Shown: positions 1 through 64,000 of the stretch, piece after piece | Layout of the letters: every line of letters begins with the position of its first letter | How positions within the stretch are numbered: the stretch's first letter is position 1 | Origin: a virus | IMG/VR virus record: IMGVR_UViG_3300025699_000004 | Direction: 5' to 3' (one strand) | Length of the DNA stretch: 64,000 nucleotides | Notes under the pieces: generated by a model | The model's input: the letters and a program-made list of their open reading frames with translations, nothing else | Databases searched by the model: none | What the model was told of the DNA's origin: nothing | Position numbers and translations under genes: made by a program

Positions 1-555
1 ACGAGTTTCATCATCGTAGTATTCGGTGTAGTGTTTGTGTTTTGTTTTGTTATTGTGTGGAAGTTGTTGTTGTGGAATTCCAATTTTGTCGCAGATTACG
101 TTGAAGTCTTGTTGGAGGTTTTCAAATTTGCCTATAAAGTCACAACATTTTGTAGATTCGTATTGAAACCCATGAGCCCATATATTCTCGTAGTTTTGAA
201 TATATTGTTTAAAGTTGATGTCCGTTAAATCTCTTTTTTTATTTGTAAATTTTTTTTTCTCAAAACAATACCAAGACACAACTCTGTCCCAAGGATTTCT
301 TACAAATGCAAATTTAAAATAATTGCTATATGAATTGAGGAAGTTTCCAGAACGTTTACAATCACTGTGTTTGTATTTGTGTGGTTCAGTCGCATCAACT
401 CCACTTTTGCAATTTAAGTTTGTGCTATCATCACCAACTAATTTTCCAACAATTAAATTATCATCTTCAATCTTTTCAAGTACACCGTGGATTGAAGTTG
501 TACCCGTTTTCTCTGGTGCAATAAATACGAATTTATATTTTGGTGATATAATCAT
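1..555 (-). CDS. Sulfotransferase family 2-like protein (C-terminus runs off window edge; absent from ORF track)
   Basis: Manual translation from ATG 555: MIISPKYKFVFIAPEKTGTTS...FAFVRNPWDRVVSWY...DFIGKFENLQQDF...HYTEYYDDETR, open to base 1. Confidence 0.85.
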   Translation of the reverse strand, partial: MIISPKYKFVFIAPEKTGTTSIHGVLEKIEDDNLIVGKLVGDDSTNLNCKSGVDATEPHKYKHSDCKRSGNFLNSYSNYFKFAFVRNPWDRVVSWYCFEKKKFTNKKRDLTDINFKQYIQNYENIWAHGFQYESTKCCDFIGKFENLQQDFNVICDKIGIPQQQLPHNNKTKHKHYTEYYDDETR

Positions 556-561
556 TGTAAA

Positions 562-1422
562 TTATCCTTTAAATTTTAAAATTTCTGTTAAACTATCTGC
601 GCTTGCAGGTAAATTGTGAGTTTTGCATAATTTAATCGCAGTGTTAAATCCACTTGATTTCCAGTTTTCCCCAGACAAATTATTAATTTTAAATAAGTTT
701 CTTGTTTTCTTATTCTCAGTTTCATAATTTGCATTTTGGATTGTATCTTGCATAAAATTCTCAAGTTTTTTATTTAAAGTATTTTCCCAGTAGTCTTCAT
801 CTAAACAATCTTCGTAAAAAATAGTCAAACAATTTTTATGATACTTTTTCAGTGTGTTATAGTAAACTTCTTTTTCCCAATCGCATCTGATTGCATCTGC
901 TACAATTAAATTGTAGTTTAAATCTAAGGCTTTATCGGTATTATTAATTTGATTCTTATAGTGTTTATTGTTATGATACACTCCTGTTGTTTTAGCAATT
1001 TGATTGCTTGTTGCTTGTGCAATTGAATCTTTACGAACAAAGTGAATTGCTGGATATTTTAAAATTGAATTTATGCTACATTGATCGTACATTATATTTA
1101 CAAATTCATTGTCATTCAGTGAGTCGTGTGCATCATCGTAAAATTGTTCAGTTTTTTGAATAATTTTATTTGTGTCAAATACTTCAAATGCTTCGAGAGT
1201 AGATAACTTTCTCAAATAACCTTTTTCTGTAATAAATCTTGGTTTAGGTAAATAATAAGAATTCAGTTTTTTTCTTTCAATGAATGTTTTGCTTGAAATT
1301 TCTTCCCACCAATTCACATTATTTTCTTTAGATACGCGCCAACGACCAAACATTCCTGCCAGCTTTTCACAAAACCAAGTTGTTCCACTTCTTTGTGACG
1401 ATACTATAAAGAATTTTCTCAT
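562..1422 (-). CDS. Stf0-like sulfotransferase
   Basis: N-terminal PAPS-binding loop SSQRSGTTW; FVRKDSIAQATS...A.TTGVYH resembles Stf0 family. Confidence 0.7.
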   Translation of the reverse strand: MRKFFIVSSQRSGTTWFCEKLAGMFGRWRVSKENNVNWWEEISSKTFIERKKLNSYYLPKPRFITEKGYLRKLSTLEAFEVFDTNKIIQKTEQFYDDAHDSLNDNEFVNIMYDQCSINSILKYPAIHFVRKDSIAQATSNQIAKTTGVYHNNKHYKNQINNTDKALDLNYNLIVADAIRCDWEKEVYYNTLKKYHKNCLTIFYEDCLDEDYWENTLNKKLENFMQDTIQNANYETENKKTRNLFKINNLSGENWKSSGFNTAIKLCKTHNLPASADSLTEILKFKG

Positions 1423-1427
1423 TTTAT

Positions 1428-2048
1428 TTACTCTCCAAATTTATACCCAAAATATTCAATGTCTCGTGCATATTTTTCCGCAACAATTTGTTTTGTTTCT
1501 TCATCATAGTATTCGGTGTAGTGTTTATGTTTTGTTTTGTTTTTATGTGGAAGTTTTTGTCGTGGAATTCCTATTTTGTCGCATACGGTGTTGAAGTCTT
1601 CTTGGAAGTTTTCAAATCTTCCGATGAAATCAACAAGTAGCTTTCCATTATCATCGTAAAGAAACTTGTACTGATGATCCCATTGTACATGGAGTTTTGC
1701 CACGATCAAGAGGTTTATATAATCATTAAATGATGCAGATTCAGTAATACCAATGTGATCCATTAAATCAGGTCGTTTAGTTATATTGTAATTGTACTGA
1801 GAAACCATTTTTTCCCAAGGGTTTCTTACAAACGAAAATGTAAAATACTCGGAAAATATATCTCCACCAACCTCTTCTATAATGTGTGATGACATTAAAT
1901 GTTGAAGTCCTCCTGTTTGATATTTATTTGGAGACATCCAAAGGTCTTTTGTAGTACGTTTTTTCGGTTTAAATAATAAATCTTCTACACTTGTTCCACC
2001 TGTTTTCGGAATATGAATAAAAATAAATTTATGTTTGTGATTTATCAT
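1428..2048 (-). CDS. Sulfotransferase family 2-like protein
   Basis: FIHIPKTGGTS (5'-PSB) and FVRNPWEKMVSQY (3'-PB) motifs. Confidence 0.85.
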   Translation of the reverse strand: MINHKHKFIFIHIPKTGGTSVEDLLFKPKKRTTKDLWMSPNKYQTGGLQHLMSSHIIEEVGGDIFSEYFTFSFVRNPWEKMVSQYNYNITKRPDLMDHIGITESASFNDYINLLIVAKLHVQWDHQYKFLYDDNGKLLVDFIGRFENFQEDFNTVCDKIGIPRQKLPHKNKTKHKHYTEYYDEETKQIVAEKYARDIEYFGYKFGE

Positions 2049-2051
2049 TGC

Positions 2052-2624
2052 TTATACTCCAAATTTATACCCAAAATATTCAATGTCTCGTGCATATTTT
2101 TCCGCAACGATTTGCTTTGTTTCTTCATCGTAGTATTCGGTGTAATGCGGGCCTTTAATTTGATGTTCATGCTTTAATTTACACTTAGGCATTCCAGTTG
2201 AATGACATATTTTGCGAAAATCCTCCTCAATACTCTCAAATCTCCCAATAAAATCAAAGCTCTTAAAATCACCAATCATTTGTGAATATGAAAATGCATG
2301 AGGCGCATCATCAGGGTCGAACTTTTTCAAGAACTCCTTAAAAGTCATTTTTCTATAAAATTTCTTTTCACGCTTTCTGGGCCAACGAAATTTTTTATTG
2401 GTATACCATTTATACTCGGAAACATATTTATCCCAGGGATTTCTAACAAAAGTAAACTTAAAGTATTGATTGAATTTTTCAGGCCCCAACCTTTTCTCCA
2501 TTCTTTTGGCTGGTAAATGGTGATGCCCAACCCTGAAACAGTAAGGTTTTATGCATTTCTCAATAGACGTGCCTCCTGTTTTAGGAATGTGTAAAAAAAT
2601 AAATTTATAAATATCGCTGATCAT
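2052..2624 (-). CDS. Sulfotransferase family 2-like protein
   Basis: FLHIPKTGGTS, FVRNPWDKYVSEY, FIGRFE motifs. Confidence 0.85.
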   Translation of the reverse strand: MISDIYKFIFLHIPKTGGTSIEKCIKPYCFRVGHHHLPAKRMEKRLGPEKFNQYFKFTFVRNPWDKYVSEYKWYTNKKFRWPRKREKKFYRKMTFKEFLKKFDPDDAPHAFSYSQMIGDFKSFDFIGRFESIEEDFRKICHSTGMPKCKLKHEHQIKGPHYTEYYDEETKQIVAEKYARDIEYFGYKFGV

Positions 2625-2626
2625 TT

Positions 2627-3280
2627 TTACTTAATTGAAAATAATTCTGAATGCTTTTCGTTCATAAAACTTAAAACCAACTCTTCGTCATATATATTAA
2701 AAACTCGATCAACCTCTTTGAGGCATTCGATATATTTTTCTTCAAATTCCTTAATGATTTCAACGGGTAGCCTTAGCGCCCCTGCTTTTAATTTTATTTT
2801 GGGAAACTTAGCTTCCAATAACCCTCCATATGGATTTCCTGGTATTGAATGATATTTCTTTATTACCATTTTTTTTTCTAGTCCACCGTTTAGAATTTCT
2901 CCGAAACCTCTATTAAAAACACAATCTCTCCACACTATATCTTTAACTAAAGAAAGATCACTAACCCTTTTGAAAAGAAGAATCTTGCTTGTCCATATAG
3001 TAGCTAGTTTAAGATACGAAGAACTCTTTATACGCAACCCGTATTTAGTATATACATAATCCATAGATTCGCAGTATTTTGTTAAATTTTTTAAATAAGG
3101 TTTGCTTGGCAAATCTTTAAAATTTAATTTAATATTATTACTAAAATCTATTTTTTCTTCTGAGAAAAAATTATCTATATTCAACTTCTTTGCGCCTCGA
3201 AGGTGCCTGCCATTAGTTGGCTTGACGTTACCTTCTACCTTCCAGTATCCAGAGAACGTGGCTCTATTTAATATACTCAT
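2627..3280 (-). CDS. Hypothetical protein, possibly HtrL/YibB-like glycosyltransferase-related
   Basis: IWTSKILLF...VWRDC loosely matches the SK...W.D.G pattern; inside glyco operon. Confidence 0.35.
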   Translation of the reverse strand: MSILNRATFSGYWKVEGNVKPTNGRHLRGAKKLNIDNFFSEEKIDFSNNIKLNFKDLPSKPYLKNLTKYCESMDYVYTKYGLRIKSSSYLKLATIWTSKILLFKRVSDLSLVKDIVWRDCVFNRGFGEILNGGLEKKMVIKKYHSIPGNPYGGLLEAKFPKIKLKAGALRLPVEIIKEFEEKYIECLKEVDRVFNIYDEELVLSFMNEKHSELFSIK

Positions 3281-4088
3281 TAATTATGTAGTTTTTTTTA
3301 TTCAGTTGCAGATTCTTTAATATTTTCGGATTGATGTTAAAAGTTTCGTAGTCTCGTGTGCCGTGCCCTGTATCGTTCTGCCTGTAATGGTTCAGACCTA
3401 ACTCTTCTATTTTAGGATTGAACCATTTTCCGTAAGGAGCAGTTTGCGCCTTATGAGGCTGTAGTTTTGTGGTTATTGATGGCTTGTAAATATATTTTCT
3501 AAATTTATCACCTTTTGAATGAAGCATTGATTTTGATATTTCTGTAATTAATTTATCAGGGTTTAGATCTCTAGACTCAAATCTAATCTGCCTCATCCTG
3601 ACCAGTCCTACTGTATCACTCAATCCAGACAAGTATTCCTTGATATCATTTTTTCGCCCTTGATCTATTACTAGAAATTCATCCATATCTAGACTCGCAC
3701 ACCAATCGACGCCTTTTCCTCTTAATCTTGCTGCACAATGTCCGTGAGCTCGAGCTTGAGCATATTCGACTTTACCGTGTCGGTCTAATGGAGACCATTC
3801 CACAAAATGAACTCCTGGATATTTGTCTGAAATATCTTTTAAAATTGAATCAATCTGTTTTTCATTTAAAGGAACCTCCTGTTTAAAATCCCACCCGTGC
3901 TTATTTACTCTTCCAGGCTTAATATATTCATTCTTCATCCTTATCTCCCAGAAGGGTTTCGTTTGTACTTTTGAATTATCATACAGATAAAATTCATCAA
4001 AACCTAATTGCGAATGATAATCTATCCATTCTTCCAGCCATAAGATATTCTCTTTGGCGATAAAAACATTATGCATTGCCGTTTTCAT
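3264..4088 (-). CDS. Glycosyltransferase, GT92/GT2-like
   Basis: LEEWIDYH..LGFDEFYLYDN and LDMDEF (DxD) motifs. Confidence 0.75.
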   Translation of the reverse strand: MKTAMHNVFIAKENILWLEEWIDYHSQLGFDEFYLYDNSKVQTKPFWEIRMKNEYIKPGRVNKHGWDFKQEVPLNEKQIDSILKDISDKYPGVHFVEWSPLDRHGKVEYAQARAHGHCAARLRGKGVDWCASLDMDEFLVIDQGRKNDIKEYLSGLSDTVGLVRMRQIRFESRDLNPDKLITEISKSMLHSKGDKFRKYIYKPSITTKLQPHKAQTAPYGKWFNPKIEELGLNHYRQNDTGHGTRDYETFNINPKILKNLQLNKKNYIINEYIK

Positions 4089-4564
4089 TAATCTTCCTCC
4101 TGATTTACGGAAAGGGAAAATTGTTCTTCCTCTTCCTTAGATACTTTTTTCTTACTTTCAACTTTATGTATTCTCTTTCTAAGCCCAGTACTTGAAAAGT
4201 CGTGGTCTCTTGAATTATAATATATTTCTATGCTCTTTTTCAAACATATATCTTTTCCAGAAAAATCTACATCTTTGTAATCAGATCCTATAATTCTAAT
4301 GTTCACGTCGTAACACAATAAAATATCATGCAAATCTTTTTCTAAATTATATGGTATAATTTCGTCTACATATTTAACAGCAGAAAGCTGTATATAGCGC
4401 TCAACAATACTTTGAACTGGAGCATTTTTTTGAGGTCTTTCCACTTGCGGGTCAACATGCAGACCGCATACTAAATAGTCGCATTTACTTTTAGCTTCTT
4501 TTAGCATTGAAATGTGCCCAGAATGCAAAAGGTCAAAGGTTGAAAATGTTATTCCTGTTTTCAT
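4088..4564 (-). CDS. tagD: Glycerol-3-phosphate cytidylyltransferase-like (TagD family)
   Basis: TFDLLHSGH HxGH motif, ER...L.AVKYVDE, FSSTGLR. Confidence 0.8.
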   Translation of the reverse strand: MKTGITFSTFDLLHSGHISMLKEAKSKCDYLVCGLHVDPQVERPQKNAPVQSIVERYIQLSAVKYVDEIIPYNLEKDLHDILLCYDVNIRIIGSDYKDVDFSGKDICLKKSIEIYYNSRDHDFSSTGLRKRIHKVESKKKVSKEEEEQFSLSVNQEED

Positions 4565-4565
4565 G

Positions 4566-4799
4566 TTATACTATATTTTCTCCTAGGTTATTTTTAAATA
4601 ATTCCGAATCGTTCCATTTAGATTTCATCCTCATTTCGCTAATAATTTCGCAAATTATAAGTTTTTTTTCTTCGTCTAAAGTCTTAAATTTTTTCTTTGC
4701 AATTATGTATGCAGCAGAAACCTTTGAGTTGGTCGAGTCCTCTAAGTTTAACATCGCCTGAACTGTTAAAAAATCAATAATCTCGTTATCTGTACACAT
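4566..4799 (-). CDS. Hypothetical protein
   Basis: Tiles tightly in operon. Confidence 0.6.
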   Translation of the reverse strand: MCTDNEIIDFLTVQAMLNLEDSTNSKVSAAYIIAKKKFKTLDEEKKLIICEIISEMRMKSKWNDSELFKNNLGENIV

Positions 4800-4801
4800 T
4801 T

Positions 4802-5179
4802 TTAATACCCCATGTCTTCGTAATCATCCCAGTAAACAGAGCCCAATCCACAATCTCTTAACAAATTAACTCCAATGGCTCTATCTCCCCTTTTGCCTGG
4901 ATCCATATCGTTAATTAAAACTCTAGGTCCTCTTTCGATTTCCATGATTAATCTGCTATAAGGAAGGTCGTACATAGACAATTCTTTCTCGGTGTGCTCT
5001 CTTAAATACTCAGGCCTTGCTGTTGTCAGTATTACCATATGACCGTTACTTGACCAGCAGTCTAATTTTTCTTTTACTCCGTCCAGAAGTTCTGGTGTTG
5101 AAGTCTCATAAGTTTCGAACTTTCTATATTTAAATAAAGTTCCATCTATATCGCAAAATATTGTATTTTTCTTTTCCAT
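4802..5179 (-). CDS. HAD-superfamily phosphatase (EcbF/BcbF or PNKP-phosphatase-like)
   Basis: IFCDIDGTL motif I; ILTTARP motif II. Confidence 0.75.
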   Translation of the reverse strand: MEKKNTIFCDIDGTLFKYRKFETYETSTPELLDGVKEKLDCWSSNGHMVILTTARPEYLREHTEKELSMYDLPYSRLIMEIERGPRVLINDMDPGKRGDRAIGVNLLRDCGLGSVYWDDYEDMGY

Positions 5180-5228
5180 TTTAATTATTGGGTTGTTAGT
5201 GTTTGTCTCATTATTCCTTCTGTTATGC

Positions 5229-6437
5229 TCATTTTAATTTCATCTGTTCTTGAAATCTGGAATCCCAGTCTATTTCTTCTGGCGAGCTAAAATCTAAGAG
5301 AGAAAATACATAAAGTGCTAAAGCTGAAACAACGAAAACCCCTAAAACTACCCATGCTACATTTTTCCTTAGCCAACTCTCTGGCTTTTCTGGTTTAGGC
5401 TCTTCTGGTTTAGGCTCTTCTGGCAAGGGTTCTTCTGGTGTGGGCTCTTCGGGCTCAGGGTCTGGATAGGGATGTGGTATATCGGGCTCAGGTTTTTTTT
5501 CTTCTGGAAATTCTTCTTTCAGGAGTTTCTCTATATCTACAACTCCATGACCCCAGTTTTTATCTTTCCCCTTTTCCCCTTTGTCCGATGTATATCTTAA
5601 CAAATGACCTCTTATTTCTTCTACTGTCTTGCAATCATTAAGGCCTGTTTCTTTTTCTTTTTGTTTGTGCTTTGAAAGCATTAAAGCTATGATTCCAACT
5701 AAATACGGGCAAGCCATTGAAGTTCCGCTTAAAGATGCATATGCATTGTTTAAGAAGGTACTGAATATTCTATGTCCAGGAGCGGCCCAATCAACCTCTT
5801 TACCTCTAGATGAAAAATCTGCAATTTCCCCGTTCTTATCAAAAGCCGCCACCGATATTGTTTCTGGGTACGCAGCTGGATAACTAACTCCAGCGTGTCC
5901 AGAATTACCAGCCGAACAAACTATGGGTATGTTTTTCTCATAAGCTTTTATGACTGCTTCCTCTATATCTTTACTGGGCCTACTTGCCCCCAAAGACATC
6001 GAAATTATGTCTGGCTTAAAATCTATAGCCATTAATATGGCTTTAGCTACATTAGAGGAGCTACCAGAGCCGTTTCTATTAAGTGCTTTTATACAAATGC
6101 ACCTCGACTCTGGAGCTACCCCAACATATCCCTGATTATTGTCTTTTGCGCAAATAATGCCCACGCAATGAGTTTGGTGCCCGTTTAAATCTTCAATACC
6201 TTCTCCTGACACGAGATTGACTCCAGCAATCGCGTTATCTCCGATATCGTTATGATTGGGCTTACCTGTATCAATTACAACTATACTTATTCCCTTGCCT
6301 TTCGATATTTTCCAAGATTCTGGAATATTGCAATATTTCATCCCCCAGTCTAAAGACTGAGAGAGGGTCGCTGTCATTTCGTTAACTTGATAATTTGGTA
6401 TTGATACTTCTTCTTTTTCGCTTTTTTGTTTTGGCAT
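5229..6437 (-). CDS. Subtilisin-like S8 serine protease with Pro/Glu linker and C-terminal TM helix
   Basis: IDTG, NGHQTHCVGII, SAGN, GTSMACP catalytic motifs; PEEPKP repeats; hydrophobic VAWVVLGVFVVSALALYVF. Confidence 0.9.
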   Translation of the reverse strand: MPKQKSEKEEVSIPNYQVNEMTATLSQSLDWGMKYCNIPESWKISKGKGISIVVIDTGKPNHNDIGDNAIAGVNLVSGEGIEDLNGHQTHCVGIICAKDNNQGYVGVAPESRCICIKALNRNGSGSSSNVAKAILMAIDFKPDIISMSLGASRPSKDIEEAVIKAYEKNIPIVCSAGNSGHAGVSYPAAYPETISVAAFDKNGEIADFSSRGKEVDWAAPGHRIFSTFLNNAYASLSGTSMACPYLVGIIALMLSKHKQKEKETGLNDCKTVEEIRGHLLRYTSDKGEKGKDKNWGHGVVDIEKLLKEEFPEEKKPEPDIPHPYPDPEPEEPTPEEPLPEEPKPEEPKPEKPESWLRKNVAWVVLGVFVVSALALYVFSLLDFSSPEEIDWDSRFQEQMKLK

Positions 6438-6457
6438 TTTATTTTCGCAATTTTTTT

Positions 6458-7285
6458 TTACTCAGGCCTCTTCCCTAAAGGTTTTCCATCCTGACCTATT
6501 TCGCCCGCTCGTATTTTAGTAGCTGATACAGCTTGCAATTCCTTACTTAGCTCAAGTTGTTCGATATTATATCCAACTCCTCTGCCATAAAAAACGTCCA
6601 TTATGTTTGGAACTTCTATGATTTTCACTTTATCTCCGAAATCAACGCATGCAGCCATAATTTCAGCCTTGACTTTCTCAAAGCTGTAAGGGTTGCTGTC
6701 GTCCATTCCTCCTACATCTCTAAGAGCTATGCAGCACTGACCAGTTCTTTTAATTGCTTCTGCAACTAAAGTTTTATGGCCAACATGAAAAGGTTGATAT
6801 CTGCCTATTAGTAATGCGGTTGGAGCTTGGTTGTCCCATTTTTCCGTGGCATAAATATTCTCTAATGCAGTTTCGCACCATTCTTGAGGAGTGCCTTCGT
6901 TTAATATCAAATCCCTATCGTCCCACCTTTCATCTTTGGTCGGATCCTCAAAAATAGCATTCGTATCAGCATATCTACCTTCTTCGATTCTATTGACCCA
7001 AATTACATAATCGGGATTAAAAAGCTTTCTAGCATCTTCCGTGGGGCAACAAAAATCAGATACAACATATCCACCTCCTAGTGCGGACCAATCAGCCAGC
7101 TTGCCCATTCTCCTGGAATGCTCGTTTCTATCTTCTTCGGTAAACCCTAAGTCTTTATGAATTTCCTGTCTAACAGCATCAGCGTTAAACCAGACAGCGT
7201 TCAATTTAGGAACTAATAGTTCTGCCAGAGTAGTTTTACCAGACCCTGGAAGCCCCATTATTAATATTTTCCTTTTAGTTTTCAT
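6458..7285 (-). CDS. cysC: Adenylylsulfate kinase-like domain fused to HxGH nucleotidyltransferase domain
   Basis: GLPGSGKTT P-loop, NADAVR...DLGF..EDR.EH.RR; C-terminal GRYQPFHVGH and VSATKIR. Confidence 0.8.
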   Translation of the reverse strand: MKTKRKILIMGLPGSGKTTLAELLVPKLNAVWFNADAVRQEIHKDLGFTEEDRNEHSRRMGKLADWSALGGGYVVSDFCCPTEDARKLFNPDYVIWVNRIEEGRYADTNAIFEDPTKDERWDDRDLILNEGTPQEWCETALENIYATEKWDNQAPTALLIGRYQPFHVGHKTLVAEAIKRTGQCCIALRDVGGMDDSNPYSFEKVKAEIMAACVDFGDKVKIIEVPNIMDVFYGRGVGYNIEQLELSKELQAVSATKIRAGEIGQDGKPLGKRPE

Positions 7286-7397
7286 TTGTTTTTTTTATTT
7301 CCCTTTTTATTTTGTTATATTTTATCGGTTTATAATAGTATTCAATTACACCATAATATAGTGCAGCGAGAATGCCTATTATAATCAATCCGTCCAC
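7275..7397 (-). CDS. Small membrane protein (40 aa, below track cutoff)
   Basis: GTG start, MDGLIIIGILAALYYGVIEYYYKP...; overlaps cysC start by 11 nt; GTGTAA motif 8 nt upstream. Confidence 0.5.
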   Translation of the reverse strand: MDGLIIIGILAALYYGVIEYYYKPIKYNKIKREIKKTNEN

Positions 7398-7411
7398 ACT
7401 TACTATTACAC
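7398..7411 (-). promoter_or_regulatory. Class II promoter motif GTGTAA-N8-start heading the sulfation operon
   Basis: Same motif and spacing (N8-10) recur at six other gene starts. Confidence 0.55.
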
Positions 7412-7484
7412 TTTTTTTGAGTTTGTGAAAAAAAAATTTCCCATTTTATTTTTTTTCCTGTAGGGCCCCTGTATGAAATTTTTT

Positions 7485-7512
7485 TTGACTTTTAATCGCC
7501 ATGCGTTATAAT
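7485..7512 (+). promoter_or_regulatory. sigma70-type promoter for tRNA-Thr
   Basis: TTGACT-16-TATAAT, 7 nt before tRNA G1. Confidence 0.8.
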
Positions 7513-7519
7513 TACATAA

Positions 7520-7595
7520 GCCACCTTAGCTCAGTAGGTAGAGCACCTCACTTGTAATGAGGATGTCGTCGGTTCGACCCCGACAGGTGGCTCCA
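7520..7595 (+). tRNA. trnT: tRNA-Thr (UGU), CCA encoded
   Basis: Cloverleaf GCCACCT...AGGTGGC, TTCGA T-loop, anticodon TGT. Confidence 0.95.
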
Positions 7596-7600
7596 TTTAT

Positions 7601-7792
7601 ATGAAAAAACTTTATTTAATTTGGGCAAGGACTTTAGATCATCGAGTTGGTAAAAATGACGAAGATCAACCTGACGTGCCTATACTAACATTAAAAGAAG
7701 CGAGGTATAGCCTGCTAATAAGAAGTGCAATAGTAGTTCTTAATGTGGTCACATGCTTATTTATAATAGCTAATGCAATAAGACATTGGTAA
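7601..7792 (+). CDS. Small membrane protein
   Basis: ATG 6 nt after tRNA; C-terminal hydrophobic helix. Confidence 0.65.
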   Translation: MKKLYLIWARTLDHRVGKNDEDQPDVPILTLKEARYSLLIRSAIVVLNVVTCLFIIANAIRHW

Positions 7793-7819
7793 TGGCTGAA
7801 AACAAGAAAAAAATAATAC

Positions 7820-7848
7820 TTGACTTGATAACTTGAAAATGTTATAAT
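7820..7848 (+). promoter_or_regulatory. sigma70-type leaderless promoter
   Basis: TTGACT-17-TATAAT-6-ATG(7855). Confidence 0.8.
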
Positions 7849-7854
7849 GCATAA

Positions 7855-7995
7855 ATGATTATAAAATTAAAAATTATAATTTGCCTCGTGTTTCTCGGAG
7901 GATGCGCATATTCTTCAAATTCAACTTGTATTAAGGATCATTCCTGTCCCGTCTCTAAGGATCATGGCCCCTGCCCTTTTTGTGAAACAAAATGA
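7855..7995 (+). CDS. Small Cys/His-rich putative lipoprotein (46 aa, below track cutoff)
   Basis: MIIKLKIIICLVFLGGCAYSSNSTCIKDHSCPVSKDHGPCPFCETK; LGGC lipobox; ATGA overlap with next gene. Confidence 0.65.
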   Translation: MIIKLKIIICLVFLGGCAYSSNSTCIKDHSCPVSKDHGPCPFCETK

Positions 7996-8552
7996 AGAAG
8001 AAAAGAGAGTTGCAGATAGGTGATTATGTCAAGGAGACTTCTTTTGTTAGAGCGGGGCGAAGAAGAGTTGGTGAAATAGTTTCTATACGGACTGACAGCA
8101 AGTCGGACCCCATTATAGAATGTATAGAATTGTGTCCAAAAGAGCTTATCCCCTTAGAGATGGGTTTTGGTCAAATGAAGAATTTTACAAGTAAAAGAAG
8201 TAAGCTAAAACACTATATACCAAGAAAAAGTATTTTCATTAAAGAAACTTTTGAAATAGGAAAGTATGTTTCTTGCAAATCAGGAACTAATCTTAAATAT
8301 GGTAGAATATCAGCTTATAGAAATCAAGAAGAAGGGCTTTATCCTAACTCTTATAACAAAGGGGAGTATAACGGACATGACCTACTTGAGTGCATCGAAA
8401 TAAACCCGAAGGCAGGGTTGCACAGAGTTGTAAGTGATGACGGATCTCCTAAAATTTTTATTGGATATCCTGAAAGGTGCAAATTAGTAAAAGTTATAGA
8501 TACGGATCAGAACGGCAAGCCAAACTTATCACCTAAATTAGATATATCATAA
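7992..8552 (+). CDS. Hypothetical protein with internal two-fold repeat
   Basis: IGDYVK...GEIVSIR...IECIELCP and IGKYVS...GRISAYR...LECIEINP. Confidence 0.7.
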   Translation: MKKKRELQIGDYVKETSFVRAGRRRVGEIVSIRTDSKSDPIIECIELCPKELIPLEMGFGQMKNFTSKRSKLKHYIPRKSIFIKETFEIGKYVSCKSGTNLKYGRISAYRNQEEGLYPNSYNKGEYNGHDLLECIEINPKAGLHRVVSDDGSPKIFIGYPERCKLVKVIDTDQNGKPNLSPKLDIS

Positions 8553-8553
8553 A

Positions 8554-9123
8554 ATGATATCTCATTCTCATAAATTTATATTTATTCATATAAATCGCAC
8601 GGGAGGAACTAGTGTCGAGCATGCCTTATCCGCATTTGGGGGAGTTAATAAATGGGAGGATTTTAATAGGCATGATGGAGCGGGAAAAATTTCAGAAAAA
8701 CCTGAGTGGAATGATTATTTTAAATTTTCTATAGTTCGCAATCCGTGGGATAAAGAATTTTCAGACTATAAATGGCACAAAAAATTAAAACACAAAAAAG
8801 TCTCAGAATATTCAACATTTAAAGATTATCTTCTGCTCCCCGAACAAACAAAGGGCAAGGGTTTATTTAGGTGGCATTCTAATCAATATGACTGGCTTAT
8901 TTCTAAAAACGGAAAATTAGAAGTTGATTTTGTGGCTAGATTCGAAAATTTACAAGAAGATTTTTATAAAATTTGCCAAAATATAAATATAGATCCAATA
9001 AGTTTACCTCATAAAAATAAAACTAAAAAGTTAGATTATAGACAGTTCTATACAGATGAAACTTATAGTTGGGTAAAAGCAAACTACAAAAAAGACATCG
9101 ATCACTTCAATTATAAATTTTAG
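8554..9123 (+). CDS. Sulfotransferase family 2-like protein
   Basis: FIHINRTGGTS, IVRNPWDKEFSDY, FVARFENLQEDF. Confidence 0.85.
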   Translation: MISHSHKFIFIHINRTGGTSVEHALSAFGGVNKWEDFNRHDGAGKISEKPEWNDYFKFSIVRNPWDKEFSDYKWHKKLKHKKVSEYSTFKDYLLLPEQTKGKGLFRWHSNQYDWLISKNGKLEVDFVARFENLQEDFYKICQNINIDPISLPHKNKTKKLDYRQFYTDETYSWVKANYKKDIDHFNYKF

Positions 9124-9199
9124 CGAGAGTAGCTCAGTTGGATAGAGCATCTGCCTTCTAAGCAGAATGTCGTGAGTTCGAGTCTCACCTCTCGTGCCA
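9123..9199 (+). tRNA. trnR: tRNA-Arg (UCU), CCA encoded
   Basis: Cloverleaf GCGAGAG...CTCTCGT, anticodon TCT; G1 is last base of upstream TAG. Confidence 0.95.
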
Positions 9200-9205
9200 T
9201 ATATC

Positions 9206-11248
9206 ATGAAAAGAAAAAGTAAATTACAAACAAATAAACCAAAAGGGTTCTTTAAGTTTCGAGACCCTCATCCTAATCTTGAGGGTTATGAGTTCAGCTC
9301 TTATACAAATAACCCCCCTTACTTTACTGAAAATTGGGTGAAGACCAGTTCTCTTCCTTGTAAAAAGAAAGTTAATTTACAAACTGGTAGCGAGCGAGGT
9401 TTTTATAAGTATAGGGACCCTCACCCAAAAATCGAAGGCAGATTGTTTTATGGCTATCAACCTAAGAAAAATAAAAAAGGCACATATGGTGAAATTTGGC
9501 AACCCAAGGATAAATTTGGTAAAGTACAAATAGTTTCTCAAACTGGCCTACCTATAGGCACTTTTAGTCGTGGCGATCCGCACCCTTCGATGGATGGCCT
9601 TTTCTTTTTTAATTACGACAAGCGCAAACATTTACCCAGAGGTAAAGGGCGCGAAACATGGAGGCCTTATCCCCCCAAAAGACCTTTCCCAAAGAAATAC
9701 CCTAAATGGACGAAAGAAACGGTATTAGAGCATTACTCACAATTATGTAAGGAAAATGGAGATGTTGCGTTTTCACTCTCGAACCATAAATATTTAAATA
9801 AACCATTGAGAGAGTTTTTTGGAAGCAAGGAAAATCTAGATAAAGAGCTCGGATATAAACCCTTAGTGGTTAATTGGACAAAGGAAAGCTTTGCAAAAGC
9901 CTATCTTGATAAATGTAAAGAAAATGGAGATAAACCATGGAAAATTCCAAGGGGGCATGCGTGGAAAGGTATGGTTCGAAAACACTTTGGAAGTATACAC
10001 GACTTAGAAAAACATGTCGGTTATGAACCAACTCAATTACGCTTAAGCAGGGAAGAGTGGATAGAGGAATATAGTAAAGTCTGCAAGGCTAATGGAGATC
10101 AAGCCCTTGGAAACTTAATGCTAAAATCTCTGGGCAGAGGTGAAATTTTAGGTGCATTCTCTAGATTTAATATCAGCAAAACGAAAGTAGATAAAGATTT
10201 AGGTTATAAGAATTTCCATACCTATCGAACGCCCGAAGAGACTTTTGAGGAATATAAAAATCTTTGCTTGAAGCATGGTGACAAGTCGTTAACAGTCACA
10301 GAAATGGAAATCTTAGGAAAATCAGATCTAAAAGGTGCGATCACGAGGCATTTTGGCAAAAAAACAAAATTAGACATAGAACTTGGATATTGCCCATGTA
10401 ATCTCTATAAACTATCTGATGGCTCTATTGTTAGCAGTGTTCTTGAAGTTATATTTGGAAATTTTTGTTTACATAATAATGTACCTTTTAAAACAAATGA
10501 AATAATTGACGAAAAAGCGAGTCGAAAATTTGAATATGACTTTTTAGTTCAGGATACCCATGGACAAGATTGTTATGTAGAGATATGGGGCTATGATCTA
10601 AAGAGGGACAACCCTCCTTCTGTTCAGCAAGCTTATCGAGAAAAAAGGTTAATTAAAACTGAATTTTATAAAGAAAGAGGATTGAAACTAATTGACATAG
10701 ATCCTGATATATTTCACGCAGTAAATTCAAAAAGAATACAGAATTCTCTTAAAGAGATGTTTATAAACCATTCTATAAAAATAAATAATTTTAAAAAAAT
10801 AGAGTCGGAAGATTTGATTAAATCAAAAAATAACAAGGTGTGGGATAAAAATAAAGTTAAAGAAAAATATCATTCAATTTGCTTGAAAAATGGTGATAAA
10901 TCAGTAAGCACGATTAAACTTAACGAGATGGGGGAAAAAGGTTTGGTTACTGCTATATTTCTCCACTTTGGAAAAAAGGGGAAAACCAAGCTAGATGCAG
11001 AATTAGGTTATGAAAATATTCTTACATACTGGACAAAAGAATCTTCTGCAAAAGAATTTTTAAAACTTTGCCACTTAAACGGCAATAAGCCTGTGTCAAA
11101 AAGAAAGCTGGAAAAAATGGGCAAAGGTGCATTATCTGGTGCAATTGATAAGCATTGGAGGTACAGGGGTGATTTGTATGCCTATTTAGGATACACTCGT
11201 GACTGCCTTAGGCTTCGCTCAAGAAAAAAATATAATAGAAAAAATTAA
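9206..11248 (+). CDS. Repeat-rich putative homing endonuclease (PD-(D/E)XK-like core)
   Basis: 3x DPHP repeats, 6x ~58-aa W.KE..C..NGD..FG..LD.ELGY repeats, central YDFLV...YVEIWG...K..FY; ATG 9206 preferred over GTG inside tRNA. Confidence 0.6.
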   Translation: MKRKSKLQTNKPKGFFKFRDPHPNLEGYEFSSYTNNPPYFTENWVKTSSLPCKKKVNLQTGSERGFYKYRDPHPKIEGRLFYGYQPKKNKKGTYGEIWQPKDKFGKVQIVSQTGLPIGTFSRGDPHPSMDGLFFFNYDKRKHLPRGKGRETWRPYPPKRPFPKKYPKWTKETVLEHYSQLCKENGDVAFSLSNHKYLNKPLREFFGSKENLDKELGYKPLVVNWTKESFAKAYLDKCKENGDKPWKIPRGHAWKGMVRKHFGSIHDLEKHVGYEPTQLRLSREEWIEEYSKVCKANGDQALGNLMLKSLGRGEILGAFSRFNISKTKVDKDLGYKNFHTYRTPEETFEEYKNLCLKHGDKSLTVTEMEILGKSDLKGAITRHFGKKTKLDIELGYCPCNLYKLSDGSIVSSVLEVIFGNFCLHNNVPFKTNEIIDEKASRKFEYDFLVQDTHGQDCYVEIWGYDLKRDNPPSVQQAYREKRLIKTEFYKERGLKLIDIDPDIFHAVNSKRIQNSLKEMFINHSIKINNFKKIESEDLIKSKNNKVWDKNKVKEKYHSICLKNGDKSVSTIKLNEMGEKGLVTAIFLHFGKKGKTKLDAELGYENILTYWTKESSAKEFLKLCHLNGNKPVSKRKLEKMGKGALSGAIDKHWRYRGDLYAYLGYTRDCLRLRSRKKYNRKN

Positions 11249-12189
11249 TCAATATAATTCTCTTTAAAATAATCGGCATGGTATAATTTTCGTACTTTAT
11301 TCCAATCTACATTTTTAAAATTTTCTTCGTATTTTTTTTCTAATAAATCCTGGGTTACATCTTGCCATTTATCCACAATTAAGAATGGCAAGCCATAGGA
11401 AGATAAATCATGATATACTGGATGATTAGTTACCACGGGAATAATTCCCATTAAATGTGATTCTTGCAGTTTTGGAGTTTGTATCCCCGCTCCTAAAGGG
11501 CACAGAAAATATTTATAGTTAGATATTGTATTGTAATATTCTGTTGGTTTACAGTTTATTAAATCAACCACGTTTTGTTTTTTTAAAAAATTTAATAAAT
11601 CGCGCCTATCTTTTATAGATTTACTTAATTTTGGCCATTTACTGCCAAAGCCACTTACTGCTAATTTTTCTTTTGGGTTGTTTGGTTCATTTATATGTTT
11701 CAGTGTATTTTGCGCTCCATTTCTTATTAAATATGCATGTATGCATCCCATTGGTAAAGCTTTAACATAACTACAATTTATATCCTTAGCTTCGTAATAT
11801 ATTTCCTCAAAATTTTCTTTTAGTTTTTCGATCCATTTAATTTTTCCTGTTAAATTGAAATCGTCCCCAAAAACAAAAAGTTTTTTATATTTTTTTGTGA
11901 TTTTTTCTAGCAATAGCTCTAGACAATCAGGATTACATAAAACATTTCCTTTTAAATTTTTATTAAATTTAATTCCTGTTTTGTCAATTATTATTTCAAA
12001 TAAATTGTAGAATTGCGGGCGAGTTTCTAAAAGCTGGGATTTTTCTGATACGGCGCCTTCGGCTGTTATAAAATCTTGCCCCCATGCACTAGATTTTTTG
12101 TATTTTTTGGGATTGTACCTGTATCCAATTACATCATGGATCTTATCGAACTGAATGTAATTTTTTAATATTTCTTTTTCTTCTTCCAT
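11245..12189 (-). CDS. Exostosin-like (GT47) glycosyltransferase
   Basis: YKYFLCPLGAGIQTPKLQESHLMGIIPVV matches exostosin F.LCP.G.G....R..E.L..G.IPV; start moved to MEEEK. Confidence 0.7.
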   Translation of the reverse strand: MEEEKEILKNYIQFDKIHDVIGYRYNPKKYKKSSAWGQDFITAEGAVSEKSQLLETRPQFYNLFEIIIDKTGIKFNKNLKGNVLCNPDCLELLLEKITKKYKKLFVFGDDFNLTGKIKWIEKLKENFEEIYYEAKDINCSYVKALPMGCIHAYLIRNGAQNTLKHINEPNNPKEKLAVSGFGSKWPKLSKSIKDRRDLLNFLKKQNVVDLINCKPTEYYNTISNYKYFLCPLGAGIQTPKLQESHLMGIIPVVTNHPVYHDLSSYGLPFLIVDKWQDVTQDLLEKKYEENFKNVDWNKVRKLYHADYFKENYID

Positions 12190-12854
12190 GAGGATTCTGC
12201 GACTGGCACACATTTCCCATCCTTTTCTTCGTATCCTTTTTTGCAATTTGGCGGATAACCTGCGTCTTCTTCAGCTTCAGCTTTCTTCTTGGGTTTTTGA
12301 GCTTGCTTTATTTGTTTTTGTGTCGGAGCTCCCTTGTCTCCCTTTTTTCTCATTTTTTCGCCAGAGCCATTTTTTATTCTCTTCCTTTTTTTGTGGATAT
12401 TATCCCAAAGCCCTTGCCTAGCGGCGGTTTCATCTATTTCATCTAAAATGATTTCTTCTATTTCTTTATCGTTTAATTCAATTTCCGAACCTTGTACTTT
12501 AGTTCCAGCTCGCCATTGCTTGCAAGACCAGTATCTAGCTTTATATTTTGGACCTGGATTATCGCAATTATGTCTAGCTCTAAATGATTTTCTTCTTGCT
12601 GGATCGTCTCTTTTAATTTCCATGTTTGGATCTCCGAAGTTTACTTTCACAACATTGCCTTTATCGTTTTTTACATAAACTGAAAATTTCTTCGGTCCTC
12701 CCGAAGTCCTAAAAGGTTTGTTGAGTTTTTTTCCTTCGTTTTTTTCTTTTGCCCAAATTCTTGTGGGAATAAATTCTTCGACTCCTTCTTCGCAGTCACA
12801 AAGAACCTTGCTTGCTTTGATTTTATCACTAAAGTCAATTTCTATTTTCTTCAT
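12165..12854 (-). CDS. Basic hypothetical protein with recurrent phage ORFan motifs
   Basis: VKVNFGDPNMEIKRDDPARRKSFRARHNC...ARYWSCKQW and GLWDNIHKKRKRIKNGSGEKMRK. Confidence 0.75.
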   Translation of the reverse strand: MKKIEIDFSDKIKASKVLCDCEEGVEEFIPTRIWAKEKNEGKKLNKPFRTSGGPKKFSVYVKNDKGNVVKVNFGDPNMEIKRDDPARRKSFRARHNCDNPGPKYKARYWSCKQWRAGTKVQGSEIELNDKEIEEIILDEIDETAARQGLWDNIHKKRKRIKNGSGEKMRKKGDKGAPTQKQIKQAQKPKKKAEAEEDAGYPPNCKKGYEEKDGKCVPVAESSWKKKKKY

Positions 12855-12868
12855 GTATGATTTTACAC
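12855..12868 (-). promoter_or_regulatory. Class II promoter motif GTGTAA-N8-ATG
   Basis: GTGTAAAATCATAC ATG. Confidence 0.55.
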
Positions 12869-13210
12869 ATAATTAAATTTTTTTCCACTATAAATCGCGC
12901 GTTCTAATCTTTTCTCTTTTTTTCTTTTTTTGCACACACACACAACTAATATTATTTTTTATTATTTTTTATTATTTTTTTTAATTTCCTTTTTTGGAAA
13001 ATAGTGTCGGGTATTTTTTTACTTTTTATTATAGCTTTTTTCTTTCTTTTTTTGTCTCGTTTTCAAAAACCCCGTACCCCCCCGTATTTATTTTATTATA
13101 TTATAATTAATAATTTTGTTTCAATATTGAAGAAAGGGCCCTACGGGCAATCTGAGAAAGTTGGATCGGTCAATTTTTCTAGTTAATGGGGTAGGGTTAT
13201 GTCTAGGCAT

Positions 13211-13241
13211 AAAAAAAGCCACGGATCCTAGGATCCGTGAC
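13211..13241 (-). terminator. Intrinsic terminator with perfect 20-bp palindrome
   Basis: CACGGATCCTAGGATCCGTG (13220-13239) followed by T7 on minus strand. Confidence 0.8.
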
Positions 13242-13264
13242 TATGTTATTCTTTAGCCTACTAC

Positions 13265-13822
13265 TTAGCTAGAAAGCATTTCATCAACTGCCTTATGGCA
13301 AAGGTTAATTGCCATGTTGGAACAGGCGAGAGCCGCGCTCCTCTCGGATCCGTTATGCCTCAGGCAATACTCCTCAAGAGCTTGGAAACTCTCAGGAGTT
13401 GCGAACAGATTGTTTGGAAGTAAAGGGTTGGAGGGAACAGGTCTGCCTGTGAAGAAATCGAGCTCTGTGGCAGAAGGGTTGAGCTTGCGAGCTTGGCGCT
13501 TTCCTCTCAGTATTGTGATCGCCTCCTGTAGGCTAAGAATAAGCTGTTCATTGTCTCGGATCTCTTGAGCTCTCTCTGTGGCTTTCTGAGCTTTCCTGTG
13601 CATCTCTAAGACAGATGCGCCAAGTAGTGAAAGTTCTGCATACTGCTCAGGATATCCTGTGTTATCTGAGCTATCTGTATAGGTTTCGATCAGTTTAGCA
13701 TCTAGGCAGTACTGAAAACATTTTCCGTTCTGTGTATCCATGTTCTGAAAGTCATTTGTCCAAATGCCTCCATCCTGTTCGGATACCATGTTGAGAAAGA
13801 TAACGAGTGTTTTTATGTTCAT
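13265..13822 (-). CDS. Hypothetical protein
   Basis: 185-aa ORF between promoter-like element and terminator. Confidence 0.7.
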   Translation of the reverse strand: MNIKTLVIFLNMVSEQDGGIWTNDFQNMDTQNGKCFQYCLDAKLIETYTDSSDNTGYPEQYAELSLLGASVLEMHRKAQKATERAQEIRDNEQLILSLQEAITILRGKRQARKLNPSATELDFFTGRPVPSNPLLPNNLFATPESFQALEEYCLRHNGSERSAALACSNMAINLCHKAVDEMLSS

Positions 13823-13866
13823 AGTAGTAATGTAGTAGTAGGTTAATAATGTTCAGACTCAATCTC

Positions 13867-14013
13867 TCACAGATCTAGATCCGTGTCAAACTCTTTTTGC
13901 ATTTTGTAGATACAGAGAGCAGAAGCAATCCAAGGCAGTAGTAAACTAAGCCCATTAGTAAGACCTGCCAAGAGGAACGAGGCGGGAACGATAGAGATGA
14001 TAATAAGTTTCAT
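13867..14013 (-). CDS. Small membrane protein (48 aa, below track cutoff)
   Basis: MKLIIISIVPASFLLAGLTNGLSLLLPWIASALCIYKMQKEFDTDLDL; ATG 6 nt after TATAGT. Confidence 0.55.
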   Translation of the reverse strand: MKLIIISIVPASFLLAGLTNGLSLLLPWIASALCIYKMQKEFDTDLDL

Positions 14014-14019
14014 GCTACT

Positions 14020-14049
14020 ACTATAGACATAGATCTAGATCCGTGTCAA
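14020..14049 (-). promoter_or_regulatory. sigma70-type promoter with GATCTAGATC palindrome in spacer
   Basis: TTGACA-18-TATAGT-6-ATG; AGATCTAGATCCGTGTCAA also at 13871-13889. Confidence 0.7.
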
Positions 14050-14140
14050 CACTTCTTTCGTTTAGTTTGTTCTGTTCGGATCTGCACGGACAAAGACACT
14101 TCCAACCCTCTTGGAAGTTTACTTTTTAACTTCCATCCGT

Positions 14141-14248
14141 AGATCTGCCTCAGATCCGTAGATCCGTAGATCTGCCTCAGATCCGTAGATCCGTAGATCT
14201 GCCTCAGATCCGTAGATCCGTAGATCTGCCTCAGATCCGTAGATCCGT
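14141..14248. repeat. Perfect tandem repeat, 4 x 27 bp (AGATCTGCCTC AGATCCGT AGATCCGT)
   Basis: Directly readable; 12 GATC sites in 108 bp. Confidence 0.95.
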
Positions 14249-14381
14249 AGATGCTCACGTAGATCTGTTTAGTTTGTTTAGTCTCTCTCTTGTCTCTTGT
14301 CTCTCTTGTTATTTTTACCTATTTACTTTCTTTCCTATTTTGTTCTATTTAGGTTCTATTTCGTTTCTTTCTATTTAGCCC

Positions 14382-14406
14382 AAAAAAAAGCCCCCTTTCG
14401 GGGGCT
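14382..14406 (-). terminator. Intrinsic terminator downstream of DUF932 gene
   Basis: AGCCCCC-GAAA-GGGGGCT then T-run. Confidence 0.85.
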
Positions 14407-14464
14407 TAGTCTTATGGCATTTGGCAACTCATAAAGATTGCCAAGGCTAGTATTCCAAGCAAGA

Positions 14465-15406
14465 TCATATCGCTAATACTTGAGTTATAGCATTGCGAAC
14501 CTTAGTAGGAAAGGCGCTATCAGCTAATGAGCGAAAGCGATTTTCTTCTCTAGAGGTTTGCTTGGTTTCTCTAGTGATTCGATCATGAGTTTGATAAGCG
14601 GTGAAAGCATTGAATGCGTCCCATGCGGTTTCACCAAATGCACCAAGGCGCTCGTTAGAGAATTGAGCCTTAGTCGCTTCCCTTGCGGTTTCAGCTTGCT
14701 TGCTTTCGCCCTTGAAAACGATTTCATTGATAAGATCGAATTCGCTTGGAGTCACTTCCCTAAGTGACAAGTCAGTGACGTCAGCGGTTAGATTGTGAAT
14801 GATTTGCCTAACTCCCGTTGCCTGCTCTAGAGCGGTTGCCATGATCGCCCTTTGATTGCGAGTATGCTTCACCTTAGCGATGCGAGTGCCCTTGTCCCAT
14901 GCCGCCATGCCATTGTCGCACCATACTCTAAGGATTTCGATTTGAATGATAGTAGCAAGCGAGCCGTCAAAGCTTGTTCTTGCGGTGACTCTAATCTCTA
15001 GAATATCGCCCTTTTTCCTATCGCCCTTGCTAGGCACTTCGATAGTCATATCCATTTTACCGCTGATATAAAGCTGACGCCCTTGGTGAGTAAAGCCCGC
15101 TGTATCATATTCGAAACCTAACTCTTCTTTTAAAGCATCTAAGAATGCGAATGCTTCAGTAGGTTGGAGCAAGTCATAAGTAGATGAAACGATAGTTAAA
15201 GGCTCGCCACGATCATCTTTGATTAGTTTAAAACCATTGCAAACGTGGTTAAGTGATTCAGTTGAATAATCGCCAACGTCTAACTTAGTCAATACGTCAT
15301 TAACGTTCTCGCTATCGCTTACGTCTTCAATGTTGAATGATCTTGGTGACAGGCGATTGATGCATTCAGCTATGCTTGGCGGTGTTGAATTTAAGAAGTA
15401 ACTCAT
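14465..15406 (-). CDS. DUF932/DUF945-family protein
   Basis: Y.LLQP.EAF, SFDGS...RVWCDNG, K.KHT, GETAWDAFNAFTAY..H. Confidence 0.8.
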   Translation of the reverse strand: MSYFLNSTPPSIAECINRLSPRSFNIEDVSDSENVNDVLTKLDVGDYSTESLNHVCNGFKLIKDDRGEPLTIVSSTYDLLQPTEAFAFLDALKEELGFEYDTAGFTHQGRQLYISGKMDMTIEVPSKGDRKKGDILEIRVTARTSFDGSLATIIQIEILRVWCDNGMAAWDKGTRIAKVKHTRNQRAIMATALEQATGVRQIIHNLTADVTDLSLREVTPSEFDLINEIVFKGESKQAETAREATKAQFSNERLGAFGETAWDAFNAFTAYQTHDRITRETKQTSREENRFRSLADSAFPTKVRNAITQVLAI

Positions 15407-15799
15407 TTTTATATCCTTATGTTTAGATTAATAATTAATTGTGAAACCATAGATTCGCATAAGTAGATAGTAACGTCAAATCTTTTTTTAATTAGTTTAA
15501 AATTGTTTTAAATAGATAGTTTTACCTTTGTTCTAATTAGTTTGTTTTTACCTAGTAAAATGCTCTAATCAAATAAGGCTCTAGAAAGGGCTTGCTTAGT
15601 CGATACGATACAAGGCTCACGTCTTACCTTGAAAACGATTTGATAATGTTCTAATCAAAGCAATTCAATAATGTTCTAGTTAGTTTGTTTATATATCTTT
15701 CTTGTTCTCTATCTTTCTATCTATCTATTTTATTTATTAGTTATTTATTTCTTTCTTATTTTGTTCTATTTAGTTTATTATTGATTTCTATTTAAACAC

Positions 15800-15824
15800 A
15801 AAAAAACCACCTTTTGCAAGGTGG
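15800..15824 (-). terminator. Intrinsic terminator
   Basis: CCACCTT-GCAA-AAGGTGG then T-run. Confidence 0.8.
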
Positions 15825-15851
15825 AAAGAATGATTTCTTTTTTTGGATTGA

Positions 15852-16358
15852 TTAATCTACAAGAACGTTTTCGCCTTGAATTCTCATTGAAAGAATGTTT
15901 TCAAGTTTAACGTCTCGCAAGATTACCTTTTTGGTTAATTCTTCTTGAGTTGAACTTTCTCTCTTTTTTGGCAAGAATTCTTCGATTGCGCTTTTTTCAA
16001 TTGGCGCGCCGTTTTCTAAGAAATAATTTACTTCAAAAGTTTTTTCAACTTTGCATTCTAAGTAATGATTTCCTTTGTGTTCGACAAGCGCGCTTTTTGG
16101 CAAGCGAATTCCCCAACGGCGCGGTTGAACTTGAAAATCAATATTCTTGTTTTCGCGTTTCGCTTGGTTTTCTAAAGAATTAGAATAATGGAATCCAATG
16201 TTTGCCAATAATCTTGTTTTCTTTAAAACCTTTCCGTATGGGTTTCCTGTTTTCTTTAGCCGCGCATCAGTTAAGATAGTCAATCCAATTAGAGAATGCC
16301 CAACGTAGTTGAGAAAGAACGTTAATAATTTATTCGTGGTATATGTAGTTTTAATCAT
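15852..16358 (-). CDS. Hypothetical protein (start moved to MIKTTY)
   Basis: TTGACG-17-GATAAT-6-ATG at 16358. Confidence 0.75.
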   Translation of the reverse strand: MIKTTYTTNKLLTFFLNYVGHSLIGLTILTDARLKKTGNPYGKVLKKTRLLANIGFHYSNSLENQAKRENKNIDFQVQPRRWGIRLPKSALVEHKGNHYLECKVEKTFEVNYFLENGAPIEKSAIEEFLPKKRESSTQEELTKKVILRDVKLENILSMRIQGENVLVD

Positions 16359-16797
16359 AAGTACATTATCGCATAACAAGTTGATTACGTCAAATAAAAA
16401 TAAAACTTTTTTTTCAAGGTAATTGAAAAGCAAATAATCCGACAAGAAAGATTAATCCAATTAAAATCATTTGTTCGCCTTTGGTATGGAGTCAATAGCT
16501 TGTTTCCTTGTATAATTAAAACGTTTCATGATGTATAAAATCATTTGTTCGCCTTTTAATTGTTTTGTTTGTTCGCTCATTGTCTTTTAATTATATTGTT
16601 TTATTCTTCCATGCAAGATAAATCATTCTTTCTTGCCAATGTTTAAAATAGATTGTTTCAATTACTTTTCCGTTTTCTGTAATCTCTAATATGTATTTGT
16701 TATTATTCATTTTTATTTTTCGCTTGTTATTTTGTTCTATTTAAAAAATTTCCTGTTTGTATTTGACGGAAAACAGGGAAAAACGTTTTTATTCTAT

Positions 16798-17085
16798 TTA
16801 ATTACTTAACACGTGCCAATCGTACAAGTCAAGCACTTTAGCGCCGTTATAATATTGTTCGTGATCTTTTTGATAAACATCGACATTTAAAATTCCTCTT
16901 AAACGTTCTCTCGTTGTAGCAGATCCCCAACCCGCAAAGGTAAAAAGAATTACGCCGCTTGGATCTCTTTTAATTATCTCATTACCACGATAAAAAACTG
17001 ATGTGCCATCAGTGAAATCATGATTGATTTTCTTTGTTTGCCGTGCGAAGAATGCTTCTTTGATTTTTTCTGTTACTTTATTCAT
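16798..17085 (-). CDS. Hypothetical protein
   Basis: ORF track; early-region orientation. Confidence 0.7.
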   Translation of the reverse strand: MNKVTEKIKEAFFARQTKKINHDFTDGTSVFYRGNEIIKRDPSGVILFTFAGWGSATTRERLRGILNVDVYQKDHEQYYNGAKVLDLYDWHVLSN

Positions 17086-17101
17086 TTTGTTTTTTCTCCT
17101 T

Positions 17102-17341
17102 TTAGTTATTTGAATTTAATCTAATATTGCGCGCATTTAATCGATTGTCAAATTCTTTTTCTGTAATGAAAAGATCCTCATTAAAAGAATAATAACAATG
17201 AGATTGTTCTACTACGTTATAAACGTATATATACCACCGCCCGCTAATTTCAGACGGGATCTCGTCGCCACCGCACGCTATTCTGTAAGGGTGTTGCCAC
17301 CCGCTTTTCCAATCGTAAGGACATTGTATTGTTTTAATCAT
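17102..17341 (-). CDS. Hypothetical protein
   Basis: Leaderless promoter, -35 at 17371-17376. Confidence 0.75.
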   Translation of the reverse strand: MIKTIQCPYDWKSGWQHPYRIACGGDEIPSEISGRWYIYVYNVVEQSHCYYSFNEDLFITEKEFDNRLNARNIRLNSNN

Positions 17342-17383
17342 ATAAACAAATTGCCACGTCTTTAATCTTACGTCAAATAAATT

Positions 17384-17614
17384 TTAATCTTTTTTAAAGT
17401 TTTTCTTTCCCTGGTAATTCTCAGGAAAAAGTTTAACGTGCAAACACATAAAACAAAATAAACTAATTAAATAGAATATAATTGAAAAGAGAAAAAACCA
17501 ATTAGAATGGTGCGAGGTAAAGGCAAAGTATATAATAAAAGATCCAATAAAAAACGATAAAGCTTGAACAATACAAAGGAATGAATCTTGTAAACTAGAA
17601 ATTAATATTTTCAT
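17384..17614 (-). CDS. Small two-TM membrane protein
   Basis: Two hydrophobic segments. Confidence 0.6.
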   Translation of the reverse strand: MKILISSLQDSFLCIVQALSFFIGSFIIYFAFTSHHSNWFFLFSIIFYLISLFCFMCLHVKLFPENYQGKKNFKKD

Positions 17615-17666
17615 TTATTTATTTTATTTAGATTATTTTTCTTTTTATTTTATTTAGAATAAATTA

Positions 17667-17700
17667 GCTTTTATTTAAGGGAAAAGCTTAAAACCTTCTA
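17667..17700. repeat. Duplicated ~33-bp hairpin module (second copy 18174-18206)
   Basis: GCTTTTATT(T)AAGGGAAAAGC(T/C)TAAAACCTT(C/T)TA just after two gene stops. Confidence 0.75.
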
Positions 17701-17706
17701 TTTAAT

Positions 17707-17892
17707 TTAAATCGGCAATTTCTTTAATTGAATTATTTCTTTAACTTGTTCCTTCCCAAGTCTTTGTTTTGCATCTTTTGCATTATATCCCCATTGCTCA
17801 AATTGAGATCCATCTTTTAGAATAATGAGATATGTACCGATTTGCTTTTGTGCTTCGGAGCGCCGTTCGTAGTAATCTTGATTTTTGTCCAT
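17707..17892 (-). CDS. Hypothetical protein
   Basis: TTGACA-17-TAGTTT-5-ATG. Confidence 0.7.
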   Translation of the reverse strand: MDKNQDYYERRSEAQKQIGTYLIILKDGSQFEQWGYNAKDAKQRLGKEQVKEIIQLKKLPI

Positions 17893-17935
17893 ACCATAAA
17901 CTAGTTTAATTAATTTGTTTTGTCAAATCTTTTTT

Positions 17936-18118
17936 TTACATATCCCACTCGCCCGCTTTTACGTTGTCGATGTCTTGCATAGCTTTATCGTAGGCAGTAT
18001 ATTCGCTTGTATCGTTTTTCTCGTCATCATACAATTCAAGTATATCACTTGCATACTGAGCATTAAATGATTCCTCTTTAACTAATCTATTTAATTCCTT
18101 TTTTAATTGTTCCCTCAT
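17936..18118 (-). CDS. Hypothetical protein
   Basis: ORF track. Confidence 0.65.
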   Translation of the reverse strand: MREQLKKELNRLVKEESFNAQYASDILELYDDEKNDTSEYTAYDKAMQDIDNVKAGEWDM

Positions 18119-18211
18119 GATATTTTTTTCTATTTAGTTTATTTTTTGCTTGTTATTTAATATATAAAAAATGGCTTTTATTAAGGGAAAAGCCTAAAAC
18201 CTTTTAATCAA

Positions 18212-18433
18212 TTAAATGATTTGCCCGCCATTCTTATAAAAGTTTAATTCGAATTGATCCAAAACCTTTTGTTTGTTTCCTTTGTATCCGAATAACTTTT
18301 TAACTTGTGAGTAACAAGTCGGCGCTTTATTGGTTAATCTCATTCCGTTGCCTTTTGCTTCTAATCTTAATCCAATTAGAAGATGTTTCATTTTGTAGGC
18401 GTGGATGCTTTCTTTGGTGTCTAATATAATCAT
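18212..18433 (-). CDS. Hypothetical protein
   Basis: TCGACA-17-TACTCT-6-ATG. Confidence 0.7.
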   Translation of the reverse strand: MIILDTKESIHAYKMKHLLIGLRLEAKGNGMRLTNKAPTCYSQVKKLFGYKGNKQKVLDQFELNFYKNGGQII

Positions 18434-18585
18434 AAGTATAGAGTAGTCTATATAATTCTAAATGTCGAATCTTTTTTTAAGTTTTTTTCTATTGTATTTC
18501 TTTTTGTCTTTATGTGGGCGTGACTTAGTAAATAAAATCTTTAATCTTATCTTAATTACTTTATTCTTTTTCTTTTTCTTGCTCA

Positions 18586-18792
18586 TTAGAATTTGACTTG
18601 AATGCCTAACTCATTTTTTACCCATCTACGTACAGGATGAATTGCTCGCTCGCTAAAATGCATAAGATATTGAGTATTAGCTTTTGGATGTGTCAGAAAA
18701 GCGCCGTTCTTTGTTTCCCTCATTATTACGCCGTTCTTTCTTAATTGTTTAATGACTTTTTTCATTCCGTTGGATATATGTTTATTGTTCAT
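18586..18792 (-). CDS. Small basic protein, possible HicA/dsRBD-like fold
   Basis: KKVIKQLRKNG...GAFLTHP...LMH...VRRWVKNELG pattern; own leaderless promoter. Confidence 0.45.
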   Translation of the reverse strand: MNNKHISNGMKKVIKQLRKNGVIMRETKNGAFLTHPKANTQYLMHFSERAIHPVRRWVKNELGIQVKF

Positions 18793-18828
18793 AATATACT
18801 TTTCGCATAGTTTTCGCTTAATTGCAAA

Positions 18829-19092
18829 TCATTTTACAAATATTTGATTAATGTATTTTGTTGCTTGCTTATTGCTTCCAAGTGTTACCTTAGACTGAAG
18901 GCTGTTAGCAATCTTGTTTATCTTTGTTCTCGCTTCCTTTTTATCTTCGGCTTGTACTACAATTACATTATTCGTCATTACTGAATTGATAAATGTATTT
19001 GTATTTGTATTAAACAAAGGAAGTTTTGAATCATCATTACTGAAGATATGAACGTTGCCTGTGAAGGTTTTTTGCTTGTTACTCTTTATCAT
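18829..19092 (-). CDS. Hypothetical protein
   Basis: TTGCAA 30-35 nt upstream of ATG; VQAEDKKEA motif. Confidence 0.65.
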   Translation of the reverse strand: MIKSNKQKTFTGNVHIFSNDDSKLPLFNTNTNTFINSVMTNNVIVVQAEDKKEARTKINKIANSLQSKVTLGSNKQATKYINQIFVK

Positions 19093-19502
19093 TTCTACAT
19101 ATAACTATATAATTTAAACAATTGCAAATAAAAAATTAAAAAAAATTATTGGCATTAATATTGATATCGATAAACTAATTAAAACATTCATTTAATTAAT
19201 TTGGCATATTGTGACTTAGTAAAAAGGCTAAGAAAATAACTCCTATTAATATCATTATTCTTTTTCTAATTGAATTCTAATGTATGGCTCGGAATATTCA
19301 TCCACATCCATGTCGGCATAATTACAGTCTTTAAAGTCTCCAATATCATCCACACCGTTATTGTCGGCAAAAGTATTTACCTTAAAACTACATAAATCAT
19401 TACCATTATAATCTTCTATTACTATCTTCATATATTTCTTTCTATTTATTTTATTTTCGCTTATTTTTTGATCTATTTAAAACAATAGCAAAAGACTTGG
19501 CT

Positions 19503-20213
19503 CTAATGAGCCAAGTATGCTATAGGTTTTTTAAAGTCTTTGATAAAACAATTGTTGCAATTGTTTCCTGCGCAAGTGTGATCATCTTTGTTTGACGTTG
19601 CAGGACAAACGGAATGCCCGTCGGCAATAGCCTTTTTAGCGCAACTATAGACTGACGTTCCTGCATCTAATCCTGCTATACTTGGCGCTTTTTCATCTAT
19701 ATATAAAGCGCTTGGTTTAATTACAACGTTTGGCAAGCTTGCCAAATCTTTTAGCGCATCCATTTGGCTTTCTCTAATATACTCACGTGTTGGAAACCAA
19801 AATTTAATTTGAGGAAAATTTTCGCAAACTCTTTTCCATGCATTAATATACTTTACTGAGAATAAGTCTCCACTATCGTGAACACGAAAAAGACTTGTAT
19901 CGATATTCTTTAATTTTTTAGCAACTCCGTTTTTAAAGTACTTTTTTTCGATTTGCTTAGATATCTCGTTAACAAACGTGTCGCCATTGTCTTTTCTTAA
20001 TGAATCAATAACAAAATCAGCGCGCGCTTGCAAACTAGCTTTAACATTAGAAAAAGTATAAAAACCTTTACAAGCATAACAACTTGAACAAATTAATTTG
20101 TCGAGTTTTTCTTTTACTTTAAATAAAAGTTTCGCGGCAGGACAATACTTTAATGCAGGAATGTTAAAACCTACACAAGGCATTTTGGATGGGTTGGATA
20201 ATAAGTTAATCAT
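19503..20213 (-). CDS. GP88-like phage protein (Cys-rich)
   Basis: CPAA...CSSCYACKGFY, FRVHDSGDLF, FWFPTR, CPA...C..CNNC. Confidence 0.7.
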   Translation of the reverse strand: MINLLSNPSKMPCVGFNIPALKYCPAAKLLFKVKEKLDKLICSSCYACKGFYTFSNVKASLQARADFVIDSLRKDNGDTFVNEISKQIEKKYFKNGVAKKLKNIDTSLFRVHDSGDLFSVKYINAWKRVCENFPQIKFWFPTREYIRESQMDALKDLASLPNVVIKPSALYIDEKAPSIAGLDAGTSVYSCAKKAIADGHSVCPATSNKDDHTCAGNNCNNCFIKDFKKPIAYLAH

Positions 20214-20258
20214 ATAAATAGTATTCCATAGGTTTTTCTAGATTGCAAACTTTTTTTT

Positions 20259-20291
20259 AAAAAAAAATAGCCTAGGTTTTACCCTAGGCTA
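20259..20291 (-). terminator. Intrinsic terminator
   Basis: TAGCCTAGG-6-CCTAGGCTA then T-run. Confidence 0.75.
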
Positions 20292-20505
20292 AATTGATTT
20301 AATTAAACTATAACGCCCAACATCCACCAAGGTTTTGATTCACTTGGCTTCTTCCATTGAAACGTTCCATCTTTTAATCTATACAGAATAAATCCATTCT
20401 TCGTTGGCTGTTTAGATAGTTTTACTGCAATAATTTTCTTATTAATATTCATTTGATTATTTTCGTTTATTTATTTTCGCTTGTCAAATTTATTTTTTGA
20501 TTATT

Positions 20506-20535
20506 TAGGGTAAGGGGAGAAATCCCCTTACCCTA
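20506..20535. other. Perfect 13-bp inverted repeat with 4-nt loop and no U-tract
   Basis: TAGGGTAAGGGGA-GAAA-TCCCCTTACCCTA just after stop of 20541 ORF. Confidence 0.75.
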
Positions 20536-20540
20536 TCACA

Positions 20541-20759
20541 TTAACTATTACTATCCAAATAGTTTTGAATTGCCTTGGCATCTCTTACGAGAGCCTCCAT
20601 GCTTACCCAACTATACTTGCCATCTTCTTGATCCTTCTTTTCCTTCTCAATGATGATGTCGGCGTTCTTGACGATTTCGTCTAGGTAACGATTAAGTCCT
20701 TCTGCAAGGATAATGTTACCGAGTCCGAAGTGATTTCTTATATGTTCGATTTGATCCAT
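20541..20759 (-). CDS. Hypothetical protein
   Basis: TTGCAA-16-TAGTTT-6-ATG. Confidence 0.7.
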   Translation of the reverse strand: MDQIEHIRNHFGLGNIILAEGLNRYLDEIVKNADIIIEKEKKDQEDGKYSWVSMEALVRDAKAIQNYLDSNS

Positions 20760-20811
20760 ACCAATAAACTAACACGCCTTTGTTTGATTGCAAACTTTTT
20801 TTTAAAAAAAA

Positions 20812-21054
20812 TTAATCATACATTTGTCTAAGCATATCAACATCAACGCCGTCAATATGTCTTGGAACATGATTTGTATGGGCATCTTCAACTAATCCAT
20901 TAATTAAATCCCCTGCATTTTCTGCATCCATTGGCTCTAGTATATTTTTTGATTCAACTAGCATAATATCAAAACCTTCTTTAGTTATGATTATTTGCTC
21001 ATCATCACGAAGTTTGCCTTGAATATATTTGAGCGCGACGTGTAAATCTTTCAT
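20812..21054 (-). CDS. Hypothetical protein (start moved to MKDLH)
   Basis: ATGA overlap with an upstream 36-aa hydrophobic ORF. Confidence 0.6.
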   Translation of the reverse strand: MKDLHVALKYIQGKLRDDEQIIITKEGFDIMLVESKNILEPMDAENAGDLINGLVEDAHTNHVPRHIDGVDVDMLRQMYD

Positions 21055-21350
21055 TGATCTATTTGTTTTTGAAAATGCCATGCTACAATATACATAATAA
21101 TCCAAGGTAATACAATTAAAACGTCATCTATCTTATTTATAAAACTAATTATTTCGTTCATATTTATTTATTTAATTTATTTTAATATCCTAACCAATTT
21201 AATACATACTGAGCATTATATTCTTCTTTAACTCCATAGATTGAATAAAAATTATCTATATCATTAAAAGCATTATGCTCTTTAATTTCTTGTATTGCTC
21301 TTTGTTTAGATATAACTAAACCCTCTGCGCTATCGTAATAATCCATTTAA

Positions 21351-21662
21351 TTAATATGCTTGAATGATTATGCCTCCATTGGCTAATTCCAATACCATAG
21401 TTTGATCTCTTAAATAGTCAAGAGCATAGTCATCATCATCTTCATCTTCTTCTGCTTCATAACCATAGTCCTGCTTCCATTCTTCAAGACTAGCATACTC
21501 TGTATACTCGCAACAAACTGCAATAGGATCAAGCTCCATTTCGGGAGAAAGCTCCTCGAACATTTCAAATAAAGCCTTTCGACCTGCTACTGTGAAGTTA
21601 GTTGCTCTGTTTACGTCGTCAAAAGACTTAACGAAATCCCATTCTGTAATTGTTTGAATCAT
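21351..21662 (-). CDS. Acidic hypothetical protein
   Basis: ORF track. Confidence 0.75.
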   Translation of the reverse strand: MIQTITEWDFVKSFDDVNRATNFTVAGRKALFEMFEELSPEMELDPIAVCCEYTEYASLEEWKQDYGYEAEEDEDDDDYALDYLRDQTMVLELANGGIIIQAY

Positions 21663-21668
21663 AATAAT

Positions 21669-21884
21669 TTAATTAATTTTGAGTTGTTGGTAGTTGTATA
21701 ATATATATTCGCTCACATCTTCGATTTTGTCAAGAGCATCTTTGAGAATTCTTTCTGTATCGCTCTTGCGCATCATATTCTTTTGATTAAAATACTCTAA
21801 AGCTTTTAAATGCCCTTTGGCTTTAGATAAATCTAATAGTTTTTGATGCAATGGTTCTCTTTCTAATTCTTTAGTAACTTTCAT
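21669..21884 (-). CDS. Hypothetical protein (second ATG)
   Basis: TTGACG-17-TAAAGT-6-ATG at 21884. Confidence 0.7.
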   Translation of the reverse strand: MKVTKELEREPLHQKLLDLSKAKGHLKALEYFNQKNMMRKSDTERILKDALDKIEDVSEYILYNYQQLKIN

Positions 21885-21915
21885 AATCATACTTTAAAAC
21901 AGATTAGTTTAAACG

Positions 21916-22197
21916 TCAAACTTTTTCTTTCCTTAATTGTTTTGTTTCGGGCGGGTATACATGGCAGGGTTCATCTGCTCCATTCTGTTTAATATACCAA
22001 GCAGGTGGATCAAGGGGTTGGACAAGTAAACCAATATATCCATGCTCTACAAAGTATTTTAATACTTTTGACCTGCCGATATTATTCATTGGAACATCTA
22101 TTTCAGTTCCCACAGGTGGAATTGGTTTATCTGAAGACCATTGAAGTTCTTCAAACTCAGTATAAGACGATACGGGTTGTTTTACTAATTCGTGCAT
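21916..22197 (-). CDS. Hypothetical protein
   Basis: Leaderless promoter; TGA stop inside next -35. Confidence 0.75.
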   Translation of the reverse strand: MHELVKQPVSSYTEFEELQWSSDKPIPPVGTEIDVPMNNIGRSKVLKYFVEHGYIGLLVQPLDPPAWYIKQNGADEPCHVYPPETKQLRKEKV

Positions 22198-22210
22198 ATT
22201 TGGAAATTAT

Positions 22211-22242
22211 AATAGATTAATTTAAAAGTCAAATTTATTTTT
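22211..22242. repeat. 32-bp exact duplicate of promoter cassette (second copy 22509-22540)
   Basis: AATAGATTAATTTAAAAGTCAAATTTATTTTT twice. Confidence 0.9.
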
Positions 22243-22243
22243 A

Positions 22244-22495
22244 TTATTCTACGCCTAGAATTGTTTTTAATTGGCGATAATGTTCTGTTCTAATAAATAC
22301 TTCTCTAACATAGTCGTCAGATTCTGCTTCTACTTTTTCTATCCTGCTAGGAACAAATTGAGCGAAACACTCTTCTCTTTCTCTCATGCCCCATTTAATA
22401 ACTAACGGAGTATTAGGAAAGTATTTAATTAATTGTGGAAGTTGAACGGAGTCTACAAAACCCCAATTCTCGATAATATCTTTTATTAGTTGCAT
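22244..22495 (-). CDS. Hypothetical protein
   Basis: Leaderless promoter. Confidence 0.75.
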   Translation of the reverse strand: MQLIKDIIENWGFVDSVQLPQLIKYFPNTPLVIKWGMREREECFAQFVPSRIEKVEAESDDYVREVFIRTEHYRQLKTILGVE

Positions 22496-22786
22496 GATTT
22501 AAATTTAGAATAGATTAATTTAAAAGTCAAATTTATTTTTGTGTTTTTACCTCTTTCTCTCTCCCGAAGGTTGTAGGCGTGTGCTGACGCCTCGTTGTTC
22601 AATGCTTTCGCATCTACAGAAAGAGCAGTCCCATAGGAGACTCGAACTCCTTTCTTTATTCCCTCTACGATGATCAATCGTTTGCAGTCGTAACTAGTAT
22701 TCTGCTCGTGGAAATAATGCTTTACCGATTATAAGCTAATGGGACACATAAAATGTTAAAGAACTAAGAACAATTAATCACATTAT

Positions 22787-23023
22787 TTAATCTACGTCAA
22801 ATAATTTTTTATTTTTTTCTAAATATTCTTCTCTAGCTATTTTGCCAGTAGCTAAAGCTATTTCATAACCTAATCTATTTAATTCAATTTTGATCACTTT
22901 TATCTTTCCTTTGTGATCGGGGGAAGGATTTATTTTCTCCTTTTCTCTGATTAATTTAAATTCGTTATACCTGCTAATGAGATATTTCAATCTCTCCGTT
23001 GGTGTCATTGGTTTAATGTTCAT
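22787..23023 (-). CDS. Hypothetical basic protein
   Basis: ORF track. Confidence 0.6.
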   Translation of the reverse strand: MNIKPMTPTERLKYLISRYNEFKLIREKEKINPSPDHKGKIKVIKIELNRLGYEIALATGKIAREEYLEKNKKLFDVD

Positions 23024-23337
23024 ACCAATATAAAGGCAGGGACTTTTATTTTTTCCGCATTATTTTGAATTTTTCTTTATATTCTTTAATAACTAAATCG
23101 TTATTATTTAATCTTTTGTACATTGGCTTGTAGGTATCAAACGGAATGAATTCCTTTAATGTTCCCCAAGCTATTATTATTTCATTTAAGTTCATTAGCA
23201 ATTATTTACGCAATTATTATTTACCCCTGACCCACCCGATACTGACCTGTTATTTATATAATTATTATAACCAATTAAGAGTATCTATCTTATTTAAACT
23301 AAATTAATCAATTTGGGAACTTATTTATTACGGACAC

Positions 23338-23367
23338 AAAAAAACCTCCCCTATTTCTAGGGGAGGC
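23338..23367 (-). terminator. Intrinsic terminator downstream of second DUF932 gene
   Basis: CCTCCCCTA-GAAA-TAGGGGAGG then T-run. Confidence 0.85.
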
Positions 23368-23390
23368 ATCTTCTTTCTAATTAATTATTA

Positions 23391-24275
23391 TTAATTGAGT
23401 GCCATGCACTCGTCCCAAACTCTGTTCATCAAGGTTGCATCTGAACCAAGAGTGAGAGAAGTCAATCTATTCTCTGCGATACTTGAAGTTTCAGAAGAAC
23501 GATGAGCTTTGCCATGATTTTGATATTCAGTAATACCATTAACTAAATCCCAAGCAGTTTCGCCTCTGTTGCCCATACCCTTGCTAAAGCGACTGAAGAC
23601 CTCATCTCTGATGTTCTCCGCTCTTTTGGACTCTCCCTTGAACAAACGATTGATAACCTCCCTAGCATCAGTAGGAGTAACAGGAGTTTCTGCTAAAGAA
23701 TAAATAATCTGTTTAGTTTCTGCATAAGCAGATTTGATTTCTTCCATTTGAGTATCTACATACCCCTGCAACTTATCTTCCATCTGCGCAGAATGTTTTA
23801 CCTTAACTACCGATTGACTATCTCTAGCAACCATACCATTTGTGCAAACTAATCTCTCCAACATTTTGTTGATAGTATGCTGAAGTGAACCATCGAACGA
23901 AGTCCAAAAGTAAACCACTTCGTCCATAGTATCCCCTACTTTAGGGTCAATTTCTATTGCATTTTTCTTGCGAAGAGAAAGAAATAACCTGCGACCTCCC
24001 TTGGCAAAACCTGCGGTATCAAAGGTCATATCCAAACCTTCACGAAGTGAATCTACATAATTAAAAGCTTTTGCAGGTTGCATAAGCGGATAAGTTTTAT
24101 TCACGATAGCAACAGGATTATCATTACCATCGAAAACTCCACGATAAGTTGGGAATTCTGAAATCGGGCGAAGAGAGTAATCCTGCTCTGCTCCGATGGT
24201 TTTTAATACTTCTGATACTGAGTTACATTCTGATACGTTATTCATTTTGAATCCTTTTTTTGAGTTAATATTCAT
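23391..24275 (-). CDS. DUF932/DUF945-family protein (paralog 2)
   Basis: YPLMQP..AF, SFDGS...RLVCTNG, KVKHS, GETAWDLVNGITEY..H; TTGACA-17-TATAGT upstream. Confidence 0.8.
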   Translation of the reverse strand: MNINSKKGFKMNNVSECNSVSEVLKTIGAEQDYSLRPISEFPTYRGVFDGNDNPVAIVNKTYPLMQPAKAFNYVDSLREGLDMTFDTAGFAKGGRRLFLSLRKKNAIEIDPKVGDTMDEVVYFWTSFDGSLQHTINKMLERLVCTNGMVARDSQSVVKVKHSAQMEDKLQGYVDTQMEEIKSAYAETKQIIYSLAETPVTPTDAREVINRLFKGESKRAENIRDEVFSRFSKGMGNRGETAWDLVNGITEYQNHGKAHRSSETSSIAENRLTSLTLGSDATLMNRVWDECMALN

Positions 24276-24329
24276 AAGACTATAAACACTATACTAAATA
24301 GATTAATTAATGTCAAACTTTTTAATTAA

Positions 24330-24638
24330 TTAATTTATATCGGGATTTTGGTCAGATAGATAATCATTTAATACATCACCCCTTAACCGATCATTATCTT
24401 TTCTTAGTTCAAGCAAACTCCTAGACATTGCTCCCATAAATACCCCGCCTATTCCTAATAGTTTTGCATGAAGTGAATCGTCTTCAACTTGATCGATTAA
24501 ATCTAATACCTTGGTCATAGTGGTTCTTAAAAAGAAATCTACTTGCTCTACATCTTGTGAAAGCATTTTTTTTGCATTCTCATCTATAACAAGATTCCAC
24601 TCATCATCAAGATAATCTTCGGGTTTATTTAATTTCAT
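24330..24638 (-). CDS. Hypothetical protein
   Basis: ORF track. Confidence 0.7.
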   Translation of the reverse strand: MKLNKPEDYLDDEWNLVIDENAKKMLSQDVEQVDFFLRTTMTKVLDLIDQVEDDSLHAKLLGIGGVFMGAMSRSLLELRKDNDRLRGDVLNDYLSDQNPDIN

Positions 24639-24915
24639 TTATTTTATTTCCTAAATTTTCTAATATTTTTTGATATATTTCATCTATTCTTTCCGCGCCC
24701 TTCATTCCTTTTATTTTATCTAAACCCTTTTTTCTTTCAAGATAATCATCTAGTATTTGATTTATTTTGCCCGATTTAGTTACAGGTATATATTCTTCCT
24801 CTTCTATTTCTTCGGATTCTTCCTTCGGAGGCATTCCCCAGGCTGAAAAGTTTTCTTCGTGATAATTATCCATATTATTTAAGAGATGATTGTATTTGTT
24901 CTGATAATTCGTCAA
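24625..24915 (-). CDS. Hypothetical protein
   Basis: ORF track. Confidence 0.55.
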   Translation of the reverse strand: MTNYQNKYNHLLNNMDNYHEENFSAWGMPPKEESEEIEEEEYIPVTKSGKINQILDDYLERKKGLDKIKGMKGAERIDEIYQKILENLGNKINEIK

Positions 24916-25150
24916 TGTCTTCGCAATCCTCTGTATGAAAGGTATTTACGACATTATCCATATAATTTATTTCTTCCTGCATATCTTTAATTGAATAATC
25001 TATTACTTGATCTGCTTCATCATAACTAGATTCTTCTTCTACTGCATTTGAATTATTTAAATAAAATTCTACATAATCCATATCGGCAGGTGTTTTGCCG
25101 AAACGATTAACCCAATATGCCATTGCCTTGATTGATAAGATATTGTTCAT
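24875..25150 (-). CDS. Acidic hypothetical protein
   Basis: ORF track. Confidence 0.6.
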   Translation of the reverse strand: MNNILSIKAMAYWVNRFGKTPADMDYVEFYLNNSNAVEEESSYDEADQVIDYSIKDMQEEINYMDNVVNTFHTEDCEDIDELSEQIQSSLK

Positions 25151-25225
25151 AATTTTTCTCCTATTGTGATTGATAATAATAATACTAAAGCTAACATAAA
25201 TAATAATTCCATGATTGTCAAATTA

Positions 25226-25600
25226 TTAATTATAAAAAAGTTTTCCATTAATCGCTTTAACGAAATGAGCTTTATAAACTGAGCTACCATCCCCCTTATC
25301 ATAAAAACTATTTCTAGCATAAGGATTGTAAGATGCTTGTCTAATTAAATTAAGAGGGGTGTCCCATATATACCCCCTTACAAAGGCATGAACATTCTTT
25401 CTTTTCTCTTTAATTACTTTTAGTCTGTTCTTCTCATTAACTAGAAAAGAGCAATCATATAAATTAATTTCATCTGAATGTGCTTTAACTAATCCATTTT
25501 GTTTAACAGACCAACAACCTTTATGTAAGTTTCTATATACTTTAACAGGTTTAGAATAGTCTATGTAGTATCTTTTATCTGTTTGATTTAATAATTTCAT
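25226..25600 (-). CDS. Conserved-looking phage hypothetical protein
   Basis: VKVYRNLHKGCWSVK...KRKNVHAFVRG; leaderless promoter. Confidence 0.8.
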   Translation of the reverse strand: MKLLNQTDKRYYIDYSKPVKVYRNLHKGCWSVKQNGLVKAHSDEINLYDCSFLVNEKNRLKVIKEKRKNVHAFVRGYIWDTPLNLIRQASYNPYARNSFYDKGDGSSVYKAHFVKAINGKLFYN

Positions 25601-25642
25601 GTAATCAATATCACATAAGAATTACACCTTGTCAAATAAAAT

Positions 25643-25707
25643 AAAAAAACCTCCCCTCTCTGATTAACAACTAAGGTAATAAAGCTTAGTCTCAGAGAGA
25701 GAAGGAG
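25643..25707 (-). terminator. Long hairpin terminator closing the ncRNA unit
   Basis: CTCCTTCTCTCTCTGA...TCAGAGAGGGGAGG then T7. Confidence 0.7.
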
Positions 25708-25736
25708 AACGATGAGCTACGAACTCAAAATTAAAT

Positions 25737-26045
25737 TGGTGTGGGGGAGGACTACTGTATACCTCCGACTTTTCGGCATGAACATCAGTTCATAGAGTTC
25801 CTACTTTGTACTACAAATTAGACGTGGTATTAGTCTTTCGCTCATCCGATTGGACTCTGCGTCCCCACCACAGGGAATTTGCATACCTTAGCCCGCTCAT
25901 GACAGGCTTGCTCAGTCACCCACAGGAGAAGCATATCTACTTCTCCAAAGTGTCGGGGGGTAGAGTTTATTTGTTCACCTCGGCAAACAAAAGGATATAA
26001 CCAAAACCTTGCTCTACCGCAGGAATTTATCCTGCGTAACTCCCC
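25737..26045 (-). ncRNA. Candidate ~310-nt structured non-coding RNA of unknown class
   Basis: GC-rich, multiple perfect hairpins, complementary 5'/3' ends, own promoter and terminator, no credible ORF. Confidence 0.6.
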
Positions 26046-26113
26046 TTTATGAAAATGTTAAAGATCAAGTCTTATTTGATTTAATTGAGTTCGACTTTCT
26101 CAATGATTTATAT

Positions 26114-26142
26114 AGTATACTCTATTATTTGGAATAAGTCAA
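26114..26142 (-). promoter_or_regulatory. sigma70-type promoter of ncRNA unit
   Basis: TTGACT-17-TATACT. Confidence 0.8.
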
Positions 26143-26393
26143 GAAGTTTTTCTACTTATTTCTATTTTTTATTTTTATTTTATATTTTATTTGTGCTAAG
26201 TCTTTTCTTATCTGTTTAGTTATTTCGATTGTTTCTTCTTCCAATCCTCTAACTAATTTAATTAATGCTCCGTGTTTACTCATGTTATTACAATATAGAT
26301 CAGTATTTAGAATAAGTCAAAGAGTTTATTATTTATTATTATTATTTATAATTTTTTAAAACTTTTTAAAAATCGGCGTTATCTGATTAGAAT

Positions 26394-26567
26394 CTACAAG
26401 AATTTGTGCAATATATTTAATTGATTTAATCCTACATATTTAGCGAAGTAAGAACAGAATTCTGCGATCCTGTGCATTTCCCATCCTTCTTTCCTCATTA
26501 CATCTCCTACTTGAGTATAATCTCCTTTATTCCACATCTCTGTTAATTCGATATATTCTGTTTTCAT
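26394..26567 (-). CDS. Hypothetical protein (57 aa, below track cutoff)
   Basis: Manual translation MKTEYIELTEMWNKGDY... Confidence 0.55.
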   Translation of the reverse strand: MKTEYIELTEMWNKGDYTQVGDVMRKEGWEMHRIAEFCSYFAKYVGLNQLNILHKFL

Positions 26568-26637
26568 TATTTGTTTATTTATTTATTATTTAATTTATTA
26601 TTATTTATTATTTAATTTATTATTTATTCAATTTAAA

Positions 26638-26714
26638 TGGTGGGTTCTGTGAGGCTCGAACTCACGACCTGCCGATTATGAGTCGGATGCTCTAACCAAC
26701 TGAGCTAAGAACCC
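26638..26714 (-). tRNA. trnI: tRNA with CAU anticodon, probably Ile2 (lysidine) rather than Met
   Basis: Cloverleaf GGGTTCT...AGAACCC-ACCA; CCGACTCATAATCGG arm resembles bacterial Ile2 tRNAs. Confidence 0.85.
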
Positions 26715-27037
26715 ATTCTATATTCTTCTGTTTCTATATATTCTTCTATTGTTAAATTTAATTTATCTACTCTATTTTCAAACTCATCAAAAAAGAATAT
26801 TAATAAACTGCTTATTTTATTTTCTATTTTTTCTTTTTCCGCTTTATTTAATTTATTATTTAATTCTTTCTTACATTTTACTATCTGATCGACTAATCCT
26901 TCTATGAACTTTATTTCTTCTTCTATTTTCTGATTAATTAATTTATTATTATATTGTTTATTAAATAATTCTTTTGTTTTATTTAATTCTTTTATTAAAA
27001 ATATACTTTCTTGCTTGAGTTCGTCTTCGATCTCCAT
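26705..27037 (-). CDS. Low-complexity coiled-coil hypothetical protein
   Basis: Last 10 nt overlap tRNA 5' end. Confidence 0.45.
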   Translation of the reverse strand: MEIEDELKQESIFLIKELNKTKELFNKQYNNKLINQKIEEEIKFIEGLVDQIVKCKKELNNKLNKAEKEKIENKISSLLIFFFDEFENRVDKLNLTIEEYIETEEYRMGS

Positions 27038-27046
27038 TTTTTTTTC

Positions 27047-27075
27047 TTGACTTTATTAAAATAGTGCGATATAAT
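27047..27075 (+). promoter_or_regulatory. Near-consensus sigma70 promoter facing against the early region
   Basis: TTGACT-17-TATAAT on + strand. Confidence 0.6.
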
Positions 27076-27190
27076 TAATTATTTTATATATTTAAATTCG
27101 CCACACCACTCTCAAACAAATAATAATATAGTAATAAAGTTCTGAATAGTAACAATCTCTGTATAAAACATTATATATTCTCTCTCTATC

Positions 27191-27472
27191 TTATTGTTTA
27201 TTATCCTTATTGTTATTCTTAATAGGATGTTTATTGGAAGACTTGGGTTGATCGTCCCTAAGTTTGCTTTTAAGATGGGTGAAATCATAGAGAAGATGAT
27301 TCTTCTCTTTGTATCGTTTATCAGAGGGAACGATTCTCTCGAAAACCTTACCTCCAACGAGTTTCCCTGTTTGAATTGCCCATTGCTTGATGGTTTTTAA
27401 GGGAGTGTTAGGGAACTTATGCGAATAAGATGCTTGGTGAACTCCTCGTGAATCAAATACTGAATATCTCAT
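27191..27472 (-). CDS. Hypothetical protein
   Basis: TTGACA-17-TATATT promoter upstream. Confidence 0.6.
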   Translation of the reverse strand: MRYSVFDSRGVHQASYSHKFPNTPLKTIKQWAIQTGKLVGGKVFERIVPSDKRYKEKNHLLYDFTHLKSKLRDDQPKSSNKHPIKNNNKDNKQ

Positions 27473-27532
27473 AGTTTGTAATAATTGTTAATATACTTAT
27501 AATATACTTTATAATTTATGTTTTGTCAAGTT

Positions 27533-27886
27533 CTAATTTATACTTTCTTTACTCGCTCTTTCGAGTATACCTTTTAAGAATGAATCCCCTCCTTGACATA
27601 AAGCATTTGGATATAATGATCTTTGATGATCTGCCCAAGTTTGTCTTTTATCATCCCAATGTTTAATACTAGAAATTAAATCAACAACATCTTGCCATGA
27701 AAGATATGAGCCAACATCATAGTCGCTTAATGGTATGTTGCCAATATCGTCCCATAGAAGCACCTCAAAAGTGTTTGAAGACCTTGACCCTTGGCATCCA
27801 TTGCCTTGAACAATTGATATGCTTATATCGTTTACTTGATAACTTGCTTGCCAATGCAAATCGTCCATGTTGGTGATAATATTCAT
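27533..27886 (-). CDS. Hypothetical protein
   Basis: ORF track. Confidence 0.7.
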   Translation of the reverse strand: MNIITNMDDLHWQASYQVNDISISIVQGNGCQGSRSSNTFEVLLWDDIGNIPLSDYDVGSYLSWQDVVDLISSIKHWDDKRQTWADHQRSLYPNALCQGGDSFLKGILERASKESIN

Positions 27887-27887
27887 T

Positions 27888-28202
27888 TTACTTAAATTTT
27901 AATTTTTTAATTTGATAGTCGTGGAATAATGTTTTCCATTCACTTAATGATTTTGTTTGTCCTATTAGATTAGTTTTACCTTTTACTCCACATTCTACTA
28001 ATTCTGCGCGAAGTCTAAGAAATTCCATAAAATCAATTTCATTATTAATATGTTTATCTGCATTTGGATAATTAATATTAATTAAAGCTATTTCCTTCTT
28101 ACTTAAAAAAGACCTTCTCCACATTGGAGAATCCATTATAGATAGATAAGATTCTATTGTATTGCAAGAGTTAATTAAATCTGTTGTTTTTTGAGAAATC
28201 AT
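27888..28202 (-). CDS. Hypothetical protein
   Basis: ORF track. Confidence 0.65.
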   Translation of the reverse strand: MISQKTTDLINSCNTIESYLSIMDSPMWRRSFLSKKEIALININYPNADKHINNEIDFMEFLRLRAELVECGVKGKTNLIGQTKSLSEWKTLFHDYQIKKLKFK

Positions 28203-28636
28203 TTTACTTAATTAATTTAATTTTTTTAGCTTGTTGGATAATTGCCAACTTTTTAGCAAACTCTCTTTGTTGCGCGAAAATACCTTCAGTAGCTTCGTTG
28301 TAAGTTCTGAACCTTGCATTTCTAATATATGTGCCGTTCATAATATTGTTGGCGATAGTTGATCTAATAGCTTTACTCATTTCGCAATTTCCTTTTTTTA
28401 GATTAATAATTTTTCTTGATAATAACTAACAATAGCATAATTAAATTTATATGTCAATACTTATTCGTAAACTTTTTCATGTTTAATTATTGAGTCTATA
28501 TGATCTTTAAGCATATCGTGCATAAGTTCCTCATCATAAACTCTTTCACCATCATCTGTCAAGGAGAAAAGAACAGGGATTTGAATTTTGTCGTGACTTG
28601 GGTAGTCGTTATCTTGATGTATTTGAATTGTATGTC

Positions 28637-28831
28637 TCATTTGCTTTTGATTATTCTAATTATTCTTGAACAAACACCATCGTAATCACTTTCTAGTGAA
28701 TTAACAACACCTTCCCATGTATCACCTAATACATCTCTCAACCAATAAGCACTTGGTAATTCTACAACATCACCAATTTTAACATTTAAATCTGTTTCGT
28801 ATGTATAACCTTCAACTACAACTTTTTTCAT
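28637..28831 (-). CDS. Hypothetical protein
   Basis: GGAGG RBS and ATGA overlap. Confidence 0.7.
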   Translation of the reverse strand: MKKVVVEGYTYETDLNVKIGDVVELPSAYWLRDVLGDTWEGVVNSLESDYDGVCSRIIRIIKSK

Positions 28832-29013
28832 TTTGAACCTCCATTTATATTTTCATTCATTTCAAAATGGTCTACATTTGAATTAAATAATTCTTCATCT
28901 TTATCCATGATTGCACAAAGATCATCATAAACATAGGACATAAGATCGTCTAAGTCCATATCGTCAACAATTTTTTGTGCGACTACCATTACATTTTCAT
29001 CTGTATAATTCAT
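28828..29013 (-). CDS. Acidic hypothetical protein
   Basis: Coupled to neighbours. Confidence 0.7.
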   Translation of the reverse strand: MNYTDENVMVVAQKIVDDMDLDDLMSYVYDDLCAIMDKDEELFNSNVDHFEMNENINGGSK

Positions 29014-29294
29014 TATTTACTTCCCCCATTTATATTATCTAATTCGTTTTCTTTTTCTTGCCTTCTCATTGCATCGACAACTTCTTGATCTACTAAATTA
29101 TTAATTCTTTCTACATAATCAATCTTTGTATCGAAATAACAATCAATTAATTGTGCAATTTGCTCTACGCATTCATTAAATCTATAATTATATCCACCAT
29201 TTGATGGAACTTGAAAGGTAATTGATTCTGTTTCGTAATTCATGCTTTGCCCTATTGTTTGTTTGATAACTCCTTCAATTATTGAATAACTCAT
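29013..29294 (-). CDS. Hypothetical protein
   Basis: Coupled to neighbours. Confidence 0.65.
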   Translation of the reverse strand: MSYSIIEGVIKQTIGQSMNYETESITFQVPSNGGYNYRFNECVEQIAQLIDCYFDTKIDYVERINNLVDQEVVDAMRRQEKENELDNINGGSK

Positions 29295-29303
29295 ACAAAC
29301 ACA

Positions 29304-29630
29304 CTAGCATACAAGATTATGTGCGTCAACATTTTTTCTGATTTTTTCTTTAATTTCTTGAATAAAATTATAAGAATGCTTGTTTCCCCCTAAGTGCCAA
29401 CGAGTTACGAATTCGGGATCGTTTGTATCTGATTTATAATCATAAATAGTAGCGATTGATCCATTGTCGGATTCAAGAACCCATTCGCATAGAACTTTAT
29501 TGTCAGCGGATTTTCCATAAGTTGGTGATCCAAACGAATTAATTAAACTAAAATAACTTGTAGTTGTCCAATCTACATAATAAGTTCCATTTGCTTTCTC
29601 ATTTACTTCATCTGATCTTAATACTTTCAT
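29304..29630 (-). CDS. Conserved-looking phage hypothetical protein
   Basis: AAGGAG RBS; FGSP...KV..EW...TIYDYK...WHLGG. Confidence 0.75.
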   Translation of the reverse strand: MKVLRSDEVNEKANGTYYVDWTTTSYFSLINSFGSPTYGKSADNKVLCEWVLESDNGSIATIYDYKSDTNDPEFVTRWHLGGNKHSYNFIQEIKEKIRKNVDAHNLVC

Positions 29631-29701
29631 GTCGATTTTTTCTCCTTTTATAAACGTGTTTTAATAATATGTCGATACAATAAACTTTATTTTATCTTGT
29701 G

Positions 29702-29920
29702 TCAAGAGTTATTTTCATAACTATCTATTAAATCTTCTAAATCCCATTCGGTATATTCCCTAAGTAATTTAATATTCTGAAATGCTCCATCTATATAAGT
29801 TGCTCCACCCATACCATCATTACATATCTCTATGCCTTTAATGTTTGTTTTGCATTGATAACCAACACCTTTATTGGTCTTGAAGTATCTAACATTTGTT
29901 ACTTTCATTGTTGTATGCAA
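29702..29920 (-). CDS. Hypothetical protein
   Basis: TGA stop inside next -35. Confidence 0.7.
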   Translation of the reverse strand: MHTTMKVTNVRYFKTNKGVGYQCKTNIKGIEICNDGMGGATYIDGAFQNIKLLREYTEWDLEDLIDSYENNS

Positions 29921-30110
29921 TATTCGTTTAAATAAATACCTTCTTCTACTAATTCATCTTCTGTAAACTCCATTGGTTCTTCCCATTCCTCATCATGCAA
30001 GAAATAAGTGCCTGTGAAATTATCGTAGTAAAATTTTTCTTCGATAGTTCCATCTTCGTATATGTGATTTATATTCATGTTTTAAACTTTACTATATTTT
30101 TGTTTTCGCG

Positions 30111-30299
30111 TCAATCTTTTTTTAATATTTCTTTTAATTGTTCTCTTCTAGCAACTATCTTGTCTGTTAAGTTAAAAATTTGCTCATCACTTAGGACACA
30201 ATTTTCAGAACCGATTGCTTGGTCAATATCATATAAAAAACCACTAATGTCAAATTTTAATTTGTTTAAATAATCTAATTCGTTTTGTATTGAGTTCAT
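30111..30299 (-). CDS. Hypothetical protein
   Basis: Tiles operon. Confidence 0.65.
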   Translation of the reverse strand: MNSIQNELDYLNKLKFDISGFLYDIDQAIGSENCVLSDEQIFNLTDKIVARREQLKEILKKD

Positions 30300-30529
30300 T
30301 ACAATTCTAAATTTGCAGTTATTGTTACGTCTAATACTCCATGATTAACTGCACTTTCAACACCATAACCTTGGTCAGTTAATTTGTCCATGATAGAATG
30401 TCTATGTCTCCAAATATCTTTATCCCATCCACGATAGTCGCAAGTAGAAAATGATGATGACCCTGTTTTAGCTACTCTATCTATATGGTATTTAATATTT
30501 GTTTTTAATTTTTCTTTTAATTCATTCAT
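30299..30529 (-). CDS. Hypothetical protein
   Basis: Tiles operon. Confidence 0.7.
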   Translation of the reverse strand: MNELKEKLKTNIKYHIDRVAKTGSSSFSTCDYRGWDKDIWRHRHSIMDKLTDQGYGVESAVNHGVLDVTITANLEL

Positions 30530-30789
30530 TGTATGTATTCTCTTTCTTGTAGGTATTCTTTAAAATTAACTTTAAATTCTTTTAGCCAATGTGGGTCAAC
30601 TGCGCATTCCGCAAGTATCTCCCAAGGATCACCTAAATAGTTATCAATGTCAACATCAAAATAGAATTTTATTTGATCTGCTAATGACATATCTTTTATA
30701 TATTGTTCGTATGTTGGTAACTCCATGATTACATTATCATAATATTCGCACTCATCTTCATTTGTTCCATCATATATTGGTTGTTTCAT
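30526..30789 (-). CDS. Hypothetical protein
   Basis: Tiles operon. Confidence 0.7.
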   Translation of the reverse strand: MKQPIYDGTNEDECEYYDNVIMELPTYEQYIKDMSLADQIKFYFDVDIDNYLGDPWEILAECAVDPHWLKEFKVNFKEYLQEREYIQ

Positions 30790-31099
30790 GTGTATCTTGT
30801 TTTTATGGATTTTTTAATGATTTGGGATATTTTTTTAACGATAGCAGTTTTTATTTGCATAGGGATTATTTTTTTATCTAATTCAAATTAAAACTGAAAT
30901 TGCATGATATATCAAGCATTTTATTGTGTTATTGATAAAAAGTTAGTATTTATATAGTTAAACAATTATTTTGCATCTTTTATCATGCAATTTAGTTGGC
31001 GAATAGCTTGACTCAAATGAACAAATGGTTCATCCCATGCAACTCCATCGTTATCAACTATCCAATAACCACTACTTCTTTCTACTATTTCTAAATTCA

Positions 31100-31345
31100 T
31101 TATAATGCTTTTGCTTGTGTTCTACCCGCTCCATCCATTTGCATCCTAAGAATGCTTGATTGCCCCTTACGAGCAGTTGCTTGCTTGGCATACTCAAATG
31201 CACTTGGATCACTAAAAGTCTGCATGACCATAGTTGATTTATCTAAATAAATATTAAGACCCTTTTTGGGTATTGAATTTGCAATCTTTTCTGCACTTGC
31301 AATTGATTGTTTGATGCTATCTTTAAATGCTTCTGCCGTATTCAT
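31100..31345 (-). CDS. Hypothetical protein
   Basis: TTGACA-17-GAAGAT-6-ATG. Confidence 0.75.
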   Translation of the reverse strand: MNTAEAFKDSIKQSIASAEKIANSIPKKGLNIYLDKSTMVMQTFSDPSAFEYAKQATARKGQSSILRMQMDGAGRTQAKAL

Positions 31346-31416
31346 AATTATATCTTCGCATATTCCTTTCTCTTTGTCAATAAAAATTTTTAAAAACTTT
31401 TAATAATTTAATTAAA

Positions 31417-31824
31417 TTAATACCAAGACGAATAAAAGATTCTATGCTTCTTCTCAAGCATTTTTCTTGCATCTGTTACGAATTGCAAATCACTTTCTAA
31501 ATAGTAGTAACTATTTTCGGGGTAATCATTACCATCTTCGTCTGTCCAAAAGAAAGAATCACTACCCCAAAAGAAACCATTAGATTCGGGCATAGTCATT
31601 GTAAGAATGTCATCTTCAAGAGCATTAATATCTTCTTCGGTAAGTTGCAATTCAACACAATTGAAGTCACCATCTTCATTGGCATTTGGGCAACCTTTTG
31701 ATTCCCATAATTGTTGCATCCAACCTTGCAAGCGATTGTGTTTGCGCCATTCTCCAATTTGCACATCGTCATCACTATTTCTCTTGCGAGGTGGACGAGC
31801 ATAAGCATACATATCTAATCCCAT
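31417..31824 (-). CDS. Conserved-looking phage hypothetical protein
   Basis: MGLDMY...WRKHNRLQGW...GFFWG...YSSWY; AAGGAG RBS. Confidence 0.8.
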   Translation of the reverse strand: MGLDMYAYARPPRKRNSDDDVQIGEWRKHNRLQGWMQQLWESKGCPNANEDGDFNCVELQLTEEDINALEDDILTMTMPESNGFFWGSDSFFWTDEDGNDYPENSYYYLESDLQFVTDARKMLEKKHRIFYSSWY

Positions 31825-31857
31825 AATATTTTTCTCCTTATAATAATTTAATTAATA

Positions 31858-32295
31858 TTAAACGTAATCCGCTTTTGTTGGCAATGATTCAATTACTGAT
31901 TCACACTCATCTTCTTGATCTTGAAGCATTTGCATAATTTCTTCTCTATAATCTGATTCAAATCTTTTTATAAATGCTCTATCTCTTTTGTGCTTCCAAA
32001 TGAATTTTCTCTCCGATTCAAACCATGCTCCTATTTCTCTATCATAAATTTCAAAATATACATGAACTTCATCTAAAGAAAAATCATCAATGGTTGCATA
32101 GTCGGGCAAATGATGCGTTCCACTTTGACCCCAAGTACAATGTGTTCCTGCATAGTCAAATGAATCGTTTTCTATACTCCATTGAGCTTCCCCTTGCAAA
32201 CTAGCATAATACTTTCTAACAGGTACGACGCCCATGTATTTATGCTTGCTATCAAATTCAAACTCATCTAATTCAAACTCTTTTTCAATTTCCAT
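31858..32295 (-). CDS. Acidic hypothetical protein
   Basis: TTGACA-17-TAAGGT-6-ATG. Confidence 0.75.
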   Translation of the reverse strand: MEIEKEFELDEFEFDSKHKYMGVVPVRKYYASLQGEAQWSIENDSFDYAGTHCTWGQSGTHHLPDYATIDDFSLDEVHVYFEIYDREIGAWFESERKFIWKHKRDRAFIKRFESDYREEIMQMLQDQEDECESVIESLPTKADYV

Positions 32296-32326
32296 TTCGC
32301 AACCTTAATTTAATTTGTTTAACTTG

Positions 32327-32833
32327 TCAAGAACTTAATATTTCATCTAATAATTCTTGTGTAGCACGATCTGCTCTTTTTGCTCCCTCTCCTCTATATA
32401 AACTAACTCCACATTTTGGGCAAGAGTATCTAGCATTCTTTCTTAATCTATGTCTTTTATACTCTGTTCCGCAACACTTGTCAACATATTTATGATGATT
32501 TTTTGGTTTGTTTAATTTATCTTTACTGCACCTTTCGGGCTTTGCTCCTATTTCTCTGCAAACAGACTTCCATACTCTACCATGCCCACGACCTGCGCTT
32601 CCATGACGATGATAAGCTAGAGCATGAGCAATCTCATGTAAAATGGTATCCATGACTTCATCTTTGTCATTAAGCTTAACATACCATTCTGCTAGATAAA
32701 TCAATTTCCTATTGTAACTGCAAGTTCCTAGAGCAACTTTTTTATTGTGCCATCTGAATTTCCACCCATGTTCAAGTAATCCATGTTTAGATAAATTACT
32801 AATAACTAAGAATCCTGCATAATTTTTGTCCAT
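32327..32833 (-). CDS. SprT-like zinc metalloprotease
   Basis: LGTC, TILHEIAHA, GHGRVWK..C..IGA, C-terminal CPKC. Confidence 0.85.
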   Translation of the reverse strand: MDKNYAGFLVISNLSKHGLLEHGWKFRWHNKKVALGTCSYNRKLIYLAEWYVKLNDKDEVMDTILHEIAHALAYHRHGSAGRGHGRVWKSVCREIGAKPERCSKDKLNKPKNHHKYVDKCCGTEYKRHRLRKNARYSCPKCGVSLYRGEGAKRADRATQELLDEILSS

Positions 32834-32952
32834 AAAACAACCTTACCAATTTTTTTTTCGCTTGTCAACTATTTTTTAAAATTTTTTTAAATATTTCTAA
32901 ACATCGTGATTGATAAAAGAAGCACCAAGAATAAATAAAATAAAAGTTCCAT

Positions 32953-33168
32953 TTAATCTGAAAGCAAATCCACTAAAAACATTGCAATTTGATCGCTTTC
33001 GTATATTGCCCTATTATATTCTTTTTGGTCTAAGAAAAAGGCTAAACTCGCTTTCATTAAACCTATTTGATTAAATAAATCTTTATCATCAAAGGTTGAT
33101 TGGAATTCTGTTTCTAAATTCGCTAAAGCAAGTAAATTATCTGTTAGTATTTTTTTTGTTTTTTCCAT
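32953..33168 (-). CDS. Hypothetical protein
   Basis: ORF track. Confidence 0.65.
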   Translation of the reverse strand: MEKTKKILTDNLLALANLETEFQSTFDDKDLFNQIGLMKASLAFFLDQKEYNRAIYESDQIAMFLVDLLSD

Positions 33169-33169
33169 T

Positions 33170-33436
33170 TTAAGAAATCCTTCTAATTAAAGCATCGTGT
33201 ATCATTGCTCTTGTTGGTTTGTCGAGAAATCGTCCATTTTCATCTTGTGGAATTTCGGGTAAAATTTCATCTGAATTTAATTTTAAAAGATTACATATAC
33301 ATAAAACCTTTCTAAGAATTCCTATTTCTCTATATTTTAATATTGCCCACAAACAATCTACATCAACTTCTGAACATTTTTGAATTTGACTTTCTAACTT
33401 TGTGGTTGTTTTTGTATTATATTTTGTAGTTTTCAT
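33170..33436 (-). CDS. Hypothetical protein (start moved to MKTTKY)
   Basis: Removes overlap with rIIB. Confidence 0.65.
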   Translation of the reverse strand: MKTTKYNTKTTTKLESQIQKCSEVDVDCLWAILKYREIGILRKVLCICNLLKLNSDEILPEIPQDENGRFLDKPTRAMIHDALIRRIS

Positions 33437-33440
33437 TTTA

Positions 33441-34694
33441 TTAAAAAGGTGAATCGAATACAACTGAGTTACTATCCCCATTACCATCTTTTACCCAATA
33501 ATTCCAACCATCATTGCACATCTCTTTAAATCTTTCGACTATTTCAGAACATTTAATTCCACGATTCTTGCAAAATCTGCAACCCGCAATCGAAGAAACT
33601 TTAGGATAAAAGCCTGTTGAATGTTTTGCATCAACATAATTACGAAGATATTCATCTACTTCATCACCTTCAGATTGAACACCTCTCATGTTGAATTTGT
33701 CATCATCATAACCTTTGGGAAGAGTAACTTCGGGTTCATCGTCTTCATCAGACCATTCTTCTAAAGTTTGAGTATCAACTTTCTCCCAATTACTAGATTG
33801 ATTATTTAAATCCAATTCATCTTGCGCGAGATCAGATTCCTCTGCATCATCTACATAATCATCATAATCATCATAATCATAATCATCTTCGGCTTCATCG
33901 TAGATAGGCTTATTAGCCTCATAGACAGGCTTATCGTACTCTTTGCGAGTGTCAGTAATATCACCGACTACATTGTACTTTGAAACCCTTAATTTCTGAA
34001 AGTCGCAATCAGTTGGAACTGAAACTGCATCTTCGGGATCAAACTCTACAACCAACAAACGACCATCTTGTCCTGCCCAACTATTTGCATAATCGTATGA
34101 ACCGACATGAAGACCATAAGAACAATGATTATCCTTGTTGTCATCTACACAACGACGTGCAACTTCAATCGTTGCCCCAACCTCGTTGAGAATTTGATGC
34201 GAATCGTTGACCTCGCCTTGAACGACAATAGTATCAGCATTACCTGTGCTAGAATAAAAATCATCCTTAACACCTTTGTAACCCAATACTTTACCTTCGG
34301 GAGTAGTTGGCAATGATTTGTAACTCAAGAAACTATATAATTCGTTTACAGAGTTAGCAGATGGGTTGGATTGCAACCTAGTAATAAAATTTACTAGAGG
34401 GGCAGAATCTTTCATTCCTGCTCTCAACATCCCCAACAACTTGTCAACAACAACACCATGAAGACGATGATTCTTGTAGTAAACTACTTCATCACGAACT
34501 TCGATGTCACCTTCAACAAAATCTTCAACTGACTTTGCAATATCAACATACTCTCCAAGAGATTCATAATCACCTTCAAGAATTGCATTCTTTGCATTCT
34601 GAAAGTTGGGATGATCTTTACGAAGACTATAAGGCTTGCCTTCCCAAAAAATGGTTATTACATCTTCGCTATACATATATGGAACTTTATTCAT
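33441..34694 (-). CDS. rIIB: rIIB-like protein
   Basis: LPTTPEG..LGYKGV, RRCVDDNKDNHCSYGLHVG, DAVSVP.D...KLRV; follows rIIA; track start spans the promoter TTGACG-17-TATAGT. Confidence 0.85.
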   Translation of the reverse strand: MNKVPYMYSEDVITIFWEGKPYSLRKDHPNFQNAKNAILEGDYESLGEYVDIAKSVEDFVEGDIEVRDEVVYYKNHRLHGVVVDKLLGMLRAGMKDSAPLVNFITRLQSNPSANSVNELYSFLSYKSLPTTPEGKVLGYKGVKDDFYSSTGNADTIVVQGEVNDSHQILNEVGATIEVARRCVDDNKDNHCSYGLHVGSYDYANSWAGQDGRLLVVEFDPEDAVSVPTDCDFQKLRVSKYNVVGDITDTRKEYDKPVYEANKPIYDEAEDDYDYDDYDDYVDDAEESDLAQDELDLNNQSSNWEKVDTQTLEEWSDEDDEPEVTLPKGYDDDKFNMRGVQSEGDEVDEYLRNYVDAKHSTGFYPKVSSIAGCRFCKNRGIKCSEIVERFKEMCNDGWNYWVKDGNGDSNSVVFDSPF

Positions 34695-34805
34695 AATTTT
34701 TTGCTTTCTATTTTTCGTTTTCTGCTTTTTTTGATTTAATATAACTATAACAGGATTAATTGTTTTCGTCAAGTATTATTTTTATAAAATTTAGAGTTGG
34801 GGTTA

Positions 34806-37133
34806 TCACTCCCCAACTCTTTGATTATCAACTAATTGGACATATCTTTCGACTTCATCCAAGAGTACAAGTTCATTTTCCATTGCTTTTAAACTTCCCC
34901 ATGAGTTGCATGATTGAGAGATGTAAATCATAAGAGGATATTTCTCTACAAGAGATTGTACATTATTAGTAAAGGCTTTTGCGCTAGACTTTGCGATGGG
35001 AAAAGTTTTCTCTACCCATTGCTTTTCCTTTTTGTACAAGTGCATCATTGCAACTCTAATGTGATCTGTTCCACCTTCTTCAAGAGTCATCCAATCAGTT
35101 GCAACTTTATTTACCAAGTGATCTGAATCTAAATTATCTAATTTAAAACTAGAATTAGTAAACAATCTATTTAAAGTATATCCGTAATTGGATAATTTAC
35201 TTGAAACATTCTCTGATTGAAAAACAAACATTTGATGTGCAAGAGTTGCATTTTTTACATCTGCTAAAACTTTATCCTTGCAATGTTTAGTGTAGAAATC
35301 GTTGTAAGAAATCCAAAGATCATTATCTAATTTCTTTACATCTCCGACTCTAACACCAAACAACATAACATTTTTCTTTTCAGTATCGTCTTCTGCTTGT
35401 ATGCGAATCTGACCCATTTTGCGATACAAAGCATCTAATTCAATATCATAATCATCTCCCGATACATTATAATTTTTAATTGGAATGTAAACTAATTTAC
35501 CATTGACAGAACCATCAATTTCTGATACGTCATCAACATCATTGATTTGCTCTTCAAAGTTGTTCCAATAGTCTGCTAAACGACTAGCATAACCTTTATC
35601 AGTCTTTAATACGAACAAGGGAATGTTAGCGCGACTATTGCCATTTGATTGACGAATGCCTCTCTTGATTGGCTTTTGCTTTTCTACTTCTGATGTATGA
35701 ACGATATGACTAGCATCAACTTGATCGAAATGCCATTCGTCTTTAATGTACTCTTCAGCGCCTTCAGTAATTGGATTAATAAAATAGATGGTATTGAGAG
35801 TATCATCTTTGTCGAACAATGTTCTAGCGCGAAGATTATTTCCATGAGCAGATTCAATATCTTGAATTGCAAATAAAGCACCTTTGTCACAATGCACTCT
35901 GTTTACTTTGCAAGAACGAACTTTGTACCCATCTCTTGCACCACTATCGTGATCTCTGTCAGTTTGAGTAATAATCAAACTATCATTGTAATCATGCTTG
36001 CGATGAAAATAAAATGAAGTAATTTTAATTCCATTCCATTCAAATGAATTTTCAAAGATGTTTCTCATATTATACGGCATAGCATTTACAACTTTTGCAT
36101 AATTAGCTTTCGCATCAAACAAGTCAGTTGAATCTGCGAGTTTTCTCTTGGCGATTTCTTGAACACCTTTAGATGCAACAACTAAATACTTTGCAATAGT
36201 TTTCTGAGTGGATTTGTTATACTCCAATGACTCTCTACTATGATGCAATTTTACTGCACCCAATGGAACTCTAAGATAGAAATTATCTTGTTGTAAAAGA
36301 TTTCTGCAAATTTCTCTGAGTTGTTCGTCTTGAACGAAATTAGTTAAATTAATAGCATCTGTATCAACAGGATATTTTACTCTACCCATGAGAACATGGG
36401 AACGATTGCTACTATGTCTGTAACCATACTTGGAACTATCATTCTCTTTAACGAAGAACCAATCATCATTATCGCTTTCTAAGATTCTTTCTCTCTTAGC
36501 AATGAAATCATCTTCAACACCAATAAATTTTGGCATTTCTTCATCAGAAAAGAACTCAAAAAACTTCTGTACAATTTCTTTAAACTCTGATACATCTGAA
36601 TCAGATACGGCAACTTCGATAGACAAACCTGTTGGTTCGTTAGTTGGTTCTGCTTCACCAATCATTGCAATCTTGGTATCGTCATCATCATTGACGAAAA
36701 CATTGTAAGTCTTTTTTACTCCACCATGATAAGAGACACAAGTAAAGTTTTCACCATAAGACAATGGAGCAAACTTACCGATACCAAAAGCACCGATATA
36801 ATTGTTTGACTCTCTCTTGGTTGACTTGCCATACTTAGAGTAAAGACCAAATACATCTTCTTGGCTAAGACCCCCACCGAAATCACGAACTGCAAAAGTT
36901 GGATTCATGTTGGTTGGCAACTTTACTTCGATAGGACGAGAAGCATTTGCTTCTGCATTTGCATCAAGCGCATTTGCAGTAATCTCTCTAACAACTGCAA
37001 GACGAGTGTTGGAATAGTTGTTGCGAAGAAGAGACGCAACATATCTCATATCTTCCGCATCTATCGTGCAATTTACAGATTCAAAATCGTGACTCTGTAC
37101 TACTTCTTTATTTTTTTCTTGTGTGATAATCAT
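34806..37133 (-). CDS. rIIA: rIIA-like protein (N-terminal GHKL ATPase)
   Basis: VVREITANALDA, VRDFGGGL, YGKSTKR...IGAFGIGK; adjacent to rIIB. Confidence 0.9.
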   Translation of the reverse strand: MIITQEKNKEVVQSHDFESVNCTIDAEDMRYVASLLRNNYSNTRLAVVREITANALDANAEANASRPIEVKLPTNMNPTFAVRDFGGGLSQEDVFGLYSKYGKSTKRESNNYIGAFGIGKFAPLSYGENFTCVSYHGGVKKTYNVFVNDDDDTKIAMIGEAEPTNEPTGLSIEVAVSDSDVSEFKEIVQKFFEFFSDEEMPKFIGVEDDFIAKRERILESDNDDWFFVKENDSSKYGYRHSSNRSHVLMGRVKYPVDTDAINLTNFVQDEQLREICRNLLQQDNFYLRVPLGAVKLHHSRESLEYNKSTQKTIAKYLVVASKGVQEIAKRKLADSTDLFDAKANYAKVVNAMPYNMRNIFENSFEWNGIKITSFYFHRKHDYNDSLIITQTDRDHDSGARDGYKVRSCKVNRVHCDKGALFAIQDIESAHGNNLRARTLFDKDDTLNTIYFINPITEGAEEYIKDEWHFDQVDASHIVHTSEVEKQKPIKRGIRQSNGNSRANIPLFVLKTDKGYASRLADYWNNFEEQINDVDDVSEIDGSVNGKLVYIPIKNYNVSGDDYDIELDALYRKMGQIRIQAEDDTEKKNVMLFGVRVGDVKKLDNDLWISYNDFYTKHCKDKVLADVKNATLAHQMFVFQSENVSSKLSNYGYTLNRLFTNSSFKLDNLDSDHLVNKVATDWMTLEEGGTDHIRVAMMHLYKKEKQWVEKTFPIAKSSAKAFTNNVQSLVEKYPLMIYISQSCNSWGSLKAMENELVLLDEVERYVQLVDNQRVGE

Positions 37134-37217
37134 TTTTTCGCTTTCTTTTTTTTATGTGATAAGATTTAAACTATGCCAATATCCTACTATAACTAATTTT
37201 GTTTGTCAATCTTTTTT

Positions 37218-37403
37218 TTATTTTTTTATTCTCCATGATGATGAACTTAATGAAATTTTAATTTGATCGAAATGGAGATAAACATTTTCAAGTTTGTTTA
37301 ATTTACTCTTGTTCTCATTTAAATACTCTAACATTTTTAATTTAGATGTAAAGACTATAAATCTTTCGTTTCCATTTTTCTTATGAGCAATATGATATTT
37401 CAC
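37218..37403 (-). CDS. Hypothetical protein
   Basis: Tiles operon. Confidence 0.6.
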   Translation of the reverse strand: MKYHIAHKKNGNERFIVFTSKLKMLEYLNENKSKLNKLENVYLHFDQIKISLSSSSWRIKK

Positions 37404-37750
37404 AAAGCATTTCCATGCTCATCATCGCAATAAACTCTATCAGTCATTACAGGGTAATGTCCACATTCAATGTTAGTTGGAGAAAAACTTGATGCAAGCC
37501 TTTGTTGGATGTCTAGTAAAACATTATCTGCATAAACTAAATCTTGCATATCTTTCTCTTCGATATTAGCACCTTCCTCAAGATCGTCAAGTATATTTTC
37601 GCAAGAACTAATAATTCCTTTTAATGTAGTTTCTTCTAGCGAATCATCTTCTTTATTTATTTCTTTCATTTTTTTATCTATTGCATATTTAATACTACTC
37701 TCATCACTAGCACATAGTAATGAATATTTATCTATAAAGCATCGAATCAT
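37400..37750 (-). CDS. Hypothetical protein
   Basis: Tiles operon. Confidence 0.7.
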   Translation of the reverse strand: MIRCFIDKYSLLCASDESSIKYAIDKKMKEINKEDDSLEETTLKGIISSCENILDDLEEGANIEEKDMQDLVYADNVLLDIQQRLASSFSPTNIECGHYPVMTDRVYCDDEHGNAL

Positions 37751-38412
37751 GCTACCATTAATTCTTCTAATTGATCGTAATCAAATTCACCTTTTTTTGC
37801 GGGAACTATAACTTCATATAGAAACATTCTGATTGCTTTGCATATATCAAGATACTCATCCCAATCATTCATACTTAACATATTTCCTTCACCTTGTCCA
37901 CCATACGCCATGCGATAACCTTCTTCAAGAGGAGCAGGTTTTGAATTAGGGTCTTTTACCCATTGTTGAGTTTTTGAGCAGTAATGATGACTACGAGGAT
38001 TGTGCATACTATTTATATAAGTAAGAATATTGACGCGACCTAATTGGTTTCCACAACTATCGACATTCATTTCTAATCTCGCATCAATGAAGTCAACATT
38101 AGCACCTACGTAATCCTTCTTCATATCTTTAAGTTGAACGTGAACTGCTCTATATTTGTCTTGAGCAAGATGTGTATGAGGTGTACCATTATAGGTTTTT
38201 CGAGAAAGAATTGTGCAATCTAACTTCTCGCAAGTCTTGAAGTCACGATCACATTTACTTTTATAACTAAGAATATTATCTTCGGGCATAACTTTCTTAA
38301 CTAATCTATTACTCTTGAATATGATTGATTCGGGACTCCAACGATTCCATCTAATTGGATAATGACCTATACCTTTATGCTCTACTTTTACATCTGTGAA
38401 ATAATTTTTCAT
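37747..38412 (-). CDS. Hypothetical protein
   Basis: Tiles operon. Confidence 0.75.
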   Translation of the reverse strand: MKNYFTDVKVEHKGIGHYPIRWNRWSPESIIFKSNRLVKKVMPEDNILSYKSKCDRDFKTCEKLDCTILSRKTYNGTPHTHLAQDKYRAVHVQLKDMKKDYVGANVDFIDARLEMNVDSCGNQLGRVNILTYINSMHNPRSHHYCSKTQQWVKDPNSKPAPLEEGYRMAYGGQGEGNMLSMNDWDEYLDICKAIRMFLYEVIVPAKKGEFDYDQLEELMVA

Positions 38413-38425
38413 AACTTTTCGCTTT

Positions 38426-38626
38426 TTATATTTTGTTTATTTTTGTTTTCTCTAATGAATCTGAATGTAATTCGCTTATACTATCTAACAATTCGGGGAA
38501 AGAGTCAAGCCAATTCTGAACTTTTTTGCAAGCCTCTAAAACTCTTTTATTTTCATCTGTGCTTTCTCCGATAGCAGAGACTTCTGCTTCGTCAATAATT
38601 ATTTGCAACTCTTCCGTGACTTTCAT
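38426..38626 (-). CDS. Hypothetical protein
   Basis: Tiles operon. Confidence 0.65.
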   Translation of the reverse strand: MKVTEELQIIIDEAEVSAIGESTDENKRVLEACKKVQNWLDSFPELLDSISELHSDSLEKTKINKI

Positions 38627-38630
38627 AATC

Positions 38631-38858
38631 TTATGCTATCTCCAATCTATAGTATCCATTCTCTATTTGCTCTACTTCGGTAAGACTATCAAGACCCAAA
38701 TATTGCTCATAAACTTCACGAATGTAGTCTACATTCTTACCAATGTAAAATGTGGGCTTATATTGTTCGCTAGGATCATCATGGCATTGCTTATCTATTG
38801 CAATAATCTCATCTAGCATTTTTTGTGGCTCAATATTCCAAATTTTATTTACTTTCAT
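38631..38858 (-). CDS. Hypothetical protein
   Basis: TTGACA-17-TAAGAT-6-ATG. Confidence 0.75.
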   Translation of the reverse strand: MKVNKIWNIEPQKMLDEIIAIDKQCHDDPSEQYKPTFYIGKNVDYIREVYEQYLGLDSLTEVEQIENGYYRLEIA

Positions 38859-38889
38859 AATCGTATCTTAGTCAATATATTTTTATATG

Positions 38890-39195
38890 TCAAGAATTTT
38901 TTAATTTAATTCTAGTTAAGTTATATTCCGTTTCGCTTATGTAAGAATAAGAATTCAAGAATTCATCTTTTGATAAAACATTAAAATCCGACATCTTCTC
39001 TTCATCATCGCAAAAATCACGAAGATTTTTTTGACTTTCTTCTACTTGTATTGAGTTGTTAAATGAACCAATGGGAATATGATTTAAAAAACCACGAACT
39101 ATATCGCAGGATTTTTTCACATTTTTATCTGCGATCATAGTTTTATTTAATTCTATTTCATTTAATAGAAATTCTATTGATTCTCTAAAATTCAT
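38890..39195 (-). CDS. Hypothetical protein (start moved to MNFRES)
   Basis: ATGA overlap with upstream gene; stop inside next -35. Confidence 0.65.
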   Translation of the reverse strand: MNFRESIEFLLNEIELNKTMIADKNVKKSCDIVRGFLNHIPIGSFNNSIQVEESQKNLRDFCDDEEKMSDFNVLSKDEFLNSYSYISETEYNLTRIKLKNS

Positions 39196-39410
39196 TTGCT
39201 TGCATCCCAATTTTTTAATTCTCCAAACACTTGTTCCCATTCTTCTCTTATTTCAATATCGGGAATTTCATCTAAACCTTCAAATCCCTCTATTAACATC
39301 CTCATCATCTCGCTTGTACTCATGTTCATTGCCTCTGCTTCAGCGAGATCACGTCTCATCTCGTCAATCGTAGGATTGCCTTCTCTTAATTCTCTTTCTG
39401 TTGTTCTCAT
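39192..39410 (-). CDS. Hypothetical protein
   Basis: Tiles operon. Confidence 0.7.
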   Translation of the reverse strand: MRTTERELREGNPTIDEMRRDLAEAEAMNMSTSEMMRMLIEGFEGLDEIPDIEIREEWEQVFGELKNWDASK

Positions 39411-39415
39411 ATTTA

Positions 39416-39619
39416 TTATCCTTCGTTTTGTGTTCCAACTACGAGTAACTTAACATCTTTTCCTGTGTCTGTCAAGTTAAAAACATCAAGTGCAACTTGG
39501 TAGACTTCCCCATCTTCGGGTTGAATAGCAATCCAAGAGGTATTCCCCCCATCTTTAGATTGGACTACATCCCATTCATGCTCAAGTAGTCTAGCTTTTT
39601 GATATTTTGTTAGTTTCAT
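39416..39619 (-). CDS. Hypothetical protein
   Basis: Tiles operon. Confidence 0.7.
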   Translation of the reverse strand: MKLTKYQKARLLEHEWDVVQSKDGGNTSWIAIQPEDGEVYQVALDVFNLTDTGKDVKLLVVGTQNEG

Positions 39620-39812
39620 ATAAATTATCTAATTTAATATATTGCTCATCTATTTGTGCTTCTAGCGATTTTATGTATTTATAATTATTTCCTCTTCGAG
39701 AATCTTCATAATCTAACTCAATTTCGAGATGTCTAATAGACTTCTTTATATCGTATATTTCGTTTTTAATTTCTTCTTCTTGCTTTAAACCTTCCATAGC
39801 TTTTTTATTCAT
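39591..39812 (-). CDS. Coiled-coil hypothetical protein
   Basis: Tiles operon. Confidence 0.55.
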   Translation of the reverse strand: MNKKAMEGLKQEEEIKNEIYDIKKSIRHLEIELDYEDSRRGNNYKYIKSLEAQIDEQYIKLDNLYETNKISKS

Positions 39813-40050
39813 TTAATTTATTTTTAATGTGAATTGAGTAATCCCCTTCCTTGACATATAAATCATCTTCTGTTAATCTCCATGTAATTTCTCCATTTGT
39901 AGGATCAGCATATTCGATATTAAAATCACAATCGTCAAGAGTCTTGTATGGGTCATACTCTCTAACTATTTGTTCCGCCTCGTCTCTATTTTCCGCATTA
40001 ACGTAAAAACAATTAATTATTTTTATTCCAACACAATATTCTTTTTTCAT
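39805..40050 (-). CDS. Small protein with V.A.N.DEA motif (DpnD/PcfM-like)
   Basis: FYVNAENRDEAEQIV. Confidence 0.6.
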   Translation of the reverse strand: MKKEYCVGIKIINCFYVNAENRDEAEQIVREYDPYKTLDDCDFNIEYADPTNGEITWRLTEDDLYVKEGDYSIHIKNKLNE

Positions 40051-40068
40051 TTTTTTTTAAATTTTTAA

Positions 40069-40404
40069 TTAATATGCAGATTCACTTTCTCTTTCTTTAT
40101 ATAAATCATTTTGCCATTCTTCTGCTTTATTGTCAACCATTTTTTGTTCAGTTTTATTTGAATGATTTTCTTTAAAAGAATCCATAAAAGGGCTTGAATT
40201 TTTTAAGTGACCTTGCCTATTATTATCTATCTCTTCTTGCGTGAACCATCTGTATTCTGTGTTGAATAGTTCATCTACATTGCTTGGATGATACCCCATA
40301 TTTACCATTAGTCCCTTAAACATATCCGCTAAATTTTCCGCGTCTACATCTTCATCAGTCTCAGCGCTATAAGTCTTATTATGATTAGTTATTGTTATTT
40401 TCAT
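40069..40404 (-). CDS. Hypothetical protein
   Basis: Tiles operon. Confidence 0.7.
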   Translation of the reverse strand: MKITITNHNKTYSAETDEDVDAENLADMFKGLMVNMGYHPSNVDELFNTEYRWFTQEEIDNNRQGHLKNSSPFMDSFKENHSNKTEQKMVDNKAEEWQNDLYKERESESAY

Positions 40405-40570
40405 TTTTCTTATAATAATTTTTGTCTAACAAGTCATCTAGTAAATGTATAATTCCCCAACCCATTTCTTCGTCAAGTAGTCCATGAACACCTTCACCCT
40501 TATCATCATGCCACAAAATTGATAGCAAATGATCCCTTTGTTTTTCTAGTAATTTGTAATCAATGTTCAT
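40385..40570 (-). CDS. Hypothetical protein
   Basis: Tiles operon. Confidence 0.6.
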   Translation of the reverse strand: MNIDYKLLEKQRDHLLSILWHDDKGEGVHGLLDEEMGWGIIHLLDDLLDKNYYKKNENNNN

Positions 40571-41043
40571 TTTTTTGCTATATATTTATCTAGATAATCG
40601 CCTGAAGCTTCCATGTTTTTTAAGTGACCTTCAAAAACAGGGTCATCATCTCCCATTAATTTTTGTCTATATTCTTCTGCCATATCAGAACCCCATTCAT
40701 CGACTGATTCATCAGATAAATCGCAAGCAATTTCTATATTAGTAATGTTGTGCCATGCTTCTTCAGCAAAGACACTACCATCCTTATTGCGACTTGGTCT
40801 TTTAAACCTTTTATTGCAATTCTTTTTGATATGCCTATCTATAATTTCAATATCATCTTTGACGCAAGCCAAGCGATGTTTAAGTTGAGCATTTTCTAAT
40901 AGCAATCTTTCTAAATTATCTTTAGTTATCTGCTGTTCTATTTCTTTCATGTAAGTATAATTTGGTTTATTTTTTTGTTCAGCTAAAGTCATGTTGACTG
41001 AATCTTCGTAAGTTGGGTAATCGTCTCCTATTATTTCTTTCAT
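40567..41043 (-). CDS. Hypothetical protein
   Basis: TTGACA-17-TAGACT-6-ATG. Confidence 0.75.
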   Translation of the reverse strand: MKEIIGDDYPTYEDSVNMTLAEQKNKPNYTYMKEIEQQITKDNLERLLLENAQLKHRLACVKDDIEIIDRHIKKNCNKRFKRPSRNKDGSVFAEEAWHNITNIEIACDLSDESVDEWGSDMAEEYRQKLMGDDDPVFEGHLKNMEASGDYLDKYIAKK

Positions 41044-41111
41044 GTTATTAGTCTATGTTGTTTTTATTATAATGTCAAGCATTATCGTTAATATTAAGTG
41101 TAATCATTATT

Positions 41112-41444
41112 ATGAGCAAGTATAAACCGAAATCTTTTACCAAAGAAATTTACGAAGAAATTAAAATCAAAATGGATTCTCCATTTGACGAGAAAAGAAC
41201 CCTGTGTAATGTTTTAAAATTAGCATACAAATGCTCGAAAGAAGAAAGTTTTAATTTAAAAGCAACAAGAGCTTTGATATTAGAAGCTTTATGGATGGGG
41301 CAAAGAATGTCAGATGCTTTAACAAAGAAAAGAAAAGAAAACTTTCATTTTGAATTAAGTCAGCAAGACGAAGAAGAAGACCCATTCTCTGTAGATTGGT
41401 CTAATTTAGATGGTAGGAATGTTGCTCAAGGAAATTGGGATTAA
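41112..41444 (+). CDS. Hypothetical protein, isolated + strand gene
   Basis: GTGTAA-N8-ATG motif upstream (41098-41103). Confidence 0.75.
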   Translation: MSKYKPKSFTKEIYEEIKIKMDSPFDEKRTLCNVLKLAYKCSKEESFNLKATRALILEALWMGQRMSDALTKKRKENFHFELSQQDEEEDPFSVDWSNLDGRNVAQGNWD

Positions 41445-41657
41445 TTAATCGACCAAATCAAAAGTATTTGGATTTTCCATCTCCTCTTCAATTATTTCCA
41501 TATCAACTTCAAGGGAAGCGTCTACATAATTGGGGTCTGTTGGTAATGGAACACTATTACTTTCGACTTTAGTAATTGCTTCTTCCCAAGATTCTGCTTC
41601 AACTTCTACTTGGGCATAAACTTGCCATGAACATGGTACTCTATATGTTTTTTTCAT
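41445..41657 (-). CDS. Small DpnD/PcfM-like motif protein
   Basis: VEVEAESWEEAI. Confidence 0.65.
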   Translation of the reverse strand: MKKTYRVPCSWQVYAQVEVEAESWEEAITKVESNSVPLPTDPNYVDASLEVDMEIIEEEMENPNTFDLVD

Positions 41658-41661
41658 AATT

Positions 41662-41955
41662 TTATCTCCCTTTTTGTTCTACTTCTTCTTTTGTCATATC
41701 GCCTCTGATAAATGCTCCGAAGTCATCATTATTTAAATGAGATGTATCGGGTGGAATAACACCAAATTCTCCACCTATGCCTAAAAGTTTTGCTCTGTCA
41801 TTGAGTCTCTTGTTCATCTTCTCTTTTAATTGAAACATTTCTTCTACAATGTCTTCGATGAGAGAATAACCTGCCAACTCGAAAAGACGAGTATCTAATC
41901 CACTTTCAACTTCAAACAAATTATCTATTTTATTTGCTTCTTCTATTTTATTCAT
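41662..41955 (-). CDS. Hypothetical protein
   Basis: Tiles operon. Confidence 0.7.
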   Translation of the reverse strand: MNKIEEANKIDNLFEVESGLDTRLFELAGYSLIEDIVEEMFQLKEKMNKRLNDRAKLLGIGGEFGVIPPDTSHLNNDDFGAFIRGDMTKEEVEQKGR

Positions 41956-42247
41956 TTTCTTTTAGTTTTTCTTTTACTGCTTCCTCGCAGAGTTCATTGA
42001 ATGTAATATTTTTTTCATGTGCGAACATCATATACTTTAACAAATCATCGCTACTAAAGTCAAGCTCAATTTTCTCATATTTTCGTAAATCAATTTTAAC
42101 TTTTCTGATAATAAATGCTTCGTCTTGTGGGATAAATTCTAATTCATCACCGACTTCCCATCCTAATCTTTTTAATAGATCATCGGGTAAGCGAAAATAT
42201 AATTCACCATCAAAACTTTCTTTTACTTCTAACTCTGTAACTTTCAT
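41948..42247 (-). CDS. AbrB/MazE/SpoVT-family DNA-binding protein
   Basis: GELYFRLPDDLLKRLGWEVGDELEF. Confidence 0.75.
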   Translation of the reverse strand: MKVTELEVKESFDGELYFRLPDDLLKRLGWEVGDELEFIPQDEAFIIRKVKIDLRKYEKIELDFSSDDLLKYMMFAHEKNITFNELCEEAVKEKLKENE

Positions 42248-42256
42248 ATCTTTATC

Positions 42257-42496
42257 TTATAGGTCTTGGTTTAACTTGTCAAGCTCTGAATCGCCCAACT
42301 CCATCGAATCTTCTTCTGATTCTTTTTCTTTTTCTTCCACCAAACTAACTTCAGCATTTTGTTTCCATGCTTTGCTTATCTCCCAATCTGCTTCCATTTC
42401 ATCAAAAGCCCTACTGACTGCATCATCTTTCGATTCTGAATCAATAAAGTAAGTGCGATAAGTTGTGCTTGCTATTTCTATTTCAAATGTTTTCAT
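42257..42496 (-). CDS. Small DpnD/PcfM-like motif protein (start MKTFE)
   Basis: YFIDSESKDDAV; ATGA overlap. Confidence 0.6.
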   Translation of the reverse strand: MKTFEIEIASTTYRTYFIDSESKDDAVSRAFDEMEADWEISKAWKQNAEVSLVEEKEKESEEDSMELGDSELDKLNQDL

Positions 42497-42702
42497 TTTA
42501 TTTCCTCGCAACTAAAAACTCCTCTATCTCTATGAGTGTGATCGCCATGATATTTAGTTAAGTTATGATTGTAAAAAAGTTCTTCACAACCATGTTCGTC
42601 AAGTAATTCTTCTGCAATTTCTTCTGCTTCATCTACATTCTTAGCTTCAACTACAATGTATCCACCAATTTCTTCTGTTACTGATAATCTATACTTCTTC
42701 AT
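42493..42702 (-). CDS. Small DpnD/PcfM-like motif protein
   Basis: IVVEAKNVDEAEEIA. Confidence 0.65.
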   Translation of the reverse strand: MKKYRLSVTEEIGGYIVVEAKNVDEAEEIAEELLDEHGCEELFYNHNLTKYHGDHTHRDRGVFSCEEIK

Positions 42703-42973
42703 TATTTTTAATCTCCATTATTTTTTTAGCATCCATTAAAGCATGACAGAACTCTTCAATCTTGTCAACAGGAATCTGAAAATATTTATTATGACTTCTG
42801 CCTTGACTTGTAATTGCAGTACAACCAACATGAGTGTTAAAGTGCCATGCTTTTATTTCAAGACCACTTAGACCACTCCAATCTTTTGAACTAGACCAAG
42901 AGGTTTGCTTTCTTAATTCCGCTTTGGTTCTACCCTTTGACCAAACTATTTGTGTTTCTATATTTTTTGTCAT
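42689..42973 (-). CDS. Hypothetical protein
   Basis: TTGACA-17-GAAAGT-6-ATG. Confidence 0.75.
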   Translation of the reverse strand: MTKNIETQIVWSKGRTKAELRKQTSWSSSKDWSGLSGLEIKAWHFNTHVGCTAITSQGRSHNKYFQIPVDKIEEFCHALMDAKKIMEIKNNEEV

Positions 42974-43028
42974 ACCCTTACTTTCGCATATTTTTTAGGC
43001 ATTGTCAAGGATTTTTTTTAAAATTTTT

Positions 43029-43328
43029 TTAATTTATTTGCTTCGCGCTAATTCTCTTTCTGCACTCCACATTTGATTTGTACATTTCTTTTTGGCGTTT
43101 TAATTCCGTAACATCTTGTTGTAGTAAATTAATTGCCTTATTTTCTGTCATCTTGCCATTAAGAACTTCTCTTACAAAGAGTGATATGTTGTAAGTTGTA
43201 AGACGATAAGGATGAGTTCTACAAATAAATTTATAAAACTTACCACTTATTTTGCCATATTTTAGTTTTCTGTACAAGAATTTTCTATAATTGCAATTTT
43301 TAGTGTTATGTAATGTTTTCATTATCAT
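43029..43328 (-). CDS. Basic hypothetical protein
   Basis: Tiles operon. Confidence 0.55.
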   Translation of the reverse strand: MIMKTLHNTKNCNYRKFLYRKLKYGKISGKFYKFICRTHPYRLTTYNISLFVREVLNGKMTENKAINLLQQDVTELKRQKEMYKSNVECRKRISAKQIN

Positions 43329-43696
43329 TCTTCATACATATAGATAGGAGTGTATTCTCCTAAATAAGCACATTCAATATTAAAATTAAAATACTCTATT
43401 GATTCATCAGGAGTCATACCATCTCTTTCAACAAGAGTTTCCACAATCTGATTAACAGAATAAATAACTCTACCATCACTAGAGTATCCCATGATTGCAT
43501 CGTCATGCCCATCGGCAAATAATGCTTTAGGATTGTGTTCTCCAATAGTTTCTTTTAAGTCTGCCAAGCGGTTGGCTCGATTTCCTCTTATTTCTTTTAT
43601 AATATCTTTTTCTTTATTCATATCTTCTAACGTAATCGCTCTTAAATTTTTTAATTCTTCTAGTAGTGGTAATCCTTTTGAATTTAAACAGATCAT
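43325..43696 (-). CDS. Conserved-looking phage hypothetical protein (true start may be 43621)
   Basis: ADGHDDAIMG...EA/SIEYFNFNI..AYLG..TPI; annotated ATG overlaps a -10 box. Confidence 0.7.
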   Translation of the reverse strand: MICLNSKGLPLLEELKNLRAITLEDMNKEKDIIKEIRGNRANRLADLKETIGEHNPKALFADGHDDAIMGYSSDGRVIYSVNQIVETLVERDGMTPDESIEYFNFNIECAYLGEYTPIYMYEE

Positions 43697-43716
43697 AACA
43701 AGTTTATTTTATTTTG

Positions 43717-43983
43717 TCAAGAGATTTCTATCGCTTGTTCTTTTTGTATTGCTTTGTATATTTTATATAATAAATCTTTTTGTGCATTGTATTTTATAAA
43801 GTCTGATTCATGCGATACCATTTGCGGATATTCCATTTCTTTATCAACCCTTCTAACTGCACGCAATGCCATTTCAAATCCATAGCATATTCCTCTTGAA
43901 TTCTCATTTCTGAATACTTTTGATTCTTCAGCTAAATCATCATATTCTTTATTTGTCATAGTTATATATTTTTCATTTTTCAT
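43717..43983 (-). CDS. Hypothetical protein
   Basis: Stop inside next -35. Confidence 0.7.
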   Translation of the reverse strand: MKNEKYITMTNKEYDDLAEESKVFRNENSRGICYGFEMALRAVRRVDKEMEYPQMVSHESDFIKYNAQKDLLYKIYKAIQKEQAIEIS

Positions 43984-44233
43984 ATTTATTTAATGTCCCG
44001 CTTTTTATATGCAACTCACTCTCGACTTCCTTGGCAACTTTATCTCCAATTGATATTTCGTGATCTTTTGATAGAGAATCTAATAATTGAACTAAACTTC
44101 TTCCTGTCTTAGTTCTATATTCTTGCCCACTTAAAAATAAATTCTCAGTATTCATAAGCATGAGGTCATCTATTTTAACAATGACATGGTTGAACGCATC
44201 TGCGCTCCCTCGTAATCCTAATTGTATTTTCAT
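43973..44233 (-). CDS. Hypothetical protein
   Basis: Tiles operon. Confidence 0.6.
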   Translation of the reverse strand: MKIQLGLRGSADAFNHVIVKIDDLMLMNTENLFLSGQEYRTKTGRSLVQLLDSLSKDHEISIGDKVAKEVESELHIKSGTLNKYEK

Positions 44234-44236
44234 TAT

Positions 44237-44446
44237 TTATTTATCGTGTAATTTTCTTTTCTTAACTATTTTTTCCATCGGTGGGAATCTTCCGTAATTA
44301 CCCATGCCATCATAATCTGCATCGTCTCCAATGCGAAGTGACGTATCTTTATTTAATTCAATTAATTCATCTATTTGTGCAACAGATAATTTAGGAGTTC
44401 TTTCTTTGCGAAGCAAGCGAGTTAATCTTTTTATAAAATTTATCAT
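44237..44446 (-). CDS. Hypothetical protein
   Basis: TTGACA-17-TAATCT-6-ATG. Confidence 0.7.
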   Translation of the reverse strand: MINFIKRLTRLLRKERTPKLSVAQIDELIELNKDTSLRIGDDADYDGMGNYGRFPPMEKIVKKRKLHDK

Positions 44447-44487
44447 TTTTATAGATTAACAAAAAAAGCCCTTTTTGTCAAGAAGAA

Positions 44488-44727
44488 TTAAAATTTAGAC
44501 TCAACTTTGTTGAATAACCATTGAAGCAATTCTTTTAAACTTTGATCGTATCTTGTTATGTTACCCCTCTCCTTCCAAAAGATTAGCTCCGAAAGACAAA
44601 AACTAATTTTATTCAAAAGTTCAACTTGATCTTCTTTACTTGGATAATATTCGATAAATTGGTCAGATAATTCCTTTATGAGCGAGACTATTTGGTCTTC
44701 GTCCCTCGATTCATTTAAGAAAAACAT
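44488..44727 (-). CDS. Hypothetical protein
   Basis: ORF track. Confidence 0.55.
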   Translation of the reverse strand: MFFLNESRDEDQIVSLIKELSDQFIEYYPSKEDQVELLNKISFCLSELIFWKERGNITRYDQSLKELLQWLFNKVESKF

Positions 44728-44777
44728 CTAAAACAAAAATAACAAATAAGAAAACGCAAAAGGAAATGCAAAAATAC

Positions 44778-45035
44778 TCAATCAGCATTGTTGTAAGGTT
44801 CTACATCTCCATTTAAGAGTATCTTTTTGTCTTCATAAGGCGAGACAAGCCTTCTATATAGTTCCATTTTGGCGCAATCCATAGCCCCCACTATGTCATT
44901 ATATGTTTGATAACTGACTCCATTCTGCTCGATATATTTATCCATGAGTTGATGGATTAAAAAATTAAAAGAACCCGCGTCTTTTATTTCTCCTTCTAGT
45001 GATTTTTCTTTTTGTGATCTGGGTATATATGGCAT
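44778..45035 (-). CDS. Conserved phage protein (DUF6899-like)
   Basis: MPYI...G.FNF.I...Y.TYNDIVGA.DCAK.E.YRR.V.PYED.K...NGDV. Confidence 0.75.
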   Translation of the reverse strand: MPYIPRSQKEKSLEGEIKDAGSFNFLIHQLMDKYIEQNGVSYQTYNDIVGAMDCAKMELYRRLVSPYEDKKILLNGDVEPYNNAD

Positions 45036-45165
45036 ATATCTTACCCCTTACTCTCTGTATATTTTTTGATTATAGCGTTTGCTATATCCTCTCTCGCAGA
45101 TTGAGATTGTAAATTAATTTGAAGTTCGCTTAACTCCCCTAAAACACTTAATATTATTTCTTTCA

Positions 45166-45477
45166 TTATTTAGTTTGTTCGTGATCTAGTGGGTTTATAT
45201 GATATTGTACAGAACCTTCCGAGTCTCTTACTATACCATTTTCTTTGTCACTTTTTTTTTGAATTTCTTTACCAAGGTAACTCTCAGTAACTTTCAACCT
45301 GTCTTCTCCGTCACAAAGTAAAGATAATGCTTCTTCGGCATTTTTATAAAAATCTTCGGTAGAATGATCTCCGATTCCTATCGCTTTTTCGCTCAATAAA
45401 TAAAGCGACATTTTAGCTTTCTCTATATCTGCTTGGGCTGATGATTTCAACATATTGTATAATTTTTCTAAACTCAC
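45166..45477 (-). CDS. Hypothetical protein
   Basis: GTGTAT-N8-GTG motif upstream. Confidence 0.75.
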   Translation of the reverse strand: MSLEKLYNMLKSSAQADIEKAKMSLYLLSEKAIGIGDHSTEDFYKNAEEALSLLCDGEDRLKVTESYLGKEIQKKSDKENGIVRDSEGSVQYHINPLDHEQTK

Positions 45478-45679
45478 AATGTATTATACACATTTTTTAA
45501 AAAAATTAAATTTTATCTTTGTTTTTTGAGTCCCAAACCTCGCCTTCTTCATCTAGATCAGAACTAAGCACCATAACTTTTTTATACAAAGGATAAAGGA
45601 AACAAAAGGCATCCCAATAAAGCAAGACGCTAACAAAGTCTCCGATATAATACAAGAGTTTACTTAAAAAAATTTTCAT

Positions 45680-45961
45680 TTATTCCAAATCACTCATGAA
45701 TTTATTGAAATCAATTTCGTGGGAATCTTCTTTTTCGTCTTCGGATATAGGAGCGAATTTTATCCCCCCAATCTCTAACACATCCTCTTTTGATTTAATA
45801 GCATCAGATAACATCATTTCCAAATATTTAATTAAATTATCGACACTATCGGATGATAGCTCTGCTTTTTCAGTATGTGCGCAAATTTCCTTTGCATCAT
45901 TATATATTACCTCATATAATCCATAAGAATTTTTATCTTTGATTATTCTATAATTCCACAT
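45680..45961 (-). CDS. Conserved-looking phage hypothetical protein
   Basis: MWNYRII...YGLYEV.Y. Confidence 0.75.
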   Translation of the reverse strand: MWNYRIIKDKNSYGLYEVIYNDAKEICAHTEKAELSSDSVDNLIKYLEMMLSDAIKSKEDVLEIGGIKFAPISEDEKEDSHEIDFNKFMSDLE

Positions 45962-45968
45962 TTTATAT

Positions 45969-46157
45969 TTATTTCTTCATTGAGTATATTATGGACTGAA
46001 CCCCTTCGGCATTTTTAGTATGAAGTTGCTCCCCGTTTGTAAAAAGTATTTTCCACCAACGCTCTTTTTTTACGGGATCAGTTCTCTCTTTTACATAAAC
46101 AACATTGCTTGGGTTTATGTAATACCTTTCATTATTTGAGTCTTCTACTTGAATCAT
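45969..46157 (-). CDS. Hypothetical protein
   Basis: Tiles operon. Confidence 0.65.
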   Translation of the reverse strand: MIQVEDSNNERYYINPSNVVYVKERTDPVKKERWWKILFTNGEQLHTKNAEGVQSIIYSMKK

Positions 46158-46268
46158 TTTTTTTCCAAACTATTTTGTCGTAATTCTCTTTAAATTTATC
46201 AGATACATTACGGGGAGAATCACCCTTTCCGTTTTTATTTATTTTTTCTTTCTTTTTTTTTGCCCTTT

Positions 46269-46508
46269 TCATTCTTGAAAATCTTCTTCAAAGACGAAGC
46301 CTTTTTTGTTTAACAAATCGTTGTCCTCGCAAGAAGCCTCGACAAACCATTGTCCCTCATCTCCATCTTTATTATCTTTTGATAATAATATGAATTTAGG
46401 TTCAGAGATAGGCATTATTTGAATCGTATCCTTGCTATCAATAGGTCTAAACGATACTAAAATATTCTCTTCGTATAACTTGGGCGATATTTTTAATTCA
46501 TTAGTCAT
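46269..46508 (-). CDS. Hypothetical protein
   Basis: TTGATT-16-TATAAT-5-ATG. Confidence 0.65.
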   Translation of the reverse strand: MTNELKISPKLYEENILVSFRPIDSKDTIQIMPISEPKFILLSKDNKDGDEGQWFVEASCEDNDLLNKKGFVFEEDFQE

Positions 46509-46537
46509 CTATTATTATAAATTTTTTTAAAAAAAAA

Positions 46538-47011
46538 TCAATATATATAAAACGCTCCTTCTCTTAAAAAAGCTATAAATTCTTTAAGGTAGTCTTTGTT
46601 TGCCTTTCCCGAAAAACGAACAACAAGACTAGCTTTTTCTTGATTCCAAATTTTAGCCCTTTCCTTGAAGAACTCATCGTCAATAGGTATGCTTTCTCTT
46701 TTTTCCAACTTCTCATCGGGTATATCGTCCAAAGAAGACTCCAAGGCATTACTGAATGCTTTTGCATCATCAGCTAAAACCTTTTGACCGCTATTGCCAA
46801 AATATTCTCCACCATAATTTTCTATATAGTCTTCGTAATCTTGATAAGATTCAAATCTATCTTTGTCTATTTGAGTTCCTTTGGGTTGCCAATCGTATGC
46901 TAAAGCTAAATTAATAACTTCTGCCCAACCCCATATATTCCATCTGAAACCCTTGCCTTCTTCGTTTGCTAAATCGTAACCCATATCTATAATCTTTCTA
47001 TCTAGTTCCAA
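46538..47011 (-). CDS. Hypothetical protein
   Basis: Stop inside next -35. Confidence 0.75.
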   Translation of the reverse strand: MELDRKIIDMGYDLANEEGKGFRWNIWGWAEVINLALAYDWQPKGTQIDKDRFESYQDYEDYIENYGGEYFGNSGQKVLADDAKAFSNALESSLDDIPDEKLEKRESIPIDDEFFKERAKIWNQEKASLVVRFSGKANKDYLKEFIAFLREGAFYIY

Positions 47012-47280
47012 TCAAAATCTACTGACATAGCAAAAGCTAATCTATCTTTCCAAGGATTACCATATTTATCAACTTGACTAGGGTCGGTGATTTTTACTAT
47101 AATATTTGCCCCCCAAGGATTTAATTCTTCTCCATCGGTGGAGTAATCACAATCAATATTCAATGTAGGACTATCTTCTACATGAGTATCTTCTTTGTAA
47201 TCAAGAAACCAAACAGGTACAGACACACTCTCTTCGATTAAATCTTCTCTAATTGTTAAATGACTATCTTTCGCGCTCAT
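47002..47280 (-). CDS. Hypothetical protein
   Basis: Tiles operon. Confidence 0.7.
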   Translation of the reverse strand: MSAKDSHLTIREDLIEESVSVPVWFLDYKEDTHVEDSPTLNIDCDYSTDGEELNPWGANIIVKITDPSQVDKYGNPWKDRLAFAMSVDFDWN

Positions 47281-47281
47281 A

Positions 47282-47467
47282 TTATTTTTTATTTGTATTG
47301 TTTAAACTTAAACCTAGTTCTTCTCTGATATATCTTTTCTTTTCGCCATTTAAAAGCAATTGTTTATTTAATTTAAATGCTTCTGTCTTCGTCATTAGAA
47401 TTGGTCTTTGTGGTAAAATTGGGCTTGCTTTATTCCAATCAACTGCAATGTAAGATATAAAGCTCAT
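47282..47467 (-). CDS. Hypothetical protein
   Basis: Tiles operon. Confidence 0.6.
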   Translation of the reverse strand: MSFISYIAVDWNKASPILPQRPILMTKTEAFKLNKQLLLNGEKKRYIREELGLSLNNTNKK

Positions 47468-47673
47468 TTAGCGACGTATAAGGCTTCGATTTCTTCAAGC
47501 TCATCTCCATAAGGGTAAACCCTTACTCTTAACTCATCAGCATCGTCTACGATCTGAAGGGAGAAATCTCCGACTTTAAGCCAAGCAATATGGCTAGTCA
47601 TTTCAAAATCTTCCCCTTTATCGTTACTAGGTACAATATTGTACATTTTACTATCTTGCGTATTCACATTCAT
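47464..47673 (-). CDS. Hypothetical protein
   Basis: Tiles operon. Confidence 0.6.
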   Translation of the reverse strand: MNVNTQDSKMYNIVPSNDKGEDFEMTSHIAWLKVGDFSLQIVDDADELRVRVYPYGDELEEIEALYVAK

Positions 47674-47848
47674 ATCTATTCCCCATTAATTGTTTGATCT
47701 TATCTTTAACTTGATGCCAAAGCTCTGTTGTCTCACCATCTTTTAACTTTTGTATTCCATAATCATACCAAACTTCGCAAATTCTGTCAATGTTTTTATC
47801 ATCGGATTTTACATTATAATGATTCCAAGTGTGTCCTTCTCCGCTCAT
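47651..47848 (-). CDS. Hypothetical protein
   Basis: Tiles operon. Confidence 0.6.
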   Translation of the reverse strand: MSGEGHTWNHYNVKSDDKNIDRICEVWYDYGIQKLKDGETTELWHQVKDKIKQLMGNRYECEYAR

Positions 47849-48114
47849 AATATAACTACCTTATCAAGGTCTTCGCACTCTGTCAACCCAAAATCTGATA
47901 ATTTTGCAAAAACCTTTTCGTTTTTCCAAGCGAAACCTTTGTAATCTAAGCGAGATTGGTCTGAGAGAGATAATATGCAATCAGCATCCCAATCAATTTT
48001 TTTTGATTTTAATAATGCTAACACCTTTGCCTTTAAATTTTTTGTGTGATCTATAATAAAATAGTCGTCTTCATTAATAAATTGCACTTTAGATAATTTG
48101 TTTTTTGTTTTCAT
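47845..48114 (-). CDS. Hypothetical protein
   Basis: Tiles operon. Confidence 0.65.
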   Translation of the reverse strand: MKTKNKLSKVQFINEDDYFIIDHTKNLKAKVLALLKSKKIDWDADCILSLSDQSRLDYKGFAWKNEKVFAKLSDFGLTECEDLDKVVIL

Positions 48115-48707
48115 TTTGATATTTTATGTGTTGATATAGCTATTCCATCTTTGTATTCATGTAAAGAAACTTCTGTGAAATCTACTTTATTTTGTAATTT
48201 TAAATAATTCTTGCCGACCTTTATCCATACATATTTTTTTTGTAATTGGTAGATGTCTCCATGACTTCCCATTTCGATTAAATGCGGAACTTTAGACCTC
48301 GGAGTAAAACCTCTTGATGGGGAATATTTAAATTTAGGCTTCAAACTATTTACCGCATCTTCATATTTCGGGTGAAATGGATTTGGCTTTACGCTTATTC
48401 CATGTTTAGAATCAGTATCTACCATGAAACCCTTATTAATTAGATTCTCTATCGTTCCATTTTTTGGAACTATCCACTTTCCGTTTGATCTGTATGCCGT
48501 TGGAGTTTTCTCAGTTATTGTTATTCCTCTTACTGATTTTTTGAAACTTTCAAATTTCAATTTTTGCTCATCAGTCTCTAACTTAGACTCTATTTTTTTA
48601 AGTTTTGAGTCCAACAATAAATCATTAATATCATGATTATTGTTGGCAAGGGATGTCAAAGAAGATAAAGATACAAAAATAAATATTGTTTTAAAGTTCA
48701 TCTTCAA
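48111..48707 (-). CDS. Putative secreted protein
   Basis: Signal-peptide-like N-terminus FKTIFIFVSLSSLTSLA. Confidence 0.65.
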   Translation of the reverse strand: MKMNFKTIFIFVSLSSLTSLANNNHDINDLLLDSKLKKIESKLETDEQKLKFESFKKSVRGITITEKTPTAYRSNGKWIVPKNGTIENLINKGFMVDTDSKHGISVKPNPFHPKYEDAVNSLKPKFKYSPSRGFTPRSKVPHLIEMGSHGDIYQLQKKYVWIKVGKNYLKLQNKVDFTEVSLHEYKDGIAISTHKISK

Positions 48708-49089
48708 CTTCCACCTCTCTATTTCCGTAACTCTTATTGTAACTAAATAAATATTGTTCCCTACCTGTATCTATTTGATGATATTCTCTTTCTTCATTAG
48801 GTGGATCGACTGCATAGCAAGCGACATCCCATGACCATGTACTAGGGTCAGTATATTCGTACTCTCCCGAACCATCTTGTTTGAGTCTAGTCCATTCGTC
48901 ACCACAATGGATATTATAATCTACATAAGTGCCGTCTTCTAGTTCGTAACTATTCCAATAGTCAAAATTATCACCTTCAGTTTTTACTTCGGGATTAACT
49001 TCTACTTTTTTAATATGCTCTAAAGCTAAGTCGATTATTTTTAACGCAACTTCTTTAGGAGCTTTCCATCTTTCGTATGTCTCAATCAT
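48691..49089 (-). CDS. Acidic hypothetical protein
   Basis: Tiles operon. Confidence 0.7.
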   Translation of the reverse strand: MIETYERWKAPKEVALKIIDLALEHIKKVEVNPEVKTEGDNFDYWNSYELEDGTYVDYNIHCGDEWTRLKQDGSGEYEYTDPSTWSWDVACYAVDPPNEEREYHQIDTGREQYLFSYNKSYGNREVEVEDEL

Positions 49090-49301
49090 GATATTTTCTT
49101 TTCTTTAATTAATTGTTCAAAAACACTCCACATTCTTTGATAGCGAGTGTCATGCAATTGTTTAATCCCGATCAACATATTTAATAGTTGATCTTCTGTA
49201 TGCTTAATTGGAGAATCTCCGATTGCATATATTATTGTATCTATATCTTCCCCTATTTGGTGGAGATTACTCATTGCATCTTCTAGTTCAAATCTATTCA
49301 T
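49086..49301 (-). CDS. Hypothetical protein
   Basis: TTGACA-17-TAAGGT-6-ATG. Confidence 0.75.
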   Translation of the reverse strand: MNRFELEDAMSNLHQIGEDIDTIIYAIGDSPIKHTEDQLLNMLIGIKQLHDTRYQRMWSVFEQLIKEKKIS

Positions 49302-49341
49302 GGCTTTACCTTATCATTATGTTTTTTATTTGTCAATAAAA

Positions 49342-50412
49342 TTAATCGCATTCTGAGATTAATTTCTTAATCGCCAAGTCTTTGGCTTTTACTTCGCACT
49401 CCCATTTCGCCTCTTGATCGGGATTTATAGCTATAGTTGGAGGTAGGTTCTTGTAGCTGAAATAATCACCATGAGCGCGAGGATTGGGGTCGCCGTCATT
49501 CTTGCCTTCAGACCAATGAAAGACAGGAGCGATGAAATCTCCTTCTTCTAAAATCTTAGCTTTACTTTTTTGATTTACCCAAGTATAAGCACATCTTTCT
49601 GCTTGCCATGCAACGTTTAAAACTTCAGATGGATTACAAGTATCATGTAAATTATCGTAACAAACAGGTAAATTGAATTTAAATTGTTGAAAGATATAAT
49701 CACTAAACTTAATTATATTATCGACATTCCATGCTCCACGATCTTCATTTTCTATTGTCAATCTATTATAAACCCCACTATCACATTTCATTAAATTGTC
49801 ATAGAAATTCTCTGCGACTTCAGAAATCTGATAATTTAAAAAAGATTCAGAATCAACGCCCTCTTTAACGTCTTCATGTTCCGCTCTAGGTAATGGAGCA
49901 TTGATATGTATATTCATTGGCGCGGTATGATCTTGTGGTAAACCTAGCATATCAAGAACACTAGCTTGAAAATTTAATTCTGTTATGGTTCTATCTACCG
50001 CGTCTAAGTTTTTAGATGCAAGAACATTAAATTGATCGGGGTGAGAGCCTATTGATATATTGAATTGCCTCGCAATCTTACCTGCAAAGCATAACTCTTC
50101 CTTTATTTGGGTGCAATCGGGCAAATCTTCGATAGAAACCTCTGTAGCATCATCAGTAATAAGAGGAAACAAAGCGGAGCTAAGGCGATAATGTAAAATA
50201 TTATTTTCAGAGCAATGGCGAATAATGTAACGAGTAGTGCGAGCATTATGTAAAATCCTTTCTGATAATCTTTCAACAGCTTCATCCTTACCATCTTTTA
50301 CACAGATATTATTAAATCCCCTACGAGTCATTGTTCTAAAAGAATATTTAACTTTATCTTTTTCTTTTAGTATCTCACTTATACACGTTAATCCCAATAT
50401 TTTAGTTGTCAT
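49342..50412 (-). CDS. uvsE: UV DNA damage endonuclease
   Basis: LGLTCIS, YRLSSALFP, HPDQFNVLAS, RLTIENED, D.LH, HWSE, CEVKAKD. Confidence 0.9.
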   Translation of the reverse strand: MTTKILGLTCISEILKEKDKVKYSFRTMTRRGFNNICVKDGKDEAVERLSERILHNARTTRYIIRHCSENNILHYRLSSALFPLITDDATEVSIEDLPDCTQIKEELCFAGKIARQFNISIGSHPDQFNVLASKNLDAVDRTITELNFQASVLDMLGLPQDHTAPMNIHINAPLPRAEHEDVKEGVDSESFLNYQISEVAENFYDNLMKCDSGVYNRLTIENEDRGAWNVDNIIKFSDYIFQQFKFNLPVCYDNLHDTCNPSEVLNVAWQAERCAYTWVNQKSKAKILEEGDFIAPVFHWSEGKNDGDPNPRAHGDYFSYKNLPPTIAINPDQEAKWECEVKAKDLAIKKLISECD

Positions 50413-50501
50413 TCTGTTATGTTAGCTTATTTTTTAAAAAATGTCAATTAAAAAGTGTAATTGCATTTTATGTAAGAATAATAATATTAATTGCGAAAAA
50501 A

Positions 50502-50696
50502 ATGAAAAATGAAAAAATATTTAAATATTTATTCAATCAAATCAAAAAGTCAATGACTTTTTATTGGGTAAATGGGAATGAAGAAAAAAGAAAAATGAGG
50601 ATAGCCGAATACTGCTCAAATAAGATTGATAATCTTACTGAGGAAGAATACCTCGAAATTAAAAAAAAAGCTGATGAAGATTCACCAAATTCTTAA
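50502..50696 (+). CDS. Hypothetical protein (start moved to MKNEK)
   Basis: Fills gap between uvsE promoter and convergent gene; GTGTAA at 50455. Confidence 0.5.
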   Translation: MKNEKIFKYLFNQIKKSMTFYWVNGNEEKRKMRIAEYCSNKIDNLTEEEYLEIKKKADEDSPNS

Positions 50697-51014
50697 TTTA
50701 AGCATTAAAATATCGAAAAACATTCTAATGTCACATATTTTCGCCTTGATGGTTGTTTTTCCACCATCCTTATAGCCATCCCAAGCTAAAGGATTATTCT
50801 TTTCAAATAAGAAATGACCCGACCATGCGAAAGGGTATACTACAAATGGAATAATTGGAATTAATATCCAAAATGAATTTTTTATTACAAAACAAATGAA
50901 AAAAATTGTAGCTATCTGACCTAAGAAGTGAAAAAGTCTACATTTTGGATTCTGATGTAAACTTAAATAATACTGATAATACTCATTATTTGGAAAATAT
51001 TTTTTAAAAATCAT
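50682..51014 (-). CDS. DUF962/Mpo1-like membrane protein
   Basis: YLSLHQNPKCRLFHFLG...YPFAWSGHFLFEKN.P; GTGTAA-N10-ATG. Confidence 0.8.
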   Translation of the reverse strand: MIFKKYFPNNEYYQYYLSLHQNPKCRLFHFLGQIATIFFICFVIKNSFWILIPIIPFVVYPFAWSGHFLFEKNNPLAWDGYKDGGKTTIKAKICDIRMFFDILMLKLRIW

Positions 51015-51024
51015 AATTTATTTA

Positions 51025-51510
51025 TTACACTTGGTTTTTATATCTTACCATTAATAAGTCAATGGGACTATTTGTAAAAATATCATGTATCATAGTATTT
51101 ATTATTCTTATACTGCCCCCCGCTAAACCACAAGATATTCCGTAAGGTAAACCAAAAATTATTTCATCTCCACTATTTTTTTTAAAAACTAAATCTTTTT
51201 CTACTTGTGATAGCGATAAGTAAAATGCTTCGTAATTAACTTCTCTGCCGTTCCCTACTTTTTCTTGTGTGTAAAGGTTATATATGCCTTTTTGACATTC
51301 TCCATTGTCAGCCCAACCAAAAGACCAACTGCCTAAGATATTTTCCCCTCTTTTATTTGCTATGCAGTCGGCTTTCCAAGCCAACGGGTAACGATCTTTT
51401 ATCTGTTTAGCGATTCCTGCTCCCATCATGTTTAATGTATTACAAGAATGGGCGATTGTGTTGATTCTATTTGGGAAATCAAGAAGATTGCCATCTATCA
51501 TGTTTATCAT
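51025..51510 (-). CDS. Macro domain (ADP-ribose processing) protein
   Basis: GNLLD, IAHSCN..NMMGAGIAKQIK.RYP, IYNLYTQ, PYGISCGLAGG. Confidence 0.85.
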   Translation of the reverse strand: MINMIDGNLLDFPNRINTIAHSCNTLNMMGAGIAKQIKDRYPLAWKADCIANKRGENILGSWSFGWADNGECQKGIYNLYTQEKVGNGREVNYEAFYLSLSQVEKDLVFKKNSGDEIIFGLPYGISCGLAGGSIRIINTMIHDIFTNSPIDLLMVRYKNQV

Positions 51511-51541
51511 AAAAATATATTAGAGAAAAAATGCATAAGAG

Positions 51542-52615
51542 TCAAGAAGATTCTTCCTTCATCTTTGATGTCTTTTTCAAAATCCCTTTTTTATATAAAT
51601 GAGTTTCCTTAGCTCTTATAGAACTAATAGGCTTTCTTAATTTTTTAGCTATTTCTTTACCTGGAACACCTTTATTTGAAAGATTTATTAATAATTCTTC
51701 ATCTTTTTTAGAGAAGGGGAATTTTTGTTTTGGAGGCTTTTTCTTCAAAAGAAATCCTAGCTTTAACCAACGGGATTGATTGATTATTTGATACTCTGTG
51801 AATTTTCCTTTAAAAAATTTTTTACTAACATATTCAGCCGTAAAAGATAAAGGGTTGCTTATTAATAACAAAGTTAATTCGGTTTTATCTTTGTTATTAA
51901 AATAAATGTGACCACTTGGTTCAAAGAAATCATTTATAGCTTTATTGCCTTCCGATATTTTTTCAAAAAAATCATCATTTAATATTTTACTATTCATGCC
52001 ATCTTTTAAAGAACCTATAGATTTAGTTTTTGCGACTATTTTTTGAAAACTTAAATCAATAGCTTGTCTTGTAACCCCAAATTCTTTAGCTATATTTTTT
52101 TGCTTTTCTCCTGACTGAAGCTTTAAGAAAATTTTTAACTCGTTTTTAGTTAATTTAGACTTTATTTCGTTTAAAATATATTCATACTTATTTCCAATAT
52201 TTATACTTTCAACACTAGGTTCAACCCCGCTTTGCTCAAGAGCTAAATCTAAAGAAGTCTTCTCTCCGTCCTCAGTAAAGTATACATTATCAGACCTCTT
52301 TGAAACCCATTTTCCAGATTTTTTTTCCGAGCAAGTTAAGCTTGAATATTTCCATTTAATTAAATTCCTACAATAAATAAAAGCAGTATGCTTAAACGAA
52401 TCATATTTAAAATCTTTACCTATATAGTTAATTATTTTCTCTTTGCTTTTGATTAAATACAAATTAACTTCAGATAATAATTCGTCAGAATCTAAAGGGT
52501 GAGACTTGCCTTTATATTTTCCTATTATCTTCACCAAGTCTCCTTGGAAAGACTCTAAGAAATTATCAAATAATTTTAATCTTTTGCGGTCTACTATATT
52601 TTGTTGGATATTCAT
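51542..52615 (-). CDS. Divergent sigma70-like factor with extra C-terminal HTH
   Basis: Region-2-like DELLSEVNLYL...FKHTAFIYCRN; region-4 KLT..E..IF...KQKNIAKEFGVTRQAI. Confidence 0.65.
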   Translation of the reverse strand: MNIQQNIVDRKRLKLFDNFLESFQGDLVKIIGKYKGKSHPLDSDELLSEVNLYLIKSKEKIINYIGKDFKYDSFKHTAFIYCRNLIKWKYSSLTCSEKKSGKWVSKRSDNVYFTEDGEKTSLDLALEQSGVEPSVESINIGNKYEYILNEIKSKLTKNELKIFLKLQSGEKQKNIAKEFGVTRQAIDLSFQKIVAKTKSIGSLKDGMNSKILNDDFFEKISEGNKAINDFFEPSGHIYFNNKDKTELTLLLISNPLSFTAEYVSKKFFKGKFTEYQIINQSRWLKLGFLLKKKPPKQKFPFSKKDEELLINLSNKGVPGKEIAKKLRKPISSIRAKETHLYKKGILKKTSKMKEESS

Positions 52616-53609
52616 TAGTCCAATTTATTTTATAAAGTTTTTTGCTTGTTACTAGAATTTTACAAAGATGAGAATAGGTTAAACCTAAATATTTAGCTGT
52701 TTTTATTCTGCTATTATTAAACTTAGGAAGGGCGTTTTTTATTTTTGGTATTATTTCATTATAAAAAAAATCTCTTTTTTTTGCTTTTGTTTTTTTTGAA
52801 TTTTCAATTTTTCTTTTTTCTTGCTCTTTAGTTAAATTAGAAAAAGGTATATGCCCATTACTCATTAATTTTTTCATTGTTTTTTTTTGGATTGAAGATC
52901 TGATTTTTGTAGGCAAAATAGGAGGTTTTTGCTTTGGGAAAGGATATTCTTTATTCCAATCGACAGTGTATATTCTTTTCATATATGAATAAAATAAATT
53001 TCTAGAAATACCCATCTCTTTTGAAGCTTTTAGTCTGACATTATTATTATTTGTTAAAGCCTCTATCATTTTCTCCTTTACCGCATTCATCTCTTCCTTG
53101 TCCCATTTGACCCAATGACCTTTGTAGATCATACCTTTCCTATCCTCTAAGGCTCTCGTCTTTCCTTTTCTGTTTATATGTGACCAATTTTCTTTACCCG
53201 ATTTGAAGCCTATGGATAAAATATGATCAAGATCAGTTTTATTAAATCGATTTGTGTACCCTTCTTTTCTGATTATTTCTTTTTTAAATAGAACATTGTT
53301 ATAATTAGGGAATGAAGCTTTTTTTATTTGCTCCCAATTCTCAAAACTTAACTTTCTATTTGCCTGGATTTTATAATTACCATGAAACATGAATCCCTGA
53401 ATAGCTTTTACCTTTATAAGGGGATCGTCTTTCTTTAATTTCTTAATTAATGTTTTTTTTGCAGAATCATACGATTTCGCTCTTATAAAAGTCTTAAAAT
53501 CTTTTTCGACACCATCAGAATATTTTTCTGTATAATTTATATTCCAATATTGATCGAAAGGGAAAGTTTTTGATCGGAATTTTTTTTGACAACTACTTCT
53601 TTTTTTCAT
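52566..53609 (-). CDS. Unknown domain X plus two Fis-like HTH repeats
   Basis: DQYWNI...FIRAKSYD.A...MFH...W..I...FPN.NN.LFK; EALT.NNNV..KASKEMGISR and NAL.KFNNS..KTAKYLGLT. Confidence 0.65.
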   Translation of the reverse strand: MKKRSSCQKKFRSKTFPFDQYWNINYTEKYSDGVEKDFKTFIRAKSYDSAKKTLIKKLKKDDPLIKVKAIQGFMFHGNYKIQANRKLSFENWEQIKKASFPNYNNVLFKKEIIRKEGYTNRFNKTDLDHILSIGFKSGKENWSHINRKGKTRALEDRKGMIYKGHWVKWDKEEMNAVKEKMIEALTNNNNVRLKASKEMGISRNLFYSYMKRIYTVDWNKEYPFPKQKPPILPTKIRSSIQKKTMKKLMSNGHIPFSNLTKEQEKRKIENSKKTKAKKRDFFYNEIIPKIKNALPKFNNSRIKTAKYLGLTYSHLCKILVTSKKLYKINWTNEYPTKYSRPQKIKII

Positions 53610-54087
53610 TTAATAAAATTTTAAGTTTTCTAATCATTTCTGATTTTGATCTAGACACTAAATTGACAGGAGTTTTTGTTTTTTGGGAAATTTCTTTAAC
53701 ATTATAACCTTTATTTAAATAATAATATATATTATATTGCTTTTCGGACAAATAAGCTTTCACCCTTTTATCTAAAGCCTTTTTTTCATCCGAAACTAAA
53801 TCGTGAAAAGGGTCTGATATAATAGGAAAATCTTGATGTTCGAAATTAATATATCTTCTACCCCATCTCTTTTTGTTTTGTAAGTATTTTTTTATTTGAA
53901 AACGACAAATTGTAATAGCCCAATTTAAAAGTTTTTTTGAGCGATCAAATTCAAGCCTTTTTTTTATTAAAATTAAATTTACATTTTGAATAATATCTTT
54001 AGCATCATTATTGCAATAAACCACACTATTTACATATTTTTCAATATTTGGTTGTATTATTTCTATCTGTTGATCAGAAAACGTCAT
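53593..54087 (-). CDS. ECF-type sigma70 factor
   Basis: DAKDIIQNVNL.L.KK..EFD.SK.LLNWA.TI.RFQ; region-4 HTH GYNVKEISQ. Confidence 0.75.
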   Translation of the reverse strand: MTFSDQQIEIIQPNIEKYVNSVVYCNNDAKDIIQNVNLILIKKRLEFDRSKKLLNWAITICRFQIKKYLQNKKRWGRRYINFEHQDFPIISDPFHDLVSDEKKALDKRVKAYLSEKQYNIYYYLNKGYNVKEISQKTKTPVNLVSRSKSEMIRKLKILLNEKKK

Positions 54088-54091
54088 AGAA

Positions 54092-54946
54092 TTAGTATTT
54101 CGTCTTTAGCCATCCCTTATACTTCTTTTTGTTAAAAATCCCCATAACTTGATGTTGGTGATACCTGCCCTTAAAAAGATCGCAGATTTCTTGAGCTGTA
54201 AAATGCTTGGGTTTTTTAGAAACCATTTTGAATATTTTTTCAAAATCTTTTTGTCTTTGGCTATTAATTTTTCCTAAATCTTTTTCCGAGGAAAATAAAT
54301 CACTCATAGCTTTCATTCCTATTTCTATGTTTTCCCAAGAAGAATCTTCATTTAATTTTATTTTTATCCTAGCTCTAAGTTTATTTTTTAAATTTATGAA
54401 GCTTGCCGATATTGCTTGATGGGTTACGCCCATTTGATTAGATATATTAAATTGATTCTCGCCTTTCATTAAGGATTCTAATATTTTGACCTCTATTTCT
54501 GTAAACCAATTAGTGTAGTCCTTTATTATTTCAAAATAATATTCAATTTTTTGCTTGGAGTCAAAATCCAAATCGGCGTTTTCCCCGCAAGTTTCGCAAG
54601 CGATCTCAAAAGAAGTTTTTGAACCTTCTTCCGTATGGATTACAGAGTTGTTGCGCCGAGAAACATACTTAGAGCCTAGTTCTCGATAGTGATCCCATGA
54701 GGGGGCTTTTCTGGAATAAATACATACGATATATCTAAAACTCTCAAAAGAAAATTCATTAAACCCTTTTTCCGAATCTCTAAAAGAGATAATTGAGTCC
54801 ATCTTTTTCATCAAGGTTAAATTTAAATTGCTAGCTATTTCCTCTACAGACAATACATTAAATGCTTTTCTGCCTTTGGAAACTAAACGGTGTAAATCAT
54901 CTTGAAATTCCGATAGATATTTTAAAAATTTTTCTTGATCAGTCAT
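54092..54946 (-). CDS. Divergent sigma70-like factor (paralog of 51542)
   Basis: Shares SK.VS.R....TE.G.KTS and HTH GE.Q.NI...GVT.QAI with 51542 protein. Confidence 0.65.
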   Translation of the reverse strand: MTDQEKFLKYLSEFQDDLHRLVSKGRKAFNVLSVEEIASNLNLTLMKKMDSIISFRDSEKGFNEFSFESFRYIVCIYSRKAPSWDHYRELGSKYVSRRNNSVIHTEEGSKTSFEIACETCGENADLDFDSKQKIEYYFEIIKDYTNWFTEIEVKILESLMKGENQFNISNQMGVTHQAISASFINLKNKLRARIKIKLNEDSSWENIEIGMKAMSDLFSSEKDLGKINSQRQKDFEKIFKMVSKKPKHFTAQEICDLFKGRYHQHQVMGIFNKKKYKGWLKTKY

Positions 54947-54950
54947 TTTT

Positions 54951-55376
54951 TTAAACCTCTTCTTTTATTTTTTCTGAGACAAGGAATTTGAATAAAAAAT
55001 TATTTTCATTGGGGAACGCACAATTTCTAATATCTTCCCAATCTTTAATAGTTATTAACTTTGATTTTGTAGTTCCGCCCTTTTTTACAAATTGATAATT
55101 TTTATGAAACATGTGACCCTTGAAGTTTTTGAAAGAAGTATTAACTTTATCTTTTGATAGTTTTTTCTTTAATATAGATATGGCATAGTCAAAAGACCTA
55201 GCTTTCACGATTGTTATATATTCTTTTTCCCAAGAAAAATGATCGCATTCCGTAAAATAAATTTTCCAAAACTGATCAATGGAGAATTTTTTATTTTTAA
55301 AAGAATTCTGTTTTAATTTATTATTCATCATCGAAATTACTGTCAACTTCCTGTTTGAAATTTGGGTTGTTTTCAT
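54951..55376 (-). CDS. Stand-alone unknown domain X protein
   Basis: DQFWKI...IVKARSFD.A...MFH...DW..I...FPNENN.LFK. Confidence 0.7.
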   Translation of the reverse strand: MKTTQISNRKLTVISMMNNKLKQNSFKNKKFSIDQFWKIYFTECDHFSWEKEYITIVKARSFDYAISILKKKLSKDKVNTSFKNFKGHMFHKNYQFVKKGGTTKSKLITIKDWEDIRNCAFPNENNFLFKFLVSEKIKEEV

Positions 55377-55557
55377 ACTCTCCTACAGACCTTCCTATTT
55401 TAAATGCATATTTATCTATAAAAAATACACAAATAGATATGCACCAAGGAGTTAATTCTGTTAATTCAAAGTTTGTAAATAATAGCACGAAAATTATCAA
55501 ATAAGGACAATATTTATTTGCGATATAATCAATAGCTGCGTAATCTGTTTCTTTCAT
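55321..55557 (-). CDS. Small membrane protein
   Basis: Two short hydrophobic segments. Confidence 0.6.
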   Translation of the reverse strand: MKETDYAAIDYIANKYCPYLIIFVLLFTNFELTELTPWCISICVFFIDKYAFKIGRSVGEYENNPNFKQEVDSNFDDE

Positions 55558-55871
55558 TATTTTGTGTTGTTGTAGTCGAATTGATCTATTGCGGCGTGAT
55601 AACCGTCTGAGTAACTAAGGAGGGAGTCTTTGTTCATACTTAATATAAGGGCATGCCTATTGCCGTCTCTGAAACCTCGATCATATTCTAATTTTAATTT
55701 ATTAGTCTCTGTTCTGACCATATGGGATATTTCGTCTTGTTGTAACTTGAAGGAGAAGTTGTAATTATCTCTTAATATTTTATATTCATTTAAATTTTTA
55801 ATAATAGTATTTATATAAAAAGCTAAAAAAATTAAACAAGTGAACCAAATTATTCTTTCTTTATTGTTCAT
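55557..55871 (-). CDS. Membrane-anchored hypothetical protein
   Basis: N-terminal TM; YDRGFRDG and YSDGYHAA. Confidence 0.65.
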   Translation of the reverse strand: MNNKERIIWFTCLIFLAFYINTIIKNLNEYKILRDNYNFSFKLQQDEISHMVRTETNKLKLEYDRGFRDGNRHALILSMNKDSLLSYSDGYHAAIDQFDYNNTK

Positions 55872-55887
55872 GGTGTATGTTTTTATT

Positions 55888-56055
55888 ATGGAAAAGGTTG
55901 AAATAAAAAATAAAATTACGAGCGATTATATTATAGAGTTGTACGAAAAAGCAAAAACCATCAAAGATCCCACGAAAAAAAGCAAGGCGATGAAAAATAT
56001 TAAAATTATGTCCGAGCATTTAGGCGAATATTTAGTTAGGAAAATTAAAAAATAA
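55888..56055 (+). CDS. Small basic protein (start moved to MEKVE)
   Basis: GTGTAT-N9-ATG at 55873-55890. Confidence 0.6.
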   Translation: MEKVEIKNKITSDYIIELYEKAKTIKDPTKKSKAMKNIKIMSEHLGEYLVRKIKK

Positions 56056-56413
56056 AATCATCATCTTTCTCTTCTTCTCGTTTTTCTTCGTATGGAGGAC
56101 TCCAATAAACATCTTTAAATAAAACTAGGTCAATTTTTGTTGGAGCTATCCAATCATTAATTAAAGCTTCGAATTCTTGATTCGCATTGTATCTCCACTT
56201 GTCGGCATCTCTGCTACGATCATTTTGATCATCATCATATTGCAAATGATCGAAATCATAGACAGGAACTTCTATGCCCACTGGCTCTCCGAAAGGCACT
56301 GGTTCATTTGTGCTTTCGTAAAAGAATTCATTGTCTTCGCCAGCATAAACAACTTCTTTTGAACTTAGCGAAGCGAACTTATCATCATCTAATATTAGTT
56401 TTATTTTATTCAT
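56045..56413 (-). CDS. Acidic hypothetical protein (start moved to MNKIK)
   Basis: TTGACT-17-TATAAT-7-ATG. Confidence 0.7.
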   Translation of the reverse strand: MNKIKLILDDDKFASLSSKEVVYAGEDNEFFYESTNEPVPFGEPVGIEVPVYDFDHLQYDDDQNDRSRDADKWRYNANQEFEALINDWIAPTKIDLVLFKDVYWSPPYEEKREEEKDDDFIF

Positions 56414-56432
56414 AATTTGAATTATAGCATAT

Positions 56433-56654
56433 TTATTTTTTAGAGTCAAGCTTTTTTTGAAAATATATTCTAACTATAGCTTTTCTAACTACTGCAAAAC
56501 TAAAAAGTATAGAAGAACTCCAAAGTGTAATTTGTAAAGCATTGAAATTTAAATTTAAGCAGAGTGCGATAACGATGTAATTAAGCGGAACCATTATTAC
56601 AGTACCTAGTATAGTGTCTACAGTAGCCTCTTTAAATGCGTCAAGTTTTTTCAC
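56433..56654 (-). CDS. Small two-TM membrane protein
   Basis: Hydrophobic pattern; coupled to MTase. Confidence 0.7.
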   Translation of the reverse strand: MKKLDAFKEATVDTILGTVIMVPLNYIVIALCLNLNFNALQITLWSSSILFSFAVVRKAIVRIYFQKKLDSKK

Positions 56655-57709
56655 TTCGTAATTGTTTTAACTATCTCAGCACACATCGTAGGAGGAAAGC
56701 ACTCCCCCAATACTTTTCTAATAAAGCCTTCTGAATATTTATTTTTAAATTTATTTAAAAATTCAGGTGGCAAACCGCATAAAATAGATAATTCCTCAAC
56801 CGACATAACTCTAGCATCAGAATAAGTTCCGTCTATTAGTTTTTTGCCTGGATGAACATTATTTTGACTAGATATAGCTCCATTGCACATTGTGACAGTA
56901 GGAGAAGGTTTATCCCAATCTATTCTTTTATATGTAGTCATAAACCCTTTTATTCTTCTGCCATCTTTTTTGGGGTAATGAATTTTATTATTAAATGCAG
57001 TTTGACCTGTCGGAGTGTTTTTCATCCAAATTATATGGTTAGAATTATGTTTTTTTGCATAATGCCAAGGTAAGTTGGATTTTCTTTTAGATTCTAAAGA
57101 AGGTAGGTGCCCTATAGCATCTCTAACTGTAATCAATTCTTGTTGAGGCTCAGGATGCTTCCATTTTCCATTTCTAGATATTAAACCTATAAACCTTTTT
57201 CTAGATTGAGGGGTGTTATAATCTTGAGCATTCAAAACCTTATGATTTAATTTGAAATCAGAAGGTAATCTTGATTTAATATAATGAATCATATTTATAA
57301 TTTTTCCGTCAATATTTAAATATGTTTCAGACATAGCTGGAACATTTTCAATCAACATGTAATCTGGAGAAAGATGATTAAATACATCTAAAGCATGAGA
57401 TATTAATGAATTTCTAGGGTCTTTGGGGTGCCTTTTCGCATTAGCGACACTCATCCCTTGGCATGGAGGTGTGGCTATAATTAAATTTATGCCTTTATCG
57501 TCTATACCGCTCGAACAAAGATTGTAAATGCTTTGTTTGGTAGAATCTTCGGTTATATCTCCACAAACCACTTCGGCTTCGGGATGAAGGTCTTTATACA
57601 TCAAACATCTATCGTTATGTAGCTCATTTGCCACACAGACATCAATGCCAATATTCTTTAAGTAAACATCGCCAAAACCTACATTTGAAAATAAAGAAAG
57701 AGCTTTCAT
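56651..57709 (-). CDS. dcm: C5-cytosine DNA methyltransferase
   Basis: Motifs I (SLFSNVG), IV (PPCQGMS), VI (ENV), VIII (QSRKR), X (GECFPP). Confidence 0.9.
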   Translation of the reverse strand: MKALSLFSNVGFGDVYLKNIGIDVCVANELHNDRCLMYKDLHPEAEVVCGDITEDSTKQSIYNLCSSGIDDKGINLIIATPPCQGMSVANAKRHPKDPRNSLISHALDVFNHLSPDYMLIENVPAMSETYLNIDGKIINMIHYIKSRLPSDFKLNHKVLNAQDYNTPQSRKRFIGLISRNGKWKHPEPQQELITVRDAIGHLPSLESKRKSNLPWHYAKKHNSNHIIWMKNTPTGQTAFNNKIHYPKKDGRRIKGFMTTYKRIDWDKPSPTVTMCNGAISSQNNVHPGKKLIDGTYSDARVMSVEELSILCGLPPEFLNKFKNKYSEGFIRKVLGECFPPTMCAEIVKTITK

Positions 57710-57717
57710 TAGCTCTT

Positions 57718-57746
57718 ATTATAGCAAAATAAGAATTACATGTCAA
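57718..57746 (-). promoter_or_regulatory. Consensus sigma70 promoter of MTase, -35 embedded in HNH gene end
   Basis: TTGACA-17-TATAAT-8-ATG. Confidence 0.8.
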
Positions 57747-58323
57747 GACTATTTATCGTCTTAATGTATTTTTTCCATTTCAAAACTTGCTCGCATAACT
57801 CGTGAAATTCTTTTATGCTTAAATCATTCTTTGCATAGTTAGCTGATCGAGTACAGATCCCTAAGTTGGACAAGTCATTAGTCCCCCCTTTTGAGGTTGG
57901 GATGATATGATCAAATTGGTATGTTTCAGGCTCATTTAAGTTTATAGGAGTTCCCGTTAAATAGCAAACAGGATTATCTCCGAATTTTTCCAAAACATCT
58001 TTTACGGTGAAGTTTTCAGAAATATTATTTACATAAGCATGAGTTCTTCTGTCTCTTTTTCTTTTTTTAAAAGTCTTTATTTTTCCTCTAAATGTGTTTC
58101 TCGTAATTCTACTTTTGAAAGCACTAACTTTTCTACTCAATTTATGCCCGTTAGTTTTGTTTCTTTTTTTTACTCTTTCTTTTTCTGTCTTGTTTTCTCC
58201 ACAATGATAAGATATCGTTGACTTACTACATCCTAACTCCTCTTGTATTTCGGAGTAAGTTTTACCTTGGCTCCGTAATTTTAATATATCTTCTTTTCTC
58301 TTTGTGTTATTTTTTTTTCGCAC
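57736..58323 (-). CDS. HNH endonuclease with N-terminal HTH
   Basis: CYLTG...DHIIP.SKGG.N...NL.IC...AN.AK. Confidence 0.85.
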   Translation of the reverse strand: MRKKNNTKRKEDILKLRSQGKTYSEIQEELGCSKSTISYHCGENKTEKERVKKRNKTNGHKLSRKVSAFKSRITRNTFRGKIKTFKKRKRDRRTHAYVNNISENFTVKDVLEKFGDNPVCYLTGTPINLNEPETYQFDHIIPTSKGGTNDLSNLGICTRSANYAKNDLSIKEFHELCEQVLKWKKYIKTINSLDM

Positions 58324-58807
58324 AATTATTTATAATGTCATAAGCCGATTCCTTACTTAACCATTTCTTCGCCACAACCTTTTTGCCTTCCAAGTCTTTA
58401 TAGTGAGCAAAAAAGTTTTTATAAATTTTCAAAAGAGTTTCTGGGGCATCTTTTAAGCTAGAGAAAAGACCTATATGATTAAGGGGTATTGCTAATATTT
58501 TGTAATCTTTTTCCCCTTCGTCTTCCATATCCAAAACTCCGAGAACTTTAGATTCCACCACAGTCCCTCTTTCTATCGGGTTTTGGTTATATAATATTAC
58601 ATCTAAAGCGTCTCCATCTTCAGCTAATGTGTTGGGGATAAACCCGTAATTTGCTGGGTAAACCATTGCCGTGTTTAAACTGCGATCATATTCAAAGTAG
58701 CCCTTTGTGTTGTACTCGTACTTTTGAGCGCACCCTTTGGGTATCTCAACAACAGAATTGATTATCATCGGGGATTTTTTATGAATGGGTAATCTATACA
58801 AGTTCAC
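58307..58807 (-). CDS. ppa: Family I inorganic pyrophosphatase
   Basis: VVEIPKG..KYE, YP.NYGFIP.TL.EDGDALDV, DEGEKD.KI, FF.HYK.LE; GTGTAT-N9-GTG upstream. Confidence 0.92.
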   Translation of the reverse strand: MNLYRLPIHKKSPMIINSVVEIPKGCAQKYEYNTKGYFEYDRSLNTAMVYPANYGFIPNTLAEDGDALDVILYNQNPIERGTVVESKVLGVLDMEDEGEKDYKILAIPLNHIGLFSSLKDAPETLLKIYKNFFAHYKDLEGKKVVAKKWLSKESAYDIINNCAKKK

Positions 58808-58838
58808 TTATATAGTATACACTTTAGAAGCTTTTTTT

Positions 58839-59219
58839 CTACCTATTTTCTACAGACATAATATCCCAGAGTAAATGAGAAAACAATTCTTCGTCAGATA
58901 TGTTAATACTATTATCTATTTCAATAAGACAGAGGTTGTCAAGAGAGCTGAAATTCAATGTGTAATAATTTTTACTGATAGTTTCGTATATATAAATATC
59001 AATAACATTAGAATCTATACGTCTAACTTTTATGAGTTTACCTTCGATTTCTTTTGAATTGTTTTCTTTTTTAAAATTAGAGTGAAGTTGACGAAAATAA
59101 AGATCCAATTTAATTATTGAGTCTTTGTCGTATTGACGATTTCCTTTTATGTAGTTTTTATAAATGCAATTGAAAACTTTTTTGTAATCAGTCGATTGAG
59201 CTAAAATCTTAATGTTCAT
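58839..59219 (-). CDS. Hypothetical protein
   Basis: ORF track. Confidence 0.6.
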   Translation of the reverse strand: MNIKILAQSTDYKKVFNCIYKNYIKGNRQYDKDSIIKLDLYFRQLHSNFKKENNSKEIEGKLIKVRRIDSNVIDIYIYETISKNYYTLNFSSLDNLCLIEIDNSINISDEELFSHLLWDIMSVENR

Positions 59220-59221
59220 TG

Positions 59222-59698
59222 TTAAATTTTCGAACCTATCACGTTAGGCTTTACCCCTTTTTTGAATTTACCATCTGAAGATCTAGGGGTGTCAAACTTC
59301 CCAGACTCATCCTTTTTTGTCATTTGTAATTTTAAATTTTTGTTCCAAGGCGAGAATCCTTTTTTGAAAGTCCCATTTTTATTTCTTTTAGAATAATTTT
59401 TGATTCCGAATTCATCATTAACTTTGAATTTAAAAAGCTTTCCTTTGTGGTTTGGGTAAGAAAGTTTTAATAAAATATCCCATTCTTTATCTGAGAATCT
59501 TTTGCCCTTGTAATTACTTTTATACAATTCATAAATTCTTATATTTTTTAATTCGTAAATAGGGAATTCCTTATTTATTTTTATCAACAGGGTCTCTTTT
59601 GCTCTGTTTTTTTCGTTGGATTTTATTAAAGTTTTGTATTTTTCCCAACGAAATACCTTTAATTTAAAATAGATTATAAAAATTGAATCGCTTTCCAT
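59222..59698 (-). CDS. Divergent domain X protein with C-terminal R...G.F repeats
   Basis: KYKTLIKS...A...EW..L...YPN....LFK; RNKNGTFKKGFSPWNK, DESGKF, RSSDGKFKKG. Confidence 0.55.
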   Translation of the reverse strand: MESDSIFIIYFKLKVFRWEKYKTLIKSNEKNRAKETLLIKINKEFPIYELKNIRIYELYKSNYKGKRFSDKEWDILLKLSYPNHKGKLFKFKVNDEFGIKNYSKRNKNGTFKKGFSPWNKNLKLQMTKKDESGKFDTPRSSDGKFKKGVKPNVIGSKI

Positions 59699-59731
59699 AT
59701 ATAATATATACGAAGCCAATCTAATTAAAGC

Positions 59732-59762
59732 AAAAAAAAACCCTCTTTCGAGGGCTTTTTTT
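59732..59762. terminator. Bidirectional-looking intrinsic terminator
   Basis: A9-CCCTC-TTTC-GAGGG-C-T7. Confidence 0.8.
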
Positions 59763-59781
59763 GTGAGAAGTAAAATTTACT

Positions 59782-60039
59782 TTACTTCTTCGTAGAGCAT
59801 GATCCCGAACTAGAACCGCTACTAAGAAGGGCAACGATTAGAACTAGGGTTATTACTCCTGCTAGGCTAGCTCCTGGGCCGACAAACCCGTTTACTATGC
59901 CTTGTAGGTTTGAGATTACATCGATGGATGCATTTTCTCCAAACACTACTTGGGAGAGTACGAGCAATCCAATTACGGAAAGAAGTACGGCGCTAATGCC
60001 ACAAATGGCACATTTGATTTTACTTGTTATATCATTCAT
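59782..60039 (-). CDS. Small two-TM membrane protein
   Basis: Two Gly/Ala-rich hydrophobic helices. Confidence 0.75.
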   Translation of the reverse strand: MNDITSKIKCAICGISAVLLSVIGLLVLSQVVFGENASIDVISNLQGIVNGFVGPGASLAGVITLVLIVALLSSGSSSGSCSTKK

Positions 60040-60059
60040 TTTTTTTATTTGTTGATGAA

Positions 60060-60704
60060 TTAGAAGTTTACAGACAAAGAAAGACCTACTACAGACTCTC
60101 CATCAGAAATTAAATCTGAGTCAAAATAATCATACGACAATCCGAGCGTGGAATTTTCCGACACAGACTTGGAGGCAATAACTCCTAGTCCGTAATAATC
60201 TTCATTAATTGAAGATGTCACGTCCGTATTTCCATATAATGCATGAAAACAAAGATCCGCAATTTCATTATCCACTCCATGTTTTACAGATAATTCGAAT
60301 GTATACAAATCATCACTTGTATTCCTATATACAGTAAGTGTTGGAGAAAGAACAGAACTCAACCCTAACGATACTCTCGCATCTAAATTAGAATCTCCAG
60401 CCACTTCTTCAAAGTGCTCCAATCCAATGTACACATTAAGTAGATCAGATAACTGCTTAGATGCTCCAGCTTCCATTAGGTAAGAGTCAGACCCCCCTGC
60501 TGTTGGTTGGTTCGTTGAGACTCCTGCGGAAGCTCTCAAGCCAGCCAAATCCGAACCTACAGATAGAGACGACTGAACTGACTCCGAAGAAATTACAGCC
60601 CCCCTTCTGAAATAATCAGATGCATACCCTACAGATAAAGAACCTGCAATGGCGACGTTAGAAATTAGACACAAAAGTGCCGTAATATATGTTTTTGTTT
60701 TCAT
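60060..60704 (-). CDS. Outer-membrane beta-barrel (TorF/Gcw_chp-like)
   Basis: Signal peptide, SDYFRRG motif, alternating strands, C-terminal Phe (SLSVNF). Confidence 0.7.
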   Translation of the reverse strand: MKTKTYITALLCLISNVAIAGSLSVGYASDYFRRGAVISSESVQSSLSVGSDLAGLRASAGVSTNQPTAGGSDSYLMEAGASKQLSDLLNVYIGLEHFEEVAGDSNLDARVSLGLSSVLSPTLTVYRNTSDDLYTFELSVKHGVDNEIADLCFHALYGNTDVTSSINEDYYGLGVIASKSVSENSTLGLSYDYFDSDLISDGESVVGLSLSVNF

Positions 60705-60728
60705 AGTTTACTTATTTATGTAAAAAAA

Positions 60729-60950
60729 TTAATCGTCAAAGAATCCTTCTTCTGGCTCAAATTCTATGTCCTCGCCTAATAATTCAATAACTTTGTCATC
60801 TATAATACTTTTAATTTTTGAAAATTCAAGTTTTTTTTCCTCAAGTGCTCCAATTAAAGTAAAAGTATTAATGTCAAACTCTTCTAAGTACCTTTCGCAA
60901 AGGTCATCTAAGTCAAATCTAAATGCATCAGTTTGTTCGTTAAAATCCAT
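60729..60950 (-). CDS. Acidic hypothetical protein
   Basis: ORF track. Confidence 0.7.
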   Translation of the reverse strand: MDFNEQTDAFRFDLDDLCERYLEEFDINTFTLIGALEEKKLEFSKIKSIIDDKVIELLGEDIEFEPEEGFFDD

Positions 60951-60975
60951 ATGATATAAATTATGTTACAATAAT

Positions 60976-61488
60976 TTAGTTTTTTTTCCAAATAGTTTTT
61001 CTTTTTATTTTTTTAATGTCAGAAGTTTTTATTAAGGCTATCTCTTCTTGATCTCTCCTTTGATATATTCTATATTTTGCTTCTGCACATGTTTTTACAA
61101 ACTCTTTTTTTCTATCTATCGCTTTTTCGCACAAGTTTTTTAAAGATATCCTGTCAACGATCAAGAAGTAATCTTTCTTTTCAAATGCTATGTAATCACA
61201 ATCGCCATAAAGCCATCCATGAAAGCCGTCTGCTGTTTTAAACTCAACCCAAGTCCATGTATCTGAATACGATTTATCGTAAGCACATATTTTTTTTCTA
61301 GCTTTTACATCTACGCCTTTTACAGAATCTTCTTTTTTTAGAAAATAATCTATTCTATTTTTTTTATTTTGATCTACAGTAGAACTTTTTATTTTAAAAC
61401 CATTCTGGACAGCTAGAGCAACAAAAATTCTTTCAGCTTTATTGCCTATTTCTGCCGCGTTTCTTTTGTCGTATTTATTTTTATACAT
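60976..61488 (-). CDS. PD-(D/E)XK-type nuclease-like protein
   Basis: G..AE helix, IDYFL, VDVKARK, W.EF. Confidence 0.6.
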   Translation of the reverse strand: MYKNKYDKRNAAEIGNKAERIFVALAVQNGFKIKSSTVDQNKKNRIDYFLKKEDSVKGVDVKARKKICAYDKSYSDTWTWVEFKTADGFHGWLYGDCDYIAFEKKDYFLIVDRISLKNLCEKAIDRKKEFVKTCAEAKYRIYQRRDQEEIALIKTSDIKKIKRKTIWKKN

Positions 61489-61497
61489 AGAGTTCTA

Positions 61498-62442
61498 TTA
61501 ATTAATTGACTTTATTAATTTTCTGCCTTTAGGGGTTATTTTCCTTTTTACGTCTATCTCCATTAGATTTTGCTTTAATAAATATTTTTCATGGTCACTT
61601 CTTAGAGAAGTCGAGCTTAACCCTGTTTTAGCCGCCAACATCGATAATGTGCATTCACCTTTCTCTTGTAATACTTCTAAGATTTGTTTTTCGGTACATG
61701 TGATACCATAAGGTAATACACCCAAAGTGTCACAAAAACTCAAATAATCCTTCTTTGTGAAATTATTCAAATTCTCGGAATCAGCAAAGAGATTGATGTC
61801 TTTTGCTTTCATGACCGCATTTCTTGCATTCCCCCTAACAACGTCACTGAGGTCTTTCAAAACATTTTTATCGACTTTACATTCTAGAGAATTGGATAGG
61901 ATGTCGCCTAATTCAACATTATTATAAGACTCGAAATCAACAGAGGTTAATCGATCTTTTAGCGGTGGAAAAAGTTTATCACTTTCCGTTGTGGCAAACA
62001 TGAAAGTTTGTTTCTTGAAATTGAAAGGAAATCGAGTTTCTTTCCAAGTAACTTCTCTAACATGAGAAGAGCTCGTGTCCAATATAGTGAGAAGAGCCAT
62101 AGTTAAATCTCTAGGCAACTCATGAGCTTCATCAAATAATATAGTGATCTCATTATCTAATATCAAAGGAATGAAAATTTGATCAAAAAAGTGATCGTTG
62201 TTTTTTATTGTAGAGCAATTTAACTCCAAAACAGGTCTGCGGCTTCCATCTTGATTCCTTAAATTGGCGGCGAATGAATTAGCGAATGCTGTTTTCCCCA
62301 AACCTTTCGCTCCAAAAAATCCCAAAAACGGACAAATGCTAGTTTTGTTAAAAGCTTTTAAATAAAAATTAAGTTTCTTCTTTACGTTTTTTTGCCCTAC
62401 TAAATGATCAAATGCATTTTTCTTCATAATTTTACTCCTCAT
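61498..62442 (-). CDS. ruvB: RuvB-like AAA+ branch-migration ATPase
   Basis: FD.LVGQ..VK..L, G.KGLGKT, LFDEAH.L, ATT...L..PL.DR, G.AR.A, LG....G.T..E, E.YL.K. Confidence 0.8.
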   Translation of the reverse strand: MRSKIMKKNAFDHLVGQKNVKKKLNFYLKAFNKTSICPFLGFFGAKGLGKTAFANSFAANLRNQDGSRRPVLELNCSTIKNNDHFFDQIFIPLILDNEITILFDEAHELPRDLTMALLTILDTSSSHVREVTWKETRFPFNFKKQTFMFATTESDKLFPPLKDRLTSVDFESYNNVELGDILSNSLECKVDKNVLKDLSDVVRGNARNAVMKAKDINLFADSENLNNFTKKDYLSFCDTLGVLPYGITCTEKQILEVLQEKGECTLSMLAAKTGLSSTSLRSDHEKYLLKQNLMEIDVKRKITPKGRKLIKSIN

Positions 62443-62698
62443 CGAATTTTGTTAATTTATATTGAATCGAATTAGCTTCAGAATCTTCTGTTTTGCTTAA
62501 TTCAATTGACGTGTCGTTAGTGTGAATGCCTAAACTTTCCAACCAAACCCTGCTGACAGGAATGGGCGTTTTTTCCCCTATATAATCTTTAAGATCTAAG
62601 AAGGGAACCTTCACAAAGGAAGTTGCTCCTTTTTTTCTTCCGCTTCCCGATTTTCTAGAGGAACCATCTTTGTTTAATGTTCTATTTTTCTTACTCAT
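62432..62698 (-). CDS. Small basic hypothetical protein
   Basis: TTGACA-17-GATAAT-6-ATG; GSGRKKG. Confidence 0.75.
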   Translation of the reverse strand: MSKKNRTLNKDGSSRKSGSGRKKGATSFVKVPFLDLKDYIGEKTPIPVSRVWLESLGIHTNDTSIELSKTEDSEANSIQYKLTKFDEE

Positions 62699-62758
62699 GG
62701 ATACATTATCTCATAGAAGTTAAGTTTTGTCAAGTTTTTTTAAATTTTTTAAAAAAAA

Positions 62759-63997
62759 TTACAAATGAATAGTGATGCCGTCCACAGCTCCGTTAAGGTT
62801 ATCTGTTCCGCTGGACAAATAAACATTTTGAGACTTTCCATTATACAAACTTACAGTGTGTAAAATAAATTCCTCAAGAGTTCCTTCGAAGTCAAAAGAG
62901 ATTCTGTATGGGTAACCGCTTTCTCTATCCTTTATTAAGTCTTTTATTCTTCCCTGTCTAACTTCTGCACCTAGACTAGTTCCTTCCCAAACTTCAAAGA
63001 TCAAAATCCATTTAATATTCCACATAATATAGTTCCACCTAGTCGCCCATGACTGAGGGTCAGAATTTTCATAATATGGTTTTGCTACATTATCTTTATA
63101 CCATGAAAATTCCTTCATCTGATGTCTTACTTGTTGGCTTGACTTCTGTTCTTTGCTTTTTGCATGAGCATAGTAAGATAATTTCTTGAAAGGACCTGTT
63201 CTAGAATCAGATAAAAACTTTAAATGCTGTGGGGTTAAGTGAAACCAAAACGGTTGACCAAATTCCTCGAAGCAGTATCCAGAATATTCATCTACAATAT
63301 AGGAGTCTAATGTTTTAAATCCTTTTTCTTTGGCTTTTTTGCTCATTTTAGCCCAAAACATATCCCAATCATCAAAAAACCTCTCAATGAGATAATTCTT
63401 TTTTGAATTTAGAAGCTTTGGGTCATCAGGCCCATTAAACGAAACAAAACCTTTTGATTCAAACATTGTTTTTGAAGAGTAAACTTCCCACGGATCTCTA
63501 CAAACTATACCAGCCCACTGCCCTTCAGTAGCTTTCAACCCTTTTATTTTATGATTTGAAGTTATTTTTCTCCATTTCTCGTCGTTAGTTAGACCCGTTT
63601 CAGCAAAGACCTTCTCTCTAGACTTAAATTCCACCCAAAGAGGTCTTTCTTTCAAGCAAACCGATAGATTTATCGGCCAGCCTGTTGGCCAGCTATAACG
63701 ACCTCCGACTAAATCTTGTAAAAAAATATGAGCACTTTTATTATGAATGCTAACTTTGATTTTTTTGGTTTTAAGATAAGCGACTACCGCTCTTTGGTGA
63801 TCGTATCTTGTTATAACCTTTTTGGGATCTATCCCTATGGATTTAAAGTTAGGGTTTCGGGAGTAACCAGAGACCTTAACGTTTTCAAGTTCTGTGCCTT
63901 TAACCCAATTTACTATGAGCTCCCCCCCCATTGAGGGGAGAGCCATGGTAAAAAGTAGAATTATATTAAGTGATAAAGCTGTCGGGTAATTCGTCAT
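62759..63997 (-). CDS. Putative secreted protein (start at window edge)
   Basis: Signal-peptide-like N-terminus; no family recognised. Confidence 0.65.
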   Translation of the reverse strand: MTNYPTALSLNIILLFTMALPSMGGELIVNWVKGTELENVKVSGYSRNPNFKSIGIDPKKVITRYDHQRAVVAYLKTKKIKVSIHNKSAHIFLQDLVGGRYSWPTGWPINLSVCLKERPLWVEFKSREKVFAETGLTNDEKWRKITSNHKIKGLKATEGQWAGIVCRDPWEVYSSKTMFESKGFVSFNGPDDPKLLNSKKNYLIERFFDDWDMFWAKMSKKAKEKGFKTLDSYIVDEYSGYCFEEFGQPFWFHLTPQHLKFLSDSRTGPFKKLSYYAHAKSKEQKSSQQVRHQMKEFSWYKDNVAKPYYENSDPQSWATRWNYIMWNIKWILIFEVWEGTSLGAEVRQGRIKDLIKDRESGYPYRISFDFEGTLEEFILHTVSLYNGKSQNVYLSSGTDNLNGAVDGITIHL

Positions 63998-64000
63998 GAT

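Follow-up and report, generated by a model that had tools for sequence, protein, structure and literature searches.

manA RNAs were first described in 2010 as riboswitch candidates from marine metagenomes, T4-like cyanophages and two gamma-proteobacteria (PMC2864571), and Rfam lists the family (RF01745) under the type Cis-reg. A preprint of 1 July 2026 presents cryo-EM structures of several manA RNAs; they assemble into pentamers and into pentamer-based octamers, decamers and an icosahedral-like cage of 60 subunits and ~430 Å (10.64898/2026.07.01.735769). The assemblies are reported to be joined by the intermolecular kissing loops L5-L7' and L8-L9', and those of another variant by the contacts L6-P6', L5-L7' and L3-L8'. 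Assembly is described there in vitro only, with core constructs of less than 200 nt; the preprint still terms manA "putative cis-regulatory" and gives no cellular role (10.64898/2026.07.01.735769). An orphan riboswitch candidate since 2010 was thus reported in 2026 to form RNA-only cages in vitro, with no known biological role. Precedents for ornate RNAs that form homo-oligomers are ROOL, GOLLD and OLE (PMC12286853).

We analysed a stretch of 64,000 nt of viral DNA (IMG/VR record IMGVR_UViG_3300025699_000004, hereafter the window), which comes from an uncultured, A+T-rich marine phage whose genes include rIIA, rIIB and three for tRNAs. An earlier note, made from the letters alone, had proposed on the minus strand a standalone structured RNA of unrecognised class lying ~600 nt from a tRNA. 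Indeed, a tRNA-Met gene (26714..26638) lies ~600 nt upstream of the RNA. The first bases of this tRNA gene are overlapped by an ORF (27037..26705), and a 57-aa ORF starts at 26567 on the minus strand; between the tRNA gene and the 57-aa ORF the minus strand carries A+T-only degenerate repeats with units like AAUAAAUUAAAUAAUAAAUAA (26560..26640).

An Rfam scan of the window identified minus-strand 25946..25736 as a full-length manA RNA, scoring 81.6 bits against a gathering threshold of 55.2 (E 3.3e-19) and spanning model positions 1-192 of 192 without truncation. The assignment to an unrecognised class is therefore wrong, as two thirds of the RNA is an above-threshold, full-length Rfam manA; a strong Rfam match, which the earlier note itself had listed as counting against its proposal, is what the scan returned. 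The RNA is a manA variant, arranged as a gene in its own right, that has an rRNA-style leader and a 5' accessory domain; it does not form a new class. The broader description as a highly structured, apparently stand-alone phage non-coding RNA holds, given its fold, promoter, terminator and lack of a conserved ORF.

The predicted transcript as a whole has a folding energy of -151 kcal/mol (z -4.9). As the earlier note had noticed, it forms a GC-rich island without a credible ORF: its G+C content is 0.41-0.47 against ~0.25-0.30 in the surroundings, sense ORFs within it reach at most 30 aa, and the antisense ORFs differ in frame, start and length across 48 relatives, so that none is conserved. 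A coding gene on either strand is ruled out by the short sense and unconserved antisense ORFs. The features of the unit are collected in Table 1.

Table 1. Features of the manA RNA unit and its downstream neighbour in the window.
Feature	Positions	Strand	Remarks
Sigma-70-type promoter, TTGACT-17-TATACT	26114..26142	minus	10/12 consensus positions; equivalent in relatives
Small leader hairpin, UUGAG...CUCAA	26085..26103	minus	Sequence conserved across the clade; occupies the boxB position of an rRNA leader
boxA-like 11-mer, GATCTTTAACA	26056..26066	minus	10/11 positions of the boxA consensus (gamma-proteobacterial)
5' accessory domain W, three-way junction	25947..26049	minus	Fold and covariation in 7 relatives
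manA RNA core, RF01745, full length	25736..25946	minus	Rfam match and clade consensus fold
manA P1 hairpin	25925..25946	minus	Rfam; stem sequence differs yet stays paired among relatives
Pseudoknot 5' strand, GUGGG	25919..25923	minus	Pairs with CCCAC 25745..25741; invariant within the clade
Hairpin with loop GUGGUG, mapped to L5	25863..25875	minus	GUGGC with partner GCCA/GCCG in five relatives
Hairpin with loop ...ACCAC, mapped to L7 (L5 partner)	25820..25836	minus	Rfam and covariation
Hairpin with loop ACUGAU, mapped to L8	25778..25793	minus	Rfam and covariation
Hairpin with loop UAUACAGUAGU, mapped to L9 (L8 partner)	25746..25766	minus	Covariation
Intrinsic terminator, long G+C-rich hairpin then seven U	25643..25707	minus	21-pair stem
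Next gene's promoter, TTGACA-17-GATATT, upstream TG	25607..25635	minus	Begins 8 nt after the terminator
Downstream gene, 124 aa, PHROG 586	25226..25600	minus	Outside the RNA unit

A blastn search of the RNA unit against 50,697 phage records gave no match, and tblastn of two large window proteins found no close phage relative. Relatives were collected via the downstream protein, a clade-specific manA word and one metagenome scan, followed by a profile search. This yielded a clade sample of 48 non-redundant full-length manA loci on marine phage contigs plus four from metagenomes, which we set against a contrast sample of 100 cyanophage-type manA loci. Among the 120 matches listed in the metagenome scan there were six manA loci, one of them truncated by the contig end; a genome scan for the clade anchor gave no manA among the 120 matches listed and is uninformative on cellular hosts.

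The manA helices are found again in the clade consensus fold, where 16 pairs covary. Several stems predicted earlier reappear in it: GGAGAAG/CUUCUCC is manA P1, and AGCCUG/CGGGCU and AUGAAC/GUUCAU are manA hairpins. The pseudoknot GUGGG/CCCAC of the clade corresponds to GGGAG/CUCCC in cyanophage-type manA, and these two compensatory pairs between the clades strengthen a pseudoknot that was marked with a question mark in the 2010 paper (PMC2864571). The multi-stem junction with its conserved GUGGUG and ACCA loops is present, with a U-A to C-G exchange in five relatives. The 7-pair basal stem of the penultimate hairpin is missing in the whole clade (there are five non-standard pairs in the window); because the manA score lies far above threshold, we regard this as clade variation and not as grounds for exclusion.

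Other pairings of the earlier note found no such backing in the comparison. The UACAAA partner proposed for UUUGUA gives way in the family model to an upstream GCAAAU, and by our reading of the alignment the relatives covary there. The CCGA/UCGG stem is not kept in relatives, and the GUCAU/GUGAC pseudoknot is uncertain, showing no covariation and a G-G clash in several of them. The proposed end-to-end helix between 5' GGGGAG and 3' CUCCCC is wrong, since both strands pair elsewhere: GGGG closes a local three-way junction with CCCC (25958..25955), and CCCAC pairs with GUGGG (25923..25919). The 3' CACACCA, for which a CCA end had been suggested, is not conserved among relatives and is therefore not a tRNA-like CCA end. 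After P1 stands an invariant word, CUGUGGGUGAC (25915..25927, minus strand); it resembles boxC of the E. coli rRNA leader, located 3' of boxA, and the likeness may be coincidental.

Directly 5' of P1, domain W is a real, uncatalogued, separately folding accessory domain fused to manA. Its GGGG/CCCC closing helix (26045..26042 with 25958..25955) is invariant in 7 relatives and encloses a hairpin (26036..26018), a helix formed by 26018..26012 with 25965..25959, and an inner hairpin with a YGAG loop (25991..25970). The domain folds at -33.5 kcal/mol (z -3.5). Across 7 distinct relatives, 95% of the cells are paired and 14 of the 25 pairs show compensatory changes, a level of support that none of 500 shuffles and no slid register comes close to. 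The stems CGCAGGA/UCCUGCG and GGUAGAG/CUCUACC of the earlier note were both right and both covary; in the latter, compensatory changes affect five of the seven pairs and none is broken, and in the inner hairpin they affect five of eight. Run on ~0.76 Mb of related DNA, a covariance model of the domain matched nowhere but immediately 5' of manA. An Rfam search of domain W with permissive thresholds returned noise, with a best score of 15 bits where the threshold is 59, and a viral scan with a loose pattern for the domain gave 119 matches, none adjoining manA.

Comparison of the loci L121-L273 and L455-L501 showed that the domain occupies a hot spot between the boxA-like 11-mer and P1, which holds at least 14 mutually unrelated insert types across the clade. 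P1 begins 12-14 nt after the 11-mer in ~20 members without insert and 62-219 nt after it in the rest. Most inserts have a closing helix of their own, and L474 carries two stacked modules. At the other end, an extra and apparently structured stretch of ~70-150 nt lies between manA and the terminator in L121, L232, L236, L241, L255/L211 and L270/L250; in L203, L204 and L261 the terminator stands within 5 nt of manA.

Upstream of the inserts, the clade shares a promoter-proximal layout. The predicted promoter agrees with that given by the earlier note. The leader hairpin folds weakly on its own (-3.4 kcal/mol, z -0.1). The gamma-proteobacterial boxA consensus is GYTCTTTAANA (PMC5725501), from which the window's 11-mer departs at position 2 alone, with A in place of C or T. 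The 11-mer or a close variant of it stands upstream of manA in 44 of the 47 clade members against two of the 96 cyanophage-type loci, with a background rate of 0.017 per 300 nt. Exact GNTCTTTAACA sites number two in the window, where 0.25 are expected, and both precede untranslated G+C islands; nearby protein-coding early genes have similar promoters without the boxA-like leader. Cyanophage-type manA begins right behind the -10 box: in L001-L120, P1 starts 6-8 nt after a TATAAT box, which places these RNAs at the very 5' end of the transcript, without a leader. One cyanophage-type locus, L090, carries two manA copies 3.5 kb apart.

The second untranslated G+C island lies at 22540..22800 on the minus strand, with an RNA at ~22745..22627. 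Upstream of it are a TTGACG promoter-like site and an 11-mer (22764..22754) that fits GYTCTTTAANA exactly. The RNA is tRNA-shaped, with acceptor, D arm and T arm, and an insert of ~70 nt replaces the anticodon arm; neither ARAGORN nor Rfam calls it. The next gene, which starts at 22494, is of the family found downstream of manA in most relatives.

At its 3' end the unit is closed by the hairpin terminator that the earlier note had recognized, whose flank folds at -31.7 kcal/mol (z -4.6). The unit thus has a sigma-70 promoter of its own at one end and a strong intrinsic terminator at the other, and the next gene has its own promoter. The direct 5'-UTR position that goes with the Cis-reg label, a functional label outside the covariance model, is not found here, as manA is cut off from the next ORF by the terminator and a further promoter. 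In the clade the elements usually follow one another as sigma-70 promoter, small hairpin, boxA-like 11-mer, optional insert, manA, spacer, terminator and new promoter. A terminator is present no more than 200 nt from manA in 39 of the 48 members, and most relatives that have one carry a new promoter 5-28 nt after its U run. Terminator stems are unrelated in sequence, and spacer lengths and extra 3' domains vary, with manA itself nearly invariant; this free variation means that no conserved antiterminator is visible. At least four gene families lie downstream of the clade's manA loci, and the family that usually follows manA stands in the window behind the other RNA unit (start 22494).

The spacer between manA and the terminator is often pyrimidine-rich in the clade, and many post-manA spacers are C-rich and G-poor. 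A conserved word, UUUCUUAAUCAU or close variants of it, stands immediately 3' of manA in L126, L127, L128, L129, L132, L133, L212, L215, L223, L253, L263, L271 and L272. A Shine-Dalgarno-plus-ATG arrangement on the opposite strand of the spacer was considered and rejected, because the ORFs are unconserved.

Two pairs of loops within the core are complementary and covary. The GUGGU/ACCAC pairing, already proposed in the earlier note, has changed from GUGGU/ACCAN to GUGGC with GCCA or GCCG in five clade sequences. In two clade sequences the last two loops, ACUG/CAGU, read ACUA/UAGU and in a third ACUU/AAGU, and the varying pair is never mismatched within the clade; a position-specific count of the equivalent varying pair in the cyanophage-type sample gave 72 C-G, 18 A-U and no mismatches. 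A generic longest-complement score for these two loops failed to tell own pairs apart from cross pairs, whereas the position-specific count succeeded. By counting helices in the Rfam structure we assigned the four loops to L5, L7, L8 and L9, and by this mapping from helix order the two pairings probably correspond to the kissing loops of the preprint. The covariation fits pairing within one molecule and between molecules alike.

On balance we favour, with somewhat better than even confidence, a free-standing, Rho-protected RNA gene whose product self-associates. We favour a free RNA gene because the unit has its own promoter and strong terminator, with a separate promoter for the next gene, and because terminators, spacers and 3' domains vary, the downstream gene families differ and the usual follower stands at 22494. 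Host RNA polymerase would start near 26107, the predicted transcription start, and the leader hairpin and boxA-like 11-mer would bring in the host Nus complex in the manner of rRNA operons. Such recruitment could protect the long untranslated transcript from Rho, until transcription would stop at 25650..25643. The released RNA of ~315-465 nt would fold into the manA core, and copies may then join via GUGGU/ACCAC and ACUG/CAGU to form closed homo-oligomers of the kind that other manA RNAs are reported to build in vitro; the 5' domain would be a lineage-specific peripheral add-on. Among the functions guessed at in the earlier note, a scaffold fits the 2026 report of manA self-assembly, whereas nothing supports a ribozyme, a decoy or an aminoacylated RNA.

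Against a free RNA gene stands the position of other manA RNAs. About two thirds of the cyanophage-type loci have an ORF of at least 40 codons opening ~10-50 nt downstream, in one third a terminator-like hairpin separates manA from the ORF, and in the clade members L202, L207 and L229 an ORF starts just after manA, which is then in 5'-UTR position. Together with the proposal of manA as a riboswitch candidate (PMC2864571) and the cis-regulatory Rfam type, these arrangements speak for a riboswitch, in which the manA core would be a ligand-sensing aptamer and the hairpin 25707..25643 its expression platform, a reading we consider unlikely for the window. On this reading the terminator would form when the core is folded and ligand-bound; in the unfolded core, the C-rich 3' strand would instead pair with the terminator's G-rich 3' arm, permitting read-through into the PHROG-586 gene. 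In the window the 3' strand CCUCCCC can indeed form seven pairs with GGGGAGG of that arm, but a pairing between a C-rich strand and a G-rich arm is expected from composition alone. Moreover, the terminators vary freely beside an invariant aptamer and are absent in some members, the spacer varies in length between ~5 and more than 120 nt and may include additional folded domains, and in the window, as in most terminator-bearing relatives, the promoter of the downstream gene immediately follows the terminator. The differing downstream gene families also argue against a switch, and no ligand has been reported since 2010 in the literature searched.

We rank below the riboswitch, as improbable, a free-standing RNA that acts as a monomer, either titrating a host or phage protein as its decoy or sponge or serving as a trans-acting regulator, with the loop pairs as intramolecular tertiary contacts. 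It shares the stand-alone architecture with the self-associating RNA gene, contacts within one molecule explain the covariation equally well, and the variable 5' and 3' add-on modules could be adaptor sites. Weighing against it, no candidate partner protein is linked to the unit, and in the preprint these loops are reported as intermolecular contacts in every manA structure described (10.64898/2026.07.01.735769).

A more far-reaching possibility, to which we give still less credence, is a modular RNA gene in which, in this clade, a self-assembling manA core carries interchangeable folded modules at a fixed hot spot 5' of P1, and sometimes 3' of the core, displayed on or held inside an RNA-only cage made during infection. 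If this were true, manA would be a phage-encoded RNA scaffold or compartment and no riboswitch. Leaving the cage aside, the layout with promoter, rRNA-style leader, terminator and swappable domains suggests, on sequence grounds, that manA is made as a free RNA, at least in this clade.

A new RNA class or ribozyme, as first interpreted, is very improbable: the 5' domain (26049..25947) on its own has no Rfam match, but the manA match covers the full model and already refutes this reading for the core, the covariance model never found the 5' domain apart from manA in the DNA examined, and group I, RNase P, tmRNA, ROOL and GOLLD gave no Rfam match at E up to 1 (20000..30000), with no tmRNA called by ARAGORN in the window. 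The absence of tmRNA and RNase P signatures remarked on in the earlier note is thereby confirmed. A group I-like core, also considered, is ruled out by the manA match together with the lack of a group I match in the same range and at the same E value.

Compared with the systems described so far, the window RNA shares with manA RF01745 the P1 hairpin, the pseudoknot, the multi-stem junction, the GUGGUG and ACCA loops and the complementary last two loops, and its marine phage origin fits. It differs in having its own promoter, boxA-like leader and terminator and in not standing directly before an ORF, and it bears an accessory domain of ~100 nt 5' of P1. Within the core, the consensus 7-pair basal stem of the penultimate hairpin is unformed, the third junction hairpin lacks the consensus GNRA-type loop, and the pseudoknot reads GUGGG/CCCAC instead of GGGAG/CUCCC. 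The manA RNAs of the preprint belong to the same family, and the loop pairs mapped to L5-L7' and L8-L9' are present and covary in the window's clade; those RNAs are core constructs of less than 200 nt from other sources, whereas the window RNA has extra 5' and 3' parts. The likeness to the rRNA-operon leader, with its boxB and boxA and Nus antitermination (PMC5725501, PMC6614797), consists of a hairpin followed by an 11-mer matching at 10/11 positions, placed near the 5' end of an untranslated structured RNA; here, in contrast, the motif lies in a phage RNA gene and has A at position 2, and a Nus effect is putative by analogy. With ROOL, GOLLD and OLE the resemblance is one of concept, that of a non-coding and probably stand-alone RNA which, judging from its loops, is likely to self-associate through loop contacts. 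ROOL and GOLLD had also been invoked in the earlier note as phage RNAs encoded near tRNAs, and the window RNA likewise lies ~600 nt from a phage tRNA gene. It is much smaller than ROOL, GOLLD and OLE and belongs to another family, with no sequence or structure match to them in Rfam.

What the first reader, a model, noticed from the sequence alone, without database searches (positions are those of the whole stretch)
51542..55376. Three-sigma operon interleaved with a repeated unknown domain: X - sigmaA' - ECF - X+2xHTH - sigmaB'
Seen, in transcription order: stand-alone domain X (54951-55376), divergent sigma (54092-54946), ECF sigma (53593-54087), X fused to two Fis-like HTHs (52566-53609), and a paralogous divergent sigma with extra HTH (51542-52615). 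The two divergent sigmas share motifs (SK.VS.R...TE.G.KTS, GVT.QAI, I..G.KA..D.F). The X copies share DQ.W.I, (K/R)A(R/K)S.D.A, MFH and W..I...FPN.NN.LFK. Genes overlap or abut. Established: phage sigma cascades (SPO1 gp28, gp33-34; T4 gp55-gp33) use dedicated co-factors. Inference: a duplicated X-sigma pair in which X is an unrecognised sigma partner (co-activator or anti-sigma), forming a multi-stage transcription switch that likely reads the GTGTAW promoters.
Basis: partly seen in the sequence, partly recalled or inferred. Interest (0 to 1): 0.78.

Follow-up and report, generated by a model that had tools for sequence, protein, structure and literature searches.

The report
Phage sigma genes paired with X-domain
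A group of large uncultured marine phages carries an early operon of sigma factors. Each sigma of a phage-only subfamily is always preceded by a gene for a previously undescribed small domain, often fused to DNA-binding motifs, which is most likely a dedicated sigma partner that helps redirect the host RNA polymerase.

Summary
Five abutting or overlapping minus-strand genes encode X1, sigA, an ECF-type sigma, X2 fused to two Fis-type HTHs, and sigB. X1 and X2 are 38% identical (E 4e-18). sigA and sigB are 31% identical (E 3e-29).

sigA and sigB are real but divergent sigma70-family proteins. They match the phage's own ECF sigma by profile comparison (96%, E 2e-9). The sigA model has sigma2 and sigma4 folds (Z 8-9).

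X has no match in Pfam, PHROGs, NCBIfam or PDB sequences, and only noise-level fold matches. It forms 77 clusters among 1.84 billion proteins, all from marine viral or metagenome DNA.

All 42 distinct sigA/B-type genes I found have an X gene as their immediate upstream neighbour. X1/sigA and X2/sigB form mirrored clades.

The ECF-type sigma is accessory and moves position. Relatives also carry a fourth sigma elsewhere, so which sigma reads GTGTA promoters is open. A positionally conserved sigma70-type promoter upstream suggests the operon is early.

X as a sigma partner is well supported by context. Its mechanism, probably a DNA-tethered co-activator, is inferred. This scan noted the same module earlier on another phage genome (e1-5747575, e1-5747566).

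The parts
56421..56449 (-). Sigma70-type promoter (TTGACT-17-TATAAT with TG), the probable early promoter of the operon that contains the module
   Evidence: 11/12 consensus match. A TTGACA-N17/18-TG.TA..AT promoter sits at the same position, upstream of the homologous first gene, in L001, L002, L003, L005, L006, L008 and L010, with TTGACA at the gene start in L012; spacers differ. It belongs to the same promoter-repeat family as the one before rIIA (D3).
56045..56413 (-). Conserved small gene of unknown function, first gene after the promoter
   Evidence: Homologues lie in the same position in L002, L003, L005 and L006 (40-81% identity). No Pfam match.
55321..55557 (-). Conserved 78-aa protein with two hydrophobic segments, always directly upstream of X1
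   Evidence: 47-69% identical homologues lie immediately before X1 in all nine two-pair loci. No PHROG match. In L001, L008, L010 and L012 it follows the ECF-type sigma.
54951..55376 (-). X1: stand-alone X domain (probable start at 55328-55331)
   Evidence: Model pLDDT 77, alpha/beta. No family hit.
54092..54946 (-). sigA: divergent sigma70-family protein. Sigma2 is about 54677-54946, sigma4 about 54356-54559, and the conserved post-sigma4 helix about 54293-54343.
   Evidence: Fold matches: sigma2 Z 8.5-8.9 (SigR, RpoE), sigma4 Z 9.3 (SigH). The listed Foldseek hits are almost all sigma factors. hhalign vs the phage ECF family gives 96%, E 2e-9.
53593..54087 (-). ECF-type (group 4) sigma factor, an accessory member of the cluster
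   Evidence: Sigma70_r2 4e-8 and TIGR02937 1.3e-13, both above cut-off. PDB profile hits to ECF sigmas at 1.9e-10. Absent from complete relative G001.
52566..53609 (-). X2HTH: X domain (53250-53609) fused to two Fis-type HTH modules (about 52569-53237)
   Evidence: 29 of 38 long X-family proteins carry HTH_8.
51542..52615 (-). sigB: paralogue of sigA. Sigma2-sigma4 is about 52028-52570, and an extra C-terminal HTH is about 51566-51772.
   Evidence: TIGR02937 7.9e-10 over residues 16-196 (38.6 bits, cut-off 42.9). phrog_351 sigma 1.5e-9 and phrog_323 3e-9. Compared with sigA.
59222..59719 (-). X3: third, divergent X copy, not next to a sigma
   Evidence: X-profile E 1e-16. 33% identical to X2 over 73 aa, E 6e-5. 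It forms its own clade (99% SH-aLRT). Complete relatives have exactly three X copies.
57736..58323 (-). HTH + HNH-nuclease-like protein. It is the gene that directly follows X3 in relatives; here it is separated from X3 by two inserted genes.
   Evidence: phrog_6050 HNH 1.3e-34, with an N-terminal HTH. 69-70% identical copies abut X3 in L002, L003, L005 and L006.

Best explanation
The region is a conserved early transcription-takeover operon of a clade of uncultured marine phages of about 160-200 kb.

sigA and sigB belong to a phage-only subfamily of sigma70-family (ECF-like, sigma2 + sigma4) factors. This subfamily has a characteristic conserved linker motif and an extra conserved helix right after sigma4. 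Each such sigma gene is tightly linked to an upstream gene carrying X, which abuts or overlaps it in most loci.

X is a roughly 100-aa alpha/beta domain with no recognisable relatives and no conserved catalytic residues. The ancestral form of the partner is X fused to one to three Fis-type HTHs.

My reading is that X is the sigma-docking domain of a dedicated partner protein. X2HTH would bind DNA near the promoters used by sigB-holoenzyme and contact sigB, probably at the post-sigma4 helix. It would thus act as a DNA-tethered co-activator or specificity subunit. X1 would be an HTH-less derivative that acts on sigA without DNA binding.

The operon is made early by host sigma70 RNA polymerase. 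Its products then redirect host core polymerase to later phage promoter classes.

Shown: gene content, homology, strict pairing, co-duplication, the upstream promoter, and no phage RNA polymerase detected in complete relatives. Inferred: the physical X-sigma contact, its positive sign, and the target promoters.
For: Pairing:
- 42 of 42 distinct sigA/B-type genes have an X gene immediately upstream. 39 lie within 120 nt, two follow a gap of about 212 nt, and one follows a fragmentary X ORF. They come from about 40 viral, metagenome and assembly loci.
- The ECF-type sigma and the distal fourth sigma have no X partner, and both end right after sigma4.
- The post-sigma4 helix is clearly conserved in 23 of the 25 sigA/B aligned, and weak in the two most divergent, L014 and L016.

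Co-duplication:
- The X1 clade (96% SH-aLRT) and the sigA clade (99%) contain the same nine loci.
- Phages with a single pair carry an X protein of 225-409 aa plus one sigma. The flanking X genes were annotated with HTH_8 in all of these except L018.

DNA-binding fusions: HTH_8 is present in 29 of 38 long family members.

No enzyme signature: the only invariant X residues are a Pro-Asn pair, and the near-invariant ones are mostly hydrophobic.

Sigma identity.

Early expression: a sigma70-type promoter is positionally conserved in all nine two-pair loci, with differing spacers.

Host polymerase use: no RNAP beta or beta' domains in two relatives that CheckV rates 100% complete.
Against: - No direct or computed evidence of an X-sigma contact was obtained here.
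- X3 is paired not with a sigma but with an HTH-HNH protein, so X is not strictly a sigma-only partner.
- Tight linkage and co-duplication would also arise for an anti-sigma, or for a co-regulated but independent transcription factor.
- The best fold match of X (eL20/LX ribosomal protein, Z about 7) is at noise level and says nothing about function.
- No promoter or operator motif could be tied to the module. A TAAATAGAA motif cluster in the window is not conserved in relative G001.
Confidence: 0.55

Rival explanations
1. X is an anti-sigma factor of a new fold. It holds its cognate sigma inactive after early co-expression until a later signal releases it, which would set the timing of middle and late transcription. 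The HTH-bearing form would park the inactive sigma on DNA.
For: Sigma and anti-sigma genes are classically adjacent and co-transcribed, and the pairing here is strict. X1 has no DNA-binding part. A sigma made early but needed later requires a brake. A sigma-family-specific helix after sigma4 could be the handle.
Against: The ancestral and commonest form carries one to three HTHs, which known anti-sigmas do not need. X is alpha/beta, whereas class I anti-sigma domains are helical. No anti-sigma chain appeared among the 50 listed fold matches; this is inconclusive. In bacteria the anti-sigma gene usually lies downstream of the sigma gene, whereas here X is upstream.
Confidence: 0.2
2. X-HTH proteins are independent transcription factors, for example repressors of host or early phage promoters, with X as an oligomerisation or ligand domain. 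They lie next to the sigmas only because all are early regulatory genes.
For: Fis-type HTHs alone suffice for DNA binding. X3 is not next to a sigma. Some X1 copies (L002, L008) carry an unrelated N-terminal extension.
Against: 42 of 42 adjacency across sequences only 25-45% identical, with mostly abutting or overlapping genes and mirrored duplication, is more than shared timing would predict. Other genes of the operon, including the ECF sigma itself, move or drop out while the X-sigma junction never breaks.
Confidence: 0.17
3. X is a degenerate nuclease domain of homing-endonuclease type (GIY-YIG-like). X-HTH would then be an I-TevI-like selfish gene sitting beside the sigmas.
For: The architecture of an N-terminal 100-aa beta-beta-alpha-beta-alpha domain plus C-terminal HTHs recalls I-TevI. 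X3 is followed by an HNH-like gene and, read by eye and not tested, carries a GF.PWNK-like motif common in homing endonucleases.
Against: hhalign of the X profile against T4 I-TevI, SegA, SegG and EndoII gives probability 0.3%. Pfam GIY-YIG gives no hit at E<=1 on the X proteins or at E<=10 in two whole relatives. No GIY-YIG chain appears among the 50 listed fold matches. No Arg, Glu or Tyr is invariant. The position is strictly syntenic rather than sporadic.
Confidence: 0.03

Closest known systems
T4 MotA with AsiA (sigma appropriation at middle promoters)
   Same: An early phage protein with an N-terminal sigma-contacting domain and a C-terminal DNA-binding domain retargets the polymerase holoenzyme, together with a small partner that has no DNA binding. 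X2HTH would parallel MotA and X1 would parallel AsiA in logic.
   Different: MotA and AsiA act on the host sigma70, whereas here the phage supplies its own sigma for each partner. X is alpha/beta and has no detectable similarity to known proteins. Neither MotA nor AsiA appeared among the listed fold matches. No sequence test against MotA or AsiA was run.
T4 gp55-gp33 and SPO1 gp34-gp33 (phage sigma plus dedicated co-factor)
   Same: A phage-encoded divergent sigma needs a small phage-encoded partner. This is part of a temporal cascade that starts from host-transcribed early genes.
   Different: There is no homology: sigA/B profile vs T4 gp55 gives hhalign 0.1%, and X profile vs T4 gp33 gives 0.05%. 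From established knowledge, gp33 bridges to the sliding clamp and has no DNA-binding fusion, and gp55 lacks sigma4, whereas sigA and sigB keep sigma2 and sigma4.
Bacterial ECF (group 4) sigma factors with cognate anti-sigma factors or C-terminal extensions
   Same: Two-domain sigma2-sigma4 architecture. The regulator is encoded next to the sigma, and some groups carry regulatory C-terminal extensions.
   Different: sigA and sigB fall below curated ECF model cut-offs. They have a family-specific conserved linker and a post-sigma4 helix. The partner lies upstream, is soluble and alpha/beta, and is usually fused to HTHs.
Phages with three sigma genes (SPO1, SP10; Schwartz et al. 2022, PMC9429907)
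   Same: Several sigma genes in one phage genome.
   Different: Those sigmas are homologues of Bacillus middle, late or sporulation sigmas and have no X-type partner. No cultured phage in the 50,697-record collection matches X, sigA, the ECF gene or X2HTH.

Membership tests
Sigma70 family, group 4 / ECF-type (ORF 53593-54087) | Sigma2 domain (regions 2.1-2.4) recognised by curated models | tested here: met
   Pfam Sigma70_r2 33.4 bits vs cut-off 24. TIGR02937 51 bits vs 42.9, covering residues 5-157. PDB ECF sigmas at 1.9e-10.
Sigma70 family, group 4 / ECF-type (ORF 53593-54087) | Sigma4 domain present, and no sigma1 or sigma3 | tested here: met
   The full-length match to the 165-position TIGR02937 model includes sigma4. 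The protein is only 164 aa.
Sigma70 family (sigA 54092-54946, sigB 51542-52615) | Sigma2-like N-terminal helical domain | tested here: met
   sigA model residues 1-90 align to SigR sigma2 (Z 8.5, rmsd 2.7, 73 aa), RpoE (Z 8.9) and SigC (Z 7.8). hhalign against the phage's own ECF family gives 96%, E 2e-9, over 168 columns spanning sigma2 and sigma4. The sigA model has modest confidence (pLDDT 68).
Sigma70 family (sigA, sigB) | Sigma4 HTH domain | tested here: met
   Residues 129-197 align to SigH sigma4 (Z 9.3), SigF (8.8) and SigD4 (8.2). The PDB profile search finds LuxR/GerE-type HTHs at 3e-5.
Sigma70 family (sigA, sigB) | Score above curated family cut-offs | tested here: not met
   sigB scores TIGR02937 38.6 bits vs cut-off 42.9. 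sigA has no sigma model hit, and GerE scores 22.4 vs 23.5. They are therefore divergent members, recognised by profile-profile and fold comparison only.
Sigma70 family (sigA, sigB) | Binds core RNA polymerase and directs promoter-specific initiation | not testable with these tools
   This needs biochemistry.
Fis-type HTH (Pfam HTH_8) DNA-binding module (X2HTH C-terminal part) | HTH_8 profile match above cut-off | tested here: met
   28.2 bits vs cut-off 22, with two stretches. 29 of 38 long X-family proteins match, best E 3.9e-16.
Class I anti-sigma domain (ASD) for X | Helical ASD fold, often with a zinc-binding HxxxCxxC motif | tested here: inconclusive
   The X model is alpha/beta (beta-beta-alpha-beta...alpha-beta). 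No conserved His/Cys motif. No ASD chain among the 50 listed fold matches, which does not exclude other anti-sigma types.
GIY-YIG nuclease for X | GIY and YIG strands with conserved Arg, Glu and Asn; profile similarity | tested here: not met
   hhalign probability 0.3% against T4 GIY-YIG domains. No PF01541 hit. No invariant Arg, Glu or Tyr.
T4 gp33 / gp55 late transcription pair | Sequence-profile similarity to gp33 (for X) or gp55 (for sigA/B) | tested here: not met
   hhalign 0.05% and 0.1%.
Ribosomal protein eL20/LX fold for X | Fold match clearly above background | tested here: inconclusive
   Best Z 6.8-7.1, rmsd about 3, about 75 residues aligned, 4-14% identity. This is within the range the tool gives for chance arrangements.

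The most novel reading that the evidence does not exclude
X-HTH plus its sigma form a two-protein promoter-recognition device. The phage sigma carries an appended docking helix after sigma4. The X domain of a DNA-binding partner clamps onto that helix, so upstream promoter specificity is supplied in trans by exchangeable HTH modules. The duplicated, HTH-less X1 then acts as a DNA-free modulator of the second sigma. This would be a new class of sigma co-factor and a new protein fold family for steering bacterial RNA polymerase.
Probability: 0.3. Interest if true: 0.8.

Novelty: new variant of a known kind. Interest (0 to 1): 0.62.

Why it matters
Phage sigma cascades with dedicated co-factors (T4, SPO1) are textbook models of how RNA polymerase is reprogrammed, but very few partner types are known.

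Here a whole clade of abundant marine phages shows an unbroken genetic link between a private sigma subfamily and an undescribed domain. Earlier scan notes, untested here, suggest the hosts are SAR11-type. The two components are duplicated together, and the partner is repeatedly fused to DNA-binding modules.

If the contact is real, it gives a new and compact way to couple a sigma to an upstream DNA site. It would also give a ready-made orthogonal sigma/partner pair for synthetic biology, and a handle on gene timing in phages that cannot yet be cultured.

Tried and rejected
- GIY-YIG or homing-endonuclease origin of X: rejected.
- Homology of X to T4 gp33, and of sigA/B to T4 gp55: none.
- Cultured relatives: none by blastn or tblastn for the whole region, X1, sigA, ECF, X2HTH or the relatives' fourth sigma.
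- X in Pfam, PHROGs or NCBIfam: nothing. Weak sub-threshold hits (MRP-L27, SP_0191-like) are inconsistent between copies.
- X against PDB sequences: zero hits at E<=10.
- X fold against PDB and BFVD: no Foldseek hit at E<=0.001. Best VIA Z is about 7 to eL20/LX, with RNAP epsilon at Z 4.0 and T7 Gp2 at Z 3.4, all at noise level.
- ESM Atlas: no usable lead.
- X in 185,579 species genomes: only a spurious 20-aa match, which the X profile did not confirm.
- A third promoter or operator class tied to the module: the TAAATAGAA cluster in the window is not intergenic or enriched in relative G001, so it was dropped as a module target.
- sigB C-terminal HTH vs the X2HTH HTHs, and vs the HTH of the HNH protein: no pairwise similarity.
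- The search for related loci with the sigma alignment failed because no stretch was conserved enough.
- Complex prediction of X with sigma could not be run.


Full report
**What is there.**
The window is part of a large, AT-rich (about 31% GC) uncultured phage. It carries rIIA/rIIB, a clamp loader, a prohead protease-like gene and three tRNAs. A protein identical to sigA is recorded on a 195-kb contig. No whole genome is held for the window.

- X1, 54951-55376
- sigA, 54092-54946
- an ECF-type sigma, 53593-54087
- X2HTH, 52566-53609
- sigB, 51542-52615

The genes are separated by 4-nt gaps or overlap by 17 and 50 nt. The two X copies are 38% identical (E 4e-18). The two divergent sigmas are 31% identical over 276 residues (E 3e-29).

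**Are the 'divergent sigmas' sigmas?**
The ECF ORF is a straightforward group 4 sigma. It scores above cut-off for Sigma70_r2 and TIGR02937, and its family profile hits ECF sigmas in the PDB at 1.9e-10.

sigB matches TIGR02937 over residues 16-196 at 7.9e-10, which is just under the cut-off. A profile of the sigA/sigB family aligns to a profile of the phage's own ECF sigmas with 96% probability (E 2e-9) over 168 columns covering sigma2 and sigma4.

An AlphaFold model of sigA has modest confidence (pLDDT 68). Its Foldseek hit list consists almost entirely of sigma factors. In the exhaustive alignment, residues 1-90 match sigma2 domains (SigR Z 8.5, RpoE Z 8.9). Residues 129-197 match sigma4 domains (SigH Z 9.3, SigF Z 8.8).

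I therefore accept sigA and sigB as divergent sigma70-family proteins. They have two family-specific features:
- a conserved linker motif, K.VS.R...TE.G.KTSF
- a conserved helix directly after sigma4, D(E/D)S(W/Y).K(I/V)..G..A...(L/F)F

Short sigA proteins of relatives end right after that helix. The ECF-type sigma, and the fourth sigma found in relatives, both lack it.

**What is X?**
X is a domain of about 100 residues.
- It has no match in Pfam, PHROGs or NCBIfam.
- It has no match to any PDB sequence, even at E 10.
- A profile search of 1.84 billion representative proteins found only 77 clusters. X lies at the N-terminus of the large majority of them, either alone or followed by further sequence.
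- 29 of 38 long members carry Fis-type HTH_8 modules after X.
- The model (pLDDT 77) is alpha/beta: a beta hairpin, helix, strand, loop, helix, strand.
- Foldseek found nothing significant in the PDB or among viral models.
- The best exhaustive matches are ribosomal protein eL20/LX at Z about 7, which is the tool's stated noise level.
- The only invariant residues are a Pro-Asn pair in the FPN.NN.LFK motif. The near-invariant ones are mostly hydrophobic, so an enzyme is unlikely.
- X is absent from 185,579 bacterial and archaeal species genomes. It is also absent from 50,697 phage records.
- All sources are viral contigs or metagenome assemblies; where sample names are informative (Tara) they are marine.

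**Context is the strongest evidence.**
I collected about 40 loci from viral contigs, assemblies and metagenomes, then searched their ORFs with profiles of X, sigA/B and the ECF sigma.

Of 42 distinct sigA/B-type genes, all have an X gene as the immediate upstream neighbour. 39 lie within 120 nt. Two follow a gap of about 212 nt. One follows an X ORF cut by my length filter. The one odd locus, L045, has a truncated X2-type gene followed by an opposite-strand gene.

Nine distinct phages share the order 78-aa protein, X1, sigA, X2HTH, sigB. The X1 clade and the sigA clade contain exactly the same nine loci (96% and 99% SH-aLRT).

More distant phages have a single pair of an X protein (225-409 aa) plus one sigma (L016, L018-L021), or two tandem X-HTH genes plus one sigma (L014). 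The flanking X genes carry HTH_8 annotations in all of these except L018.

The ancestral unit is therefore X-HTH plus sigma. The window's lineage duplicated the pair, and X1 lost the HTHs. Some X1 copies instead gained an unrelated N-terminal extension.

A third X copy lies at 59222-59719. Two relatives that CheckV rates 100% complete, G001 (180 kb) and G002 (163 kb), each have exactly three X copies. In relatives X3 is directly followed by a well-conserved HTH + HNH-like protein. In the window that protein (57736-58323) is separated from X3 by a 126-aa ORF and an inorganic pyrophosphatase.

The ECF-type sigma is not a fixed member of the module:
- It lies between sigA and X2HTH in the window, L003 and L006.
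- It lies upstream of the 78-aa gene in L001, L008, L010 and L012.
- It is missing from G001.

G001 and G002 also carry a further sigma of 232-244 aa far from the module. In G001 its linker is Cys-rich. The phage group therefore has up to four sigmas.

**Timing and polymerase.**
A near-consensus sigma70-type promoter (TTGACT-17-TATAAT with an extended TG) lies at 56449-56421. No predicted terminator separates it from sigB. A promoter of the same type occupies the same position in all eight two-pair relatives, while the spacer sequences differ.

TTGACA is the most enriched intergenic word in the window. It is strongly strand-biased, with 50 copies on the gene strand against 7 on the other. No RNA polymerase beta or beta' domains were found in G001 or G002. 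The single-subunit RNAP search returned nothing, but its control was uninformative.

The likely sequence of events is as follows. Host sigma70 holoenzyme transcribes the operon early. The phage sigmas then take over host core enzyme.

**GTGTA promoters.**
GTGTA occurs 48 times in the window, and seven copies lie within 40 nt upstream of a start codon. In G001, 22 of its 95 copies fall in the 4.8% of the genome called intergenic, roughly a five-fold excess. G001 has no ECF-type sigma.

GTGTA, if it is a promoter, therefore does not depend on the ECF-type sigma. Nothing links it specifically to sigA or sigB rather than to the fourth sigma.

**Mechanism.**
Four observations point to a functional X-sigma unit rather than mere co-regulation:
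- the X-sigma junction is never broken
- the pair was duplicated together
- the X-partnered sigmas share a private extra helix
- other operon members come and go

The ancestral partner carries DNA-binding modules and shows no catalytic signature. I therefore favour a DNA-tethered co-activator or specificity subunit (about 0.55) over an anti-sigma (about 0.2) or an independent regulator (about 0.17).

I could only confirm that the helix exists and tracks with X partnership. I could not test the contact itself.

**Comparison and novelty.**
In logic the module resembles T4 MotA/AsiA, and the gp55-gp33 and SPO1 gp34-gp33 pairs. There is no homology to gp33 or gp55. Unlike MotA and AsiA, the partner here serves a phage-made sigma.

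Phages with three sigmas are already known (PMC9429907). What is new is the partner domain and its strict coupling to a private sigma subfamily. I file it as a new variant of a known kind.

Noticed in passing
window:59222-59719 (-) and 57736-58323 (-): A third X-domain gene (X3). In relatives it is directly followed by a 69-70% conserved HTH + HNH-nuclease-like protein. In the window the two are separated by a 126-aa ORF and an inorganic pyrophosphatase (58307-58807) that has a GTGTA motif 15 nt before its start.
   Followed up: partly
window:14343-19448 (-): TAAATAGAA occurs 11 times in the window against 3.7 expected. Nine copies are on the minus strand within 5 kb. By my reading they lie in long non-coding gaps, several as two or three direct copies right after terminator hairpins. 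The motif is not conserved as an intergenic motif in relative G001.
   Followed up: partly
window:13822-14465: A gap of about 640 nt with no convincing gene. It holds five 27-nt tandem repeats (14108-14269) and three TAAATAGAA copies. It also holds two near-identical TTGACA promoters (14049, 13889) with an AGATCTAGATCT palindrome in the spacer. It looks like an operator hub or an iteron-type origin.
   Followed up: no
window: e.g. 38423, 37142, 32862, 20481, 19461, 16724 (-): AAGCGAAA recurs 4-20 nt before start codons and immediately after some TTGACA boxes. It is a possible leader or translation signal rather than a Shine-Dalgarno sequence.
   Followed up: no
window:55321-55557 (-): A 78-aa protein with two hydrophobic segments is conserved directly upstream of X1 in all nine two-pair loci. 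In four relatives it directly follows the ECF-type sigma, the position typical of a membrane anti-sigma, although its soluble parts are very short.
   Followed up: no
L022:818-1516 (G001 37317-38015) and G002 about 14307-14447: A fourth sigma-like gene of 232-244 aa lies far from the module in complete relatives; the G001 copy, the one examined, has a Cys-rich linker between sigma2 and sigma4. It has no match in cultured phages or PHROGs. It is a candidate reader of GTGTA promoters.
   Followed up: partly
L002:5767-6384, L008:4767-5378: Some X1 orthologues carry an N-terminal extension of about 70 aa with an HGDKYSY...CKKC pattern that Pfam does not recognise.
   Followed up: no
L002:8091-9590, L003:7569-9182, L005:7168-8817, L006:7745-9358: sigB orthologues vary from 325 to 549 aa through one to three repeated C-terminal HTH modules. 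This parallels the variable HTH number in the X-HTH partners.
   Followed up: no
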